A stretch of DNA of 64,000 bases. Origin: Candidatus Oxydemutatoraceae bacterium (GTDB taxonomy: Bacteria; Pseudomonadota; Gammaproteobacteria; Poriferisulfidales; Oxydemutatoraceae). The stretch is from contig CBDCOZ010000003.1 of the NCBI GenBank assembly GCA_965220085.1, positions 544,001-608,000 of the forward strand. The letters run 5' to 3'. Every line of letters begins with the position of its first letter. The first letter of the stretch is position 1. Shown one piece after another: positions 1-64,000 of the stretch. The notes beneath the pieces were generated by a model. It saw only the letters and a program-made list of their open reading frames with translations. It was not told the DNA's origin and ran no database searches. The position numbers and the translations under genes were made by a program.

Positions 1-1334
1 TGATCCGGCAACGACAGATTGCCGACCAAGTACAGAGGCCCGTCGGCAAAAATGATCGCATCACGCTCGCAGTCTTCGTAGACTTTCCCCCAGTCGATCG
101 TCGCATAGGGCGGCAGTATTTCTTTGTCCGGGCGTATGCGAACGATGAGGTCATAGTCTTTGCCGCTTGCCATTGCCAGCCGATACGCTTGCTCCGTTTT
201 GTAATACATCTTTTTCGGATTATTAAACTCGCAAAACGGCGCCGCCGCATCGTCCTCTGCGACCACCGCATCGGTGCGATAGAAGCGTTGTAATTCCGCT
301 TGCGTGACACAGTCGCCTCCGGCGGTGAAAAAATGAAAGAACCCGGGGTAAGTGCGCTCCACATTCTGCGCTCCGTGCTGTCTCAGAGCGTCGGCATACA
401 CATCGCAAAAAGCGTCTGCAAAGAGCCGTTGAAGTTGAATCCGAATCGGTACCCGGGGAATCTTGCGACCAATCCGTTGCCAGACATGGACGAAATAATC
501 CGCATCGTGACTTTCCAGTCCCAAGTTATGCCAACTCGCAAACGCCCGCCGGTAACCGCGCAACTGGCCCGAGATGCAAACCGCGATGCGCAGTTTCCGG
601 TTCGGGCGCACGGCATCGGCGCGGGTCGGGGCTTGTTTGGTCATCGGCAACAACACATGGCGGAGTTTGTCCAGCAGACCGTAGTCAATGCATGCGAGCA
701 CAATCCCCAATTTCTTGCGGCTTGCTTCGGGCAATGTATTCGCTACGGCGGGGTCATCGACCGCCGCGCGCGCATACGCACGAAAGGAGGCTATGGTCTT
801 GGCATGAAACGGATGATCACAGAACAGCCACCCGAGCTTGCCAATTTCCAGTAGCAACAAGCTCTCAACCTGCGCCGCGGTCAGTTCTTCATCAACAAAA
901 CCGAGCGCCAGCCCAAACCAGAATACATTGTCATCGTCCTGCGGCATCTTATTGCAAACCTGTTTTAATTGCGAACGGAAGGAGGCGTATTTATCGGGGC
1001 GCTCATGCCAATTAACCTTGCCGCTAATAGAAAACAGCGCATTGAACAATATGTGGTTACTCGCATCGGACTTCACAAGATTATGGACCAGTGTCCCGAA
1101 CACCGGGTATGACAATACCGGATTGATGGCGTGATTGACAATCGTCGTCGCCGCTTCCCGCGCTTTTTTATGTTTCCGGTTTGCAATCGCTTGTCGTACT
1201 TTCTGAATACGAGTTTGGCCCGCTGTCGGTTGCAAAAGCCATTTGATTTGCCGGATACGCCGCTTCGGTTCGAGTATCCGCCCGGCAAGGTTTGCACAAT
1301 AAACGAGGATGGACTGTATTACTCTTTTCGGCAT
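1..1334 (-). CDS. Putative glycosyltransferase-like protein, paralog of 2297..4120; runs off the window start
   Basis: Hand translation from ATG 1334 (MPKRVIQSILVYC...) is open to position 1. Contains IAVCISGQLRG and YDLIVRIRPD and is colinear with the 2297..4120 protein. Not in the ORF track because there is no stop in the window. Confidence 0.8.
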   Translation of the reverse strand, partial: MPKRVIQSILVYCANLAGRILEPKRRIRQIKWLLQPTAGQTRIQKVRQAIANRKHKKAREAATTIVNHAINPVLSYPVFGTLVHNLVKSDASNHILFNALFSISGKVNWHERPDKYASFRSQLKQVCNKMPQDDDNVFWFGLALGFVDEELTAAQVESLLLLEIGKLGWLFCDHPFHAKTIASFRAYARAAVDDPAVANTLPEASRKKLGIVLACIDYGLLDKLRHVLLPMTKQAPTRADAVRPNRKLRIAVCISGQLRGYRRAFASWHNLGLESHDADYFVHVWQRIGRKIPRVPIRIQLQRLFADAFCDVYADALRQHGAQNVERTYPGFFHFFTAGGDCVTQAELQRFYRTDAVVAEDDAAAPFCEFNNPKKMYYKTEQAYRLAMASGKDYDLIVRIRPDKEILPPYATIDWGKVYEDCERDAIIFADGPLYLVGNLSLPD

Positions 1335-1352
1335 GGAGTCATTATAAACTGC

Positions 1353-2286
1353 TGAATAATGCCGGAAACATTCCGGATTCCCGGCATCAACCAAAGCCGG
1401 CATATAATATCAACACACCAGCTGCGGCATCAAAGGTTTCTATAAAATAGTTGCTTTTGCATGAAAGGGTGCGACTGTGAGTCATACGACCAAAACCGGA
1501 AGTTCTTAGATGATGGGAGAAACACGGCATAAAAGCCAGCATGGACGCTTACCACATCAGCCGCTCGTCACTCTATAAGCGGCAGAAACAACTTCAGGAC
1601 TATGGCATTAACGGCTTAGTCAATCGGAGCGCTTGCCCGCGCCAGCCACGCCGGCGCAACTGGCCTCTGGAGATAATCGCCGAGATTCGGCGACACCGCG
1701 AAAACTATCCCTACGGCGCACCCCATAAACAACCCGCAAACAGTTTGTGGAGCACAAACAGTTTAAGGAACCACAAACAATAATATTGTTTGTGCTCTTA
1801 TATCGTTTGTGGCTCTTATTACTGTGCCTCATTAAATGTTGTTTGCGTACCATGCTCGCATAGCCAGTTTGATGACCGGTTTAACTTCGCTATCGGTCCA
1901 TCATAGTAACGGTCGTTGCCGAGTTCTTTATGAAGTTGGTGATGAAAGTTTTTCCCGCCAAGATAGAGCAAGTGCTCACCGACAACGGCTCCGAGTTCTG
2001 CGGCGCGTTTGATTGTTGCCCGCAACAAGGTATCCGCCACACCTATCCCCAATGCCCGAAGATGAACGCATTCAAGGAATGCTGTAACCGCGCACTTCGG
2101 GAAGAGTTTGTGGAATTTGAAGAGGGTCTGTTGCGAACCGATATTCGGACATTTAATGATTGTCGGATAAAATATCCGCTATGGTTTAACACCCAGCGAC
2201 CACATTACGGACTGGGATTTCAAGCACTTATGGCACAAATTACAAAATATCTGCCCCAAGTGTCCAATATGTACTGGCATCATACA
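1353..2286 (+). mobile_element. Degenerate IS481-family element with repeat insert and internal deletion
   Basis: Imperfect terminal inverted repeats (TGAATAATGCCGGAAACAT ... ATGTACTGGCATCATACA). Transposase fragments RSSLYKRQK..GLVNRS..PR and LTDNGSEF..HTYPQCPKMNA..WFNTQRPH. Homologous to 55756..57082. Confidence 0.85.
1724..1847. repeat. CACAAACA-unit repeat array, locus 1 (inside the IS481 transposase)
   Basis: Three 18-19 bp units with C(A/G)CAAACA, then the palindrome CACAAACAAT-AAT-ATTGTTTGTG and inverted units. Confidence 0.85.
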
Positions 2287-2296
2287 ACGCAGAGCG

Positions 2297-4120
2297 CTAT
2301 CTTTCGGCGGCGAGGTCTTTCTCCACGGCGGCAAGAAATACCGCATCCAACTCATGGCGTTTGCGGTCGTTGATGTCTTGTTGCAGGAGCGCTTTGATTG
2401 CGGAGGTCGGAAGTCGTTCGGGGTCATGCAGAGGCCCCCACCGGACCCCCGCCTTTGATAGCGGTTTGACCCGAAATCCTTCTTCCAGCAACGCATAGGC
2501 GAAGTTTCGATGGGCTCGAAAGCGAGCCGGTTGCAGGAACTCGCTGATTAGGCCTTGCTCCGAGTTGGTTTTGGAAAAGGCGGTTGAATATGCCGCCATC
2601 CCGGGTCCCGTGCCGCAGGCAACTTGGTCTGCCATTGCCAGATTCTCGGTTAGGTATGTGCCTCCGTCGGCAAAGACAATGGCATTGCGCTCACAGTCTT
2701 CGTAGATCTCTCCCCAATCAACGACCGTGTGGGGAGATATTCCTTTGTCCGGACGCATGCGAACGATGAGGTCATAGTCTTTGCCGCTTTCCATTGCGAG
2801 ATTATACGCCTGCTCCACTTTGTAGTACATCTTCCCCGGGTTGTTAAAATCGCGAAACGGGGCGGCCGCATCGTCCTCTACGACTACCGCATCGGTGTGG
2901 TAGAAGCGTTGTAACTCGGCTTGCGTGACATAATCGCCGCCGCCGACAAAATAGTGGGATAACTCCGGATAGATATGCTCCAGCTCTGGCACACCGTAGC
3001 GTCTCAAGGCTTCGGCATAGGCATCGCCGAACGCTTCCGCGAAGATTCGTTGTAGTTGGTCCTTGGAAGGTGTGCGCGGAATCTTGCGACCGATGCGTTT
3101 CCAGACATGGACGAAGTAATCCGCATCGTGGTTTTCCAGGCCGAGGTTGCGCCAACTGGCGAACGTCCGCCGGTAACCGCGCAACTGGCCCGAAACACAA
3201 ACCGCGATGCGGATCTTGCGCTTCGGGCGCGCGGCATCGCTACGGGTCGGCGTTTGTTTGGTCATCGGCAACAGCTTCTGCCGCAACCGGTTCAGTAGCG
3301 CATAGTCAATGACTGTGAGCAAAACGCCCAGCTTCCTGCGGCTTGTTTCGGGCAGGTAATCCGGCACAGGGTTGTCTGTCAGCGCTTGCGCATAGGCGCG
3401 AAAAGAGGCTATGGTCTTGGTGTGAAAGGGATGCTCGCAAAGTAACCACCCCAGCTTGCCGAATTCCAGTTGCAACAATCTCTCAACCTGCGCCGCGGTC
3501 AGTTCTTCATCAACAAAACCGAGCGCCAGCCCAAACCAGAATGTGTTGCTATCGTCTCGCGGCAACTCGCTCCAGACCCGTTGTAACTGTGCGCGGAAGG
3601 GGGCGTATTGATGAGGCTGTTGTTGCCAATTGATGGCGCTGGTAACCGCAAACAGCCTGTCAAACAATATATAGCTTCCCGCATCAGACTTCGCCAGCAC
3701 ATGGACCAACTTTCCAAACATCCGCTCTTGCAATGTCGCAGAGGCGGCATGATTGGCAATCAGCATTGCCGCTGTCGCGCAGGCGCTGTGATTCGATGTT
3801 CCATACTGTTTGAACCAGTGCAGCAACAGTTCTGCCGCGTCATTTTCGCGCCGACAATGCGACAGGGTTTTGGCTCCTTCAACATAGGCTGTCGGTTGCG
3901 CGGGTTTTCTGCGGCGCGCCTCGGCCCAGAGCTTGCGGGCGGCGTCCCAGTCTTGCCGTTCCATCGCTTGGCGCGCTTTGTGAATACGACCTTGGCCTGT
4001 GAGCGGTTGCAGAAGTTGCCGGAGAATATATTTGATTTGCCTGATACGCTTCGGCTTGAGGACTCGGCCGGCGAGATTCACACAATAAGCGAGGATGGGT
4101 TTTATTGCTTTTTTCGGCAT
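2297..4120 (-). CDS. Putative glycosyltransferase-like protein with N-terminal TPR-like helices
   Basis: ORF 2297..4249; start moved to ATG 4120 by homology with the paralog. IAVCVSGQLRG / YDLIVRMRPD motifs are typical of uncharacterised polysaccharide-locus GT-like proteins. Confidence 0.75.
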   Translation of the reverse strand: MPKKAIKPILAYCVNLAGRVLKPKRIRQIKYILRQLLQPLTGQGRIHKARQAMERQDWDAARKLWAEARRRKPAQPTAYVEGAKTLSHCRRENDAAELLLHWFKQYGTSNHSACATAAMLIANHAASATLQERMFGKLVHVLAKSDAGSYILFDRLFAVTSAINWQQQPHQYAPFRAQLQRVWSELPRDDSNTFWFGLALGFVDEELTAAQVERLLQLEFGKLGWLLCEHPFHTKTIASFRAYAQALTDNPVPDYLPETSRRKLGVLLTVIDYALLNRLRQKLLPMTKQTPTRSDAARPKRKIRIAVCVSGQLRGYRRTFASWRNLGLENHDADYFVHVWKRIGRKIPRTPSKDQLQRIFAEAFGDAYAEALRRYGVPELEHIYPELSHYFVGGGDYVTQAELQRFYHTDAVVVEDDAAAPFRDFNNPGKMYYKVEQAYNLAMESGKDYDLIVRMRPDKGISPHTVVDWGEIYEDCERNAIVFADGGTYLTENLAMADQVACGTGPGMAAYSTAFSKTNSEQGLISEFLQPARFRAHRNFAYALLEEGFRVKPLSKAGVRWGPLHDPERLPTSAIKALLQQDINDRKRHELDAVFLAAVEKDLAAER

Positions 4121-4169
4121 GGAGTCATTATAAATTGACTGCGCTGCTTTTTTCAATCGTGCGGAGCGC

Positions 4170-4400
4170 TCTGCCCTCGCGAGAGTCTGCGCGCTTCGCT
4201 CGCCAGAGAGGGGGAGGGTGGCGGCGCACAAGAAGCCCCCCCGCCGCATCGCCCGGCGCCTGCGGTTCGGCCGTTGTGACTCCCCCGCGAGGGGGGAGAG
4301 CAGATTGACTCGCTACAAAAGCGGATGACTACAACCTGTGCCCCCCGCGAGGTGAGAGTAATCGTTCGTGCGATCAGTTGTCACAAGGGGAGTAAGAGTC
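4170..4400. repeat. Cluster of REP-like GC-rich hairpins
   Basis: CTCCCCC-GCGAG-GGGGGAG at 4280-4298, a degenerate copy at about 4340-4360, and further GGGGAG half-sites. Confidence 0.5.
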
Positions 4401-4522
4401 GGCGCGAGCGCTCATCCTCTGCGGCTATCGCATCGGTGTGTGAGCGTCCGCAAGCCGTTTTGCTATAATTGCCCTCAATCTGGTTAATGACATCTTCTTG
4501 CCGGAGAATGTCATACGCATCA

Positions 4523-4896
4523 ATGAACGGAATTCTCTATATATACCTGCTTCTTTTTTCTGCGTTGCTTTCAATAGGTCAGGTTCTGCTCAAAAAAGTA
4601 GCCTTGCTGCTTCCCCCGATTTGGGCTCAATGACCGTTGAGCGCCTCGTGTGGATCAGTGTCGGCAATTTCTGGTTTTGGATTGCGTTCGCACTGTACGG
4701 ACTGGCGGCTTTTTTATGGATTTATATTTTGTCACAGGTTTCTTTGAGCAAGGCGCTGCCTTTTGCTTCTTTGGCATTTGTAATCACTCCGTTGATAAGC
4801 AGGTATGTATTTGGCGAGCAAGTGCATATCGCATACTGGGGAGGCGTGGCTTTAATCATATTAGGAGTGGTCATAACTGTAGCAAAGGCTTATTGA
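4523..4896 (+). pseudogene. EamA/SMR (ArnE/F-like) small transporter/flippase, frameshifted at A6 (4592-4597)
   Basis: ATG 4523 gives MNGILYIYLLLFSALLSIGQVLLKK. The C-terminal part (FWIAFALYGLAAFLWIYILSQVSLSKALPF..FGEQV) is in another frame. One extra A joins them. Confidence 0.65.
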
Positions 4897-4942
4897 GTTG
4901 AATATAATGTTATTAATAAAATACAGGTAGCAGTTAAGCCAA

Positions 4943-6445
4943 ATGGGACGAAAAAGAAAAAAGGCTTCCGCCAAATCCGCCGGCTACAAGGCGCGGCCTT
5001 CGTCACAGGAGGGCGCCGATAAACATCGGCCCGTACTCTCCGGCAAAGTCTCTGCGCGGGATATCCTGCCGTACGCCGGCGCTTTGTTTGGCATGGTATT
5101 CCTGTTCTTTTTTCTGCATTACTTGAGCAATCAAATACCCTATGATTTGGCAAAGCAGAGGTTCGCGAGCGCTTTTGAGGGAAGCAGCCTAACCCTCTCC
5201 GACTATGTTCGATCAGGGGCATATGCTGAGAAACGTTCTGTGTTGCTCCATATGGGCGGCGATCAATTTAGCGAGTGCCAAATGTTGGGGGGCGTGTTGG
5301 TTTCCGCAGCAGGCAGCGCTTGGTTGGATGGCAAAAATACCACTCCGCTCGGCAAAGCCATTTTGCCTTGGGGCAACTACCCGCTCTACCCGCGTGACGG
5401 ATATGGATATTGTTCGGCGCTTCACGCCATGGTAACCGACGCCGACAACAAGCCCACGATAAGAACGTTAAAGTTTCGTTATTGGTGGGGTAACAAAGCA
5501 ATTTATGGGTTGTTATTACGCGGGTTTTCGGTTTTTGATGTCCGCGAAGTGGCGAAGAGCGCCACATACCTCTCTTGGATATTGCTTGCGCTATTTTTAT
5601 TCGCATATAGCCCCAGAGTTTTTGCCGTTATTTCTCCGGTGGTCATTTTTGGCGTCTTATTTTCCGGCGCGCAACTGTTTGCAAATATATCGGATGCCTT
5701 GCCTTTCTTGTGGTGCGTTATTGCGGCCAGCGGATTGACGCTCTTGATGCGGTATTCGCCCTCGCCCCGCGCGCTCGGTCTTTTTTCTTTCATAGCCGGA
5801 TGTGTCTCCTCCTACGTTTGGTGGTATGACGGTCATACGGTGTTCGTTATTTCAATGTTCGCGCTCATCGTGTATTTTGGGTCGCGTATTTGTTTGGGCT
5901 TAAACCAGACCGAGAGTCTGGGGCGCATATGGTCGGCAGTCTGGCGTTATATGGCGGGCGCCGGTTTAAGCATGGCGGCGGGACAGGTCGTCAAAAGTCT
6001 GTATTTTCTTTCGCTCGGACAGGCCGATGGCGCGCGAAAACTTTTCGCCGAGCTCTTCGGCAAGGTTGAATCATTGAAAGACAGGACGTTTGCCAGAGAA
6101 GACTTTTTTGCGCATCCCTATGTGGAAGAGTACAAAGACTTGGCATTTTTTGATAACGCATGGTTGGCGCAAGCGGTTGCTTACTCGACCATAGCGGCAT
6201 TGGTGTTTGCGCTTGCTCTGATATTGAAAAATGTATTTTCAACCCAGCGTTTTACGGCTCTTATCGACATCGCGCCCTTCGTCGTGTCGCTATTCGTTGT
6301 GTATGCGCGGATGTGGCCCGTTCAGGATCAGCCGGACATGTATGCGCGTTATCTGTTCATTCTTTTTGCCTTGGCTTGGTGCGCTTTGGTCGTGGCATTC
6401 TTATATTGGCGCAAAGGCGGGCTTCGCGCCCCGTCTCCGGCATAA
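4943..6445 (+). CDS. Polytopic membrane protein, probable GT-C-type glycosyltransferase
   Basis: 500 aa; one TM, a periplasmic loop with a FRYWWG motif, then many TMs; lies among glycan genes. Confidence 0.55.
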   Translation: MGRKRKKASAKSAGYKARPSSQEGADKHRPVLSGKVSARDILPYAGALFGMVFLFFFLHYLSNQIPYDLAKQRFASAFEGSSLTLSDYVRSGAYAEKRSVLLHMGGDQFSECQMLGGVLVSAAGSAWLDGKNTTPLGKAILPWGNYPLYPRDGYGYCSALHAMVTDADNKPTIRTLKFRYWWGNKAIYGLLLRGFSVFDVREVAKSATYLSWILLALFLFAYSPRVFAVISPVVIFGVLFSGAQLFANISDALPFLWCVIAASGLTLLMRYSPSPRALGLFSFIAGCVSSYVWWYDGHTVFVISMFALIVYFGSRICLGLNQTESLGRIWSAVWRYMAGAGLSMAAGQVVKSLYFLSLGQADGARKLFAELFGKVESLKDRTFAREDFFAHPYVEEYKDLAFFDNAWLAQAVAYSTIAALVFALALILKNVFSTQRFTALIDIAPFVVSLFVVYARMWPVQDQPDMYARYLFILFALAWCALVVAFLYWRKGGLRAPSPA

Positions 6446-6463
6446 GTGTCCGACCGGCGGCGC

Positions 6464-7204
6464 CTATGTGTCGGATTTTTGGCAGACCAGAGTCAGGTAG
6501 TGTGTGGCGAAGCCGTAACGCAATGTCGTCGCAATGCGTCGCATCAGAGGGCCCGGGTTGCGCAGGTAGTAGCGCAGAAGATGCGGACGGATTTCGCTCA
6601 TGCGCGCTTCGTCGCGTTTCAATATTGACAAAGGATTCACAAACTGTGTCTGTTTGTAGCATGCAATCTCGCGCAATTGCCCTTGCCCGGTCAGCATTTT
6701 CCGGAACGAAGACGGCGTAAAGTCGCGCAGGTGGTAGGGATTGATATCCGTGGACAGAGTTGTCGGTACCGAAGCAATCAGCGCCCCGCCCGGCCGCAAT
6801 AGCGTTGTGATGTGGCGGATAAAGCCCGCCGGATCAGGCAGGTGCTCGATGGTTTCCAAGGATACGATGGCGGAAAATTTGTCGCTGTCTTGAAACGTCA
6901 TGGCATCCGCGCACCGAAACGTTATTTTTTCGTGCGCATAGCGTTCGTTAGCGTAAGCGATGGCGTCGGCGCTCAGATCCACGCCGCAGACCCTGCGCGC
7001 GGAGCCCGCTTGCTCGGCTAATAGCCATGTGCCGTAGCCTACGCCGCACGCAATATCCAGAATACGATCGGGCCGCGCGTGCTTGGCGGCAAACCGATAA
7101 CGGTCTATGTGCAGTTGCAACGTGTCGTATCCGGTTGTCTCGTTATTGCGGATGCGATCCGGCACCAGCCGTTCCAAGGTGTTTTCATTCGGAGCATTTG
7201 CCAT
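6464..7204 (-). CDS. Class I SAM-dependent methyltransferase
   Basis: LDIACGVGYG, VDLS and SLETIEHL motifs. Confidence 0.9.
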   Translation of the reverse strand: MANAPNENTLERLVPDRIRNNETTGYDTLQLHIDRYRFAAKHARPDRILDIACGVGYGTWLLAEQAGSARRVCGVDLSADAIAYANERYAHEKITFRCADAMTFQDSDKFSAIVSLETIEHLPDPAGFIRHITTLLRPGGALIASVPTTLSTDINPYHLRDFTPSSFRKMLTGQGQLREIACYKQTQFVNPLSILKRDEARMSEIRPHLLRYYLRNPGPLMRRIATTLRYGFATHYLTLVCQKSDT

Positions 7205-7262
7205 CTATTTAGGATACTATGATGATTGCGGATATTGATAATGTAATATTATTCCGCTCATT

Positions 7263-8423
7263 ATGCAAGACGAACAACAAAATATCGAGTTAAGCATCGT
7301 TATACTTTGCCGCAATGAGGAACGCACCATTGCGAGTTGCGTTCAAAGCGCCGGAGCTTGGGCCGGCGGGCGCAAGATCAAAACTGAGATTCTGGTAATT
7401 GATAACGCAAGCGACGACCGTTCCGCGCCAAGGGCAAAAGAAGCGGGCGCGGATGTGTTGCGCGTTGAGACGGTCGGCTACGGGGCCGCATTGCGGGAGG
7501 GGGTAGCCGCCGCCAAGGGCAAGTTCGTCATTATTGCCGATGGCGACGGACAGCACGATGTCGGTTCTCTCGATGGGTTCATCGATAAGTTGCGGGAAGG
7601 TTATGACTTGGCGGTCGGCAACCGATACTTCGGGAAAACGACAGACGGATGTCGCGGCTTGCCTCGCCGCTTGGGTAATTTTTTGATATCGCGCATTGGC
7701 AAGCTGTTTTTCAAGGTATCCATCGGAGATTTCAATTGCGGATTGCGCGGGATGCGAGCGGAGCGCATACGCGCATTGGGTTTGGAGTGTCGCGGCATGG
7801 AAGCGGCCTCCGAAGTAATCGCCAAAGCGGCTTTGGCCGGCTTGCGGATAACAGAAGTGCCTACCACTGTGTTTCCAAGACATCAACTGTCTCAATCCCA
7901 TTTGAAAGTGTGGCGCGACGGGTGGCGTCATTTCCGCATTCTCTTATGCTTCTCTCCAAATTATATGTTTTTATATCCCGGCATATTTTTCACGGCGCTC
8001 GGGGTTTTGGGAGTGTCGGCATTGTTCTTCGGCAGCGTCGTTATCGGCGATGTGAAGTTCAATCTGCATACGATGTTAATCAGCGCGGCGGCGGTTATCT
8101 GCGGCTTGCAGTTGCTGATTTTTTTCGCGCTGGTGCGAACCTTTCAAGAAAGCATTCATATCATGTCCGAGTCTTGGCTGACGCAGGGTTTGCGGCAAAG
8201 AACATTCGGCGATATGAGCCTCATTTTGGCATTGATACTCCTGGCCATAGGGACAGCGGGGATGGTCGAGTTTCTTTTGATTTGGGCCGAAGCCGGTTAT
8301 GACAATTTGGATCCGTCCCGCCACATGAGAATCTTGATATTTGCGCTGACATTCTTTATATCCGGTTTGCAGTTGTTGTCTTCAAGTTTCGTATATTACC
8401 TTCTGAATATAAAAAGAATTTAA
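7263..8423 (+). CDS. GT2 polyprenyl-phosphate glycosyltransferase (DPM1-like) with C-terminal TMs
   Basis: NEE, DNASDD, DGDGQHD, DFNCGLRG and WRDGWRH motifs; 4 C-terminal TMs. Confidence 0.9.
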   Translation: MQDEQQNIELSIVILCRNEERTIASCVQSAGAWAGGRKIKTEILVIDNASDDRSAPRAKEAGADVLRVETVGYGAALREGVAAAKGKFVIIADGDGQHDVGSLDGFIDKLREGYDLAVGNRYFGKTTDGCRGLPRRLGNFLISRIGKLFFKVSIGDFNCGLRGMRAERIRALGLECRGMEAASEVIAKAALAGLRITEVPTTVFPRHQLSQSHLKVWRDGWRHFRILLCFSPNYMFLYPGIFFTALGVLGVSALFFGSVVIGDVKFNLHTMLISAAAVICGLQLLIFFALVRTFQESIHIMSESWLTQGLRQRTFGDMSLILALILLAIGTAGMVEFLLIWAEAGYDNLDPSRHMRILIFALTFFISGLQLLSSSFVYYLLNIKRI

Positions 8424-8589
8424 GGGAACGGAAGCGTAACAGATAGTGCGGCTCGGGGTCATGTCCGGCCCATGTCGGGAGGCCTGTGGATATAACGCCC
8501 GATGGGGGAATAAACAGGAACATTCTCTATATGGCGCATAATGCGACATAACCGATTTGAATTGCCTTAAAAAGCGAGGCGTCACACAA

Positions 8590-8844
8590 ATGCAAGATAT
8601 TCTCATTGAACAACTTAATGGAATGAGGGAAACCTTGTCCAAAAACATTGAATCAATTAAATCTCTTATAGGCGCATCAAAATCACTTGGCGAGTTAATC
8701 AGCGAGCTTTCTAAAGAAGATGATGGCGACACTATTAAGACATTGGAATCCACACGAAAAGAAATCGATGAGTCAATTGATAACTTAATTCAACAAACCG
8801 ATGAACTGTTTGATGCCTACGCAAAGCTGGTAGAAAATATATAA
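8590..8844 (+). CDS. Small helical hypothetical protein (low GC)
   Basis: ORF 8557..8844; ATG 8590 with GAGG about 10 nt upstream; AT-rich. Confidence 0.55.
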   Translation: MQDILIEQLNGMRETLSKNIESIKSLIGASKSLGELISELSKEDDGDTIKTLESTRKEIDESIDNLIQQTDELFDAYAKLVENI

Positions 8845-8891
8845 ATTAGCGCATCATATGTGGCAAGTTTGGCACGGGAAACAAAAAGAAT

Positions 8892-9179
8892 ATGCCGGAA
8901 GAGCAACGTAATAATCGGGTATCTGATTTAGAGAGAAAAGAAAAGACACTGCCTGATACGGCGGGCAAAAGGCGTCACCTTATAACTGAGAAGCGTCTCA
9001 GTCTTGCCGGCTGGACATTAGCGGGTTGCGGAGTACTGATGGCGGGTGCATTGGGTTTGTCTGTTTGGTCGCCTTGGCGAGCGGAAGTTAATATATATGC
9101 GACTTTTATTTATAGTTTATTTGGCATTGTCACTTTGGCATTGGGTTTTATAGCCGGTTCGGGAATAGACAGAGATTAA
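8892..9179 (+). CDS. Small two-TM hypothetical protein (low GC)
   Basis: 95 aa ORF with two hydrophobic segments. Confidence 0.55.
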   Translation: MPEEQRNNRVSDLERKEKTLPDTAGKRRHLITEKRLSLAGWTLAGCGVLMAGALGLSVWSPWRAEVNIYATFIYSLFGIVTLALGFIAGSGIDRD

Positions 9180-9589
9180 GAAGCCGACCTCTTATAAGAA
9201 CCTCTTGCCAACGGCTTTGCCACATAGGCATCCGTCCGATTTGGAGAGCGCTCTTTCACATTCCCCTCATTCAAGCGGAAAGCGAACTCATCAACTTCCG
9301 CAACGGTGTCTTGGATCGTTCCGTAATCGTGCCGATGCGGACGATAAACTCGGCATCACACCCTTTGCGCCGGCGAACCGATCCGCTTGCCCTTGCGGGC
9401 GCTCAACCCCGTTGCCCCGGCGTTTCTTTCCAAGATGCGGTCGCGCGGAATCCTCTGCTGGGAATTTCCGCATGAATTGGAAGGCGGATATTGCATATTT
9501 GCGCATGGGTTTTCTCCTTGCGGGGTGTTTTGATTCCCAGCGCTTTTATTTTCCTCGCCTTATGCGGGCGGAGCCAAGCATATAAGCCC
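9176..9589 (-). mobile_element. Internally deleted IS1595-family transposase remnant
   Basis: N-terminus MRKYAISAFQFMRKFPAEDSAR..KKRRGNGV (ATG 9506, AAGGAG RBS). C-terminal VDEFAFRLNEGNVK at about 9255-9296. End-like sequence GGAGCCAAGCATATAAGCCC near 9570-9589. Confidence 0.7.
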
Positions 9590-9667
9590 GGTATTGCTTG
9601 TAATAGCCTGCCGAAGCGGAATAGTAGTTATAATAGTTATCCGCTTCACACACGGACGCAGACAGCG

Positions 9668-10477
9668 ATGAATGAACATATAGCCCAAGTCGGTCAATAC
9701 CTACGCTACGAACGCGAAAAGCTGAACCTGTCGGCGCAAGATGTTGCCAGCCGGTTGCTGTTGCCGGTCAGCGCCATTAAGGGACTTGAAGGCGGCGACT
9801 ATGAGAGTCTGCCGGAAGTTGTTTACATCAGGGGTTATATCAGGTCGTATTGCGCGTTGCTCGGGATTGACTCCGGCCCGGCGCTCAAGATGTTTGCCGA
9901 ATCGACAGAAGCGGATCAGTCGTTATCCGAAGAGCCGGTCTATTCGCCGCTGGTCGATGAGCATGTTCAACGCCTGACCAGAATATGGGGGTCCTTGTTG
10001 CTCGTGACCATCATCATCATTATTCTGGTCGGCGGGTGGCATGAGCGGGAACGGTATTCGGTTGCGGCGCCGAGTTCCGAAGAGGAAGCGATGCCGGAGA
10101 CTGCGCTTGCCGAGGAACCGCACACGCCGTCTCCTCCGGCAAGCGGAGGGGGCGTCGCGCATTACCCGGCGCATGCGCAAGCGACGACCGCAGAAGACAG
10201 TTATATGGCGGCGCCCGATGCGGCCTCGCTGACCGTTGTCGCCAGCGGCGACAGTTGGGCGCATATTCAGAGCGCAGGCGGGGAAAGCATGGTGCGTCGG
10301 ATGCTGTCGGGCGGCTATCGAGAGACTTTCACGGTGCGCTTTCCGTTGCGCATAGAGTTTGGCGCGGCAAGAAATATACGCTTGTGGTTCAATGATGCGG
10401 AGTATGATTTGACGCCTCATACCAGCAATCTCAACACCGCATTTTTCCTGCTCGAAGAGTTTCCGACACCCGAATGA
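9668..10477 (+). CDS. rodZ: RodZ-like HTH/TM/DUF4115 protein
   Basis: HTH with YIRGYIRSY, one TM, C-terminal DSWAHI domain; upstream of hisS. Confidence 0.85.
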   Translation: MNEHIAQVGQYLRYEREKLNLSAQDVASRLLLPVSAIKGLEGGDYESLPEVVYIRGYIRSYCALLGIDSGPALKMFAESTEADQSLSEEPVYSPLVDEHVQRLTRIWGSLLLVTIIIIILVGGWHERERYSVAAPSSEEEAMPETALAEEPHTPSPPASGGGVAHYPAHAQATTAEDSYMAAPDAASLTVVASGDSWAHIQSAGGESMVRRMLSGGYRETFTVRFPLRIEFGAARNIRLWFNDAEYDLTPHTSNLNTAFFLLEEFPTPE

Positions 10478-11739
10478 AACCGCTGATCAGATCCGTCAAA
10501 GGGGTGTGCGATGTGCTGGCGGAGCAAGCGGCGCGCTTCGATCGGATAGAGCGGCGGTGCATCGACTGCTTTGCCCGATCGGGCTATGAGGAAATCCGGC
10601 TTCCGCTCCTTGAGCGCGCGGACTTGTTTGTGCGTTCCATCGGCGGCGCGACCGATATCGTGCAAAAAGAGATGTTTAGTTTTGAGGATAAGCGGGGCGA
10701 TATGTTGGCATTGCGGCCGGAAGGAACCGCCGGCTGCGCGCGCGCGGCGATCGAGCACAATTTGATTGCCGCCCCTCGCCGCCTGTGGTACCGGGGCCTG
10801 TTTTTTCGCCGCGAGCGACCGCAAAAGGGGCGGCAGCGTCAGTTTCACCAATTTGGCGTCGAGGTATTCGGCATGACGGACGCCGCTATTGAAGCCGAAG
10901 TGATCGCGCTGACCGCTTTGCTGTGGAAGCGGCTCGGAGTCCATGGCTTGACGCTGAAGATAAACACACTGGGCGACGAGCGGACGCGCCGCGCGTACTG
11001 CGAAGAGTTGGTCGCGTGGTTGCGCCCGCGCAGCGGCGATCTGGATGAAGATTCGCGGCGGCGGCTTGACAGCAACCCGTTGCGAATTCTTGATAGCAAA
11101 AACCCCGGCACGTTGGAATTGCTGCGCGAGGCGCCGAAGATATCGGATTTTTTGGATGCGGAATCAAAGCGGCAGTTTGCGCAATTGCAAGACTTGCTTG
11201 CCGCTTCGGACGTTGCTTTTGAAAGCGATCCCTTTCTCGTCAGAGGGTTGGATTACTATAGCGGCATGGTGTTTGAGTGGCTCGGCGCGGGTGACGGCGC
11301 GCAATCGGCTGTGTGCGCGGGCGGGCGCTATGATGGCTTGGCGCAACGGCTGGGCGGGCGTCCGACTCCGGCCGTCGGTTGTGCCTTCGGCATAGAACGG
11401 ATATCTCAGTTGCCTGATATAATGGCAACCCCCGAACACCCCGCGGACATATATTTTGTTGCCGCGGGAACTTTGGCGATGGCGGAATCCCACCGTCTGG
11501 CCTTTCAACTGCGAGAGCGGTTGCCCGATTTGCATATCGTAGTTGATTGCGCGGGCGGCAGCTTTAAGTCACAGATGCGGCGGGCGGATAAGGCAAATGC
11601 CGGGCGGGCGATTATTCTGGGCGAGGATGAAATTAAACGCAATGCTGTGGCGGTGAAAGATATGAGACAAGGCGGCGAACAGGTCAGCGTGCCTTCCGAA
11701 GAACTGTCATCGCATATCGCAAAAGTCATGACATCTTAA
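10474..11739 (+). CDS. hisS: Histidine--tRNA ligase
   Basis: LRPEGTA, RERPQKGRQRQFHQ, VRGLDYY and GGRYDGL motifs. Confidence 0.97.
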   Translation: MKPLIRSVKGVCDVLAEQAARFDRIERRCIDCFARSGYEEIRLPLLERADLFVRSIGGATDIVQKEMFSFEDKRGDMLALRPEGTAGCARAAIEHNLIAAPRRLWYRGLFFRRERPQKGRQRQFHQFGVEVFGMTDAAIEAEVIALTALLWKRLGVHGLTLKINTLGDERTRRAYCEELVAWLRPRSGDLDEDSRRRLDSNPLRILDSKNPGTLELLREAPKISDFLDAESKRQFAQLQDLLAASDVAFESDPFLVRGLDYYSGMVFEWLGAGDGAQSAVCAGGRYDGLAQRLGGRPTPAVGCAFGIERISQLPDIMATPEHPADIYFVAAGTLAMAESHRLAFQLRERLPDLHIVVDCAGGSFKSQMRRADKANAGRAIILGEDEIKRNAVAVKDMRQGGEQVSVPSEELSSHIAKVMTS

Positions 11740-11766
11740 TGAATATTGTTTTAGAGAGAAAAGCAG

Positions 11767-12444
11767 ATGGTTAAATCCCGACGACCTGTCGCAGAGGACG
11801 ACGGTCTTGTTGAATTGAAGCGCGCGTGGGGCGAATACGGTCGCAGTGTCTTCTTCGGCATCGTGATCGGCGCTGTTGCGATCGTGTCGTGGTTCGGCTG
11901 GGACCACTACAAAGAACAACGCCTGCGGCAGGCGTTTGATTTGTTTGTCGAAATGTCGACCGCGGCGGACGAAGACGATGCCGAGCGGGCGGAAGAGCTG
12001 TTTGCCGATCTGGAAGCGGCATATCCCGACACCGTGTATGCCGTTTTGTCCGCCATGGCGCGGGCGCGCTATTATGCCCGGCGCGACGATTTGGCGAAGG
12101 CGACCGAGAGCCTCGAACTGGCGGTTGATCACGCGACCCGCCAGGAGATTGAGTTTCTCAGAGGCATTGCGATAGTCAGGCTGGCGCGCGTGTTGGTCGC
12201 GCAGGGCGAGAACGATCGCGCATTGGATGTGCTGGCAACCGAACTGCCTCCCGGCATAGCCGCTTTGGCCGCCGAAGTGCGCGGCGATGTGTTGGCGGCG
12301 ACGAACAAAAAACAAGAGGCGGCCAATGCCTATCGCGATGCCTCAAGGCTGGACGATGTGACCGGGTTTCTGCGCATGAAAAGCCAGCGCCTCGGAGTCA
12401 AGCCGACGGCGGAAAACAATCCTTCTAATCCCGCGGGTCGCTAA
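11767..12444 (+). CDS. yfgM: YfgM-family TPR ancillary SecYEG protein
   Basis: N-terminal TM plus TPR helices; hisS-yfgM-bamB-der synteny. Confidence 0.85.
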   Translation: MVKSRRPVAEDDGLVELKRAWGEYGRSVFFGIVIGAVAIVSWFGWDHYKEQRLRQAFDLFVEMSTAADEDDAERAEELFADLEAAYPDTVYAVLSAMARARYYARRDDLAKATESLELAVDHATRQEIEFLRGIAIVRLARVLVAQGENDRALDVLATELPPGIAALAAEVRGDVLAATNKKQEAANAYRDASRLDDVTGFLRMKSQRLGVKPTAENNPSNPAGR

Positions 12445-12453
12445 GCAAACGCC

Positions 12454-13617
12454 ATGAAGCAGCCTGCGAACAAGGCGCGTCTGTCGGCGGCAACGATAGC
12501 GCCGATCGTTGTCTGGCTTGTAAGCGGTTGCGCTTATCTGCCCGAAAGCGATTACGAAGCGCCGGAAGTCACATCGCGCTTGCTGGTATCTCAGCCGTGG
12601 TCGCATTCCGCGGTAAAGGATTTTTCCGACAGCTATCTGCCTCTGGCCCCGTTGATCAGAAAGGGTCGGGTCTATGTGTCCGGGCCCGAAGGTCGCTTGG
12701 CGGCTTTTCGTATGAAAGACGGCAAACGCTTGTGGCAGCGCGCTTCCGAGTTGGAGATCAGCGCCGGTGTCGGCGGCGGCGGCGCGGCGATGGTGGTCGG
12801 CACCGCCGACGGCGAGGTAGTCGCTTTTTCTTTGCGATCGGGGGAGGAGATATGGCGGCGCGATATTGGCGATGAAGTCACTGCGGTATCCGCTCAGCAC
12901 CGGGGGGTTGTAGTGGCGCGCACCGCGACCAAGGTTGTCGTGTTTGATATCCGCACCGGCAACAGACGTTGGCAGCACAAAGAGAGTCGGCCGCCATTGA
13001 CGATCAAAGGGGCATCGCTGCCGGTTTTTTATCGCGAGTGGGCGTTCGCGGGGCTCGATAACGGTTACCTGATGGCGATCAATCTGGAGGATGGCAAGGT
13101 TCTGCGCGAGATGCGCTTGGGGGTGGATGTCGGCAGCGGCGATTTGGACCGTATCGTGGATGTGGACGGGCGCATGGCGATTAAGGCCGGGGTTTTGTAC
13201 GCGGCGGCGTATCAAGGGCGCACGATTGCGGTAGACCTTGAGCGCGGCAACGTGGCGTGGACTAGAGACATGTCTTCGCAGTCCGGTCTGGATGTCGGCG
13301 ACAAAGCGGTTTTTATTACAACGACGGATAATCGGGTGGCGGCGCTGAGTCGCAAGACGGGCAAGGAACTATGGTTTAATGATTCTTTTCAGGATACGCG
13401 CCTGAGCGCTCCTCGGGTAGTCGGTTCTTTTGTTTTGGTGGGCGATAGCCGCGGTCATTTGTACTGGTTGTCAAAGAAGAGCGGCAAGGCGGTCGAGCGC
13501 ACCGACCTGGCGACGGATTCGCCCGCGGAGTTTCGTGTCAGCGGCAAGAATATTATCGCGCTGGATAAGGAGGGGCATCTGTCCGCAGTCCGTCTGGCGG
13601 GTTATCGCAAGCGCTAA
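12454..13617 (+). CDS. bamB: Outer membrane assembly lipoprotein BamB
   Basis: Lipobox VSGC, PQQ-type propeller repeats, DLDRIVDVDG; synteny. Confidence 0.9.
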   Translation: MKQPANKARLSAATIAPIVVWLVSGCAYLPESDYEAPEVTSRLLVSQPWSHSAVKDFSDSYLPLAPLIRKGRVYVSGPEGRLAAFRMKDGKRLWQRASELEISAGVGGGGAAMVVGTADGEVVAFSLRSGEEIWRRDIGDEVTAVSAQHRGVVVARTATKVVVFDIRTGNRRWQHKESRPPLTIKGASLPVFYREWAFAGLDNGYLMAINLEDGKVLREMRLGVDVGSGDLDRIVDVDGRMAIKAGVLYAAAYQGRTIAVDLERGNVAWTRDMSSQSGLDVGDKAVFITTTDNRVAALSRKTGKELWFNDSFQDTRLSAPRVVGSFVLVGDSRGHLYWLSKKSGKAVERTDLATDSPAEFRVSGKNIIALDKEGHLSAVRLAGYRKR

Positions 13618-13653
13618 GCCGCGTTTGCAACGTCATATCGCGCGGGTGGCGCC

Positions 13654-14946
13654 ATGTTGAAAGTCGCTCTGATCGGCCGCCCTAATGTGGGCAAATCCGC
13701 CTTATTCAATCGTTTGGCAGGAAGCAGAAAAGCGATCGTTTCGCCTGTGCCGGGCGTCACCCGCGACCGTCATTACGCGACTGTCGAGAGAGACGGCAAG
13801 CTGTTTCTTTTGATCGACACCGGCGGCTTGCAAGGCGAGGGCGAATTGGACGATCAGATCGCCGCGCAAGCGAAGCATGCCATTGACGAGAGCAGCTTGC
13901 TGTGCTTCGTCGTGTCCGCCGCCGACGGTCTGATTCCCGCCGATGAGATTTTGCTGAACGAATTGCGCCGCGCGAACAAGCCGATCTGGCTGGTTGTCAA
14001 CAAGACGGACGGGCGCGACGAACGCTTTGTGGCAAGCGAGTTTGCTCCGCTTGGCATGGCGGATTGCTTTTATACCGTCGCGGTTTCCAATCGCGGCGTG
14101 CCGGGTTTGCTCGAGAAAATGCTGGCGCAGGTCGGCGAAGCCCGCGACACGGAGCGGGATGACGGCATCCGCGTGGCCTTTGTCGGGCGTCCCAATGTCG
14201 GCAAGTCCACGTTAATCAATGCCTTGCTTGATGAGCGGCGGTTGCTGACATCGCCGTTGCCGGGAACGACGCGGGATAGCATATATGTTCCGTTTTCTTA
14301 TCGGCAGCGGCAGTTCACGCTGGTCGATACGGCCGGTGTCAGGCGCAAGTCAAAAGTGATTGTCGATGAAGAGCGGTTTAGCGTCATCAAGTCCTTGGAA
14401 AATATTGCGCTGGCGGATGTGGTCGTAATCGTCTGTGATGTGAGCGAGGGGATTGCCGATCAGGATTGCCAACTGATTGCGCAAGCGGCGGCGCAAGGTC
14501 GCAGCCTGCTGATTGCGCTGAACAAATCGGACTTGTTAAACGATGATCTCGAGATACATTTGCAACGGACGCTGGATATGCGCTTGCGCTTCGTCGACTA
14601 TGCAAAGAAGCAGCGTATCTCGGCACAGTCGGGCGCCGGCCTGGAACAGCTGATGGATACGGTTGCCGCGCTCTATCAACGGGCGGCGACGCGTATTCCG
14701 ACTTCGCGTTGCAACGAGCTGTTGCGGCAGGCATTGGAAAAGCATCCGCCGCCAATCGTCGGCGGGCGCCGGCCCGCTTTGCGCTATATGTTTCAGGAGG
14801 GCGCGCACCCGCCGAGTTTTGTCATCTATGGCAGGCGCGTCGATAAGTTGCCCGATTCGTATCGGCGTTATTTGTCTTCTTATCTTCGCCGGCGCTTGTC
14901 GCTGGATGCGACGCCGGTTCGGGTCGAATTTCGCTTGGCAGATTAG
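13654..14946 (+). CDS. der: Ribosome biogenesis GTPase Der
   Basis: Two GRPNVGKS G-domains. Confidence 0.97.
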   Translation: MLKVALIGRPNVGKSALFNRLAGSRKAIVSPVPGVTRDRHYATVERDGKLFLLIDTGGLQGEGELDDQIAAQAKHAIDESSLLCFVVSAADGLIPADEILLNELRRANKPIWLVVNKTDGRDERFVASEFAPLGMADCFYTVAVSNRGVPGLLEKMLAQVGEARDTERDDGIRVAFVGRPNVGKSTLINALLDERRLLTSPLPGTTRDSIYVPFSYRQRQFTLVDTAGVRRKSKVIVDEERFSVIKSLENIALADVVVIVCDVSEGIADQDCQLIAQAAAQGRSLLIALNKSDLLNDDLEIHLQRTLDMRLRFVDYAKKQRISAQSGAGLEQLMDTVAALYQRAATRIPTSRCNELLRQALEKHPPPIVGGRRPALRYMFQEGAHPPSFVIYGRRVDKLPDSYRRYLSSYLRRRLSLDATPVRVEFRLAD

Positions 14947-15041
14947 CCATTGGCGGTATGAAACCGCCGTTTGTCATCTAAATCAGCGTGTCTGTCAGAT
15001 AAGTCTCCGCGCCCCGCTATATTGTGGCACAGAATTCGGGC

Positions 15042-16463
15042 ATGATGTTCGGGCATGACATAACAGGCATAGATTTCTCGCCATTTTCCATTCGTATGGC
15101 AAATGCGACGGAGTCGCGGGTCGGGCGCAAGTCGCTTGCGACCGCGCAGATGACGATGCCCTGCTCTGCTTGGGATGCGGTGCGGGAGCGCCGGGGCGAG
15201 TACGTCGATGCGTTGCGCAAAGCATACGCTTTGACGCGCGGGCGTTCGCGCGCATGCAATATGAGCCTGCCGTGTGATGCCGGCAAGTATCACGTTTTTG
15301 ATTGTTCGCAGGTTGAGAGCGGAGTCTTGCGCAAGTTGACAGACAACCCCGGCTTTTGGCGCAAGCATCTGGGGGTTGCGGTTGACGATTACGACTGCAA
15401 GCGGGAGCGTGTCGCGGATAAGATGCTGATGACAGCGATACCGCTGGCTGCGGTCGAGTTTTACCGGGAGTTACTGGGCGGCGCGGGTTTGAAATTGCAT
15501 GCCTTGAACCTTTCGTGTGCGGACTATCTCTGTCTGGTGCGCGCGTCCGCGCGCCGCCTTTTGACCGTCAGCCCGTACGAGGCGTGCTTTGTGAATCGCA
15601 CCGCAAACAGTTTTGATTTTAAGCACATCGCCATCGCCGATATGCCGCTTGCGCCGGATATGCCGGCAAAACTGCTCGACCTCATCGCCGCCGGATTCGC
15701 GGATGATATGCGCGAATTGCGCGGCGATGATGCGCCCGTCGAAGTGGCTCTGACATTGCCGCCCGGTATCGGCGAAGACATGCCCGAGCGATTGCGCGAA
15801 GCGTTTCCCGACATCGATTTCAAGCGCATGAGCGGGGTATCCGCTGCCGGGGCGGAGATTGAAGCGGATATGCATCGTTGCGCGGCGATCAGCGCTTGGC
15901 GGATGCCGGCGCGGCGACGGGGCGCGATGCTTCCCGATCGGAAACGGTCGGGTGTTCTTGCGACCAGAGCGGGTTGGCTTGTGCTCGCCGCGCTGATTCC
16001 GCTTCTGGCTGTTTGGTATTTTGATCTGAAAGAGGAGAACCGGAGCCTGTCGCCGTCCTTTGAGCGCCAACTTGAACAGGCCGAGCAATATTCGCAGTTG
16101 CGGTTATCGGAAGCCAAGGCAAAGCAGAAGCTGGCGTATTGGGAGAACTTGCGCAAAAAGAGCCGCGAGGTGCTGGATGTCAGGGATGCGCAACCCGATT
16201 TCTTCCGCCTTCTCTCCGCCATCCTGCCGACAAAGTTTCGGCTGGATAGGGCGCATTGTGTTCGCGCGCGCAGTTGTCGCTTGTCGGGAGTCGCGCCGTC
16301 TTATCAAGCGGTCGTGCTGTTTTTGAAGGAATTGGAAAAGTCGCCCGCTATCGCCCGCGCTTCGCTGCGGGATGTCTCGGGGGTCGGCGACGGGCGGGCG
16401 ATGAAGTTTCTCATTGAATGCGATTATGCGGCGGCGGCGAGCGAGGCTGCGGGAGACAGGTAG
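15042..16463 (+). CDS. Divergent PilM-PilN (GspL-like) fusion protein
   Basis: GIDFSPFSIRM resembles the PilM N-terminus; TM, coiled coil and C-terminal PilN-like LSGVAPSYQAV..FLKELEKSP; first gene of the cluster. Confidence 0.6.
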   Translation: MMFGHDITGIDFSPFSIRMANATESRVGRKSLATAQMTMPCSAWDAVRERRGEYVDALRKAYALTRGRSRACNMSLPCDAGKYHVFDCSQVESGVLRKLTDNPGFWRKHLGVAVDDYDCKRERVADKMLMTAIPLAAVEFYRELLGGAGLKLHALNLSCADYLCLVRASARRLLTVSPYEACFVNRTANSFDFKHIAIADMPLAPDMPAKLLDLIAAGFADDMRELRGDDAPVEVALTLPPGIGEDMPERLREAFPDIDFKRMSGVSAAGAEIEADMHRCAAISAWRMPARRRGAMLPDRKRSGVLATRAGWLVLAALIPLLAVWYFDLKEENRSLSPSFERQLEQAEQYSQLRLSEAKAKQKLAYWENLRKKSREVLDVRDAQPDFFRLLSAILPTKFRLDRAHCVRARSCRLSGVAPSYQAVVLFLKELEKSPAIARASLRDVSGVGDGRAMKFLIECDYAAAASEAAGDR

Positions 16464-16468
16464 CGGAT

Positions 16469-17026
16469 ATGGCCGGGTTACACATGGATTACAAGCGGTT
16501 TAAACATCTCTCAATGGGGCTTTGCGCCGCTTTGGTCGCGATCGTTTTCTTTTTTCTGATACGGCCGTTGGAAGCGCAAAACGACGACATGAAGCAAGAG
16601 ATTGTCCGCGCCGAAGCGACGCTGCGCAACATCCGCGAGGCGCAAGACCGGCATGCGGCGCTGTCTCTGCGCCTTGAGAAACTGAGAGTATTGGTGGTGC
16701 GCATCGTGGCGGAATCTTTCCGCTCGCCGCCCTTGTATTCGGTGCACAATGACTTGGGGCGGCTGCTGTCTGTCAACGGCATCCGGATCATGGCGGTTGA
16801 AAAGTCCGAGCGCGGCGGTGATTCGGCGGCGGACGGATTCTTTGCCAGACACCGTTCGATGTGGAAATTGAGAGGCGGCTTTCGCAACTATATCGCGTTT
16901 AAGGAAGCGCTGACCGCCTACCGCGAGGCGGCTATTCATATCGACGAAGAGAAACTGTCCAAAGGCAAAGACGATGTCCTCAACATTGAGATTCGCCTGT
17001 CGGCATACCAATTTGAGAGCGCGTGA
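16469..17026 (+). CDS. PilO-like protein
   Basis: TM, coiled coil and ferredoxin-like C-terminus; position in cluster. Confidence 0.55.
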   Translation: MAGLHMDYKRFKHLSMGLCAALVAIVFFFLIRPLEAQNDDMKQEIVRAEATLRNIREAQDRHAALSLRLEKLRVLVVRIVAESFRSPPLYSVHNDLGRLLSVNGIRIMAVEKSERGGDSAADGFFARHRSMWKLRGGFRNYIAFKEALTAYREAAIHIDEEKLSKGKDDVLNIEIRLSAYQFESA

Positions 17027-17343
17027 CGATGCGATACGGCTTGATACTGTTGGTTGTCTTTGCGCTTCCGTTGAGTTGGGCGCAACGCGATCCGTTTGCT
17101 TACGATACGGAGACGAAGTCTGTCGCGCCGCTGTATTCGCATCCGCTTGCGAGCCTGACCGTTGTCGGCGTCATCATCGCCGACGGCAAGGCGCTCGCTA
17201 TCGTGCGCGCGCCGGATGAAACGCTTCATATCGTCGGGGTCGGCGGCTTGCTGGGAGAAGAAAAGAAGCCGATAGCGTCTATCGATGCGCTGGGAATACA
17301 CATCGACGGCGCCGAAGGTTTGTTATTGCCTTACAAAGAATAG
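17023..17343 (+). CDS. PilP-like protein
   Basis: RDPF and HPLASLTVVGVI..ALAIVRAPD..VG motifs. Confidence 0.7.
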   Translation: MTMRYGLILLVVFALPLSWAQRDPFAYDTETKSVAPLYSHPLASLTVVGVIIADGKALAIVRAPDETLHIVGVGGLLGEEKKPIASIDALGIHIDGAEGLLLPYKE

Positions 17344-17354
17344 GAGGGGGTGTT

Positions 17355-18734
17355 ATGCGATTGCTTATTATTTTGTCGGCCTTGGCGATGGTGTCGTGTG
17401 CCAAAGCGCCGGGCTTTGACGCGGATGAGAAATTGGTCGATGAGAAGGGCTTTATAGCCGACTGGAAAGAGAGTCGCAAAGCGCCCGCCGCCGCTTCGCC
17501 CGGCGCAGAGACTCCGCCCGAGGAGAGTGTGTCCCGTGTCGGCATTGCGCGCGGCGAAGGCGCGCGCTCGCTGTTTCCGGATAGGCTTGCGGATGCGCGA
17601 CAACTGCCGCTTGAGAACCTGCGGCTCAACGAGGTGCCGCTGCGGGTATTTGTCAAGACGCTGGCGCTTATGAGCGGCTATAACATTGTCGTCGCGCCGA
17701 GTGTGAACCCGCTTCTGAGCATTGATCTGACGGCGATCGATTGGCGCGATGCGCTGTATCTGATTGCCGACATACACAACTTTGACATCGTGCAAAACGG
17801 CCGCCTGATTTATATCAAAGGCTCGGATGCGCCGCGCCCGAATGCCGCAAACGAGGCGCTGGCGTCCGATATCGAGCTGTTCAGGCTGCGTTATGCCGAG
17901 CCGGATACCGTCAAGGAGCTGCTTGCGCCTTTGCTGCAAACCGGCGCCGAGCAATCGGCCGGCGCCGTTATCACCGTCGATGAGCGCACCCGATCGATCA
18001 TTGTGAAGGGCGGCAGAAACCAGATAGCGCTTGCCGAATCGCTGATACGCAATGTCGATATCAGAACGCACCAGATCATGATCGAAGCGTTCATCGTCGA
18101 GGCCGGAGATGATTTTGAGCGTAATTTGGGCGCGCGTCTGGGGCGGGCGCCGGACGGGGTTATCGATCCGACCCGAGGCGCGTATGTCAATCTGCCCGAA
18201 ACCGTTTTCTCCGGCAGCCTGGGGGTTTTATTCGGCCACGGGCGCGGGCGTTTCAAATTGGAACTGACCGCGCTGGAGAACGAGGGCAAGAGCCGTATCA
18301 TCTCAAACCCCAGAATATTCACGCTGGATAATCAGCAGGCGGTTATTTTCCAAGGCGACGAAGTGCCTTATCAGACCGTTTCGGACCGCGGCACCCGCAC
18401 GCAGTTTAAGCAGGCCGGCTTGCGTTTGCAGGTGACGCCGAGCGTGGTCGATGAGGGGCGGCTGATGTTGGCCGTATCCATTAACAAGGATACGGTCGAT
18501 ACGAGAATCAGCAACCCGCCTATCACCCGCCGCGAACTGACGAGCCATCTGTTGGTAAACGACGGCGACATCGTCGTGATAGGAGGCATCCGTCTTGATT
18601 CCAGCATCAATTCGGTCGGCAGCGTGCCGCTCGTTTCCTCAATTCCGGTCTTCGGTCGGATACTGTCGCGGCGTCAACACGAGCGCGATGTGAGAGAGTT
18701 GCTTGTTTTTATCTCGCCGAAAATAATTTTGTAG
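17355..18734 (+). CDS. pilQ: PilQ-type secretin
   Basis: QIMIEAFIVEA, ALENEGKSRIISNPRIFTLDNQ, IPVFGRIL and ELLVFISPKI motifs. Confidence 0.85.
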   Translation: MRLLIILSALAMVSCAKAPGFDADEKLVDEKGFIADWKESRKAPAAASPGAETPPEESVSRVGIARGEGARSLFPDRLADARQLPLENLRLNEVPLRVFVKTLALMSGYNIVVAPSVNPLLSIDLTAIDWRDALYLIADIHNFDIVQNGRLIYIKGSDAPRPNAANEALASDIELFRLRYAEPDTVKELLAPLLQTGAEQSAGAVITVDERTRSIIVKGGRNQIALAESLIRNVDIRTHQIMIEAFIVEAGDDFERNLGARLGRAPDGVIDPTRGAYVNLPETVFSGSLGVLFGHGRGRFKLELTALENEGKSRIISNPRIFTLDNQQAVIFQGDEVPYQTVSDRGTRTQFKQAGLRLQVTPSVVDEGRLMLAVSINKDTVDTRISNPPITRRELTSHLLVNDGDIVVIGGIRLDSSINSVGSVPLVSSIPVFGRILSRRQHERDVRELLVFISPKIIL

Positions 18735-18741
18735 AAGGGTT

Positions 18742-19956
18742 ATGGCAGATCGCAAGAGCGCGACATCCGCATATGCGCAACAGCGCGGGCAGACCCTCTT
18801 TTTGCGCGAATCAAGCGGGGTTATTCCGTTTGTCGAGAAGATGTTATTGCAAGCGATCGATTACGGGGCCAGCGACATACACATAGAAAAGTACCGCAAA
18901 GTCGCCCGCTTGCGCTATCGCCTCGACGGCGTCTTGAACGAAATAGATGTGAGCGCGCTGTTGTTCAACGAGTATTCCGGCATCGCCGCGCGGCTGAAGT
19001 TGTTGGCAAAACTGGATATTGCGGAGCGTCGTATGCCGCAGGACGGACGTTTTTCTTTTGCCCACGCCGCTGGCGCGGCGGATATCAGGGTGTCTATTGT
19101 GCCGATTATTTCCGGCGAACGCATCGTGTTGAGGATACTCAACAGCGACATGTCAAAGCCCGACGTCGACGGCTTGGGGATGAATCGCGCGCAGGCGGAT
19201 ATGTTTTCCGCCGCCCTCAATGCCCATCAGGGCATGATTTTGGTGACCGGCCCGACCGGCAGCGGCAAGACAACGACATTGTATGCCGCGGTACAGTCGA
19301 TCAATTCCGCTCGGATCAACATATTGACCGCGGAGGATCCGGTGGAGTATCGGATTGAAGGCATAGGGCAAGTAGAGGTCAAAGAGAACATAGGGCTCGG
19401 CTTTGCCGAGGTCTTGCGCGCCTTTTTGCGGCAGGACCCGGAGGTGATTCTGGTCGGCGAGATACGTGATTTTGAAACGGCGGATATCGCGATGAAAGCC
19501 GCTCTCACCGGACACTTGGTGATGAGTACCTTGCATACCGGCAATGCCGCGGAGACGGTTACCCGGATGTTGAACATCGGGATATCGGGCTACCTCATCA
19601 TGGGAGCGATCAATCTGATTATCTGTCAGAGGTTGGTCAGGAAATTGTGCCCCCGCTGCAAGGAAGCGTGCGACCGGCCGATCTCGGAAGCGGTGTTGCC
19701 GGAAGCGGATACCGTTCTTTACAGAGCCGTGGGTTGCGAGGATTGTCACTTCACCGGTTATGCCGGGCGCTGCGCGGTGTATGAGATGGTTGCGATCAGC
19801 GACGATATGCGCAGGATGGTCGCCGGCCGCGATGTGTCATCGGCGGACATTGTCGCGCTCGTCGCCGAGCGCCGCCTGTCAACTTTGCAAGATTCGGGCA
19901 TGCGCTTGTTGCGCGACGGTTTGATCAGCGCGGAGGAGTATGCCCGCGTATTGTGA
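18742..19956 (+). CDS. PilB/GspE-family ATPase (short, lacks N-terminal domain)
   Basis: ASDIHIE, DIAERRMPQDG, GPTGSGKTTT, LRQDPEVILVGEIRD and a tetra-Cys motif. Confidence 0.9.
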   Translation: MADRKSATSAYAQQRGQTLFLRESSGVIPFVEKMLLQAIDYGASDIHIEKYRKVARLRYRLDGVLNEIDVSALLFNEYSGIAARLKLLAKLDIAERRMPQDGRFSFAHAAGAADIRVSIVPIISGERIVLRILNSDMSKPDVDGLGMNRAQADMFSAALNAHQGMILVTGPTGSGKTTTLYAAVQSINSARINILTAEDPVEYRIEGIGQVEVKENIGLGFAEVLRAFLRQDPEVILVGEIRDFETADIAMKAALTGHLVMSTLHTGNAAETVTRMLNIGISGYLIMGAINLIICQRLVRKLCPRCKEACDRPISEAVLPEADTVLYRAVGCEDCHFTGYAGRCAVYEMVAISDDMRRMVAGRDVSSADIVALVAERRLSTLQDSGMRLLRDGLISAEEYARVL

Positions 19957-19960
19957 TGCG

Positions 19961-20284
19961 CTATTTGTAGTGATAAAAGTTGCGGTTGAGGTAGTCGACA
20001 ACTTGCGATATCTCGCCGCGGCTCCAGTCGAGCCCGAGCCCGCTTTGGCAGTAAATCACCCTTTGGCGCAACGATTGCACATCGTCTGCGATGCTGCTTG
20101 CGCGAGAGTAAAGCAATTCGGGATTGCCGCTGACCATTTGCCGATGGCAATCAACGCAGTTTTCAAGATAGTGCGCGGGCGCTTGTCGCCCGTTTTGCAT
20201 CGGCGCGCTGTCCGCCGCCGCCAAGGGTTGCGACACGATGAGGCCGAGCGCGATAACAACAAAGATATGTATTTTCCGTTTCAT
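19961..20284 (-). CDS. Small periplasmic monoheme cytochrome c
   Basis: Signal peptide, CVDCH, and VVDYLNRNFYHY end. Confidence 0.85.
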   Translation of the reverse strand: MKRKIHIFVVIALGLIVSQPLAAADSAPMQNGRQAPAHYLENCVDCHRQMVSGNPELLYSRASSIADDVQSLRQRVIYCQSGLGLDWSRGEISQVVDYLNRNFYHYK

Positions 20285-20300
20285 ATTAGAATAGTGCGCT

Positions 20301-20846
20301 ATGAAACCTAATAAGTCAAATCTGATATGGATAGATCTTGAGATGACGGGATTGGATACCGCCCGTGATCACATCATAGAAGTCGCGGCGGTTGTCACCG
20401 ATGCCAACCTTCGCATTTTGGCGCAGAGCCCGAGTTATGTGATCCGCCAGAGCGACGAAGTGTTGGCGGCGATGGATGATTGGAATCAGGAACAGCATTC
20501 CAAATCGGGTTTGCTCGATGAGGTGAGAAACAGCCGCTTGAACTATGCCAAGGCGGAAGAGAAAGTATTGGCTTTGCTTGCCGCGCATGCGGTTGCCGGC
20601 GAATCGCCGATGTGCGGCAACAGCATTTGCCAGGATCGCCGTTTCTTATCGCGCCTGATGCCCCGCCTTGAGAAGTTTTTCCATTACCGCAACCTGGATG
20701 TGAGCACCTTGAAAGAGTTGGCAAAGCGATGGCTGCCGCAAGCGGCGAGCGGGCCGAAGAAACAAAGCCGCCACCGCGCGGCCGATGACATCCGCGAGTC
20801 CATCGCCGAGCTCAAAAGGTACCGCAAAGAGCTGTTTAAGCTCTGA
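20301..20846 (+). CDS. orn: Oligoribonuclease
   Basis: [23 protein letters not shown] and [11 protein letters not shown] motifs. Confidence 0.97.
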
Positions 20847-20856
20847 CCCGCCCGTT

Positions 20857-22500
20857 TCAGTCCTTATCGCGCGGGCTCAGAATCGTATCGACCCCATCCA
20901 GCGCCGGGTCCGTTTCGGGGTGCTCAATCATGTAATGCAGCCCGCGGCTTTCCTTGCGCGCCAATGCGGAATCTATGATCAAGGACGCAACCAGAGCCAA
21001 ATTTCTGAATTCGATGGAGTCGTTGCTGATCTTATAGCGCCGGTAGTGGGCGAGCGCTTCGTTTAGCAGCAAGCCGATATGTTGTTTTGCCATCCGCAGG
21101 CGGTCTTGCGATCTGACGATGCCGACATAGTTCCACATCACTTGTCGTACGTCATCCCAGCCGTGTGAAACGATGACCTCTTGGTCGGGTTCGGCGACTT
21201 GGCTCTCATCCCACGGCGGAATGTCCGCGGCGCGGCGCTTGGGCGCGGCGGCGAATTGCTCGCCGATGGCGCGCGCACACAGGCGTCCGCCGACAATACA
21301 CTCCAGCAGAGAATTGCTGGCCAATCGGTTCGCTCCGTGCAAGCCGGTGTGAGCGGCTTCGCCGATTGCGCACAGCCCGGCGATATCGGTTTGCCCGTCG
21401 ATGGCGGCGACGATACCGCCGCAGGTGTAGTGGATCATCGGCACCACCGGTATCCGGTCTTTGCTCAGGTCAAACCCGAACTGCAGGCAGCGCTGGTAGG
21501 TCTTGGGAAAAGATTCCAATATGAAGGCCTTGCCGCGGTGTGAGATGTCCAGAAATACGCAATCCAGACCGTGCCGTTTCATCTCGCTGTCGATCGCTCG
21601 GGCGACGACATCTCTCGGCGCGAGCTCGCCTCTGGCATCGTAGCGTTGCATAAACTCGGAGCCGTCGGGCAAGGACAGCGTAGCGCCCTCGCCGCGCAGC
21701 GATTCGCTGATCAGCAGGGATTTTGCTTCGCGGTGGTAGAGGCCGGTCGGGTGGAATTGCATCAGGTGCATATTGGCGACCCGGCACCCGGCGCGCCAGG
21801 CCATCGCAATCCCGTCGCCGGAAGTGGAATCGGGATTGGTCGTGTAGAGGTAGGTTTTGCCCGCGCCGCCGGTCGCGATAACCGTGACCGCCGCCGATAA
21901 CGCGCAGACCTTGCGCATGGTTTTATTCAGCGCGTAGACGCCGAGGCAACGCCCGTTGTGTCGGTTCTCCGTAATCAGATCGACCGCTATGAAGTCGCGC
22001 GACATGCGTATGTTCTCTCTTTCAAGCGCCCGCGCGTACAGCGCCGATTGTATCGCTTTGCCGGTTGTATCGTGGCGGTGAACGATGCGCGGGCGGCTGT
22101 GTCCGCCTTCGTGGGTCAGGTGCGGGTCGCCGTTCTCATCGCGCGTGAACTCCGTCCCCATGCGACACAGCCAGTCGATGGTTTCGGGGCCGGCGGACGT
22201 CACGGTGTCCGCCGCTTCTTTGTCGCACAGGCCGGCGCCCGCCAGCAGTGTGTCCTGTGCGTGCAGCGCCGGCGAATCATTGGCGGCGATGGCGGCGGCG
22301 ATACCGCCTTGGGCGTAATAGGTGCAACTTTGCGACGGAGCCCCCTTGGCGATGATGCCGACCGAGAGGTTTTGCGGCAACTCTAACGCCAGACTCAGGC
22401 CCGCGGCGCCGCTGCCGATTATCAACACATCGTAATGCGATTGCGGCGAAAAAGCCGAACTTGGGCGGTTGCGGCGGGTTTTTTTCTCAGGCAAAGTCAT
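20857..22500 (-). CDS. nadB: L-aspartate oxidase
   Basis: GSGAAG, EGGHS, QFHPT, ELAPRD and GLHGANRLASNSLLE motifs. Confidence 0.96.
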   Translation of the reverse strand: MTLPEKKTRRNRPSSAFSPQSHYDVLIIGSGAAGLSLALELPQNLSVGIIAKGAPSQSCTYYAQGGIAAAIAANDSPALHAQDTLLAGAGLCDKEAADTVTSAGPETIDWLCRMGTEFTRDENGDPHLTHEGGHSRPRIVHRHDTTGKAIQSALYARALERENIRMSRDFIAVDLITENRHNGRCLGVYALNKTMRKVCALSAAVTVIATGGAGKTYLYTTNPDSTSGDGIAMAWRAGCRVANMHLMQFHPTGLYHREAKSLLISESLRGEGATLSLPDGSEFMQRYDARGELAPRDVVARAIDSEMKRHGLDCVFLDISHRGKAFILESFPKTYQRCLQFGFDLSKDRIPVVPMIHYTCGGIVAAIDGQTDIAGLCAIGEAAHTGLHGANRLASNSLLECIVGGRLCARAIGEQFAAAPKRRAADIPPWDESQVAEPDQEVIVSHGWDDVRQVMWNYVGIVRSQDRLRMAKQHIGLLLNEALAHYRRYKISNDSIEFRNLALVASLIIDSALARKESRGLHYMIEHPETDPALDGVDTILSPRDKD

Positions 22501-22563
22501 AATCTCGGGGCGCTACCGTATAATAGACGCCGGTAGTTTCTTCATTATCCACATTTCAGCCAG

Positions 22564-23982
22564 ATGAAAAACATTCGTTCTGTATTCGGGAATCTCTGTA
22601 TTTTATGCTTTTTTGCGGGCGTGTCGCCGCTTGCATCGCAGTTTGCAAGGGCCGATTTGGCCGACTTTTCAAAACTCGTTGAGGAGGTGTCTCCGTCGGT
22701 TGTCAATATCAGCGTCAAGGGGGCGGAACCCGAGCGCTATGACGGCGGCGAGGATATGCCCGAGACCTTGCCGTGGGAAGAGTTTTTCAGAAGGCATATC
22801 GAACCGCAGTCGCCGACACCGAGAAACTACAACGGTTCGGGATTCATTATTTCCGAAGACGGCGAGATCATCACAAACTATCATGTCGTCAAAGACATGT
22901 CCGACATTCTCGTCAAACTGCACGACCACCGCGAAGTGCCGGCGCAACTCATCGGCTATGACAGCGCCAGCGATATCGCTTTGCTCAAAGCGGAGGCGGA
23001 TAATTTGCTGCCCGTAAAGATAGGCTCATCAAGCGCGCTCAAAGTGGGGCAGTGGGTCGTGGCGATTGGGTCGCCGTTCGGGTTTGAATATACCGTGACC
23101 GCGGGCATCGTCAGCGCGAAAGGAAGAAGCTTGCCATCGGAAAGTTATGTGCCGTTCATTCAGACCGATGTCGCGATCAACCCGGGCAGTTCGGGCGGCC
23201 CGCTGTTTAACCTGCAGCGCGAGGTCATCGGTGTCAATGCGCAGATTTATACCCGCACCAGCAGTTATGCGGGTCTGTCCTTTGCGGTGCCGATCGATAT
23301 GGTCGCCAACGTGGTGCGGCAACTGAAGGAACAAGGTTCGGTGTCGCGGGGCTGGCTCGGCGTGTATATACAAGAGATGACGCGCGAGTTGTCGCAGTCT
23401 TTCGGTATCAAAGACAAGCCCGGCATGGGCGCGCTGGTATCCAAGGTCATCGAAGACAGTCCGGCCGAGGATGCGGGGCTTGCGGCCGGCGATGTGATAC
23501 TGAAGTTTGACGGCGTTGCGATACGCGATTCTTCCGAGTTGCCGCAGTTAGTCGGCCGGACGCAAGTCGGCAAGCGGGTTACAGTCGAAGTGTTCCGGGA
23601 CGATGCCAAGAAAGATATTTTTGTCACGATCGGCAAACTGCCGGGCGAGGACGATGACGCCAAGGAGAGCGACAGCAAAGAACCGTCGCCGCGCGAAGCG
23701 CTCGGGCTGCAACTGCGGGAGTTGAGCGCTGAGGAGAAGGAACAACTGGGGCTTGAGCGCGGCGCATTGTTGGTCGAGAAAGCGGGCCGCGGCGCCGCGA
23801 CTCGGGCCGGCGTCGTCGAAGGGGATGTTCTGGTGATGTTGGACAACAAACATTTTGAAACGGTCGGCGAGTTTCATGATATCGCCGAGGATTTGCCGGT
23901 CGGGGAGTTTGTCACGTTATTGATCGTGCGCAACGGAATGCCCCGGTTTCTGGCGCTGCGAAGAGAGAAAGACGCCGAATGA
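22564..23982 (+). CDS. DegP/DegQ (MucD-like) serine protease
   Basis: TNYHVV, DIALLK, INPGSSGGPL and two PDZ domains. Confidence 0.93.
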   Translation: MKNIRSVFGNLCILCFFAGVSPLASQFARADLADFSKLVEEVSPSVVNISVKGAEPERYDGGEDMPETLPWEEFFRRHIEPQSPTPRNYNGSGFIISEDGEIITNYHVVKDMSDILVKLHDHREVPAQLIGYDSASDIALLKAEADNLLPVKIGSSSALKVGQWVVAIGSPFGFEYTVTAGIVSAKGRSLPSESYVPFIQTDVAINPGSSGGPLFNLQREVIGVNAQIYTRTSSYAGLSFAVPIDMVANVVRQLKEQGSVSRGWLGVYIQEMTRELSQSFGIKDKPGMGALVSKVIEDSPAEDAGLAAGDVILKFDGVAIRDSSELPQLVGRTQVGKRVTVEVFRDDAKKDIFVTIGKLPGEDDDAKESDSKEPSPREALGLQLRELSAEEKEQLGLERGALLVEKAGRGAATRAGVVEGDVLVMLDNKHFETVGEFHDIAEDLPVGEFVTLLIVRNGMPRFLALRREKDAE

Positions 23983-24734
23983 AGTGCCGGCGTCGCATTG
24001 TGTGCGTATGCATCCTGTTGACGGGCGGCGCGGCAGTTTCCGAGCCGCGGGTCTCTGCCGTTGCCGCGGACACGGCTGATGCCGAGCCGGTCGCCGAGCG
24101 CCAAGGTATTATCGTGCCGGCGCGGCGCACCCGTCTGGTCAGCCGTTTGGATACCGTTGTCAAGCGGGTGTCGGTAAATGTCGGCGACCGTTTCAAGCGC
24201 GACGATGTGTTGGCCGAATTTGATTGCGCGGTCGAGCGCGCCGCCCTGGAAGAGGCGCGCTTGGCGCATAAACTCGAGAAACTCAAGCGCGACGAGAGCC
24301 GCAAACAGAGCGACGACAAGGATGGCGACGAAGTCATGGCCTTGCGGGCCGAAGTGGCGCTCGCGCGCCTGAACCATCTGCGCGAGAAAGCGAAGTACTG
24401 CAAGATCATCGCCCCCTATGACGGGCGGCTGATCAAAGTGTTTTCCTCGCCGCACGAAAAAGTTTCGGCGTTGGCGCCGGTCCTTGATGTCATCAGCGAC
24501 GAAGGTTTTGAGTTCCATTTCTTTCTGCCGTGGGAGTGGCGGAGCCGGGTTCCCGTAGGCTACCGGTTTAACGTTACGGTGGGCGAGCGGAATTACGAGG
24601 CGCGCTTGAGCGCTATCGCATTGGAAGCGGATATTGTGGATCGCAGTTTTAAGGCGATCGCAAAAGTTGCGGGGGATGACAATCTGCCTCTGGGTATTTC
24701 CGCGACCGCGCGTTTTGACATGCCCCCGCCGTGA
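23979..24734 (+). CDS. HlyD/RND-type periplasmic adaptor
   Basis: VNVGDRFKRDDVLAEFDC, hairpin, and CKIIAPYDG lipoyl half-motifs. Confidence 0.75.
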   Translation: MKCRRRIVCVCILLTGGAAVSEPRVSAVAADTADAEPVAERQGIIVPARRTRLVSRLDTVVKRVSVNVGDRFKRDDVLAEFDCAVERAALEEARLAHKLEKLKRDESRKQSDDKDGDEVMALRAEVALARLNHLREKAKYCKIIAPYDGRLIKVFSSPHEKVSALAPVLDVISDEGFEFHFFLPWEWRSRVPVGYRFNVTVGERNYEARLSAIALEADIVDRSFKAIAKVAGDDNLPLGISATARFDMPPP

Positions 24735-24761
24735 TATCCGTTTGAACGTTTGCCAATACAG

Positions 24762-26780
24762 ATGTTATCGCGAAAACAATTAGCGAATGCCATCAGAGCA
24801 TTGAGCATGGATGCGGTGGAAGCGGCCCGCTCGGGGCATCCCGGGATGCCGATGGGGATGGCGGATATCGCCGAAGTGCTGTGGAATGATTATCTGGCGC
24901 ATAACCCCGCCAACCCGCTGTGGCATAACCGCGACCGTTTTGTTTTGTCCAACGGGCACGGGGCGATGTTGCTCTACTCTCTGTTGCATCTGACCGGTTA
25001 TCCGTTGCCGATCGATGAGATAAAACGGTTTCGCCAACTCGGATCACAAACGCCGGGGCATCCCGAACACGGTGTCACCGCGGGCGTTGAGACGACAACC
25101 GGGCCTTTGGGGCAGGGGCTTGCCAATGCGGTGGGGATGGCGATTGCCGAACGGGTGCTCGGCGCCCGATTCAACTCCGATGCGCATAAGATCATCGACC
25201 ACCATACGTATGTGTTCGCCGGCGACGGCTGTTTGATGGAAGGCATTTCGCACGAGGCGTGTTCGCTCGCCGGCGCTTTGCGACTCGGCAAGTTGATCGT
25301 CTTCTATGATCGCAACGGTATCTCCATAGACGGCAATATCGGGCCGTGGTTCGGCGACGATACCCCGCGGCGGTTTGAGGCCTACGGCTGGCAGGCGCTG
25401 TCGCCGGTGGACGGGCACGACGCCGAGGCCGTCAAGCGGGCGATTGAGCGCGCGCGCGCCGAGACGACGCGTCCGAGTTTGATATGTTGCGATACGGTCA
25501 TCGGCTATGGCGCGCCGAACAAACAAGGGCGGGCGTCGTGTCACGGCGCCGCGCTCGGCGCGGATGAAATCGCGGCCGCGCGACAACAGCTGGAGTGGCC
25601 GCATCCGCCGTTTGAGATTCCCGATGCGGTCTATAGCGGCTGGGATGCGACCGGCAGAGGCGCGGTACTCGAGCGCGAGTGGGCAGCGATGACAGAAGCG
25701 TACCGCGCCGTGTCCGCGGACAAGTGGGATGAGTTTGAGCGTTGCATGCAAGGGCGCCTGCCCGCTGCGTGGCAACGGGAGTTTGACAAGCTCATCGCCG
25801 ATGTCGATAAGCGGGCGCCGGATATGGCGACGCGCAAGTCTTCTCTGTTGGCGTTGGAAGCGATTGCGAACATGCTGCCGGAACTCATCGGCGGTTCGGC
25901 GGATCTGGCCGAATCCAATTGCGTGTTGCGCAAGGACAGCCGCCCGCTCAGCGCGACCGAACACGACGCCGACTATATATATTTCGGCGTCAGGGAGTTT
26001 GCGATGTCGGCTATCGCGACGGGGATTTCATTGCACGGCGGTCTGTTGCCTTATGCGGCGACCTTTCTTGTGTTTTCCGACTACGCGCGCAATGCGATAC
26101 GGATGGCCGCGCTGATGAAGCGGCGGGTCGTCTTTGTGTTTACGCACGACTCTATCGGTTTGGGCGAAGACGGCGCCACCCACCAGCCGGTCGAGCACTT
26201 GGCGAGTTTGCGGCTGATACCGAACCTTGACGTATGGCGCCCGTGCGATACGGCGGAAACACTGACGGCGTGGCGCTGCGCCGTTGAACGCACAGACGGC
26301 CCCAGCGCATTGGCGTTGTCGCGTCAGACTTTGCCGCACATGGAGCGGCAAGGCCGGCAGCTTGAGGACATTGCGCGCGGCGGATATGTCTTGCGCGATT
26401 GCCCGGGCTCCCCGCAGTTGGTTATCATTGCGACCGGGTCGGAGGCGGCGCTCGCGCTTGCGGCGTATCAGAAGATGCGCGGGCAAGGGTATGCGATACG
26501 TTTGGTTTCCATGCCTTGCAGCGAGGCGTTTGATCGCCAAGCAGAGAGCTATCGCAACGCGGTATTGCCTCCCGCTGTGCCGCGTCTTGCGGCGGAAGCC
26601 GGCAGCAGCGATTGGTGGCGGCGGTATGTCGGCGCCGAAGGGGAGACAGTCGGCATGGATGGTTTTGGCGCGTCGGCTCCGGCAAAAGATTTGTTCGAGC
26701 ATTACGGCTTTGCCGTCGATCGCGTCTGCGAAGCGATTGAGCGGCTTTTGAAAAAACAGACTTTTATAATTTCCGAATAG
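24762..26780 (+). CDS. tkt: Transketolase
   Basis: [17 protein letters not shown] and [15 protein letters not shown] motifs. Confidence 0.97.
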
Positions 26781-26800
26781 TGTTTTAACAATGAGGTTAC

Positions 26801-27811
26801 ATGATGATTAAGGTTGCCATCAACGGCTACGGAAGGATAGGGCGCAATGTCTTGCGCGCCTTGTATGAGACCGCAAGAAGCGATGAGATAAAGATCGTGG
26901 GCGTGAATGCGACGGCGAATGCCGAGTGCGTGGCGCACTTGACACGCTACGACACGACGCACGGACGATTTGCCGCCGAGGTGGCGGTACGGGGCGCGGA
27001 CATGCTGGTGAATGGCGATTTGATTCGCCTCACTTCCGACCGCGACCCGTCGGCGCTGCCGTGGCGGGAGCTGGGAGCGGATGTCGTGTTGGAGTGCACC
27101 GGCAAGTTTAAGAGCAGACAGCGGGCGCAAACCCATATCGACGCCGGGGCGAAGAAGGTGCTGATCTCGGCTCCCGCCGACGGAGAGGTCGATGCGACGG
27201 TCGTGTGCGGCGTCAATGACAACATTTTGAAACCCGCAGACACGATTGTTTCAAACGCTTCTTGCACGACCAATTGCCTGGCGCCGGTGGCCAAAGCGCT
27301 TCACGATGCAATCGGGATTAAAAGCGGATTGATTACCACGGTGCACGCATACACCAACGATCAGACCTTGATTGATGCGCCGCACAAAGACCTTCGCCGC
27401 GCGCGCTCGGCTACGATGTCGATGGTGCCGACCGGCACCGGCGCGGCAAGGGCGGTCGGTTTGGTCTTGCCCGAACTGGCCGGCAAACTCCACGGGCATG
27501 CGATCAGGGTGCCGACGCTCAATGTCTCGCTGGTCGATCTGACATTTGTCGCCGCCAGAGCCACCGCTGTGGCGGAGGTGAATGCGGCTTTGCGCGCGGC
27601 GGCGGAAGGCGAGTTACGGTCGGTTCTTGATTACTGCGAAGCGCCGTTGGTGTCGACCGATTTCAACCACCATCCGGCATCCGCGATCTATGATCCGGGT
27701 CTGACGCACGTAATAGAAGACACCTTGGTCAAGGTCTCGGCTTGGTATGACAACGAATGGGGCTATTCAAACCGGATGTTGGATATCGCGGTTCGGATGA
27801 CGGAGGCGTAG
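26801..27811 (+). CDS. gap: Type I glyceraldehyde-3-phosphate dehydrogenase
   Basis: [24 protein letters not shown] and WYDNEWG motifs. Confidence 0.9.
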
Positions 27812-27820
27812 AGTGTCGAG

Positions 27821-29041
27821 ATGCTGGCGATGAAAGACATTGAGATGACGGCAAAGCGGGTTATGATTCGGGTTGATATGAATACTCCGATGCAAGACGG
27901 CGCGGTCGCCGACGACCGCAGAATACGCGCGTGTGTGCCGACGATTACGGCGGCGCTGGATGCCGCCGCCGCTGTCATTCTGGTGTCCCACCTCGGCCGA
28001 CCCGTCGAAGGGGAGTTTGATGCGCGCTTCTCGTTGTCGCCGGTCGCGCAAAGATTATCCGCCATCCTCAATCGGCCGGTGCCGTTGGCGCGGGACTATC
28101 CGGATGGCGCGGAGGCGGCCGGCGGGCCGCTTGTGATGTGTGAGAATGCGCGCTTTCAAGTCGGCGAGAAGAGCGATGCCGCCGAGTTGGCGCAAAAGCT
28201 CGCGCGCCTGTGCGACATCTTCGTGATGGATGCGTTTGGTTGCGCCCACCGCGCGCACGCATCGACCCACGGCGTTATAAAGTTTGCCGACACCGCGTGT
28301 GCCGGCCCTCTGCTGTGCGACGAACTCAGCCACTTGCAAGCGGCGCTTGAGAAAATGCAAAGCAAGCGCGAAGCGGCATCGGGTTCGCGCGTGGCCATCA
28401 TAGGCGGCGCCAAGGTCGGCGGCAAGCTGGAATTGCTGGAGTCATTTATCGGCAAAGCGGATGTCGTGATCGTCGGCGGAGGCATCGCCAATACATTCAT
28501 CGCGGCGATGGGGCATGCGGTCGGCAATTCTCTGTATGAGCCCGCCTTGGTCGATTTTGCAAAAGAATATGCGCGGGCCGCGGCGCAGAACGGCTTGCGT
28601 TTGCTGGTTCCGTCGGATGTGATATGCGCGGCGGGTTTGGATGATGCGGCCGCGCCGTCGCTGAAATCATTGGATGAAATATCCGCTGCCGATATGATCC
28701 TTGATGTCGGCCCCGCGACCAATGCCGCCATCAAAGATGTGTTGGGCAAGGCCGAGACGATCTTATGGAACGGCCCGCTGGGAGCGTTTGAATGGGAGGC
28801 TTTCGCCAACGGCACCCGCGAGTTGGCGCAGGCGGTTGCCGACAGCCCCGGTTGCTGTATCGCCGGCGGCGGCGATACCCTGCTGGCAATCGATCGCTTT
28901 GCCGACAGCGACGGGGTGTCGGTTGCGCGGCGAATCGTCGACAAAGGCGGCTATATATCGACCGGCGGCGGATCTTTTATTGAATTTATTCAAGGCAAGA
29001 CCTTGCCCGCGATAGAAGCGCTCGAGCAGCGCGCGGCATAA
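27821..29041 (+). CDS. pgk: Phosphoglycerate kinase
   Basis: SHLGRP, GGAKV, WNGPLG and STGGG motifs. Confidence 0.96.
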   Translation: MLAMKDIEMTAKRVMIRVDMNTPMQDGAVADDRRIRACVPTITAALDAAAAVILVSHLGRPVEGEFDARFSLSPVAQRLSAILNRPVPLARDYPDGAEAAGGPLVMCENARFQVGEKSDAAELAQKLARLCDIFVMDAFGCAHRAHASTHGVIKFADTACAGPLLCDELSHLQAALEKMQSKREAASGSRVAIIGGAKVGGKLELLESFIGKADVVIVGGGIANTFIAAMGHAVGNSLYEPALVDFAKEYARAAAQNGLRLLVPSDVICAAGLDDAAAPSLKSLDEISAADMILDVGPATNAAIKDVLGKAETILWNGPLGAFEWEAFANGTRELAQAVADSPGCCIAGGGDTLLAIDRFADSDGVSVARRIVDKGGYISTGGGSFIEFIQGKTLPAIEALEQRAA

Positions 29042-29056
29042 AACGGGACAAAGACG

Positions 29057-30511
29057 ATGACAGAAATTCGCTGCCAAGGAATACCGCGACAAACGAAGAT
29101 TATCGCAACCTTAGGCCCGTCCGTCGGCAGCGAGGAAATCATCGCCCGCCTGGTAGACGCCGGCATCGATGCGGTGCGGCTGAACTTCTCTCACGGCAAC
29201 CGAGACGACCACATTCGCTATGCCGAAATGGTGCGCAATGTGTGCAAGGCCAAGCGGTATCACATCGCTATTCTGGGCGATTTGCAAGGGCCCAAGATCA
29301 GAACGCAAAAGTTCAAAGACGCGCAAGTGACGCTGGAGAAAGGCCAAGTTTTCAGACTGGTTCCCCGCTTGGGAGCGAATGACGGCACCCGCGAATGCGT
29401 GGGAATCACCTATCCCGATTTGTATCGGGATGTCAAAGTCGACGATGATCTGTTGCTTGACGACGGGCGCATCACGCTCGGCGTGCGGTCGTCGGATGAG
29501 GATGAGATCGCGACCGAGGTGCTTGTCGGCGGAGTATTATCCAATAACAAAGGCATCAACCGGCGCGGCGGCGGCTTGTCCGCGCCGTCGATTACCGAAA
29601 AAGACAAGAACGATATAAAACTGGCGGCCGAAATCGGCGTGGATTATCTTGCGGTTTCCTTCCCCAAGAGCGCCGATGATATCGTTTATGCCAGAAAGTT
29701 GCTCGGTGATGCGGGCAATGACGCGCGGATGATAGCCAAGATAGAGCGGGTCGATGCGCTGAACAATATAGACCGGATATTTGAAGTGTCGGACGGCGTG
29801 ATGATCGCGCGCGGCGATCTGAGCATAGAGATCGGAGATGCGACATTGACCGCGGTGCAAAAGCACCTGATAAAAAAGGCGCGCAAGCACAATCGGATCG
29901 TGATCACGGCGACCGAGATGTTGCAGTCCATGATCGACAGCAATGTGCCGACGCGCGCCGAGATATCGGATGTTGCCAACGCCGTTCTGGACGGTTCCGA
30001 CGCGCTGATGCTATCGGCGGAGTCGGCCATCGGCAAATACCCGGTCGAAGCGGTGGAGACGATGGGGCGGCTGTGCCACGGCGCGGAATCCGCGGAGGTC
30101 GGAGAGTATCGGACGCGGCACTTTCCGGAGGAGAAGTTGGAGACGATAGAAAAAGCGGTGGCGGCTTTTGCCGTATATACCGCGACCAGCCTCGATGCGA
30201 AGGCCATCGCCGCTCTGACCGAGTCGGGCGCGATCACGCTTTACATGTCGCGTTATCTTTCGGCGATACCGATTTATGCGATGACCCCGAATGTCGATAC
30301 CTGTCGCAAAATCACGTTGTACCGCAATGTGTATCCGTTGCTGATCGATTCCGACAACCGCTCGTCGTCGGTCAATGACGAGGTCGTGCGCGGTTTGCGC
30401 ATGTACCGCGCCGTTGAAAGCGGCGATAAGGTGGTGGTCACGAAGGGCGATAAGGTCGGCGAGCGCGGCGGCACCAACGGGGTAAAAGTGATTATGGTCG
30501 CCAAGAATTAA
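29057..30511 (+). CDS. pyk: Pyruvate kinase
   Basis: TKIIATLGP, RLNFSHG, DLQGPKIR and MIARGDL motifs. Confidence 0.96.
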   Translation: MTEIRCQGIPRQTKIIATLGPSVGSEEIIARLVDAGIDAVRLNFSHGNRDDHIRYAEMVRNVCKAKRYHIAILGDLQGPKIRTQKFKDAQVTLEKGQVFRLVPRLGANDGTRECVGITYPDLYRDVKVDDDLLLDDGRITLGVRSSDEDEIATEVLVGGVLSNNKGINRRGGGLSAPSITEKDKNDIKLAAEIGVDYLAVSFPKSADDIVYARKLLGDAGNDARMIAKIERVDALNNIDRIFEVSDGVMIARGDLSIEIGDATLTAVQKHLIKKARKHNRIVITATEMLQSMIDSNVPTRAEISDVANAVLDGSDALMLSAESAIGKYPVEAVETMGRLCHGAESAEVGEYRTRHFPEEKLETIEKAVAAFAVYTATSLDAKAIAALTESGAITLYMSRYLSAIPIYAMTPNVDTCRKITLYRNVYPLLIDSDNRSSSVNDEVVRGLRMYRAVESGDKVVVTKGDKVGERGGTNGVKVIMVAKN

Positions 30512-30538
30512 AACATTGATTTATCAGAGCGAACAATT

Positions 30539-31564
30539 ATGGATGAGAAAAAACTTATTTCGATTGCGGCGCGGATGGCGGCCGCAGGCAAAGGCATTCT
30601 GGCCATGGACGAAAGCCATCCCACATGCGACAAGCGTTTTGAAAAACTCGGCATAGAGGCGAGCGAGGAAAACCGCCGGGCGTACAGGACGATGTTGGTC
30701 ACAACGCCCGGTCTTGGCGAATACATATCGGGGGCGATTCTGTTTGACGAAACGATTCGCCAGCGCACCCTCGACGGTCGGATGTTTGCCGACTGCCTGG
30801 ACGAAGCGGGCATCATTCCCGGCATCAAGGTGGATGCGGGGGCCAAGGAGTTCGTCGGTTATGCCGGCGAAAAAGTGACCGAAGGGCTGGACGGTCTGAG
30901 CGCGCGGCTGCGCGAATATGCCGATCTCGGAGCGCGCTTTGCCAAGTGGCGCGCGGTGATTGCGATCGGCGATTCGCTGCCTTCCGAGGCCTGTGTCAAA
31001 GCGAACGCATACGCGCTGGCGCGTTATGCGCGGATATGTCAGGAGCGGGATATGGCGCCGATCGTCGAGCCCGAGGTGTTGATGGACGGGGCGCATACGA
31101 TTGAGCGATGTTACGAGGTGACCGAGTACGTGCATCAAACGGTATTTTCCGAGTTGCAAGCGTATGGCGTGTGCCTGAAAGGAATGGTGCTCAAGCCGAA
31201 CATGGTCGTATCCGGCAGCGAATGCGGCGAGCAGGCCGATGCCGAGACGATTGCCAAGATGACGTTGCGTTGCTTGCGCGCGACGGTGCCGCCGTCGGTG
31301 CCGGGGGTGGCGTTTTTATCGGGCGGGCAGAGCGATGCCGAGGCCGCTCAGAACCTTGACTTCATCAATCGTCTGACCCGCATTGAACCGGCGCCGTGGC
31401 GGCTGACCTTTTCCTACGGGCGGGCGTTGCAACAAGAAGCGATGAAGGCATGGGGAGGAGACAATCAACGTATCCCCGAGGCGCGCCAGGTCGTTCATAA
31501 GCGCGCGCGTCTGAACGCTCTGGCATCGGCCGGGGCGTACGACAGCCGGATGGAAGCGGAGTGA
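30539..31564 (+). CDS. Class I fructose-bisphosphate aldolase
   Basis: KGILAMDES, FAKWR, PIVEPEV, LKPNMV, FLSGGQS and TFSYGRALQ motifs. Confidence 0.95.
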   Translation: MDEKKLISIAARMAAAGKGILAMDESHPTCDKRFEKLGIEASEENRRAYRTMLVTTPGLGEYISGAILFDETIRQRTLDGRMFADCLDEAGIIPGIKVDAGAKEFVGYAGEKVTEGLDGLSARLREYADLGARFAKWRAVIAIGDSLPSEACVKANAYALARYARICQERDMAPIVEPEVLMDGAHTIERCYEVTEYVHQTVFSELQAYGVCLKGMVLKPNMVVSGSECGEQADAETIAKMTLRCLRATVPPSVPGVAFLSGGQSDAEAAQNLDFINRLTRIEPAPWRLTFSYGRALQQEAMKAWGGDNQRIPEARQVVHKRARLNALASAGAYDSRMEAE

Positions 31565-31571
31565 GATGCGC

Positions 31572-31596
31572 CGCCCGCCGGTTGCATAGGCGGGCG
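31572..31596. terminator. Hairpin between convergent fba and mgtE
   Basis: CGCCCGCC-N9-GGCGGGCG; no clear U tract. Confidence 0.35.
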
Positions 31597-31607
31597 TCTG
31601 TTCGGGA

Positions 31608-32945
31608 CTAGATCAGAAACAGCGTCGCCAGACCGAGGAAGGTAATGATTCCGATGATATCGGTCAGGGTAGTCAGCATGACGCCTCCGGCCAACGCCGG
31701 GTCTATGCTGAGCCTCTTTAACAAGACCGGAATGAGCACGCCGGCTGCCGCCGCGCACAGCAAGGTGGCGACCGTCGCGCTGGCTATGATCCACCCCATA
31801 TTAAAATCGCCAAACCAGATCACGGTGGCGGCGGCGATGATGATCGCCCAGAATATGCCGTTCAGCAATCCGATAGAGACTTCCCGTCCCAAGAGCAGCG
31901 GCGAATTGTCCTTGACAACCCGGCCGGTCGCAAGCCCGCGCACGATGATGGTCATGGTTTGATAGCCGGCGATGCCCCCCATGCTGGCTACGACCGGCAC
32001 CAGCACCGCCAAAGCGATGACTTCTTGCAGCGTGTCCTGAAACAGGCTGACAAACCACGCGGCGAGAAAAGCGGTGATGAGGTTGATTCCCAACCACAGC
32101 GTCCGTCTGTGCGCCGATGCAAAGATAGGCGCGAACAGATCCTCCTCTCCCGACATGCCGGCGAAACCGAACCGCTCCTTTTGCGCTTCGTCGCGGATGA
32201 CGTCCACGACATCGTCCACCGTGATGCGCCCGAGCAGGTGATTTTCTTCATCGACGACCGCGATTGAAACCAGATCGTGATCGGCGAATAATCGCGCCAC
32301 TTTGGATGCCGATTCGGCGGCGAGAACCGGGCGTATGTCTTTTCTCATGACCTCCATAACCCGCGTTTCGGGCGGCTCGGTAATCAGTTTGCGCAACGAC
32401 AACATGCCGATGTATCGGTTTTGGAAGTCCGCGACTATCAGCCGGTCCGTGTGCTCGGGAATTTTTTTGCGCATGCGCAGGTAATGCAAAACCATCTCAA
32501 GCGACACATGGCTTTGAATCGTCACCGTATCGGTGTTCATCAAGCCGCCGGCGGTTTCTTCGTCAAACGTCATGATCTGCTCAAGACGGGCGCGGTCTTG
32601 GCGCGCCATGCCCGCGAGCGCTTGTTCTCGGACCCGGTTGGGCAGGTCGTCGAGCAAGTCGGCGAGATCGTCCGCTTCAAGCCCCTCGGCAGCCAGCAGC
32701 AAGTCGTGATCGTTTGTCATCTCGATCAGATTGGCGCGGGTTTCTTCGTTGGTATGCACCAAGACTTCTCCCTCGATGCTCGGGTCCAGCAATTCCCACG
32801 CGATGCGTCGCTTGGGTATCGGCAGGGATTCCAGCAAGTTGGCGATCTCCGCCGGGTGCAACTCGGTCATATCCTTTTTGACTTGCGTCATCGTTCCGCT
32901 GCGCAGCAGTTCGGAGAGATGTTGGATGATATTTTCCCGTTCCAT
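31608..32945 (-). CDS. mgtE: Magnesium transporter MgtE
   Basis: HPAEIA, TAGGLM, GRITVDD, ASMGGIAG and IDPALAG motifs. Confidence 0.95.
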   Translation of the reverse strand: MERENIIQHLSELLRSGTMTQVKKDMTELHPAEIANLLESLPIPKRRIAWELLDPSIEGEVLVHTNEETRANLIEMTNDHDLLLAAEGLEADDLADLLDDLPNRVREQALAGMARQDRARLEQIMTFDEETAGGLMNTDTVTIQSHVSLEMVLHYLRMRKKIPEHTDRLIVADFQNRYIGMLSLRKLITEPPETRVMEVMRKDIRPVLAAESASKVARLFADHDLVSIAVVDEENHLLGRITVDDVVDVIRDEAQKERFGFAGMSGEEDLFAPIFASAHRRTLWLGINLITAFLAAWFVSLFQDTLQEVIALAVLVPVVASMGGIAGYQTMTIIVRGLATGRVVKDNSPLLLGREVSIGLLNGIFWAIIIAAATVIWFGDFNMGWIIASATVATLLCAAAAGVLIPVLLKRLSIDPALAGGVMLTTLTDIIGIITFLGLATLFLI

Positions 32946-33117
32946 GTGATTGCAGAGCTTATTCGCAGAATGCGCAATTCTACTCTGTTTTGATGCATAA
33001 ATCTTTGCTTTGTCAGACGGCGGCGGGCGCCGCAACGGCGGCGACAGTATCCGCAACAGGCCGGATCAACCCCGATAACGGCGGCCACATTGCCGGATCA
33101 TCCGTCCCGACAGGCGC

Positions 33118-34848
33118 TCAGAGAGACGACGACTTGCTGACAAATTTTCTTATCCGGTCGGGGTCAGCGGAGTTCAGCGCCCGCTTGTATTGCCGCTTCA
33201 GCGAGCGGACATTGCTGTTGATGATAATGTTCTTTATCTCCGGAAGGTCCTTCGGGTGCACGCTAAACTCCTTCAGTCCCATGCCGAGGAGCAGGCGGGT
33301 AAACCGGATATCGCTTGCCATTTCTCCGCACATAGCGACCGGTATATCAAGGCTTTTGCCGGCCTTGATTACCTGTTCTATCAGCCGCAGGATGCCCGGG
33401 TGCAACGGGTCGTACAGGTAACTGACTTCTTCGTCTATGCGATCAACCGCCAAGGCGTATTGAATCAAGTCGTTGGTTCCGAGCGATAAGAAATCCAGCC
33501 GACGTCCGATCTCCTCCGCCGCCAGCGCGGCGGCGGGCACTTCTATCATGCCGCCTATCATCATATTCGGATCAAAGCGCGTATTGCTTTGTGTCAGTTG
33601 CTCTTTAACCTGCCCGCACAGTCGCAGGATCTGTTCCAACTCGCCGGGGCTTGTCAGCATCGGGATCAGCATGCGCACTTTGCCGTAAGCCGAAGCGCGG
33701 AAAATGGCCCGCAGTTGCGCCAGAAAGGTTTGCGGGTTTTTCAGCGAACGGCGGATGGCGCGCAACCCCAACGCCGGGTTCGGCGCGAGCGGCCCGGCGT
33801 AGTCCGGGTCAAACTCTTTTTCCGCGCCGAGGTCCAGCGTGCGGATCGTGACCGGGTTATCGCCGGCGGCGCGAAGGACCTTCTTATAGGCCGCAAATTG
33901 CTCCTCTTCGGTCGCCGCCCGATTGCGGTCTATGTACAGAAATTCCGTTCTGTACAAGCCCACGCCGTCCGAACCGCAACGTTTCAAGGTGCGTATGTCT
34001 TCCCCTAGTTCGATGTTTGCCATCAGCACGATGCGCGCCCCGTCGCCGCTTTGCGCTTTTTTGTTCTTCAGCGAGGCCAACTTTTGGCGGTGACTTTTTT
34101 CCAGCCTCTTTTGTTCCCGGTACTTTGCCAGCATGGATTTGTCGCTGCCCGCAAGCACCAGCCCCCGCGCGCCATCCATGATGACGGCTTCGTTTTCGTT
34201 CAGCAATGCCCGCGCGCCGGGCGCCGCGACGATGCAAGGGATGCCAAAACTGCGCGCGAGAATGGCGGTGTGCGAGGTCGGGCCGCCGTACTCGGTGATG
34301 AAGCCGGCTATTTTCTGGCGTTCAAACATAATCATGTCGCCGGGCGTCAAATCATCGGTCACGATGATGTGGTTTTTGAGGTTCTTGCGCGGCTTGATGT
34401 CATAGTTTTCATCGTGCAAGAAACTCTGGATCAGATGGATGATGTGTTCTATGTCATTGCGCCTGGTCTTCAGGTAGCTGTCTTGCATCTCGTCAAACAC
34501 TTTTACCAGCGTGCCTTCCTGATGTTTCAACGCCCACTCGGCATTGCATTTCTCTTTTTCAATGATCTGCGTCACCGCCTGTCCCAGCATGAAGTCGTCT
34601 ATCATCAGCAAATGGGAATCGATAAAGGCCGCAATGTCTTCGGGCGCGTTTTGCGGGATGGAATTCTTGATTTTTTGCAGGTGCCGAATCGCCAGTTGAT
34701 GCGCTTTTTTGAACCGCGACACCTCGTGTTGGATGCGCTTGCGCGGGATGTCGCAGCGGATGATTTCCGGCTTGCCGCGTTCCAAGATGTAAACCGGGCC
34801 GATGCCGATGCCGCGCGATACGCCGATGCCGTGCAGCAGAAGCGCCAT
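33118..34848 (-). CDS. ptsI: PEP-protein phosphotransferase (PTS enzyme I)
   Basis: GGPTSHTAILAR, GLYRTEF, SLGTNDL and CGEMA motifs. Confidence 0.95.
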   Translation of the reverse strand: MALLLHGIGVSRGIGIGPVYILERGKPEIIRCDIPRKRIQHEVSRFKKAHQLAIRHLQKIKNSIPQNAPEDIAAFIDSHLLMIDDFMLGQAVTQIIEKEKCNAEWALKHQEGTLVKVFDEMQDSYLKTRRNDIEHIIHLIQSFLHDENYDIKPRKNLKNHIIVTDDLTPGDMIMFERQKIAGFITEYGGPTSHTAILARSFGIPCIVAAPGARALLNENEAVIMDGARGLVLAGSDKSMLAKYREQKRLEKSHRQKLASLKNKKAQSGDGARIVLMANIELGEDIRTLKRCGSDGVGLYRTEFLYIDRNRAATEEEQFAAYKKVLRAAGDNPVTIRTLDLGAEKEFDPDYAGPLAPNPALGLRAIRRSLKNPQTFLAQLRAIFRASAYGKVRMLIPMLTSPGELEQILRLCGQVKEQLTQSNTRFDPNMMIGGMIEVPAAALAAEEIGRRLDFLSLGTNDLIQYALAVDRIDEEVSYLYDPLHPGILRLIEQVIKAGKSLDIPVAMCGEMASDIRFTRLLLGMGLKEFSVHPKDLPEIKNIIINSNVRSLKRQYKRALNSADPDRIRKFVSKSSSL

Positions 34849-35117
34849 CAGCTGTCCTCCCCGAAGCGGTCTTCGACCAGCGCGACCAGGTTTTGCGTCG
34901 CCCGCTCTTCGTCTTCGCCGCAGACGCTGAGCAGCAGATCGGTTCCTTGCGGCGCGGCGAGCATCAGCACGCCCATGATGCTTTTGCCGTTGACCGTTTG
35001 CCCCTCTCTTGCGAGTCGCACTTCGCTCTCAAACTTGGAGGCGGTCGCGACAAACTTGGAAGCGGCGCGCGCGTGCAGCCCGAGTTTGTTGATAATCGTT
35101 ATGCTTTTTTCAATCAC
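34848..35117 (-). CDS. ptsH: HPr-family phosphocarrier
   Basis: GTG start; NKLGLHARAA and KSIMG motifs. Confidence 0.92.
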   Translation of the reverse strand: MIEKSITIINKLGLHARAASKFVATASKFESEVRLAREGQTVNGKSIMGVLMLAAPQGTDLLLSVCGEDEERATQNLVALVEDRFGEDS

Positions 35118-35503
35118 GGTTTGCAGTCCCTGATGCCGTCGCGAGCGCCGTCGGCAACCTTGGCGGTCAGATCGCCGAGGTTGTTGCCGCAGTAGTTGAG
35201 CGCGCGCAGCAACATCGGCAAGTTGAGCCCGCTGATGATATGGCGCCGGTCTTTTTGATACAGGCGGGTCGCAATATTGCCCGGAGTGGAGCCGTAGAGA
35301 TCGGTCAGGATCAATATCTCCGCGCCGCCGCCCAACTCCTCGCAGCGCTTTTTTGCCAGTCGGTATGTTTGTTCCGCATCGCATAAAAAAGAGACGGACA
35401 AGGCGCGCACCTCTGTCGGCAACGGGTCGATGATTTGCTTTGCCAGATCGATCAATACCTCGCCGAGGCTGTCGTGGGTAATCAGCAATATGGGGATACG
35501 CAT
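35114..35503 (-). CDS. PTS mannose/fructose-type EIIA
   Basis: LLITH, LTDLYGSTPGN and GLNLPML motifs. Confidence 0.9.
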   Translation of the reverse strand: MRIPILLITHDSLGEVLIDLAKQIIDPLPTEVRALSVSFLCDAEQTYRLAKKRCEELGGGAEILILTDLYGSTPGNIATRLYQKDRRHIISGLNLPMLLRALNYCGNNLGDLTAKVADGARDGIRDCKP

Positions 35504-35504
35504 C

Positions 35505-36452
35505 TTATTCCGCGCCCGCTATCAATTTTGCCTGACGCTCGGCAATCTCTTGTTCCGCGTAATAATGATTGCTTCTCAGAACATATGTTTTGACCGCCGC
35601 TTCTATCAAGACGGCGAGGTTGCGGCCGGCGGCCACCGGCAGCGCATACACCGGTATCGGCAGCCCCAATATGTTTTTCTCGCGGGTGTCGCTGCGCAGC
35701 CGGTCGCGGTTTGCTTCGCCGCTGTCGGGAGAATCCTTTAATTCAATGATCAGTTTCAGGTATTTGCTTTTTTTGATCGCATCATCGCCGTACATCTTGC
35801 GTATGTTGAGGATGCCAAGGCCGCGCACCTCAAGGAAATCTTCTATCGCCGGCGGCGAATATCCTTCCACGATGTCCGGCGCGATGCGCGCAAAAATGGG
35901 CGCGTCATCCGTAATCAGATGGTGGCCGTGACTGATCAACTCAAGGGCCAACTCGCTTTTGCCGACCCCGCTGTCGCCGGTCAGCAGCACGCCGATGTTG
36001 ATGACCTCCATGAATACGCCGTGCAACGTGGTTTTTTCGGCCAACTCCCGCGACAGGTAATGGTGCAACTTGCTCAGCAACTGCTCTCCTGTCTGCTCCG
36101 ACTTGAACAAGCCGATGCCGCGGCGGTCGGCGTATTCAAACATGCTTGCGGTGGGTTCGCGCCGGTTGGCGACGATCACCGCGCAACAACTCTTGTCAAA
36201 AAGCCTTTTCAGCGCGGCGTCCAGAACCTCCGCCGACAAAGACGAGAGAAATTCCATCTCATCTCCGTCTAACAGATGTACCTGATGGATATTGCCCGTG
36301 TTGAAATGGCCGACGATGCCGATGCGGGATTTGCTGTGGCTTTGGGCAAACTCTTTTGCGCCGCCGGATTTGCCGCCGACCCATTCGCTGGCGAGCGTTT
36401 TACGCGTTTCGTCATAAAACCGCTTGACGGTCAGAAGGTCAAAGTCTCTCAT
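35505..36452 (-). CDS. hprK: HPr kinase/phosphorylase
   Basis: GDSGVGKSELAL, EVRGLGI and GRNLAVLIE motifs. Confidence 0.95.
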   Translation of the reverse strand: MRDFDLLTVKRFYDETRKTLASEWVGGKSGGAKEFAQSHSKSRIGIVGHFNTGNIHQVHLLDGDEMEFLSSLSAEVLDAALKRLFDKSCCAVIVANRREPTASMFEYADRRGIGLFKSEQTGEQLLSKLHHYLSRELAEKTTLHGVFMEVINIGVLLTGDSGVGKSELALELISHGHHLITDDAPIFARIAPDIVEGYSPPAIEDFLEVRGLGILNIRKMYGDDAIKKSKYLKLIIELKDSPDSGEANRDRLRSDTREKNILGLPIPVYALPVAAGRNLAVLIEAAVKTYVLRSNHYYAEQEIAERQAKLIAGAE

Positions 36453-36900
36453 GGCTGCTTTTTATCAGACGCATGATGTCATCCCGGTCGGTCGCTTGCA
36501 ACAACTGGTTCACAAAGTCCGCATCGTTTAATTGACTCGCCAGACTGGCGAGCAAGTCAAGATGTTGTTGCGTCGCATCCTCGGGCACCGCCAATGCAAA
36601 AAATAATTTAACGGCAATCTCATCCGCGGCATTATATTCCACGCCGTTCTCAACCTTGAGCAGGGCGGCAAGCGGTTGCTTGATTTTTTTGATGCGACAG
36701 TGCGGAATGGCAATCGCCCCTCCGATGGCGGTGCTGCCGAGGTGCTCCCGCTCAATCAGGCCGTCAAAAACGGTTCTGGCGGAAAGGGTTTTATCGCGCT
36801 GCGCAAGCAACTCGGATAGGCGCTCAAGAACCTTCTTCCGGCTGTTCAACCGCCCGAGCAACTCGATCCGGTTGATTTCCAGATAGTCCGCAAAGCCCAT
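36439..36900 (-). CDS. ptsN: PTS EIIA-Ntr
   Basis: EREHLGSTAIGGAIAIPHCR; follows hpf. Confidence 0.9.
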   Translation of the reverse strand: MGFADYLEINRIELLGRLNSRKKVLERLSELLAQRDKTLSARTVFDGLIEREHLGSTAIGGAIAIPHCRIKKIKQPLAALLKVENGVEYNAADEIAVKLFFALAVPEDATQQHLDLLASLASQLNDADFVNQLLQATDRDDIMRLIKSSHERL

Positions 36901-36935
36901 TGTCGTTCGCCTTGTGCCGATAACCGCCGAGTGTT

Positions 36936-37223
36936 CTAGTGGCCGGTAATTTTTTCTTTGTGTTTGACCAGCTGATGGTCAAGTTTGTTCACCAACAAAT
37001 TTATGGTTTTGTACATATCCTCGGAATTCGCGGTGGCGGCTATGTTCTTGTGACGGATATGCACCGTCGCTTCGGCTATGTGGGTTATCTTTTCCACCTT
37101 TAGCACGATATGAATATCGACCATATTCTCAAAATGCTTTCGCAGGCGGGAAAACTTTTTATTGATATGGTCTTCGATGGTTTGGGTTATTTCAAGGTGT
37201 TGTCCCGAAATTTGAATGTTCAT
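36936..37223 (-). CDS. hpf: Ribosome hibernation promoting factor
   Basis: ISGQHLEIT and DMYKTI..KLDHQL.KHKEK motifs. Confidence 0.93.
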   Translation of the reverse strand: MNIQISGQHLEITQTIEDHINKKFSRLRKHFENMVDIHIVLKVEKITHIAEATVHIRHKNIAATANSEDMYKTINLLVNKLDHQLVKHKEKITGH

Positions 37224-37344
37224 TTCAGTTTGTTCTCCATATTGAGGTTGATACGGTCACGCTAAATTTAACGTCTTTCACAGGCCAATTATAGAGGATA
37301 TGCCGAGGGTACGGAGTATCGCGCCTTTGCGGGCGATATTCGGA

Positions 37345-38094
37345 TTACCAGTAGTTTTCGGTCGTGATATTGCCGGGGTCGCGGCGGCGGTTTTTGGCAA
37401 AGCCCCTTTGCTTCAGGACTTCGGTCGTATCGCGAACCATATCGGGGTTGCCGCAGATCATTGCCTGTGAGATTTTTGTATCCAGCGCCACGCCGGCTCG
37501 CGCTTCCAACTCCCCGCTTTCAATCGCCGCCGGCACTCTGCCCCGCAGCGCAAAGTCGGTATCCTCCCGGCTCACAAACGGAATCATGGAGAATTGTTCC
37601 GCGTGTTGCTCGGCAAAGTTTTTGATAGTGTCCCGATAACTCAGCTCGTTGGCATAGCGCACCGCGTGTGCCAGCGCGATATGCTTGAACCGCTTCCACG
37701 GCGCGGCGGTTTTGAGAATGGACAGGAAGGGTCCTATCGCGGTGCCGGTAGAGAGCATCCAGAGGTTTTCTCCGGCGGGCACTTCGTCCAGCGTGAAGAA
37801 GCCCGCCGCCGATGATGCGACCCACACCTGATCGCCCGCTTGCAGCCGATGCAGGCGCTGTGACAGCAACCCGCCGGGAACCAGTATGGAATAGAACTCG
37901 TGAAAACGTTCTTCGGGCCCGTTGACAAAAGAATACGGACGCGCGATTTGCTTGCCGTCTATGTCAAGCGCCAATCTCCCGAATTGGCCGGGGGTAAAGC
38001 CGTTTATCTTTGCATCCACTTTTAAGGAGTAGAGGTTTTCTGTCCAGTGCCTGTTTTCAATAACGGCGCCGGTGACAAATTTCTTTTCGCTCAT
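37345..38094 (-). CDS. fpr: Ferredoxin--NADP reductase
   Basis: RPYSFVN, STGTAIGPF, CGNPDMV and ENYW end. Confidence 0.93.
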   Translation of the reverse strand: MSEKKFVTGAVIENRHWTENLYSLKVDAKINGFTPGQFGRLALDIDGKQIARPYSFVNGPEERFHEFYSILVPGGLLSQRLHRLQAGDQVWVASSAAGFFTLDEVPAGENLWMLSTGTAIGPFLSILKTAAPWKRFKHIALAHAVRYANELSYRDTIKNFAEQHAEQFSMIPFVSREDTDFALRGRVPAAIESGELEARAGVALDTKISQAMICGNPDMVRDTTEVLKQRGFAKNRRRDPGNITTENYW

Positions 38095-38177
38095 GTTTTG
38101 TTCGCTTGCCGGGTAACGGGGCAATCAGTTTATAGCCAAACGAAAATAGTTTCCAGTATTGTCGCCGGCACCGAATC

Positions 38178-38350
38178 CGAATCATGCCGGAAACATTGCG
38201 AATTGCCGGTATCAAGCCGCCATATCAACCCGCCGGCAGCACAGGTTTCCATAGAAATAGCCGCTTCCGCCGCAAAAGAGGCGGCTATCGGCGATAAGGC
38301 CAAAATGCGAAGCCCTGCGCCGTATGTCCCATATTTCATGGCATCCTACA
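38178..38350 (+). mobile_element. MITE-like derivative of the IS481 element
   Basis: Starts CGAATCATGCCGGAAACATT, keeps about 130 bp resembling the 5' end of the transposase, and ends TGTCCCATATTTCATGGCATCCTACA like the right end at 2286. Confidence 0.7.
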
Positions 38351-38471
38351 GGCGCTTGCAAATAGCTTGCTTTATGGTATAGTGCGGCTTTTAATAGAAT
38401 TTCAGGCGGTTTGACTCGCAAGTGACTTGCGCTTTGTAGCAGACTACGGCATACGATGCTAGGAGTACCGA

Positions 38472-38674
38472 CATGAAACAGTCCGCAAACAGTTTGCGGA
38501 GAACAAACAATTTGAGGAACCACAAACAGTTTATGGAACACAAACAGCTTAAAGAATCACAAACAGTTTATGGAACACAAACAGCTTAAAGAATCACAAA
38601 CAATAATACCGTTTGTGCTCTCATCAAGAAGCCACAAACAACAAAGTTGTTTGTGCCTCTAAATATTGTTTGTG
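38472..38674. repeat. CACAAACA-unit repeat array, locus 2
   Basis: Palindrome CCGCAAAC-A-GTTTGCGG, a 37-bp exact tandem duplication (CACAAACAGTTTATGGAACACAAACAGCTTAAAGAAT), and CACAAACAAC-AAA-GTTGTTTGTG. Confidence 0.9.
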
Positions 38675-38706
38675 TACATAATGATTGCATTTACCAGAGG
38701 TAAACC

Positions 38707-40732
38707 ATGAGAAATAATAGCATGAACCGACAAACTTCCAATACCGCCCCCTCAAGCAGGCGGAAGCGGTTGTATTTGCAAGCATATAACGCGAAGCAAA
38801 AAGATGTTAATACTACCCCCCCCCCCCCCCCCCCCGCATAGGCGGACAACGCTCACCCGGTTTAGCCTCTGGACGCTGGTTCTGCCAGTCCTGTTTGCCG
38901 TCTGTGAGCCGGTGCAGGCGCAAAACGATGCTCCCCGTGCGCGACCGTCCAGCGTTGATGTGTCCATAGACGCCACCGCCGCATCCCCGTACCGCTTCCA
39001 GTTATCCGACTTCCGCTTCACCGACACGGATGGTGATGCCCTCACCGAGCTGAAGGTGCGGGCGCCCACAAATGGCACTCTGCGGTTGGGCTCCACCGTC
39101 GTCACCGGCACCACCGTGCCGACCGCAACCATTGTAGCCCCGGGCAGCATATCCAACCTCAGTTACTATCCGCCCACGGGCCAGGCACAGACGCGCAACT
39201 ACGACACATTCCGCTTCGCTGTCGACACCGGACACGCCGTCACCTCAGCAAACATCATGACCATCCACCTGTTCAACCCCACTCAGGAGGCCGCCACTGG
39301 TGCGCCCACCGTGTCCGCCGCCGCCGGTGCCACAGCCTGGAACGAGGATGTGACCGTCACCGCCAGCGCCAGCGGCATAACCGACCCCAATGGCATAAAC
39401 ACCGGCTCCCTCAGATGGAAATGGCAAGTGCGGGGGAGCATGGGCGCATACACCGACATCAGCGGCGCAACCGCCGCCACATTCACCCCCCGGCAGGCGG
39501 ATGTGGGAACATTCATCCGCGTCTGCGCCTCTTTCAGGGACCTGCATGCCACGCCGGCCGACGAGACGCGATGCAGCAGCGGCTTCATCATAGCCAATGT
39601 CAGCGATGCGCCGATGGGTGCGGACAGCGAAGTGGATGTGCCCGACACCGCCACCTCCAGCGCGCCGCACGACTTTGACATATCCGACTTTCCTTTCACC
39701 GACGAGGATGGCGACACCATCAACGGCATACGCCTGACCAGCCTGCCCACAAGAGGCGCTCTGGTGGTGGTGGGCGAGACCCTGACCCTGACCGCCAGCA
39801 GCCCGCTGAGCCTGGCCCAGCTCAACGCTCTGGCATACTATCCGGCCGCTGGCGACACCCCGCGGGATGAATACGCATCTTTCACCTATAGAATTGTGGA
39901 TACCAGCACAGGCTCTGCCAACATATCCGAGGATGAATACACCCTGACCATCAACACTTCCACCACCCGGCAGGTTGCCGCCACTGGTGCGCCCGGCATC
40001 ACCCCGGCCCCCGGCCCCACCCACGCCGAGGACACCCGGTTGACCGCCGACACCACCGGCATCACAGAACCCAACAGCATAGACCAGAGCACCCTTAAAT
40101 GGCAGTGGCAATCGCACCCGGCCCCGGCCAGCGGCACTCCGGCCCCCAGTGCCTACACGGACATAGCCGATGCCACCGCCGCCACATTCACCCCATTGCA
40201 GGCCCATGTGGGCATGTACATCCGCGTATGCGCCTCTTTCAGGGATAATCACGCAACCCCCGCCGACGAGGGCCCGCTGTGTTCCGCCGCCGCCCGGGTG
40301 CACAATGTCGACGATGCGCCGGTGGCCCGTAACAACAGAGTTGATGTGCTTTCGTCCGCGGACAGCTCCAACCCCCACCGGCTCAGCCTGGACGACTTCC
40401 TCTTCGCCGATGAGGACGACGACAGCCTTGTCGCAGTGATATTTGTCCATCCGAGAAGAGGATTCATCCTCATTGAGAATGCCGACGGAACATCAACGGT
40501 CGTTCAAGGAGAGGTAGCTGTGGCAGATATAGGTCGCATCTTATATTACCCAGACGTCTTCGACCAGGGGCGGCTTGTTGAGGCATATACCACCATCAGA
40601 TTCCAAGTCGTGACCGGCGATGGCACCGACAACATGACCAGCGCCAACACGGCCGCCGTCACCATAGATCTGGTAGACAACCTCAACCTGCGCTTGCGGC
40701 TGCGCCTCTTCCTGGAAGGCCCGTTGCGGTAA
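38707..40732 (+). CDS. Secreted cadherin-like/Ig-like adhesin 1, frameshifted at a poly-C tract; ends LRLRLRLFLEGPLR
   Basis: GAGG RBS and ATG 38707 give MRNNSMNRQTSNTAP (matches paralog N-termini), which stops at 38841. The body ORF 38804..40732 is in another frame. Signal peptide VQA/Q, three NDAP..DF.F.D.DGD modules and two ATGAP modules. Confidence 0.8.
38816..38835. repeat. Poly-C tract (C20)
   Basis: 20 consecutive C in the signal-peptide coding region. Confidence 0.95.
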
Positions 40733-40774
40733 TGGGAAACATACTTTATATACAAACCACACAGGAGTAATACG

Positions 40775-42298
40775 ATGAACAGACAAATTTTTAATACTGC
40801 CCCAGACTGGCGGGCAACGCTCGCCCGGCGCAGCCTCCGGTCACTTATTCTGCCGGCCCTGTTTGTTATCTGTGCACAGGCGCAGGCGCAGAACGCCACC
40901 GGGGAACCGGGCGTCACGGCGGCCGACAGCGCCAACCTGACCATGGTCGGCCCCAATGAGGACAGCCAGTTGACCGCGGCCCGCGGTAGCATAATGGATG
41001 CCGATAGCATCACCACTTTCACGCCCGCCTGGGCATGGCAGGAGGCCGATGCCCCGGCCAGCGGCGCCCCCATGGACAACGCCTACTCCGCCATAGCCGG
41101 GGCAACCGCCGCCACTTTCACGCCCCTGCAGGCCCATGTCGGCAAGTTCATCCGCGTCTGTGCCACCTTTGACGATGACGGCGGCAACAGCGAGACCCGT
41201 TGCTGGACCTCCGTCGCTGCTGTGGTTAATGTCAACGATGCGCCGGTTGGCCTGCCCAATACCATTTATGTGCCGGCGGGCGGCAATTACACTTTTTCGG
41301 TGGCCGACTTTCCCTTTATCGATGAGGACGGCGACAGTCTAATCATAGCGGGAGTGGGCACGCCCACCAAAGGCACTTTTACCTTCAACGGCAATCCATT
41401 CACCACGGCCAATTCTGATTTCACGCTCGCCCGACTAACCGGCGCAGTTGGCTACAGGCCGCCCGCCGATGCGGGGCCCATGTCCGGCTATGCCACCTTT
41501 GAATGGGCTCCAACCACCAGGGACATCACAGCGGGCAACCTCGACAGGACGACAGTGCTTATCACCATAGATTTGGTGTCGGCCACGGCATCGGCGGCCA
41601 TGGGCGCGCCGACGGTGACGGCGGCAACCGGCATCGCCTACCACGAAGGCGTGGAACTGACCGCCAGCACAGGCACCGTATCCGATGCCAACGGCATCCC
41701 CACCCACACCCGTATCTGGCAATGGCAACAGTCCGCCGCCCAGGCCGGCACATACGCCGACATCCCCGGGGCCGCCGATGTCACTTTCACCCCCCTGCAG
41801 GCCCGTGTCGGCCGATACATCCGCGTCTGCCTCCGCTTCACCGACGGCATAGACGATGACGAGGGTGGCACCGCCGCTTCCCCGACGCTGTGCTCCGCCG
41901 GCGCCGTCATCGCCAGAACCAATTCGGTGAGTGTGCCGACTGCCGCCGGCGAATCAGGGCCCTACGAGTTCAAGCCATCCGACTTCATGTTCCCGGGCGA
42001 TGTCGGCAACCTGCAAAGCGTCACCATACGCACCGCCATAGCATCCGACAAGGGCATATTGCGCAACGGCGCCACCGCAGTGACCGCCGGCGCCACAGTG
42101 ACCGCCGCCGCCCTGCGCAACGGCGACCTCACTTTCTATCCCGCGGGCAGATTCGCCGCCACCCCCAACTACGCCAGTTTCACCTTCACCGTGAACTATG
42201 GCGGCGGCATAAACACCGGAATCCGCACCATGCACATACATCTGGTGGAGCATCTGCGCTTGCGGCTGCGCCTTTTCCTTGAAGGCCCGTTGCGGTAA
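40775..42298 (+). CDS. Secreted adhesin-like protein 2; ends LRLRLRLFLEGPLR
   Basis: AGGAG RBS, AQAQA/Q signal peptide, alternating ATG.P Ig-like and cadherin-like modules. Confidence 0.88.
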   Translation: MNRQIFNTAPDWRATLARRSLRSLILPALFVICAQAQAQNATGEPGVTAADSANLTMVGPNEDSQLTAARGSIMDADSITTFTPAWAWQEADAPASGAPMDNAYSAIAGATAATFTPLQAHVGKFIRVCATFDDDGGNSETRCWTSVAAVVNVNDAPVGLPNTIYVPAGGNYTFSVADFPFIDEDGDSLIIAGVGTPTKGTFTFNGNPFTTANSDFTLARLTGAVGYRPPADAGPMSGYATFEWAPTTRDITAGNLDRTTVLITIDLVSATASAAMGAPTVTAATGIAYHEGVELTASTGTVSDANGIPTHTRIWQWQQSAAQAGTYADIPGAADVTFTPLQARVGRYIRVCLRFTDGIDDDEGGTAASPTLCSAGAVIARTNSVSVPTAAGESGPYEFKPSDFMFPGDVGNLQSVTIRTAIASDKGILRNGATAVTAGATVTAAALRNGDLTFYPAGRFAATPNYASFTFTVNYGGGINTGIRTMHIHLVEHLRLRLRLFLEGPLR

Positions 42299-42340
42299 TG
42301 GGAAACACACTTTATGCACAAACCACACAGGAGTAATACG

Positions 42341-43474
42341 ATGAACAGACAAACTTCTAATACTGCCCCGAACTGGCGGGCAACACTCGCCCGGCGTGGC
42401 CTCCGGTCACTTATTCTGCCGGCCCTGTTTGTTATCTGCGCTCAGGCGCAGGCGCAGAACGCCACCGGCACACCGGCGGTCACAGCGGCCGACAGCGCCG
42501 ACCTGACCATGGTCGGCCCGAATGAGGACAGCGCACTGACTGCGGCCCGCGGCACCATTAACGATGACGATCGCATCACCACTTTCACGCCCGCCTGGGC
42601 ATGGCAGGAGGCCGATGCCCCGGCCAGCGGCACCCCCATGGACAGCGCCTACTCCGCCATAGCCGGGGCCACCGCCGCCACTTTCACGCCCCTGCAGGCC
42701 CATGTCGGCAAGTTTCTGCGCGTCTGCGCCACCTTCGATGATGACGGCGGCAACAGCGAGACCCGATGCTGGACTTCCGTTGCGGCGGTTGTCAACACCA
42801 ATGATGTCAGGGCCGTGCCCAGCAGTGTTGATTTCGCCATCGGTCGCACATCCCGCTTTCGTCTGAGCGACTTTCGCCATGAGGACGAAGAGGGCGATGA
42901 TTATGAGATAAATTCCATGATACTGACGGGGGTGCCCTCACGCACTCTCAGCATCGATGGGGCGCTGAATACACAAACTAATATATCTTTATTCCTAAGC
43001 GACTTCGCTTCAAACCGCGGCGGACTCACATACACACCGCCCGACACAGCCACTGTCGGCAGCAATCGCCTCAGCTTTAATTTCCAAGTGCTTGCCACCG
43101 GCTTTCAAGCAGGCCCTGTCGCCGCCATGACCGTCAATCTGGCGGCCAACAGCGCGCCCGATTTTGGCGATGCATCGGTGGGCACCCGTATTTGGCCGCC
43201 CGGCGCTGCGACCGCGCCTCTGGTATTGCCCGCAGCCACCGGCGGCAATGGCAGCATCGTCTACGGCATAAGCCCGGCCCTGCCCAATGGCCTCGCCTTT
43301 GATGCGGCCACCCGCACCATCAGCGGCACACCCACGGCGGCATCCGCCGTCTCCGAACACACCCTCACCGCCACCGATGCCGATGGCGACAAGGGTACGC
43401 TGCCCTTCGGCATAGACCCGATGCACCCCGTGCGCTTGCGCTTGCGCCTTTTCCTGGAAGGCCCCCTGCGGTAG
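42341..43474 (+). CDS. Secreted adhesin-like protein 3 with a He_PIG-type Ig domain; ends VRLRLRLFLEGPLR
   Basis: Same leader as protein 2; LPAATGGNG..LPNGLAFDAATRTISGTPT..TATDADGD. Confidence 0.88.
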   Translation: MNRQTSNTAPNWRATLARRGLRSLILPALFVICAQAQAQNATGTPAVTAADSADLTMVGPNEDSALTAARGTINDDDRITTFTPAWAWQEADAPASGTPMDSAYSAIAGATAATFTPLQAHVGKFLRVCATFDDDGGNSETRCWTSVAAVVNTNDVRAVPSSVDFAIGRTSRFRLSDFRHEDEEGDDYEINSMILTGVPSRTLSIDGALNTQTNISLFLSDFASNRGGLTYTPPDTATVGSNRLSFNFQVLATGFQAGPVAAMTVNLAANSAPDFGDASVGTRIWPPGAATAPLVLPAATGGNGSIVYGISPALPNGLAFDAATRTISGTPTAASAVSEHTLTATDADGDKGTLPFGIDPMHPVRLRLRLFLEGPLR

Positions 43475-43583
43475 CGCGAATCCCCTGCGGCGGCGAACAT
43501 GATATTTGCCCCGGGTGTCCGATATGTCTTGGCATCCTGCGACCGTTTGCCTGTCGTTTGCCTGTTGCCATCGCTTGGCATAA
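43437..43583 (+). repeat. 147-bp direct repeat, copy 1
   Basis: Matches 46115..46261 with 4 mismatches by manual alignment. Confidence 0.92.
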
Positions 43584-43822
43584 CAAGCATCTGGCGCACT
43601 TCGGCGCACACGATGACTACGCCCGCCGCCGGGCGCACCCTAGAGCGACACCACCCCGTCTATCTTTGCCAATCAGCGCCCATATGGCAAGAAGCCGCTT
43701 GCCCCGAAACTCCCGACGGGCGATGGTGAGTTCAATTCACATGGGAGGAGCTATGCCGGAAACACGCCTGGAATGGGGAATGCTAAATTTTGCGGAGTCA
43801 AAGTGTTCGCTATAATGCCGCC

Positions 43823-44791
43823 ATGAGCAACAAGGCAAAAGAGAGTACGGTGGCGCTTGCCGAATCCATCCTGACGCGGTGGACGGATTCGTTTCCGGTC
43901 CGCAAACGGGTCAGCCGCGGCAATGTCGCCGGAGGACTCGTTCTTTTGGAGCGGTTGAAAACCGGCTTCAATTTGGACATTCGGAGTCATATGACGCCGA
44001 ATGGATTCCAACTGAAAGGGGCGACGGCGGTCAAGGTCGGGGAAATTCTCAAGCGGCACGGGGAAACCCGCCCGCTGGCGAAAGAGGGCGGACGCACCAA
44101 TCGCGGACTGCTCGCCAATTTGAGCCGTCTGCTGGAATTGCTGAAAGCGGAAAAGGTCGGCGCGCTGTCCGGCGCGGCGCGGAACAATCTGCTGGACGCG
44201 ATGCAAAGCGGATTGGCGCGGCGAGCAGCGGAACTGCTGAACGCGAAAAAACTCCCGTTTCATTTCCCGTGCGCAACAACAACCCGAAGCGCCTTGCGCC
44301 GCATTTTGGACGAGGCGAAAGCCCGCGGCAAAGAGGGGGAGGTTGCGCAGCATCTGGTCGGCGCGAAACTTGCGCTGCGATTCCCGAACATCAGCATTGA
44401 AAACCGCCCCGCCAGCGCCGCCGATGAATCGGGCGGACAAGCGGGCGACTTTCTCGTCGGCGACACAGTGTTTCATGTCACCGTCGCCCCCAATACGGGG
44501 CATTACGACAAGTGCGCCGAAAATCTGGACGCGAATCTCCGCGTCTGCCTTTTGGTCTCCAACGGACTGTTGTTTGGCGTCCGCCAATACGCGCACGAGC
44601 GCTTCGGCGACCGCGTCGCGACGGAATCCTGCGAATCGTTTGTGTCGCAAAACATAGAGGAACTGTCCGAATTTTCCGGCGACAAGATTCGCGACGGCTT
44701 TCTGCGCCTGATGGAAACATACAACAAGCGCGTGCGCGAGGCGGAAACCGACTTGTCCCTGTTGATTGACATTCCGGAGTCCGGCAAATGA
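43823..44791 (+). CDS. DUF4928-like protein, candidate restriction endonuclease
   Basis: EGGRTNRG, VAQHLVGAKLALRFP and GDFLVGDTVFHVTVAP motifs; overlaps the MTase start (ATGA). Confidence 0.7.
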   Translation: MSNKAKESTVALAESILTRWTDSFPVRKRVSRGNVAGGLVLLERLKTGFNLDIRSHMTPNGFQLKGATAVKVGEILKRHGETRPLAKEGGRTNRGLLANLSRLLELLKAEKVGALSGAARNNLLDAMQSGLARRAAELLNAKKLPFHFPCATTTRSALRRILDEAKARGKEGEVAQHLVGAKLALRFPNISIENRPASAADESGGQAGDFLVGDTVFHVTVAPNTGHYDKCAENLDANLRVCLLVSNGLLFGVRQYAHERFGDRVATESCESFVSQNIEELSEFSGDKIRDGFLRLMETYNKRVREAETDLSLLIDIPESGK

Positions 44792-45894
44792 CCGCCGCCA
44801 CCCCGCTGACCGCCGTTGAATACTTCGCCGGAATCGGCCTGACGCGCATGGGCTTGGAGCGCGCCGGATGGCGGGTGACATACTCCAACGATTGGAACCC
44901 GGAGCGGGAAAAAATCTACGCGGGATTTTTTTCCAAGAGTTACGAAGTGCGGGATGTCTTTGACATATCGCCGTCCGAGATTCCCAAATCCCTGCTGGCA
45001 ACCTGCTCGTTTCCGTGCGTGGACTTGTCGCTGGCGGGAAAACTGAAGGGGATTAACGGCCCGCATTCGGGCGCGTTTTGGGGGTTTCACCGGCTCCTGC
45101 GGGCGGGCGGCGAAAACACGCCGCCGTTGGTTCTGCTGGAAAATGTCTCCGGCTGGCTTTCCTCAAACAACGGCAGGGACTTTCGCGCCGTGATTGACGC
45201 GCTTAACGGATTGGACTACGCCTGCGATGTTTTCATGCTGAACGCGCGGCATTTTGTGCCGCAAAGTCGCCCGCGTGTTTTTGTAATCGGCATGCGCGGG
45301 GCTCCTAACGCAAGCGCCAATGACTTTCGCCTGCGCGGTCCGGATTTGACTCCGGCAAGAATCGCGGACGCGATTAAGCGCAATTCGGATTTGCGCTGGC
45401 AAATGGCGGACATTCCCCCGCCTCCGCCGCTGATGAATTCCGGTTTGTCGGCGGAGATTGTTGAGCGGCTGGCGGACGACGATGCGAGGTGGTGGCCGCG
45501 GGAGAAAGTGCGGAAGCATTTGGACATGATGTCGCCGCGTCATCGCAAAATGGTTGACGAATTTGCGGCGAATGGAAAGCCGGTTTGTCGGGCGTTTTTC
45601 CGCCGCCGCCGCGCGGAGGGTCAGCGCGCCGAGGTCCGAAGCGACGATATTGCGGGCTGTTTGCGAACCGCCATTGGCGGAAGCGGCAAGCAGTTTTTGG
45701 TCTTGGCCGGGCGGGGCGGCGTGAAAATGCGGACGATGACTTCGCGCGAATACGCCCGATTGCAGGGCGTTCCGGATTCCTTTCCCATTCGCGCCTCTTC
45801 CGAGCGGCGGGCGCTGGACGCTTTCGGCGACGCTGTATGCGTTCCGGCGATTGAATGGATTGCCCGCAACATTCTCGCGCCATTGACCCATTGA
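44788..45894 (+). CDS. C5-cytosine DNA methyltransferase
   Basis: FAGIG, FPCVDLS, LENV, PQSRPRVF, REYARLQG and FGDAVCVP motifs. Confidence 0.95.
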   Translation: MTAATPLTAVEYFAGIGLTRMGLERAGWRVTYSNDWNPEREKIYAGFFSKSYEVRDVFDISPSEIPKSLLATCSFPCVDLSLAGKLKGINGPHSGAFWGFHRLLRAGGENTPPLVLLENVSGWLSSNNGRDFRAVIDALNGLDYACDVFMLNARHFVPQSRPRVFVIGMRGAPNASANDFRLRGPDLTPARIADAIKRNSDLRWQMADIPPPPPLMNSGLSAEIVERLADDDARWWPREKVRKHLDMMSPRHRKMVDEFAANGKPVCRAFFRRRRAEGQRAEVRSDDIAGCLRTAIGGSGKQFLVLAGRGGVKMRTMTSREYARLQGVPDSFPIRASSERRALDAFGDAVCVPAIEWIARNILAPLTH

Positions 45895-46065
45895 CGACAC
45901 CTAGCCACCCTGCCAGACAAGATTGGAGGCAAGTGACAATGTCCGCCGAAGGGGTCACGAGGGCGGCTGCTTGGCGGGGATGTCGCGCTTTCCGCCCTTT
46001 TTCGCCATTCCGGGGTCGCGGAGGGAAATTGACCGCGTCAAAATTCAATTGCGCGAAAAGTTTGA

Positions 46066-46152
46066 CGCGAGGCCGCCGCCGATTCCATCCTCACCATCAA
46101 TCTGTTGCATGCTCTGCGCCTGCGCCTTTTCCTGGAAGGCCCCCTGCGGTAG
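46066..46152 (+). pseudogene. C-terminal remnant of a fourth adhesin paralog
   Basis: After TGA 46063-46065 it reads REAAADSILTINLLHALRLRLFLEGPLR-stop; no start codon. Confidence 0.75.
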
Positions 46153-46261
46153 CGCGAATCCCCTGCGGCGGCGAACATGATATTTGCCCCGGGTGTCCGA
46201 TAGGTCTTGGCATCCTGCGATCGTTTGCCTGTCGTTTGCCTGTTGCCATCGCTTGGTATAA
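46115..46261 (+). repeat. 147-bp direct repeat, copy 2
   Basis: Matches 43437..43583. Confidence 0.92.
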
Positions 46262-46334
46262 GATGATGGCTTGTATCTGTTTTAATTATTGGCATTTGTG
46301 CTTGCGACGCCCGTAGCGCCTTATCTTCATCGTA

Positions 46335-49256
46335 ATGAGTTATCACCCCGATACCGCCGGCCCGAATGGCGGCAAACTGCCTCAGTTTGAAAACCACGCG
46401 GCGCAGGAAACCAAATATACGACCTGCTATATGTGCGCTTGTCGTTGCGGCATCAAGGTGACCCTTGAAGACAATCGGGTTCGTTTTATTCAAGGCAACA
46501 AAAAGCATCCGGTTAACCGCGGGGTTCTGTGCGCCAAGGGCAACGCCGGAATTATGAAACAGACCTCGGCGGCAAAGTTGCAAAAGCCGTTGTTGCGCAA
46601 GACCGGCAGCGAGCGCGGGGCGGGAGAGTTTGAAGAGATTTCATGGGACAAGGCGCTGGATATTCTGACTGTGCGCTTGCAAAAAATCCGCGACAGCGAC
46701 CCTAAAAAGTTGGCTTATTTTACCGGTCGCGATCAGATGCAGGCGTTGACGGGGCTGTGGGCGCAGCAGTTCGGCACGATAAATTGGGCCGCTCACGGCG
46801 GGTTTTGTTCGGTCAATATGGCGGCGGGCGGGCTCTATACGATGGGGCATTCGTTCTGGGAGTTCGGCGATCCCGATTGGGACAGAACCAAGTATTTCAT
46901 GCTCTGGGGAGTGGCGGAGGATCATTCGTCTAACCCGATAAAGATCGGTCTTGAGAAACTCAAGCGGCGCGGGAGCAAGTTTGTTGCGATCAATCCGGTG
47001 CGCACGGGTTATCAGGCGATTGCCGATGAGTGGGTGCCGATCAAGCCGGGCACCGATGCGATGTTGGCGCTGGCCATGGCGCATGTGCTGCTCAAACGCG
47101 AGTTGTTTGATTGGGAGTTTTTGTTGCGTTATACCAACGCCGCTTATCTTGTTCTGGATAAGCCGGGCGAGAAAGACGACGGTTTGTTCTATCGCGATGC
47201 GCGACAGCGGCCGCAGGTGTGGGATATGCAAAGCGACGGGGCGGTCTCTGCGTTTGCTGCCGGTGTCAAGCCGGCGTTGTTCGGGGCGTATGAGACGGCG
47301 GACGGCGACAAGGCGCGCACGGCGTTTTCCTTGCTGGCGGCAAAGTATCTGGATGCGGCTTACGCGCCGGAGAATGCCGCCAAGGTGTGCGGTATCGGGG
47401 CCGATGTGATCGAGCGGCTGGCGCTTGAGTTGGCGCATGTCGCGTTTAAGGAGACGATAGAGGTCGATTGTGCGTGGACCGATTGGGCGGGGCGCAAGCA
47501 CGACAAGTTCATCGGGCGTCCGGTTTCCATGCACGCCATGCGCGGCATCTCGGCGCATTCAAACGGCTTTCAAACTTGCCGCGCGATTCACCTGTTGCAG
47601 ATATTGCTCGGTTCCATAGATTGCCCGGGGGGGCACCGCGCAAAAGCGCCGTATCCGAAACATGTGCCGCCGCCGCTGAAGCCGGCAAAGGATACCAAGC
47701 GGAATACGCCGCTGTCGAATCCGCCGTTGGGTTTTCCGACTGCGCCGGAGGATTTGGCGGTGGATGAGCGGGGCCGGCCGTTGCGCATTGACAAGGCCTA
47801 TTCGTGGGAGGCGCCGTTTGCCAATCACGGGATGATGCATATGGTTATCACGAATGCGGCGAACGGCGATCCTTACCCGATCGATACGCTGTTGCTTTTC
47901 ATGGCGAATATGAGTTGGAATTCGTCTATGAATACGGCGAATATCCGCGAGATGCTGAAGTCCAAGGATGAAAACGGCGGGCATAAGATTCCGTTTCTTG
48001 TCGTGGTCGATGCGTTTGATTCCGAGATGGTGCGGTTTGCCGATTTGGTATTGCCGGATACGACTTATCTGGAGCGCTACGACACGATCTCTATCCTCGA
48101 CCGTCCGATTTCCGATCCGGATGCGGTGTGCGATGCCATCCGCGCGCCGATTATGCGGCCGAACCGCGATGTGCGGCCGTGGCAGGAGGTGATGGTTGAG
48201 TTGGCGGGGCGGTTGAAGTTTGATGCCTTTGTCAATGCGGATGGCAGCCGCAAATATGCGTCGTATAAGGACTTCGTGATTAATTTTGAGAAGGCGCCGG
48301 GGCTTGGCTTTTTGGCCGGCTGGCGCGGCAAGGACGGGGAGAAGTCCATCCGCGGCGAGCCGAATCCGAAGCAGTGGGAGGCGTATGTGGAAAACGAGTG
48401 CTTCTTTCGCTTTGAGTTGCCCGAGCATATGCGCTTTTATCGTTTTGCCAACAAGGATTATCTGGAATTTGCCAAAGAGGCGGGTTTTAACGGCAGCGCC
48501 GAGCCGATCATTATTGAACTTTATTCGGAGCACTTGCAGAAGTTTCGCCTTGCCGCGCAGGGGGCAAGCGACGGGCCGCAGCCGCCGACCGCCGCTTTGC
48601 GCGAACGGGTGGGACGCTTTTTTGATCCGCTGCCTTTCTATTATCGTCCGCTTGAGCAGGAGCGCTTGGCGGGCGCTCGGGATGCGTACCCGTTTTATGC
48701 GATTACGCAGCGCCCGATGATGATGTATCACTCGTGGGATTCGCAAAATGTGTGGCTGCGCCAGATTGTGGCGAGCAACTTTTTGTACATGAACCGGAAA
48801 AGAGCGGAGGCGATGGGCATAGAGGATCTGTCGTGGGTGTGGATTGAGTCCCATAACGGCAAGGTGCGCGCGCAGGTCAAGTTGATGGAGGGCGCGCAGG
48901 AGGATACGGTCTGGACGTGGAATGCGATCGGCAAGGAACGCGGCACTTGGGGGCTTGCGCATGATGCCAACGAGTCCAATCGGGGGTTTTTGTTGAACCA
49001 TTTGATCAGCGAGTTGTTGCCGCAAAAGAACGGCGGCGATGAGCGGATGACAAATTCGGACCCGGTGACCGGGCAGGCTGCGTGGTACGACTTGCGGGTC
49101 AAGATCTATCCGGCCGACGCCGCCGCCGCGAGCAGCTGGCCGATTTTCGGCCATGGCGAGTCCGCGGCGGAGGGGGCGAAGGTGATGCGCTACCACACGC
49201 ATAAGGCGATTAATCTGTGCCGTTCGTTTACGGATGTGCTGCGCAGGAAGGGCTGA
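46335..49256 (+). CDS. soeA: Sulfite dehydrogenase molybdopterin subunit SoeA
   Basis: TTCYMCACRCG, FTGRDQMQ, AAHGGFCSVNMA and MYHSWDSQN motifs; no Tat signal. Confidence 0.88.
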   Translation: MSYHPDTAGPNGGKLPQFENHAAQETKYTTCYMCACRCGIKVTLEDNRVRFIQGNKKHPVNRGVLCAKGNAGIMKQTSAAKLQKPLLRKTGSERGAGEFEEISWDKALDILTVRLQKIRDSDPKKLAYFTGRDQMQALTGLWAQQFGTINWAAHGGFCSVNMAAGGLYTMGHSFWEFGDPDWDRTKYFMLWGVAEDHSSNPIKIGLEKLKRRGSKFVAINPVRTGYQAIADEWVPIKPGTDAMLALAMAHVLLKRELFDWEFLLRYTNAAYLVLDKPGEKDDGLFYRDARQRPQVWDMQSDGAVSAFAAGVKPALFGAYETADGDKARTAFSLLAAKYLDAAYAPENAAKVCGIGADVIERLALELAHVAFKETIEVDCAWTDWAGRKHDKFIGRPVSMHAMRGISAHSNGFQTCRAIHLLQILLGSIDCPGGHRAKAPYPKHVPPPLKPAKDTKRNTPLSNPPLGFPTAPEDLAVDERGRPLRIDKAYSWEAPFANHGMMHMVITNAANGDPYPIDTLLLFMANMSWNSSMNTANIREMLKSKDENGGHKIPFLVVVDAFDSEMVRFADLVLPDTTYLERYDTISILDRPISDPDAVCDAIRAPIMRPNRDVRPWQEVMVELAGRLKFDAFVNADGSRKYASYKDFVINFEKAPGLGFLAGWRGKDGEKSIRGEPNPKQWEAYVENECFFRFELPEHMRFYRFANKDYLEFAKEAGFNGSAEPIIIELYSEHLQKFRLAAQGASDGPQPPTAALRERVGRFFDPLPFYYRPLEQERLAGARDAYPFYAITQRPMMMYHSWDSQNVWLRQIVASNFLYMNRKRAEAMGIEDLSWVWIESHNGKVRAQVKLMEGAQEDTVWTWNAIGKERGTWGLAHDANESNRGFLLNHLISELLPQKNGGDERMTNSDPVTGQAAWYDLRVKIYPADAAAASSWPIFGHGESAAEGAKVMRYHTHKAINLCRSFTDVLRRKG

Positions 49257-49259
49257 GAT

Positions 49260-49982
49260 ATGAAGTTGGGATTGGTCATAGATCTTGATACTTGCGTCGG
49301 CTGTAATGCGTGTGCGGTGGCGTGCAAGCAGTGGAATGCTTCGGGCATGACCGGCCCGTTGACCGATTATCAGCCTTACGGCAAAGACCCTTCCGGGGTG
49401 TGGTTCAATCGTATTCGCAACTATGAGGCGGGGGATTATCCGACCAGCAAGACGGTGCATTTTCCGATGTCGTGCATGCATTGCGAGGATGCCGATTGTG
49501 TGACGGTGTGTCCGACGGGCGCGTCGTATAAGCGCCCCGAAGATGGCATCGTGCTGGTGGATCAGGACAAGTGCATGGGTTGCAATTATTGCGCCTGGGC
49601 TTGTCCTTACGGCGCGCGCGAATTGGACCGCGAAGACGGCGTCATGAAAAAGTGTACCTTGTGTTTGGATCGCATCTACGATGAGCATCTGCCCGCCGAT
49701 GAGAGACAGCCGGCGTGCGTGATGACGTGCCCCGCTCACGCCCGCTTTTTTGGCGATTTTGACGACCCCGAGTCGGAGGTTTCAAAATTGACGCGAGAGC
49801 GGGGCGGGAATCAGTTGATGCCGGAACTCGGCTATCAACCGACCAATCGCTACCTGCCGCCGCGCGAGGTCAAGCCGTCTATGCGCCATGATGCGCCGGT
49901 CAAAGCGGATGTGTCGGGCGCCGACAAACAATCTGTCATGGAGCGGATTGTGGGATGGGCGAATCGCATCATTGCGGTGTAG
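49260..49982 (+). CDS. soeB: SoeB 4Fe-4S subunit
   Basis: Four Cys clusters; LGLVIDLDTCVGC. Confidence 0.88.
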   Translation: MKLGLVIDLDTCVGCNACAVACKQWNASGMTGPLTDYQPYGKDPSGVWFNRIRNYEAGDYPTSKTVHFPMSCMHCEDADCVTVCPTGASYKRPEDGIVLVDQDKCMGCNYCAWACPYGARELDREDGVMKKCTLCLDRIYDEHLPADERQPACVMTCPAHARFFGDFDDPESEVSKLTRERGGNQLMPELGYQPTNRYLPPREVKPSMRHDAPVKADVSGADKQSVMERIVGWANRIIAV

Positions 49983-49997
49983 ACGGACTGGGACACC

Positions 49998-50939
49998 ATG
50001 CATCCGGCGCTTTCCGTCATATTTTTTACCGTCGCATCCGGCATAGGCTACGGGTTTTTCTGTGTCCTTGGCATCGTCGGCATCTTTTCGCCGCTGCGCG
50101 ATGAACTCGTTATATGGGGCGGCGCGATAGCGCTCGCTCTGATCACGCTCGGCTTGATTTCTTCGACCGGGCATTTGGCGAATCGGAAAAATGCCTGGCG
50201 CGCGTTTTTCCGGCTGAGGACTTCCTGGCTTTCGCGCGAAGCGGTGTTGGCGATTCTGTTTTATCCGGCAGCGGCTTTGTATGGCGCGCTTTTCGTGCAA
50301 GGCCAGGGGTTGCCCGGCGGGGTGTTGTGGACTGTGTCGTCCGCTCTGTTGGCGGCGTTTTCTGTCGCGATTATTTTTTCTACCGGCATGATATACGCTT
50401 GTTTGAAAACGATTCGGCAGTGGAATACGCCGCTGACACCGGCGAACTATTTGTTGTTTGCGGTGTTGCACGGGCAGTTGTTATTGCTGGCGACGCAAGG
50501 GACGGCGCTTCCCGATGCGAACCTGTTTCTGCCGACCGTGTTTGGCTTGGCGTTCCTTTTTGTCGGCTTGGTGACGAAGGCGATCTATTATGTTTGGATC
50601 ACGCCGCCGGCGGGGCCGACGATCAATACCGCCACCGGTTTGACCGGCGCGACAGTTCGTTTGCTGGATGTCGGACACACGGCGGGCAATTTTTTGACCG
50701 AGGAGTTCGGCTACGAGTTGTCGCCCAAGTTGCGCACGGTGTTGCGTCTCGGTGTTTTTGCCTTGTGTTTTATTGCGCCCGCAATCATTCTTATCGCGGT
50801 GCTCGGCGGGCATTGCGGCGGCGGCTGCGCGGTGGTTGCTTTTCTGCTTTCCGTGGCGGGCATGTTGGTCGAGCGGTGGTTGTTTTTTGCCGAGGCTTGC
50901 CATGTCGTAAACCTCTATCACGGCGCGCCTCATACTTGA
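49998..50939 (+). CDS. soeC: SoeC DmsC-type membrane anchor
   Basis: MHPALSVIFFT, TSWLSRE and ERWLFFAEA motifs. Confidence 0.88.
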   Translation: MHPALSVIFFTVASGIGYGFFCVLGIVGIFSPLRDELVIWGGAIALALITLGLISSTGHLANRKNAWRAFFRLRTSWLSREAVLAILFYPAAALYGALFVQGQGLPGGVLWTVSSALLAAFSVAIIFSTGMIYACLKTIRQWNTPLTPANYLLFAVLHGQLLLLATQGTALPDANLFLPTVFGLAFLFVGLVTKAIYYVWITPPAGPTINTATGLTGATVRLLDVGHTAGNFLTEEFGYELSPKLRTVLRLGVFALCFIAPAIILIAVLGGHCGGGCAVVAFLLSVAGMLVERWLFFAEACHVVNLYHGAPHT

Positions 50940-50964
50940 TACGGATATTTCTCGGACGCAGACG

Positions 50965-52272
50965 GTGAAGCTCTCTATTATCGGATCGGGGTATGTGGGT
51001 TTGGTCAGCGGCGCTTGCCTCGCCGAACTGGGGCATACGGTGGTTTGCGCGGACAAGGATGCCGACAAGATCGCGTTGCTGAACGCGGGCGGAGTGCCGA
51101 TTTATGAACTCGGGCTTGAAGCGCTGATCAAAAAGAATGTCGGGGCGGGGCGCTTGTCTTTTGTCACCGACGGTCGGGATGCGGTCGCCGCAGCGGATGC
51201 CGTTTTTATTACGGTAGACACGCCGCCTCAAGAGGATATGTCGCCGGATCTGTCTTCTGTTTTGAGCGTGATCGATGCCATTGCGCCTTGCTTGCGAGGG
51301 GAGACGGTCGTTGTCGTGAAATCGACCGTCCCGTTGGGGACGTGCGCGCGATTGAAAGACCGGTTGTCGGGGAAGGCGTCGGGCGCCGACTTTTCTGTTG
51401 TTTCTAACCCGGAGTTTTTGCGCGAAGGCAAAGCGGTGGAGGATTTTATGTCGCCGGATAGGATCGTGATCGGCGCGGATGATGACAGGGCAAAGGCGGT
51501 CATGCGCAAGATTTATCGGCCGTTCATAGAGGCGGGTCAGACGGTTTTTTATACCGATACGGGCAATTCGGAGTTGATAAAGTATGTGTCTAACGCGATG
51601 TTGGCGATGAAGGTCGCTTTTATCAATGAGGTGGCGGATCTGTGCGAAGCGATGGGGCTCGATGTCGAAGAGGTGTCGCGGGCGGTCGGTTTGGACGCCC
51701 GTATCGGGTCGCAGTTCCTGAGCGCCGGGCCGGGCTATGGCGGGTCGTGCTTTCCTAAGGATACCCACAGCTTGTTGTCGGTTGCCGACGCTGTCGGCGC
51801 GCCGATGTCCATATTGCGCAGCGTGATCGCCGCCAACGACGAGAGGAAAAAGCGTCTGGCGGAAAAAATCGCGCGGGTCGTTGCGGGCGGTTTGTCCGGC
51901 AAGGTGATTGCGGTTCTCGGTTTGGCTTTCAAGGCCGATACCGATGATATGCGGTGTGCCCCGAGCCTTGATCTGGTGCCCGCGCTTCTTGAGCAGGGCG
52001 CTGCGGTCAGGGTCTATGACCCGCAGGCGATGGCAAACGCTTCGCTTCTTTTTCCCCAAGCGGAGTATTGCGATGATGTGTATGCGGCGGCGGCCGGCGC
52101 GGATTTGTCGGTCTTTCAAACCGATTGGCAGGAGTTCCTGCGGCTTGACTGGCACAAGTTAAAAACAGCGATGAATCATCCGGCTATATACGATCTCAGA
52201 AATTTTCTGGACGGCGAGAAGGTCGCTGGCGCCGGCTTTCAATACTTTTCAATCGGTCGCTCGCCGAAGTAG
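50965..52272 (+). CDS. ugd: UDP-glucose 6-dehydrogenase
   Basis: GSGYVGL, NPEFLREG and GYGGSCFPKD motifs. Confidence 0.95.
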   Translation: MKLSIIGSGYVGLVSGACLAELGHTVVCADKDADKIALLNAGGVPIYELGLEALIKKNVGAGRLSFVTDGRDAVAAADAVFITVDTPPQEDMSPDLSSVLSVIDAIAPCLRGETVVVVKSTVPLGTCARLKDRLSGKASGADFSVVSNPEFLREGKAVEDFMSPDRIVIGADDDRAKAVMRKIYRPFIEAGQTVFYTDTGNSELIKYVSNAMLAMKVAFINEVADLCEAMGLDVEEVSRAVGLDARIGSQFLSAGPGYGGSCFPKDTHSLLSVADAVGAPMSILRSVIAANDERKKRLAEKIARVVAGGLSGKVIAVLGLAFKADTDDMRCAPSLDLVPALLEQGAAVRVYDPQAMANASLLFPQAEYCDDVYAAAAGADLSVFQTDWQEFLRLDWHKLKTAMNHPAIYDLRNFLDGEKVAGAGFQYFSIGRSPK

Positions 52273-52276
52273 CGCC

Positions 52277-52513
52277 ATGCCTTATTTTATTTTCAAGTTC
52301 AGAAAAGAGAATGACGCGATCGCCTCGTTGGAGAACATCGAGGCGCGGGATAATTTCAAGGAAGCAAAAACAAAAGTCAGGGCTTTGCGAGCCGCTTTGC
52401 CCGCGGGCAGCGATGCCGTCATCAAAATGGTGTTTGCCGATGAGTGGGCGCAGGCCGAATCGCGCTTGCGCGAAAAGCGCAGCCCGCCGATCTTGCGCGA
52501 GTGGGAAAAGTAA
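52277..52513 (+). CDS. Small hypothetical protein
   Basis: 78 aa ORF 4 bp after ugd. Confidence 0.65.
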   Translation: MPYFIFKFRKENDAIASLENIEARDNFKEAKTKVRALRAALPAGSDAVIKMVFADEWAQAESRLREKRSPPILREWEK

Positions 52514-52554
52514 ACCTATGTTGTTCGGGGTTTAAGCGGACGCGGTGTTCGGGT

Positions 52555-54393
52555 TTAAGCGGGCGCGGGGTTCGCGGGAGCGTCATCGTCGTCTTTTCCG
52601 AGCAGTTGGCGGAATGGTTCGTTGGTTTCGGACAACTCTTCAAAGTTGCCTGCGCCGACAATTTCCCCTTGACTCAGCACATAGATCTTGTCGGCTTGTC
52701 TCAAGGTTTCCAACCGGTGCGTAATCATCACGATGGATTTGTCTTTCCAGTGGCGGGTGATGCTTTTCATAATCTGCTTTTCTGTCGCCGCGTCTATGGA
52801 TTTGGTCGCTTCATCCAGCAACAGCATCTGGCTGTTGCCATACAGCGCCCGCGCGATGCTCAGCCGTTGTGCCTGCCCGCCCGATAGTTTGTTGCCTTTC
52901 TGACCGACCTTCGTATTAATCCCGTGCGCGAGGCCGTCGATGACTTCGTCCAGTTTGGTGACTTCTATGATATGCGCCAGACGTTCCAGATCGATTTGAT
53001 CTTCTTCGACGCCGATGGTGATGTTTGCCAGAATGGTGTCGTCTATGATGTGCGACTTTTGGATGACATAACCGATGTTTCTTTGCCAACTCTGCGCGTT
53101 GTTAAACGTAATCGGAACGCCGTCTGCCAGGAGTCTGCCTTTGTCCGGGATATGATATGCGCTCAGCAAGTCAATGACGGTGGTTTTGCCGGAACCGTTT
53201 TTCCCGACCAGCGCGACGAACTCTCCCTTATGGACCGTGAGGCTAAAGTTCTCCAAGACATTTTTTTTGTTGCTTTTGCTGTGATATTGAAAGGAGATAT
53301 TTTCCAGTTTGGCCTCCTTTTCAAACCCTATTTTTTCGGCGCTTTGAACCAAATCAATGGCGACCAACTCTTTTATCAGAGCGTAGGAGCTTTCCAGAGC
53401 CAGTTCTTGCATCTTTATGTCGGTGCTTTGTTGCAAGATAATATTGACCGACCCCGCCACCCGCATCATGACGATGATGTACACGAAGAGGAAGGTGCTG
53501 ATTCTCTCGGGCGGGTAGTCGTACCAGATTGCCGCAAAGAAACCCACCAGCAGGCTTCCGTAATGGAGACTCGACGAAATCGTTGTGATCAGATTGTTTG
53601 AAATGAGCAAAGCGCGGGCTCTTTCGGCATCCTTTTTGGTCTTTTCTATGAAACGTTCCGAGAGGTGTTGTTCCCGTCCCAGAATTTTCAATTCTTTGAG
53701 CGCCCCGAAGCGGTCTTCCAGCACGTTTTGCGCTTGCACCCGCAATTTTTCCTCTTTCGCCCCGAGCTTTTGCAGATAGGGCGCCAGAATAAATCGCGAG
53801 GCCATGGTGAGCATGAGGAAGGAACTGAGGCCGAATATGCTGGCGATAGGGAAGAAATATACGAGAACCGACGAGGCGATGACAAAGGTAAAGGTATTGC
53901 TCAACACCAACGAGATGCTTTTGGATACCGCGCTCAGTGACAGGCAGCCGCGGTCTATCAGTTGCACCGGATTGCCGCCTTTGAATCTCCCGTAGTCATA
54001 CGTCAAAAAGTTCCTGAACAAGGACCTGGCCAACGCGATTTGTTTTCTGGACAGAAACAAATCGGTAATGTTGTTTATGAAAGTGGTCATGAAGCCTTGG
54101 AAGATCTGCGCGATGATGGCGGCTATGACCAAGATCACCAGCAGGTCCTGATACGATGTGCTCTGCAAAAAGTTTTCAATGACCGTCTTTGCGCTTTCCG
54201 GCAGAATTTCTCCGGCGCGGCCCATGCCTTTCTTGGAGTTGGGCGACACGACCAATCTGATCATCGGCAGAATGAGAAGCATCGGCAGAAACTGAAGTAT
54301 GGAGGTCACCATTTGCCCGGCGCTGAGAATGGTGAGCTGGGTGATGCCGCGCTTGCCGATGATGCGGAAGAAGAAATAAAGGCTTCTGATCAT
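52555..54393 (-). CDS. ABC exporter (TM + NBD), PglK/MsbA-like glycan flippase candidate
   Basis: GKNGSGKT, LSGGQ and LLLDEAT motifs; N-terminal TMs. Confidence 0.85.
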   Translation of the reverse strand: MIRSLYFFFRIIGKRGITQLTILSAGQMVTSILQFLPMLLILPMIRLVVSPNSKKGMGRAGEILPESAKTVIENFLQSTSYQDLLVILVIAAIIAQIFQGFMTTFINNITDLFLSRKQIALARSLFRNFLTYDYGRFKGGNPVQLIDRGCLSLSAVSKSISLVLSNTFTFVIASSVLVYFFPIASIFGLSSFLMLTMASRFILAPYLQKLGAKEEKLRVQAQNVLEDRFGALKELKILGREQHLSERFIEKTKKDAERARALLISNNLITTISSSLHYGSLLVGFFAAIWYDYPPERISTFLFVYIIVMMRVAGSVNIILQQSTDIKMQELALESSYALIKELVAIDLVQSAEKIGFEKEAKLENISFQYHSKSNKKNVLENFSLTVHKGEFVALVGKNGSGKTTVIDLLSAYHIPDKGRLLADGVPITFNNAQSWQRNIGYVIQKSHIIDDTILANITIGVEEDQIDLERLAHIIEVTKLDEVIDGLAHGINTKVGQKGNKLSGGQAQRLSIARALYGNSQMLLLDEATKSIDAATEKQIMKSITRHWKDKSIVMITHRLETLRQADKIYVLSQGEIVGAGNFEELSETNEPFRQLLGKDDDDAPANPAPA

Positions 54394-54623
54394 GATTTTG
54401 TTTTATGAGTTATTTCCGTGTTTGGGGTCTGTCTGTCGAAAAAAGCTATGCTTGCCATAAGGTTCTATGCCTATGTATTGGCGGTAATTATATAAGCGGC
54501 ATAAGTCTTTTGCCATTTGATATTATACTACCTGACATACCGACCGCCTCATGACTGGCGCTTTGTTTGTAATCAGCCGATTGTGGCGGTCGGTTTCCAT
54601 AAATATATGTGCGGGAGAAAAAA

Positions 54624-55250
54624 ATGAATGTGAAACGATTTTTAATTGGCCTTTTGGCGGCGCTCAGCTTGAGTTTGACCGGATGCGCATCTATGTCTTC
54701 GACATGGGATTGGTTTTTTGAGGATGACGAGGAGCAAATGGCCGATGCCGAGTATGAGGAGGATGAGTTTGAAGAGGAATTTGAGGACGAGTTTGAGGAC
54801 GAATTCGAAGAAGAGTTTGAAGAGGATGAGTTCGAAGAAGAGATGATGGATGATGATTACGGTGATCGGCCGATGGAACAAGAGCGGCGCCGTAATCGGG
54901 CGTCTGTGTCCGCAAAGACCCCGCAACGCGTCGCTATCTATTTTGACTATAAAAGCGCTTCGATTCCGGCCAACGGCATGAATTTGCTGCAGTTGCACGG
55001 GCAGTATCTGCGCAGCAATCCGGATCGCACCGTCGTGCTGGCGGGGCATACCGATTCGGTTGCGCCGGCCGAATACAACCGGCGGCTTTCCATGCAAAGG
55101 GCGCAGTCTGTGGCGCGAGCGCTGGTGCAAATGGGCGTGTCCGAGTCGCAAATCCGGGTGGTTGCCCGCGGCGAGGAGGAGCTTGCGGCTCCCGGCGATG
55201 ACGAGCAGGCGCAGGCTCTGAACCGGAGAGTGGAACTCATCTATCAGTAA
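54624..55250 (+). CDS. OmpA/Pal-domain lipoprotein with a long acidic linker
   Basis: Lipobox LTGC; IYFDY, GHTD, YNRRLSMQRA and NRRVEL motifs. Confidence 0.88.
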   Translation: MNVKRFLIGLLAALSLSLTGCASMSSTWDWFFEDDEEQMADAEYEEDEFEEEFEDEFEDEFEEEFEEDEFEEEMMDDDYGDRPMEQERRRNRASVSAKTPQRVAIYFDYKSASIPANGMNLLQLHGQYLRSNPDRTVVLAGHTDSVAPAEYNRRLSMQRAQSVARALVQMGVSESQIRVVARGEEELAAPGDDEQAQALNRRVELIYQ

Positions 55251-55303
55251 GCGTTTGTTTTGGGGATGGCGGCGGCGGGGGGTTGCGGCTCCCTCCGCCA
55301 TCC

Positions 55304-55699
55304 TCACGATACGCGTTTGGCGGGCGATGACCTTTTCTTGCGGATGCGCACCGCGCGATTCTTGTCAAAAAATACGACCAGTCTGTGGCGCTCGTTTTCT
55401 TTGTACAGAGAATCCACATAGTAGACATAATCCCAGCGGTCTTCGCGGAACATGCTGGGCAGAATGGGTTTGCCGAGCAGGAAAGCGACCTGTTCCTTGC
55501 TCATGCCGGGCTTGATTTCCGCGATGGTCTCTGCGGTGAGTACGTTGCCTTGCGGGATATCCATGCGATAGAGCCGGAATGTATCGGCTGAAAACATTCT
55601 CTCAAAAAAGCTTGCGGTCTCGGACGGCCGGTTGCTTGAGCACGCGCCGACTGCCAGAGATATGACCAGATATAGTGATAAGTACGGGGTATGTCGCAT
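55304..55699 (-). CDS. bamE: Outer membrane assembly lipoprotein BamE
   Basis: Lipobox VGAC; DIPQGN, PGMSKEQVAFLLG and RWDYVY motifs. Confidence 0.92.
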   Translation of the reverse strand: MRHTPYLSLYLVISLAVGACSSNRPSETASFFERMFSADTFRLYRMDIPQGNVLTAETIAEIKPGMSKEQVAFLLGKPILPSMFREDRWDYVYYVDSLYKENERHRLVVFFDKNRAVRIRKKRSSPAKRVS

Positions 55700-55755
55700 T
55701 TGCTGTGATAATGGGGCTCGGATTAAAATGATAACATACGATGAGGGGCAGGGCG

Positions 55756-57082
55756 TGTATGGTGCCAGTACATATTGGAAACTTTGGGCAAATGTTGTGT
55801 AATTTGTGCCATAGGTGTTTGGAGCCTCAATCCATAATGTGGTCGTTGGGTATTAAACCATAGCAGGCAGTCTATCATACGCTCATTGAATTCCCGAATA
55901 TCGGTCAGCAACAAGCCCTCTTCAAACTCCACAAATTCTTCCTGGAGCGCGCGGTTAAAGCGTTCATTGAATGCATTCATCTTCGGGCATTTCGGATACG
56001 TGTGGCAGTGGCGGATACCCTGCTCTTGCAGGCAGCGATCAAACGCGCCGCAGAACTCGGAGCCGTTGTCGGTGAGCGCTTGCTCTATCTTGGCGGGAAA
56101 AACTTGCATCACCAACTTCATAAAGAACTCGGCGGCGATGCTGTTGCCACGAGGGACGCCGATAGCAAAACCAAACCGGCTATGCAAATCTACGGCCGTG
56201 AACAGATAACGGCGATGACCTTGAATAAATCGTTGCGCGGTATCCATAGCGATGCAATACCCGGGATACGTGGCCTTGGAACCCTTTTTAAGACGGTGCT
56301 TGCGCTTGCTTTGCGGTGTGCGCTGCCGCCGCACGGTCGCGCGCCCCCCGCACATCTTATCGGCTTCGCCGGCAATCAGTCGCGCGATGGGTGCGCGGCT
56401 TGGGACAACGCAAGCCACGCTCGTCACACCACGGTTGAATCAGCAGGTATGGCTTGGGTGGGCAAACAACATGTAATGAGGCACAATAATGAGAGGCACA
56501 AACAACTTTGTTGTTTGTGTATTTTTTGATGAGAGGCACAAACAACTTTGTTGTTTGTGTATTTTTTGATGAGAGCACAAACGATATGAGAGCACAGTGA
56601 TAAGAGCACAAACAACTCTGTTGTTTGTGTGTTCTTAGATTTGTTGTTTGTGGTTCCTTAAGTTGTTTGTGTTCCATAAACTGTTTGCGGGTTGGGTATG
56701 GGGTGCGCCGTAGGGATAGTTTTCGCGGTGTCGCCGAATCTCGGCGATTATCTCCGCAGACCAGTCGCGCCGGCGTGGCTGGCGCGGGGTTGTGCTCTGA
56801 TTGACTAAGCCGTTAATGCCATAAAGCCGATATTGTTTCTGCCACTTATAGAGCGATGAGGGGCTGACATGGTAAGCGTCTATGCTGGCTTTTATGTTGT
56901 GTTTCTCCCATAATATAAGGGCGTCAAGTTTCTGTTTTGCTTTATAGCTCATAGTTGCCTCGTCTATTGAAAAAGCAGCTATTTTATAGAAACCTTTGAT
57001 GCCGTGGCCGATGTGTTGATATTGCATGTCGGCTACGTTTTTTGTTGAAGCCAAGAATCCGGAATGTTTCTGGCATTATGCA
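55756..57082 (-). mobile_element. IS481-family element with disrupted transposase and 5-bp target duplication
   Basis: Inverted ends TGTATGGTGCCAGTACAT (55756) and ATGTTTCTGGCATTATGCA (57082), with GGGCG on both flanks. DDE core (MDT, TDNGSEF, NERFNR) is split from the N-terminus by a repeat insert and a frameshift. Confidence 0.9.
56462..56700. repeat. CACAAACA-unit repeat array, locus 3 (inside the IS481 transposase)
   Basis: Three 23-bp palindromes CACAAACAAC-N3-GTTGTTTGTG, one in a ~39-bp tandem duplication, plus direct units. Confidence 0.9.
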
Positions 57083-57112
57083 GGGCGCATGAGGCGTTGT
57101 TTCATGTGCGCA

Positions 57113-57192
57113 TTTAATGAGGCACAAACAATACTTAATTGTTTGCGGATTGTTTAATGAGGCACAAACAATACTTAACTGTTTGCGGATTG
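57113..57192. repeat. CACAAACA family locus 4: 40-bp unit x2 directly upstream of fur
   Basis: TTTAATGAGGCACAAACAATACTTAA(T/C)TGTTTGCGGATTG twice, 1 mismatch. Confidence 0.92.
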
Positions 57193-57196
57193 TTTT

Positions 57197-57619
57197 ATGA
57201 GTATGTCACAAAAAGAGTTGAGAGCGGCTGGTTTGGTTGTCACGGTTCCAAGACTCAAGGTGCTTGAGTTGATGGAACAGGGCAAAGACAGGCATATGAC
57301 CGCCGATGATATATACCACAAGTTGGCCGAAGACAATCAGGATATCAGCCTGGGTACGGTGTATAGGGTGTTGACTCAGTTTGAGGCGGCCGGGTTGGTT
57401 ATTCGCAGCCAGTTTGAAAAAGGGCGCGCTTATTATGAGTTGAACAGCGGCAACCATCACGACCATATGATTTGCACGCAATGCGGAAAAATCATGGAAT
57501 TCTTTGATGATGTCCACGAAGACCGCTTGGAAAAAATCAGCGCGGCGCAAAACTGCAAGTTAAACGATCACTTTCTGGTGCTGTATGTTACCTGTCCCGC
57601 TTGTCGCAAAAGCGGTTAA
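57197..57619 (+). CDS. fur: Ferric uptake regulator
   Basis: TVYRVLTQFEAAG, HHDHMICTQCG; bamE/fur/recN synteny. Start could be 57203. Confidence 0.93.
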   Translation: MSMSQKELRAAGLVVTVPRLKVLELMEQGKDRHMTADDIYHKLAEDNQDISLGTVYRVLTQFEAAGLVIRSQFEKGRAYYELNSGNHHDHMICTQCGKIMEFFDDVHEDRLEKISAAQNCKLNDHFLVLYVTCPACRKSG

Positions 57620-59298
57620 TTCGCCAAAAGCGAGGCTTTTTCAAGCATCTCTTGCGCATAGCTCAGCGATTGCCGGGTTATTTCGGCGCCCGCCATCATC
57701 CTCGCCACTTCGTGTCGGCGCTCGGTCTTATCCAGCATTTTTATTTGCACTTGGGTCGTATTTTGATCCGATGACTTGTCTACCGAGTAATGATGCCCGG
57801 CATAACTCGCGACTTGCGGCAGGTGCGTGATGCAAAAGACTTGGGCATTTTGGCTGATCGTCTTGAGCAACTTGCCGACCGCTTCGGCGGTAGCCCCGCC
57901 GACACCGCTGTCGACTTCGTCAAAGATCAGCACCGGGGTCGTGCGGTATTTTGACAGCGCCATCTGCAACGCGAGGCTGATGCGCGATAGCTCGCCGCCC
58001 GATGCGATCAGCGCGAGCGATTGCGCCGCGTATCCGGGGTTTGTTTGCATCATAAACTCTGCGCGCTCATAGCCGTTCGGCGCGGGTTGTTCTTTGTCGG
58101 CGGGGGTGAGGCGTATTTCCAGTTGCGCTTTCGCCATATTCAATTGGCGCAAGGTGTTTGTCACTTCTTGCTCTATTTGTTTTGCGACCTGACGGCGTTT
58201 TTGACTGATCGCCGTCGCCAGTTTTGCGTATTCCGCTTTGATTCTTTCGCGTTCTTCCTCCAGTTCCTCCCGCTTGGTTTCGGCATTGTCCAGTTGCGCC
58301 AGTTCGGATTGGGCTTTCTGCAGGACATCAAACAATAACTGCGGTTGCGCTTTGTAGCGCCGCGCCAGTTCGCATATTTGTCGCAGGCGTTCCTCAAGGC
58401 GCTTGAAATCTTGTTCGTCGGTGTTGATGCTTTCAAGACAGGCGCGTATGTCGCGCGACGCATCGTTGATTTGCGACAGCGCGCCGAGTATCAGTTGGGC
58501 GGCGCTTTTGATCTGATTATCGTATTCGCTCAGGGGTTCCAGAATCGCTCTGACTTGGTTCAGAGAGCCCGTCACCGACGGCTCGTCTCCGTCGAGAATC
58601 TGATCGGTTTGAGTCAGGCTGGTTCTGAGTTCTTCTCCGCGCGCCAACTTGCGATGTTCTTGCTCGACTTTTTCATATTCTCCTTCGCTGATCTCGTTGC
58701 GCTCCAGATCTTCGATCTGTTGTTTGAGAATTTCGCAGCGGATTTCTCTTTCGCGCAGGTTATCGGCATGCGTTTCCAACCGCTTGCCGGTTTCGCGCCA
58801 TTGTTCGTACAGCCGGTTCATCTTTTCCACCTGTTCCAGATGGTCGCAGCGGACGTCGATCAACCATAGTTGATAGTCTTTGTTGAGCAGCTTCTGGTGC
58901 GCATTTTGTCCGACGATATCCACGATCAACGAACCGAGTTCTTTCAGTTGTTGGAGCGTGACCAGAGAATCGTTGATATGCGCTTGCGACCGCCCGTCCT
59001 TGGAACAGGCGCGGCGGAGAATGCAACTGTCGTCTTCGGTATCCAGCGCGTGGTCTCGCAACCACTCGCGCACGCGCGGCAAATCGCCGGTGTCGATCGC
59101 GATGCTGACGCGCAGTTTTTCCGCGTCGGCGCGCACCAGATTGCTGCGCGCCCGCTTGCCCAGCGCCATCTCCAGCGCGTCTATCAGGATGGATTTGCCG
59201 GCGCCCGTTTCCCCGGTCAGCACAGAAAAACCGTTGTCAAATTCCGCCCGGATGCGATCGATGACCGCAAAATTTTCTACTGTCAGCGCTTTGAGCAT
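57616..59298 (-). CDS. recN: DNA repair protein RecN
   Basis: TGETGAGKS, ASGGELSR, FDEVDSG and ITHLPQVA motifs. Confidence 0.96.
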   Translation of the reverse strand: MLKALTVENFAVIDRIRAEFDNGFSVLTGETGAGKSILIDALEMALGKRARSNLVRADAEKLRVSIAIDTGDLPRVREWLRDHALDTEDDSCILRRACSKDGRSQAHINDSLVTLQQLKELGSLIVDIVGQNAHQKLLNKDYQLWLIDVRCDHLEQVEKMNRLYEQWRETGKRLETHADNLREREIRCEILKQQIEDLERNEISEGEYEKVEQEHRKLARGEELRTSLTQTDQILDGDEPSVTGSLNQVRAILEPLSEYDNQIKSAAQLILGALSQINDASRDIRACLESINTDEQDFKRLEERLRQICELARRYKAQPQLLFDVLQKAQSELAQLDNAETKREELEEERERIKAEYAKLATAISQKRRQVAKQIEQEVTNTLRQLNMAKAQLEIRLTPADKEQPAPNGYERAEFMMQTNPGYAAQSLALIASGGELSRISLALQMALSKYRTTPVLIFDEVDSGVGGATAEAVGKLLKTISQNAQVFCITHLPQVASYAGHHYSVDKSSDQNTTQVQIKMLDKTERRHEVARMMAGAEITRQSLSYAQEMLEKASLLAN

Positions 59299-59308
59299 GG
59301 CATATGCG

Positions 59309-60211
59309 TTACAGCTTTTCGCTCCACTTGAGTTTTGTTCTCAGGGTGCCGAAGTAGTCGTGACTGGAAGGCTGTATCAGTGTCAATTTGTTTTTGAACG
59401 GTTTGATGACCAGCCTGTCCCCGGGCATCAGATCGCGGGTCAGTTGCCCGTCTATGGCGACCACCGCATCGCTGCGCGGTTCGTGGTTGACCTTGACTTC
59501 GATGACTTTGTGCCAATCTACGACGATCGGGCGGTTGCTCAGCGTGTGCGGGCAGATGGGCACTAACAAGGTCGCTTCCATCGTCGGCTCAAGCAGCGGC
59601 CCGCCGCTGGAGAGCGCATAGGCGGTGGAGCCGGTGGGCGTTGCGATGATCAGGCCGTCCGACCAGACCGTATTCAAGAACACATCGTCCACTGTGGTGT
59701 CGAGTTCGACCATCCGTACCGTGTCTTTGTTGCGAATGGCGACATCGTTACAAGCGACAAATTGCCCCAGACATGTGTCCTCTCTCCTATGCTGGGTTGC
59801 CAGCATCGCTCTTTTTTCAAGTTTGTAGTGTCCGGCGAATATCTGATCTAATTCGGTCTCAAAATTATTGGGCGTGATTTCCACCAGAAACCCGAGCCGC
59901 CCCAAGTTGATACCGATGACGGGCGTATCCTCTTCGGCACACGCGCGGCTGACTTTCAACAGGGTGCCGTCGCCGCCTATTACGATGATCAGGTCGCAGA
60001 GGCCGGCAATATCATCGTAGGCGACGATGTTTGCCCGTATGCCGTCAAACGCATCTTTGTCTTCTTCGCAGACGGCGAGGGCGCCGAAACGGCGGCTGAG
60101 GTATGTGCCAATCTGTTGCGCAACCTGATTGACCTCGTTGTCGGTATCGCTGCTCTTATCGCTATGCTTTAGAATCAGACCGACTTTTTTTATTTGTTCA
60201 ATGCTTTTCAT
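59309..60211 (-). CDS. nadK: NAD kinase
   Basis: GGDGT, GRLGFL and TPTGSTAYALS motifs. Confidence 0.95.
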   Translation of the reverse strand: MKSIEQIKKVGLILKHSDKSSDTDNEVNQVAQQIGTYLSRRFGALAVCEEDKDAFDGIRANIVAYDDIAGLCDLIIVIGGDGTLLKVSRACAEEDTPVIGINLGRLGFLVEITPNNFETELDQIFAGHYKLEKRAMLATQHRREDTCLGQFVACNDVAIRNKDTVRMVELDTTVDDVFLNTVWSDGLIIATPTGSTAYALSSGGPLLEPTMEATLLVPICPHTLSNRPIVVDWHKVIEVKVNHEPRSDAVVAIDGQLTRDLMPGDRLVIKPFKNKLTLIQPSSHDYFGTLRTKLKWSEKL

Positions 60212-60286
60212 GTTTATCAGTATAATATCCGACCGAAATAACTCTATTAAAAACATTTTATATTAATTTCATCTCGGCAGAGAATC

Positions 60287-60883
60287 ATGACTACCAATGG
60301 CGCAGACCCTGCGGAAGGGGCGAAGAACGAAGACGATAAGCAGGCGCAAGGGGAGCAAGCCGCCGGCGGCTCGCCGCAACAAGCGGCGCCCGCCGACGAT
60401 GCGCAAAAACGATTTGAGGAGGCGGCGCGTCGCGCCGATGACAACTGGGAGAAGTTTGTGCGCGCTCAGGCCGAGGTTGAGAATATGCGCAAACGAACCG
60501 TTCGCGATGTCGAGCAGGCGCGGCTGTATGCGATAGAAAAGTTTGTATCGGAGATACTGGCGGTAAAAGACAGTTTGGAATTGGGTTTGGAGAAACCGGA
60601 TTCGAACAGGGAAAAATTATACGAGGGCGTAGCGCTCACCCTGAAGCTTTTGAATCAGATATTTGAGAAGTTTGAAATCAAGGAGATTGTTCCTCAGGGC
60701 GAGGCGTTTAATCCGGACGAGCACCAGGCGATGCTGACACAAGCGGATTCCGGTCAGGCGCCCGGTACCGTGCTGGAGGTCGTACAGAAGGGATACTCGC
60801 TGAGCGGTCGTCTGTTGCGACCGGCGCTGGTGAATGTGGCGGACAAGGCCGATAAGGCCAATCAGGACGGGTCGCCCCGATAA
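60287..60883 (+). CDS. grpE: Nucleotide exchange factor GrpE
   Basis: AEVENMRKR, FNPDEHQAM and QKGYSL.GRLLRPA motifs. Confidence 0.96.
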   Translation: MTTNGADPAEGAKNEDDKQAQGEQAAGGSPQQAAPADDAQKRFEEAARRADDNWEKFVRAQAEVENMRKRTVRDVEQARLYAIEKFVSEILAVKDSLELGLEKPDSNREKLYEGVALTLKLLNQIFEKFEIKEIVPQGEAFNPDEHQAMLTQADSGQAPGTVLEVVQKGYSLSGRLLRPALVNVADKADKANQDGSPR

Positions 60884-60957
60884 GGCTGTTTTGCAGGCCA
60901 ATTTTTCTTTGAGATAACCCGAAACAAAGGCAAAACGGGCAAAATCGGAAATAAGAA

Positions 60958-60983
60958 CTTGCGCAATGGCTTTTCGCCCATAT
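60958..60983 (+). promoter_or_regulatory. Possible sigma32-type promoter of dnaK
   Basis: CTTGCG-N12-GCCCATAT, weak match to CTTGAA/CCCCATNT. Confidence 0.3.
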
Positions 60984-61023
60984 ATAACCGCAAATAACCT
61001 TATGTGGAGGCATAACTGAAACA

Positions 61024-62970
61024 ATGAGCAAAATCATAGGCATAGATTTGGGCACGACTAATTCGTGTGTGGCGGTGATGGATGGCGACACCCCCAGAGT
61101 CATCGAGAACAGCGAAGGCGACCGCACGACGGCTTCGGTCGTCGCTTTCGCGGAAGGAAAAGACAACGAGGTGCTGGTCGGCCAATCCGCCCGCCGGCAG
61201 GCGGTGACGAATCCTGAGAATACGTTATTCGCGATCAAGCGCTTGATCGGGCGGCGTTATGACGAAGAAGCGGTGCAGAAGGACATCAAGTTGGTGCCGT
61301 ACAAAATCATCAAGGCCGATAACGGCGACGCATGGATTAGCCCTCTGGGCAAGAAGATGGCTCCGCCGGAGATATCGGCGCGCATCTTGATGAAGATGAA
61401 GAAGACCGCGGAAGACTATCTCGGCGAGGAGGTCACGCAAGCGGTCGTTACGGTGCCCGCATATTTTAATGACTCGCAACGTCAGGCGACCAAAGATGCG
61501 GGTGAGATTGCCGGCCTCGATGTCAAGCGCATCATCAACGAGCCGACCGCCGCCGCCTTGGCTTACGGGCTGGATAAGAAGGAAGGAGACAAGAAAATCG
61601 CGGTGTTTGATCTCGGCGGAGGCACGTTTGATATTTCTATCATTGAGGTGGCCGCGGTTGACGGCGAACATCAGTTTGAGGTTCTGGCGACCAGCGGCGA
61701 TACCTTTTTGGGCGGCGAAGATTTTGACACCTGTGTAATTAATTACCTGGCGGACGAATTCAAGAAGCAGGAAGGGTTTGATCTGCACAGCGACCCGCTC
61801 GCTTTGCAGCGCCTGAAGGAAGCGGCCGAGAAAGCCAAGATAGAGTTGTCTTCAAATCAGCAGACCGACATTAACTTGCCGTACATTACCGCCGACCAAT
61901 CCGGCCCCAAGCATCTCAATATGAAGTTGACCAGAGCCAAGTTGGAAACTCTGGTCGAGCATCTGGCGGATAAGACTTTGGAGCCGTGCCGACAGGCATT
62001 GGACGGCGCCAAGATCAAAGCGTCCGACATCGATGAGGTGATTCTCGTCGGCGGGCAGACGCGGATGCCGAAGGTGCAGGAAAAAGTGAAGGAATTTTTC
62101 CGTACCGAGCCGCGCAAAGACATCAACCCCGACGAAGCGGTCGCCATGGGCGCTGCGATTCAGGGCGGCGTGCTCGGCGGCGGTGTCAAGGATGTGTTGC
62201 TTCTCGATGTCGCGCCGTTATCGCTCGGCATTGAGACGCTGGGCGGCGTGATGACCAAACTGATTGAGAAGAATACGACGATTCCGACCAATGCGTCGCA
62301 GGTGTTTTCCACCGCGGAGGACAACCAACCCGCGGTGACGGTGCATGTCTTGCAGGGCGAGCGCGACCGCGCCGAAGCCAATAAGTCGCTCGGACGTTTT
62401 GATCTGGCCAATATCCAACCGGCGCCGCGCGGGGTGCCGCAAATTGAAGTCGCTTTTGACATAGATGCCGATGGCATTCTGAATGTGTCGGCAAAGGACA
62501 AGGCGACCGGCAAGGAGCAGTCTATTATCATCAAGGCTTCCAGCGGCTTGTCCAAGGAGGAGATAGGGCAGATGGTGGCGGATGCCGAAAAGCACGCTTC
62601 CGAAGACAAGGCCTTTCAGGAGTTGGTCGGTGTGCGCAATCAGGCGGAGGCGCTGGCGCATGCGACTGAGAAATCGCTTACGGAACTGGGCGAGAAAGTG
62701 GAAGGGGAAGAGCGGGCATCCATTGAGGCGGCGGTTTCCGATTTGAAAGAAGCTATCAAGCAAGACGACAAGGGGCTGATTGAGAAAAAAATCAACGCGC
62801 TGGGCGAAGTGTCGGGTAAGTTGAGCGAGCGCGTCTATGCCGAGCAACAGGCGAATCAAAGCGATGCCCAAGCGGCGGACAAAGCGGGCGACGCTGCGGC
62901 TGCCGACAGTTTTGACGATGCGGCGGATGCCGAGTTTGAGGAAGTCAAAGGGTCGGACGACAAAAAGTAA
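61024..62970 (+). CDS. dnaK: Chaperone DnaK
   Basis: [17 protein letters not shown] and LVGGQTRMP motifs. Confidence 0.98.
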
Positions 62971-63011
62971 TATGGCGGACGGCAGTCGGTCGGGCTATAT
63001 TGCATTATGAG

Positions 63012-64000
63012 ATGGCGGAGAAAGACTATTACGAAGCGCTTGGGCTGACACGTCAGGCAAGCAATCAGGATATTCGCAACGCGTATCGCCGTCTGGCGAT
63101 GAAATATCACCCCGACCGGAATGCGCAGGATAAAGCGGCGGAGAAAAAGTTCAAGGAAGTAAAACAAGCCTATGAGGTGCTGTCCGATGAGCAAAAGCGC
63201 GCTGCCTATGACCGATTCGGACACGAGCAATTCAGCGCCGGCATGGGCGGCGCCGACATGGGCGCGGGCGCCGCGCATTTTCAAGACATCTTTGGCGACC
63301 TCTTTGAGGACTTCTTCGGCGGCGGCGGCGCTGCTTCCGGCAGAGGCGCGCGGCGACGCGCCGCACACGGGCGGGATATTGAATACCCGATAGAACTGAC
63401 GCTGGAAGAAGCCGCTTTCGGCGCTGAGAAAACCATCGAAGTGACTTCTATGCAGTCCTGCGGGCGTTGCGGCGGAACAGGAGCCGAACCCGGCAGCGGC
63501 AAGAAAACATGCCCTGCGTGTCACGGAGCGGGGCAAGTGCGGATACAACAGGGCTTCTTTTCCGTTCAGCAAACATGTCCGCAATGCCACGGTACGGGCG
63601 AGGTAATTGAAAAACCGTGCGGCGACTGTCGCGGAACAGGACGGGCGCGGGAGACAAAAACATTGTCGGTCAAGATACCGGCCGGTATCGACGAAAGAAA
63701 GCATATTTCTCTGCGCGGCGAAGGCGAGGCCGGTTCCGGCGGCGGCGCGCCCGGCGATCTCTACATCAGGGTGCGGATAAAACCGCACAAGATATTTAAC
63801 CGCCAAAAGAATAATTTGTTGGTCGAAGTGCCTGTCTCGTTTGCGACAGCGACACTTGGCGGCAAGGTGGATGTGCCGTCATTGAGCGGAGGCATAAGGC
63901 TGACGATTCCGCCGGGCACGCAGAGCGGCAAGCAGTTCAGGATGCGCGGCAAAGGCATTAGGTCTTTGGATGGCTATCCCGGCGACTTGATCTGTCGGGT
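63012..64000 (+). CDS. dnaJ: Chaperone DnaJ, runs off the window end
   Basis: [20 protein letters not shown]-rich region, CxxCxGxG repeats. Confidence 0.96.

Follow-up and report, generated by a model that had tools for sequence, protein, structure and literature searches.

In Candidatus Oxydemutatoraceae bacterium, a large set of exported adhesin-like proteins ends in the same short peptide, and we consider it most probable (roughly 0.6) that this peptide is one half of a split domain that docks its carriers by strand complementation. According to this reading, the tag would be the detached first beta-strand of a C-terminal domain like an X-module plus dockerin, which occurs in one piece in relatives and in thousands of bacteria. 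The strand would sit at the end of about 190–217 Sec-exported adhesin-like proteins, with the remainder of the domain made as one secreted protein of 322 aa, hereafter the acceptor. Once in the periplasm, the tag would insert into the acceptor as its missing strand and rebuild the domain in trans, and the rebuilt module would then do the job of the fused domain, most likely docking cargo at the cell surface. A first-pass annotation had already proposed docking by strand complementation or a split domain, and its proposal is now supported by the parent domain, a single strand-less gene and a model of the complex.

Results

A shared C-terminal tag in modular adhesin-like genes

Within the window, the whole stretch of 64,000 nucleotides analysed here, three genes and an orphan remnant on the forward strand all end in LRLRLFLEGPLR and a stop codon, as the first-pass annotation had read from the open reading frame (ORF) translations. 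Gene 1 (38804..40732, 642 aa) has a Sec-like leader and three cadherin-like modules alternating with Ig-like modules, followed by the C-terminal tag (LRLRLRLFLEGPLR plus TAA, 40688..40732). Gene 2 (40775..42298, 507 aa), again with a Sec-like leader, contains a Cadherin_4/Big_9 module and closes with its own tag (LRLRLRLFLEGPLR plus TAA, 42254..42298). In gene 3 (42314..43474, 386 aa), the Sec-like leader and first ~150 residues are nearly the same as in gene 2, and the tag (VRLRLRLFLEGPLR plus TAG, 43430..43474) comes after a He_PIG domain (residues 312–367). The last domains had been described as unrelated. Pfam confirmed that He_PIG comes last in gene 3, but its Cadherin_4/Big_9 matches in genes 1 and 2 fall in earlier modules; internal repeats, read by eye, suggest that the last modules of these two genes are of the same cadherin-like type.

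The remnant (46092..46152, ending in ILTINLLHALRLRLFLEGPLR plus TAG) has no upstream gene body, and ~20 codons 5′ of its tag still resemble the end of an adhesin. The first-pass annotation needs one correction here, as the orphan belongs to a 147-nt direct repeat, of which it forms one arm; the repeat comprises the tag codons and 109 nt downstream. The left arm (43437..43583) and the right arm (46115..46261), 97% identical and both on the forward strand, flank an inserted forward-strand cassette (43790..45894) that lies outside the tag system and encodes a DUF4928 protein (43790–44791) and a C5 cytosine DNA methylase (44788–45894). A degenerate FLEGP pattern matched four times in the window against 0.06 expected, and none of 100 shuffles reached four. 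The synonymous differences reported earlier (CTC/CTT, CTG/CTT, CCG/CCC, TTG/CTG and, at the stop, TAA/TAG) are indeed present among the window's tags.

Selection on the tag peptide across the genome

The complete genome (2.49 Mb) contains 217 ORFs with FLEGPLR and a stop codon at their end. The tag pattern had 218 matches and its reversed control none, and LR-stop follows 217 of the 225 [FLIVM]LEGP motifs found in six frames. Tagged ORFs of at least 100 aa number 188 and together occupy 19.6% of the genome bases. Their bodies do not separate into families, since 181 of 185 tagged proteins link under single-linkage clustering, as in a modular family that shuffles segments. Remnants and read-through copies of tagged genes are also present in the genome.

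The codons of the tag vary freely while the peptide stays fixed, which upholds the earlier suggestion that selection acts on the peptide. For the seven invariant residues and the stop there are 110 different 24-nt spellings, and 202 different 45-nt versions encode 43 different 14-aa tag peptides. In a test free of selection on the FLEGPLR motif itself, 226 ORF ends consisted of [LIVM]R[LIVM]R[LIVM] followed by seven residues and a stop; 206 of these were FLEGPLR and eight were one- or two-residue variants, so that identity over seven residues is seen in 206 of the 214 tag-like ends. Because the 60 nt after the stop codons fall into 157 clusters and the codons vary, the tag is not a DNA repeat element. 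Nor is it the ordinary last strand of the preceding domain: the 80 residues upstream form 20 clusters, giving at least 20 different terminal contexts, and three further, unrelated proteins carry the tag N-terminally, behind a signal peptide and before a GGS linker.

The earlier statement that the tag is not a PEP-CTERM, GlyGly-CTERM or LPXTG signal holds, in that it has neither a hydrophobic helix nor a basic cluster and no NCBIfam match. The arginines occupy every second position of its first half, and the end lies seven residues beyond the last of them. The C-terminal domain of the type IX secretion system (T9SS) is a beta-sandwich of about 70–100 residues; Pfam and NCBIfam gave no match to it, and the conserved element here is only 14 residues long. 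Searches of the literature and curated libraries for the tag or domain motifs, for dockerin with rhombosortase, and for strand complementation with a sorting signal returned no description.

Distribution among related genomes

Judging from a single pattern (controls, 0–1 matches), 11 of 41 related genomes carry tags, namely G000 (216), G007 (36), G016 (26), G018 (17), G011 (16), G015 (16), G002 (15), G017 (12), G003 (7), G012 (5) and G005 (1), and tags with longer tails occur in G006 and G010. The tag is found in several genera with diverged codons and is not confined to recent duplicates. Its FLEG[PA] core is kept across genera and the last residues vary (PLR, PFR, PLQ, ALE and AVIP). All tag-bearing genomes have a standalone acceptor match; in three Porisulfidus-like genomes, each giant gene ending in LFLEGPFR-stop is directly followed by its own acceptor gene, and in G009 and G013 acceptor-like genes are present with the tag pattern at control level. 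Over the genome contigs collection, a strict 39-nt tag pattern had no match, and a shorter one (FLEGP-x-(R/S)-stop only) matched six loci, three of them in two Porisulfidus metagenome-assembled genomes. The Hymenobacter, Maribacter and Thermoanaerobaculia loci were rejected as chance matches, being out of frame or without an ORF.

The tag corresponds to the first strand of a widespread domain

A widespread, uncurated C-terminal domain of ~250 residues begins with a strand (consensus VFLEGPY) that the tag matches. In the tag-less relative G001, giant ORFs end in the whole domain, fused, with the successive motifs RARVFLQGAYD, M.T.L..LP..QPY..PW, VVDWVLVELR, HHRNH and GDVNRDG. A phmmer search with this domain returned 4745 cluster representatives at E ≤ 1e-3 and 1208 at E ≤ 1e-10, and nearly all matches listed begin at query residue 2–12. 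Fused domains of other bacteria read, for example, LKVFLEGPY, and the alignment consensus begins with VFLEGPY. The first-pass annotation had mentioned similar (K/R)xFLEG strands at the start of a larger domain, and this is borne out in thousands of proteins. The tag (RLFLEGPLR) aligns residue for residue with RARVFLQGAY of G001 and with LKVFLEGPY, in agreement with the strand 1 pattern [KR]-x-[FY]-L-[EQ]-G-[PA]-[YFL]; this correspondence was drawn by motif and position, as a MAFFT alignment of the tags with the domain misplaced the short tags. Further motifs of the parent domain are, in order, LP..QPY..PW, VDWVLVELR, HRNH and two dockerin-like loops.

An AlphaFold2 (AF2) model of the fused domain (pLDDT 83, pTM 0.86) resembles the X-module plus dockerin of cellulosomes. 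Its ten best Foldseek matches were all type II X-module–dockerin (XDoc) chains (E 4e-5 to 6e-4). VIA-align gave Z scores of 8.3–9.1 for eight XDoc entries, with alignments starting at model residue 2–4; the next best score was 4.3. At the level of sequence, Dockerin_1 scored 16.5 bits in the fused form and 15.8 bits in a Porisulfidus-like acceptor, against a Pfam cut-off of 22.9.

One secreted protein carries the remainder of the domain

The division of this domain into a tag and a separate acceptor is well supported. Tagged ORFs stop right after the strand, and the rest of the domain is absent from the same polypeptide. Among the 25,518 six-frame ORFs of the genome, the domain hidden Markov model (HMM) had exactly one match (E 1.4e-25), covering HMM positions 88–280 and hence beginning just past strand 1. 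The matched gene (contig C3, 469169–470137, ~74 kb before the window) encodes the acceptor, a secreted 322-aa protein with a signal peptide followed by QRSMNTGLSDFIPADDPYC, and the standalone acceptors of relatives have the same build. A shared partner lacking the strand had been foreseen as a lipoprotein or outer-membrane protein; such a partner exists, as a single gene, but is a soluble secreted protein. Pfam found no Dockerin_1 match in the acceptor of this genome, whose first calcium-loop motif looks degenerate by eye.

The acceptor gene follows a gspE-N type II secretion operon (GspF, 450 bits; GspG) and ends 11 bp before the gene for a 1369-aa protein, and next in line is a rhombosortase gene (TIGR03902, 96 bits, cut-off 84). 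The 1369-aa protein is of the GlyGly-CTERM type, with a Gly-rich, transmembrane and basic tail, and ends in GGGGGGGG, a transmembrane segment and RRQRRYE. The order of one or more acceptors followed by a large GlyGly-CTERM-type protein recurred in all six related loci compared, which were picked for the proximity of both kinds of match and are not a random sample. Pfam Cohesin had no match in the genome. When the N-terminal part of the 1369-aa protein served as query, a word-index search for homologs returned only the protein itself, and an atlas search gave scores below 0.9 throughout; the one weak lead (0.84) was a cluster in which 13% of the members carry Cohesin. For the N-terminal domain that is conserved among the GlyGly-CTERM neighbours, an AF2 model from eight sequences was unusable (pLDDT 40).

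Modelling of tag and acceptor

Modelling of the peptide with this candidate partner placed the tag in the acceptor. The input consisted of acceptor residues 31–322 and gene 3 residues 300–386, and three runs scored 0.73, 0.15 and 0.69 (median 0.69), compared to 0.00 for the best of three controls. Among 157 solved complexes, 116 attained this mark, as did 2 of 215 mismatched pairs, a calibration that is only rough here, as a custom alignment was used. At least 8% of contacts are common to the runs, and the pLDDT of the partner is at least 67. Confident contacts of the partner are made by gene 3 residues 370–383 only, that is, by the tag, and the acceptor segments that they touch align by eye with strands of the X-module part. 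The modelled fit is to be read in the knowledge that halves of a split domain may pass complex modelling merely by the model completing a familiar fold.

Discussion

The evidence above points to donor-strand complementation between many cargos and one acceptor; what the rebuilt domain does next is inferred. A candidate mooring partner is the product of the next gene, the GlyGly-CTERM protein, which the adjacent rhombosortase would process, and transit might proceed via the neighbouring type II secretion system. A single acceptor gene would have to serve ~200 cargo genes, which speaks against the docking reading. More tentatively, and with the odds somewhat against it, the system could be pictured as a natural tag-and-catcher hub, in which the strand serves as a universal address label on a fifth of the coding capacity of the genome, the one secreted catcher completes its own fold with it, and the rebuilt X-dockerin plugs into a lipid-anchored, rhombosortase-processed scaffold after type II passage. 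This would amount to an ‘adhesin cellulosome’ in a Gram-negative organism, a single mount on which a host-associated bacterium could exchange surface modules by the hundred, with relatives preserving the steps from the fused domain through adjacent split pairs to the single hub.

Other readings of the tag deserve weighing. It might mainly be an export signal, the periplasmic acceptor binding the strand and handing the cargo, piggy-back, to the adjacent type II system, with surface retention secondary or absent. The position of the acceptor gene behind a full gspE-N operon fits this, as do the need of tagged proteins with Sec leaders to pass the outer membrane and the ill-defined nature of type II substrate signals. 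However, the fused domain is widespread, structurally like a docking module and no known secretion signal, and conservation of the order with the GlyGly-CTERM protein and rhombosortase reaches further than could be demonstrated for the type II operon. We therefore regard a primary role in export as unlikely, while recognizing that it also includes strand complementation and departs from the docking reading only downstream. A still less probable view makes the tag an inert leftover of an ancestral adhesin that was truncated after strand 1 and spread by duplication and gene conversion, with the standalone protein working alone. The single segment-shuffling family, the leader and first modules shared by genes 2 and 3, and the remnants and read-through copies would all suit such a history, but a functionless peptide should decay, whereas this one is nearly invariant across its many nucleotide versions, keeps its core across genera with differing last residues and has been transferred to the N-terminal end of three unrelated proteins, before a GGS linker.

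The strict L-R-L-R-L-R alternation of the tag in this genome, with one leucine face and one arginine face, could also be taken to mean that it acts alone as an amphipathic strand, binding an anionic surface (lipopolysaccharide, capsule or host sulphated glycans) or pairing tag to tag independently of the acceptor. We find this quite improbable: the arginine face is not conserved, because the alternating positions hold V/I and K/Q/T in related genera and T/Q/A in the fused form, what is conserved is FLEG[PA], which forms a strand-turn of the domain, and the single strand-less acceptor would be left unexplained. Finally, LEGPLR could be a site that a trypsin-like protease recognizes or leaves as its product, C-terminal tags mimicking the cleaved end and a tagged S1 protease acting in sorting. 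One of the three N-terminally tagged proteins does look trypsin-like, and the GGS after the tag would allow a cut after Arg; nevertheless, this is the explanation to which we give the least credence. Pfam Trypsin_2 matches only weakly, at 16.1 bits against a cut-off of 27.6, and in other genera the last residue of the tag is Q, E or P instead of Arg. The domain occurs in 11 of 41 relatives, including the tag-less G001, G004, G005 and G009, and usually without a tag; spread through the family regardless of tags, it was dismissed as the tag-specific enzyme.

If the tag does dock by completing the fold of another protein, it would define a class of surface-sorting signal without a described counterpart, working without a membrane helix or processing enzyme, since recognition would be folding itself. 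It would also assign a role to a large domain family of thousands of clusters that lacks annotation, explain about 20% of this genome and display a clean evolutionary series from domain to tag plus receptor. As a natural peptide tag that is minimal, works apparently regardless of position and comes with a catcher, it might serve as a tool.

Comparison with known systems

The closest structural parallel is the type II XDoc of clostridial cellulosomes (PDB 2b59, 5k39 and 4wi0), to which the model aligned over the whole chain (149–155 residues, 17–23% identity). Like XDoc, the unsplit domain consists in its model of an Ig-like and a dockerin-like module packed together, and it stands at the C-terminus of large secreted proteins, as a docking module would. 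Unlike XDoc, its sequence stays below the Pfam dockerin cut-off, no cohesin was detected and the hosts are Gram-negative. In addition, strand 1 of the X-module is here encoded on other proteins, an arrangement that, to our knowledge, is undescribed for cellulosomal modules.

Chaperone-usher and type V pili share the principle of an Ig-like fold that lacks one strand and is completed by an amphipathic strand of another polypeptide, but there the strand joins like subunits into a polymer, driven by chaperone/usher or protease steps, whereas here ~200 unlike cargos would meet one common acceptor. SpyTag/SpyCatcher and split-GFP likewise pair a strand tag of 13–16 residues with a separate ‘catcher’ remainder, and their tags can be used at either end of the cargo, as the three N-terminal cases suggest here; these systems are man-made, however, and SpyTag forms an isopeptide bond, while nothing here suggests a covalent link.

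Among sorting systems, GlyGly-CTERM/rhombosortase, PEP-CTERM/exosortase, LPXTG/sortase and T9SS resemble the tag in placing one C-terminal element on many Sec-exported surface proteins per genome. The tag differs from the first three in having no transmembrane helix or basic tail and from the T9SS domain in being far shorter, and it would be read by a binding protein instead of a processing enzyme. One of these systems, GlyGly-CTERM/rhombosortase, is the actual neighbour of the acceptor gene in this genome.

Tagged genes in the window

The tag, a 14-residue C-terminal strand ending in FLEGPLR-stop, closes three tandem adhesin-like genes, namely gene 1 (38804-40732, 642 aa), gene 2 (40775-42298, 507 aa) and gene 3 (42314-43474, 386 aa), each with a Sec-like leader and the C-terminal end LRLRLRLFLEGPLR-stop. 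Together with an orphan copy that has no gene body (46092-46152), these account for 4 matches to a degenerate FLEGP pattern in the window against 0.06 expected, and every nucleotide difference among the four copies is synonymous. Pfam matched Cadherin_4/Big_9 in both gene 1 and gene 2 and assigned the final domain of gene 3 to He_PIG, NCBIfam returned nothing beyond weak ZirU-type matches on the window genes, and the tag region was covered by models of neither database. A 147-nt direct repeat, composed of tag codons plus the sequence downstream of gene 3, has its arms at 43437-43583 and 46115-46261 (97% identical), and the orphan tag belongs to one of these. Inserted between the arms (window 43437-46261) are genes for a DUF4928 protein and a C5 cytosine methylase, likely a restriction-modification pair; it looks as if this cassette was inserted by, or itself caused, a duplication at the adhesin gene end.

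The tag across the genome

In this genome (2.49 Mb, 55.8% G+C, three contigs), the tag pattern matched 218 times, against 0 with a reversed control, and in the six-frame translation 217 of 225 [FLIVM]LEGP motifs were followed by LR and a stop. Stop-to-stop ORFs of at least 100 aa carried 188 of these 217 tags (median 417 aa, longest 15,193 aa) and cover 19.6% of the genome's bases; the 29 tagged ORFs shorter than 100 aa are probably remnants. Two further copies outside the window (C3:629434 and C3:1859564, C3 being a contig of this genome) lack the stop and read through into Q... or W..., and are probably decaying genes. A signal-peptide-like start was found by a crude scan in 143 of the 188 ORFs, with one leader type, ...RRSLRSLILPALFVVCAQAQAQ, common to many. 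Most tagged genes have a long conserved leader, extended ahead of its hydrophobic part, of the form M(N/K)RQIFNT..., often with a run of 6-8 prolines and then ...RRSLRSLILPALFVVCAQAQAQ, seen in the window at 38804-38930, 40775-40900 and 42314-42460 and at many other genome loci. With leader and tag both conserved, the tagged proteins are thus standardised at both ends.

Each tag codon is present in several synonymous forms and all three stop codons are used; FLEGPLR-stop, invariant as a peptide, is encoded by 110 different 24-nt versions; for the whole tag, there were 202 different 45-nt versions versus 43 different 14-residue peptides. A motif-independent test of 226 ORF ends of the form [LIVM]R[LIVM]R[LIVM] plus seven residues and a stop recovered FLEGPLR in 206 and close variants in 8. 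The 60 nt downstream of the tag stop fall into 157 clusters, so the tag does not belong to a repeated DNA element. The 80 residues preceding it formed 20 clusters (62, 42, 23, 14, 11, 7, 6, 4, 3, 2, 2 and nine singletons); clustering of whole bodies merged 181 of 185 tagged ORFs, because shuffled modules are common to these proteins.

Three proteins encoded outside the window (C1:23868-25292, C1:36358-37998 and C3:about 1171400-1173500) share a near-identical leader and carry the tag N-terminally, in the order signal peptide, ~20 residues, tag, GGS and then either PPC repeats or a domain with a weak likeness to trypsin. The strand is therefore portable and does not require a free C-terminus. 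The protease domain is common within the family, with or without tags; its 13 copies in G004 and 30 in G009, mostly within arrayed ORFs of 3000-3600 aa, are a separate large giant-protein expansion in tag-less relatives.

Correspondence of the tag to the first strand of a widespread domain

Tag endings in related genomes include ...IRVRIKVFLEGPLR, ...LLRVKLFLEGPFR and ...RVRVFLEGPLQ. In three Porisulfidus-like genomes, each giant gene ending in ...LFLEGPFR-stop is directly followed by a gene for a 276-aa protein with its own signal peptide, then ...VPLQDPYC...VVDWVLMELR... and a dockerin-like motif. Searches with this protein gave one match in the window's genome and 27 within giant ORFs of a tag-less relative, G001. 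The domain was visible in five of six fetched G001 loci, C-terminal in four and after the signal peptide in one, and begins ...RARVFLQGAYD...M.T.L..LP..QPY..., from which it follows that the tag corresponds to its first strand. A phmmer search of 1.84 billion representatives with the G001 domain yielded 4745 matches at E<=1e-3 (1208 at <=1e-10), and nearly all of the matches listed begin at query residue 2-12. Sampled members read LKVFLEGPY, VQAFLEGPF or VKVFLQGPY at the strand-1 position, and the consensus of a 38-sequence alignment begins VFLEGPY. Searches of Pfam, NCBIfam and PDB sequences for the domain returned none above threshold and only sub-threshold dockerin matches.

An AlphaFold2 model of the domain from this alignment (pLDDT 83, pTM 0.86) placed strand 1 at residues 5-10. 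All of the top ten Foldseek matches were cellulosomal chains from clostridia, of the type II X-module-dockerin kind (E 4e-5 to 6e-4; next >0.1), and VIA-align gave Z 8.3-9.1 for eight X-module-dockerin entries (rmsd 3.6-4.0, 149-155 residues aligned, starting at model residue 2-4), the next fold scoring Z 4.3. The predicted fold thus resembles that of these modules, a likeness that does not in itself prove a common function.

A single acceptor and its predicted fit with the tag

An HMM of the domain matched exactly 1 of 25,518 six-frame ORFs of the genome (C3:469157-470137, E 1.4e-25), over HMM positions 88-280, beginning just past strand 1. Because this sole match lacks strand 1, the genome holds 217 strand-1 copies and one copy of the domain minus strand 1. 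The product of the latter gene, here called the acceptor, has 322 aa, with a signal peptide followed by QRSMNTGLSDFIPADDPYC...VVDWVLVDLR...IVIHHRNH..., and standalone acceptors of relatives have the same build.

Acceptor residues 31-322 (with a 45-row alignment made by us) were modelled in complex with gene 3 residues 300-386 in a single job. The models scored 0.73, 0.15 and 0.69 (median 0.69; best of three controls 0.00). In calibration, that level was attained for 116 of 157 solved complexes and for 2 of 215 mismatched pairs; this holds only roughly for an alignment of our own, and with a split domain a pass can also come from the model filling in a fold familiar to it. At least 8% of contacts agreed between runs, and partner pLDDT was at least 67. 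Confident contacts of gene 3 were confined to residues 370-383, i.e. the tag; those of the acceptor (106-113, 129-143, 162-178, 184-199, 210-221 and 236-245) aligned by eye with strands of the X-module part. The modelling supports, without proving, binding of the tag to the acceptor.

Genes around the acceptor

The acceptor is preceded by the operon of a type II secretion system (GspF 450 bits, GspG) and by rhodanese-like genes in three copies (C3:466549-468437); one rhodanese-like gene also stands just upstream of the acceptor in G017 (L063:29-436). Starting 11 bases past the acceptor stop is the gene for a 1369-aa secreted protein whose C-terminus consists of eight glycines followed by a hydrophobic helix and the residues RRQRRYE; it matches choice-of-anchor U below threshold. 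A rhombosortase gene (TIGR03902, 96 bits, cut-off 84) comes next. Six acceptor loci of relatives were fetched because both kinds of match lay close together, and in all six a gene for a large protein with a tail of this type stands immediately after the acceptor gene or genes; a rhombosortase-like ORF comes next in G011 and G015, judging from the motif read by eye. Conservation of the 1369-aa protein in relatives is confined to its C-terminal part, and the N-terminal ~250 residues of the large neighbour proteins align weakly with one another; in G009 one protein combines this N-terminal domain, which may be a cohesin-like receptor, with an entire X-dockerin-like domain. Two genomes encode, near adhesin and acceptor loci, small membrane proteins in which short charged units (MATKDDIKN..., ERMEAKFDDKFKEVDARF...) recur many times in tandem (L027-L029 of G015, 51713-52294; C3:476689-477525).

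Distribution among relatives

A relaxed tag-stop pattern matched in 11 of 41 related genomes, where controls gave 0: G000 (216), G007 (36), G016 (26), G018 (17), G011 (16), G015 (16), G002 (15), G017 (12), G003 (7), G012 (5) and G005 (1). Endings are lineage-specific (PLR, PFR/PLQ, ALE, ALQ). G006 and G010 were missed by this pattern, yet have longer-tailed tags such as RVFLEGAVIP-stop; G009 and G013 were at control level, and the order's three remaining families had none. Every tag-bearing genome contains a standalone acceptor match. A scan beyond the family, covering one genome for each of 185,579 species, found no G000-type tag other than three chance matches.

Proposed mechanism and its alternatives

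Domain fission fits the arrangement of tag and acceptor: a fused domain, as in G001, would have given rise to adjacent split pairs, as in the Porisulfidus-like genomes, and then to one acceptor for about 200 tagged genes, as here. The tag would complete the acceptor through donor-strand complementation, and the rebuilt module may then dock at the surface, possibly onto the neighbouring rhombosortase substrate. We consider this the most likely mechanism, with a probability of about 0.6; the anchoring step is far less secure than the homology of the tag to strand 1 and the existence of just one acceptor without that strand.

There are four rival readings. Tag and acceptor might form a secretion adaptor for the type II system; the tag might be an inert remnant, might work on its own as an amphipathic strand, or might be a protease site.

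The X-dockerin fold and the principle of donor-strand complementation are known already. No description of the proposed arrangement, in which a single receptor lacking one strand would read that short strand as an address label used throughout the genome, was found in Pfam, in NCBIfam or in the openly accessible full-text literature, searched by motifs and by a combination of terms.
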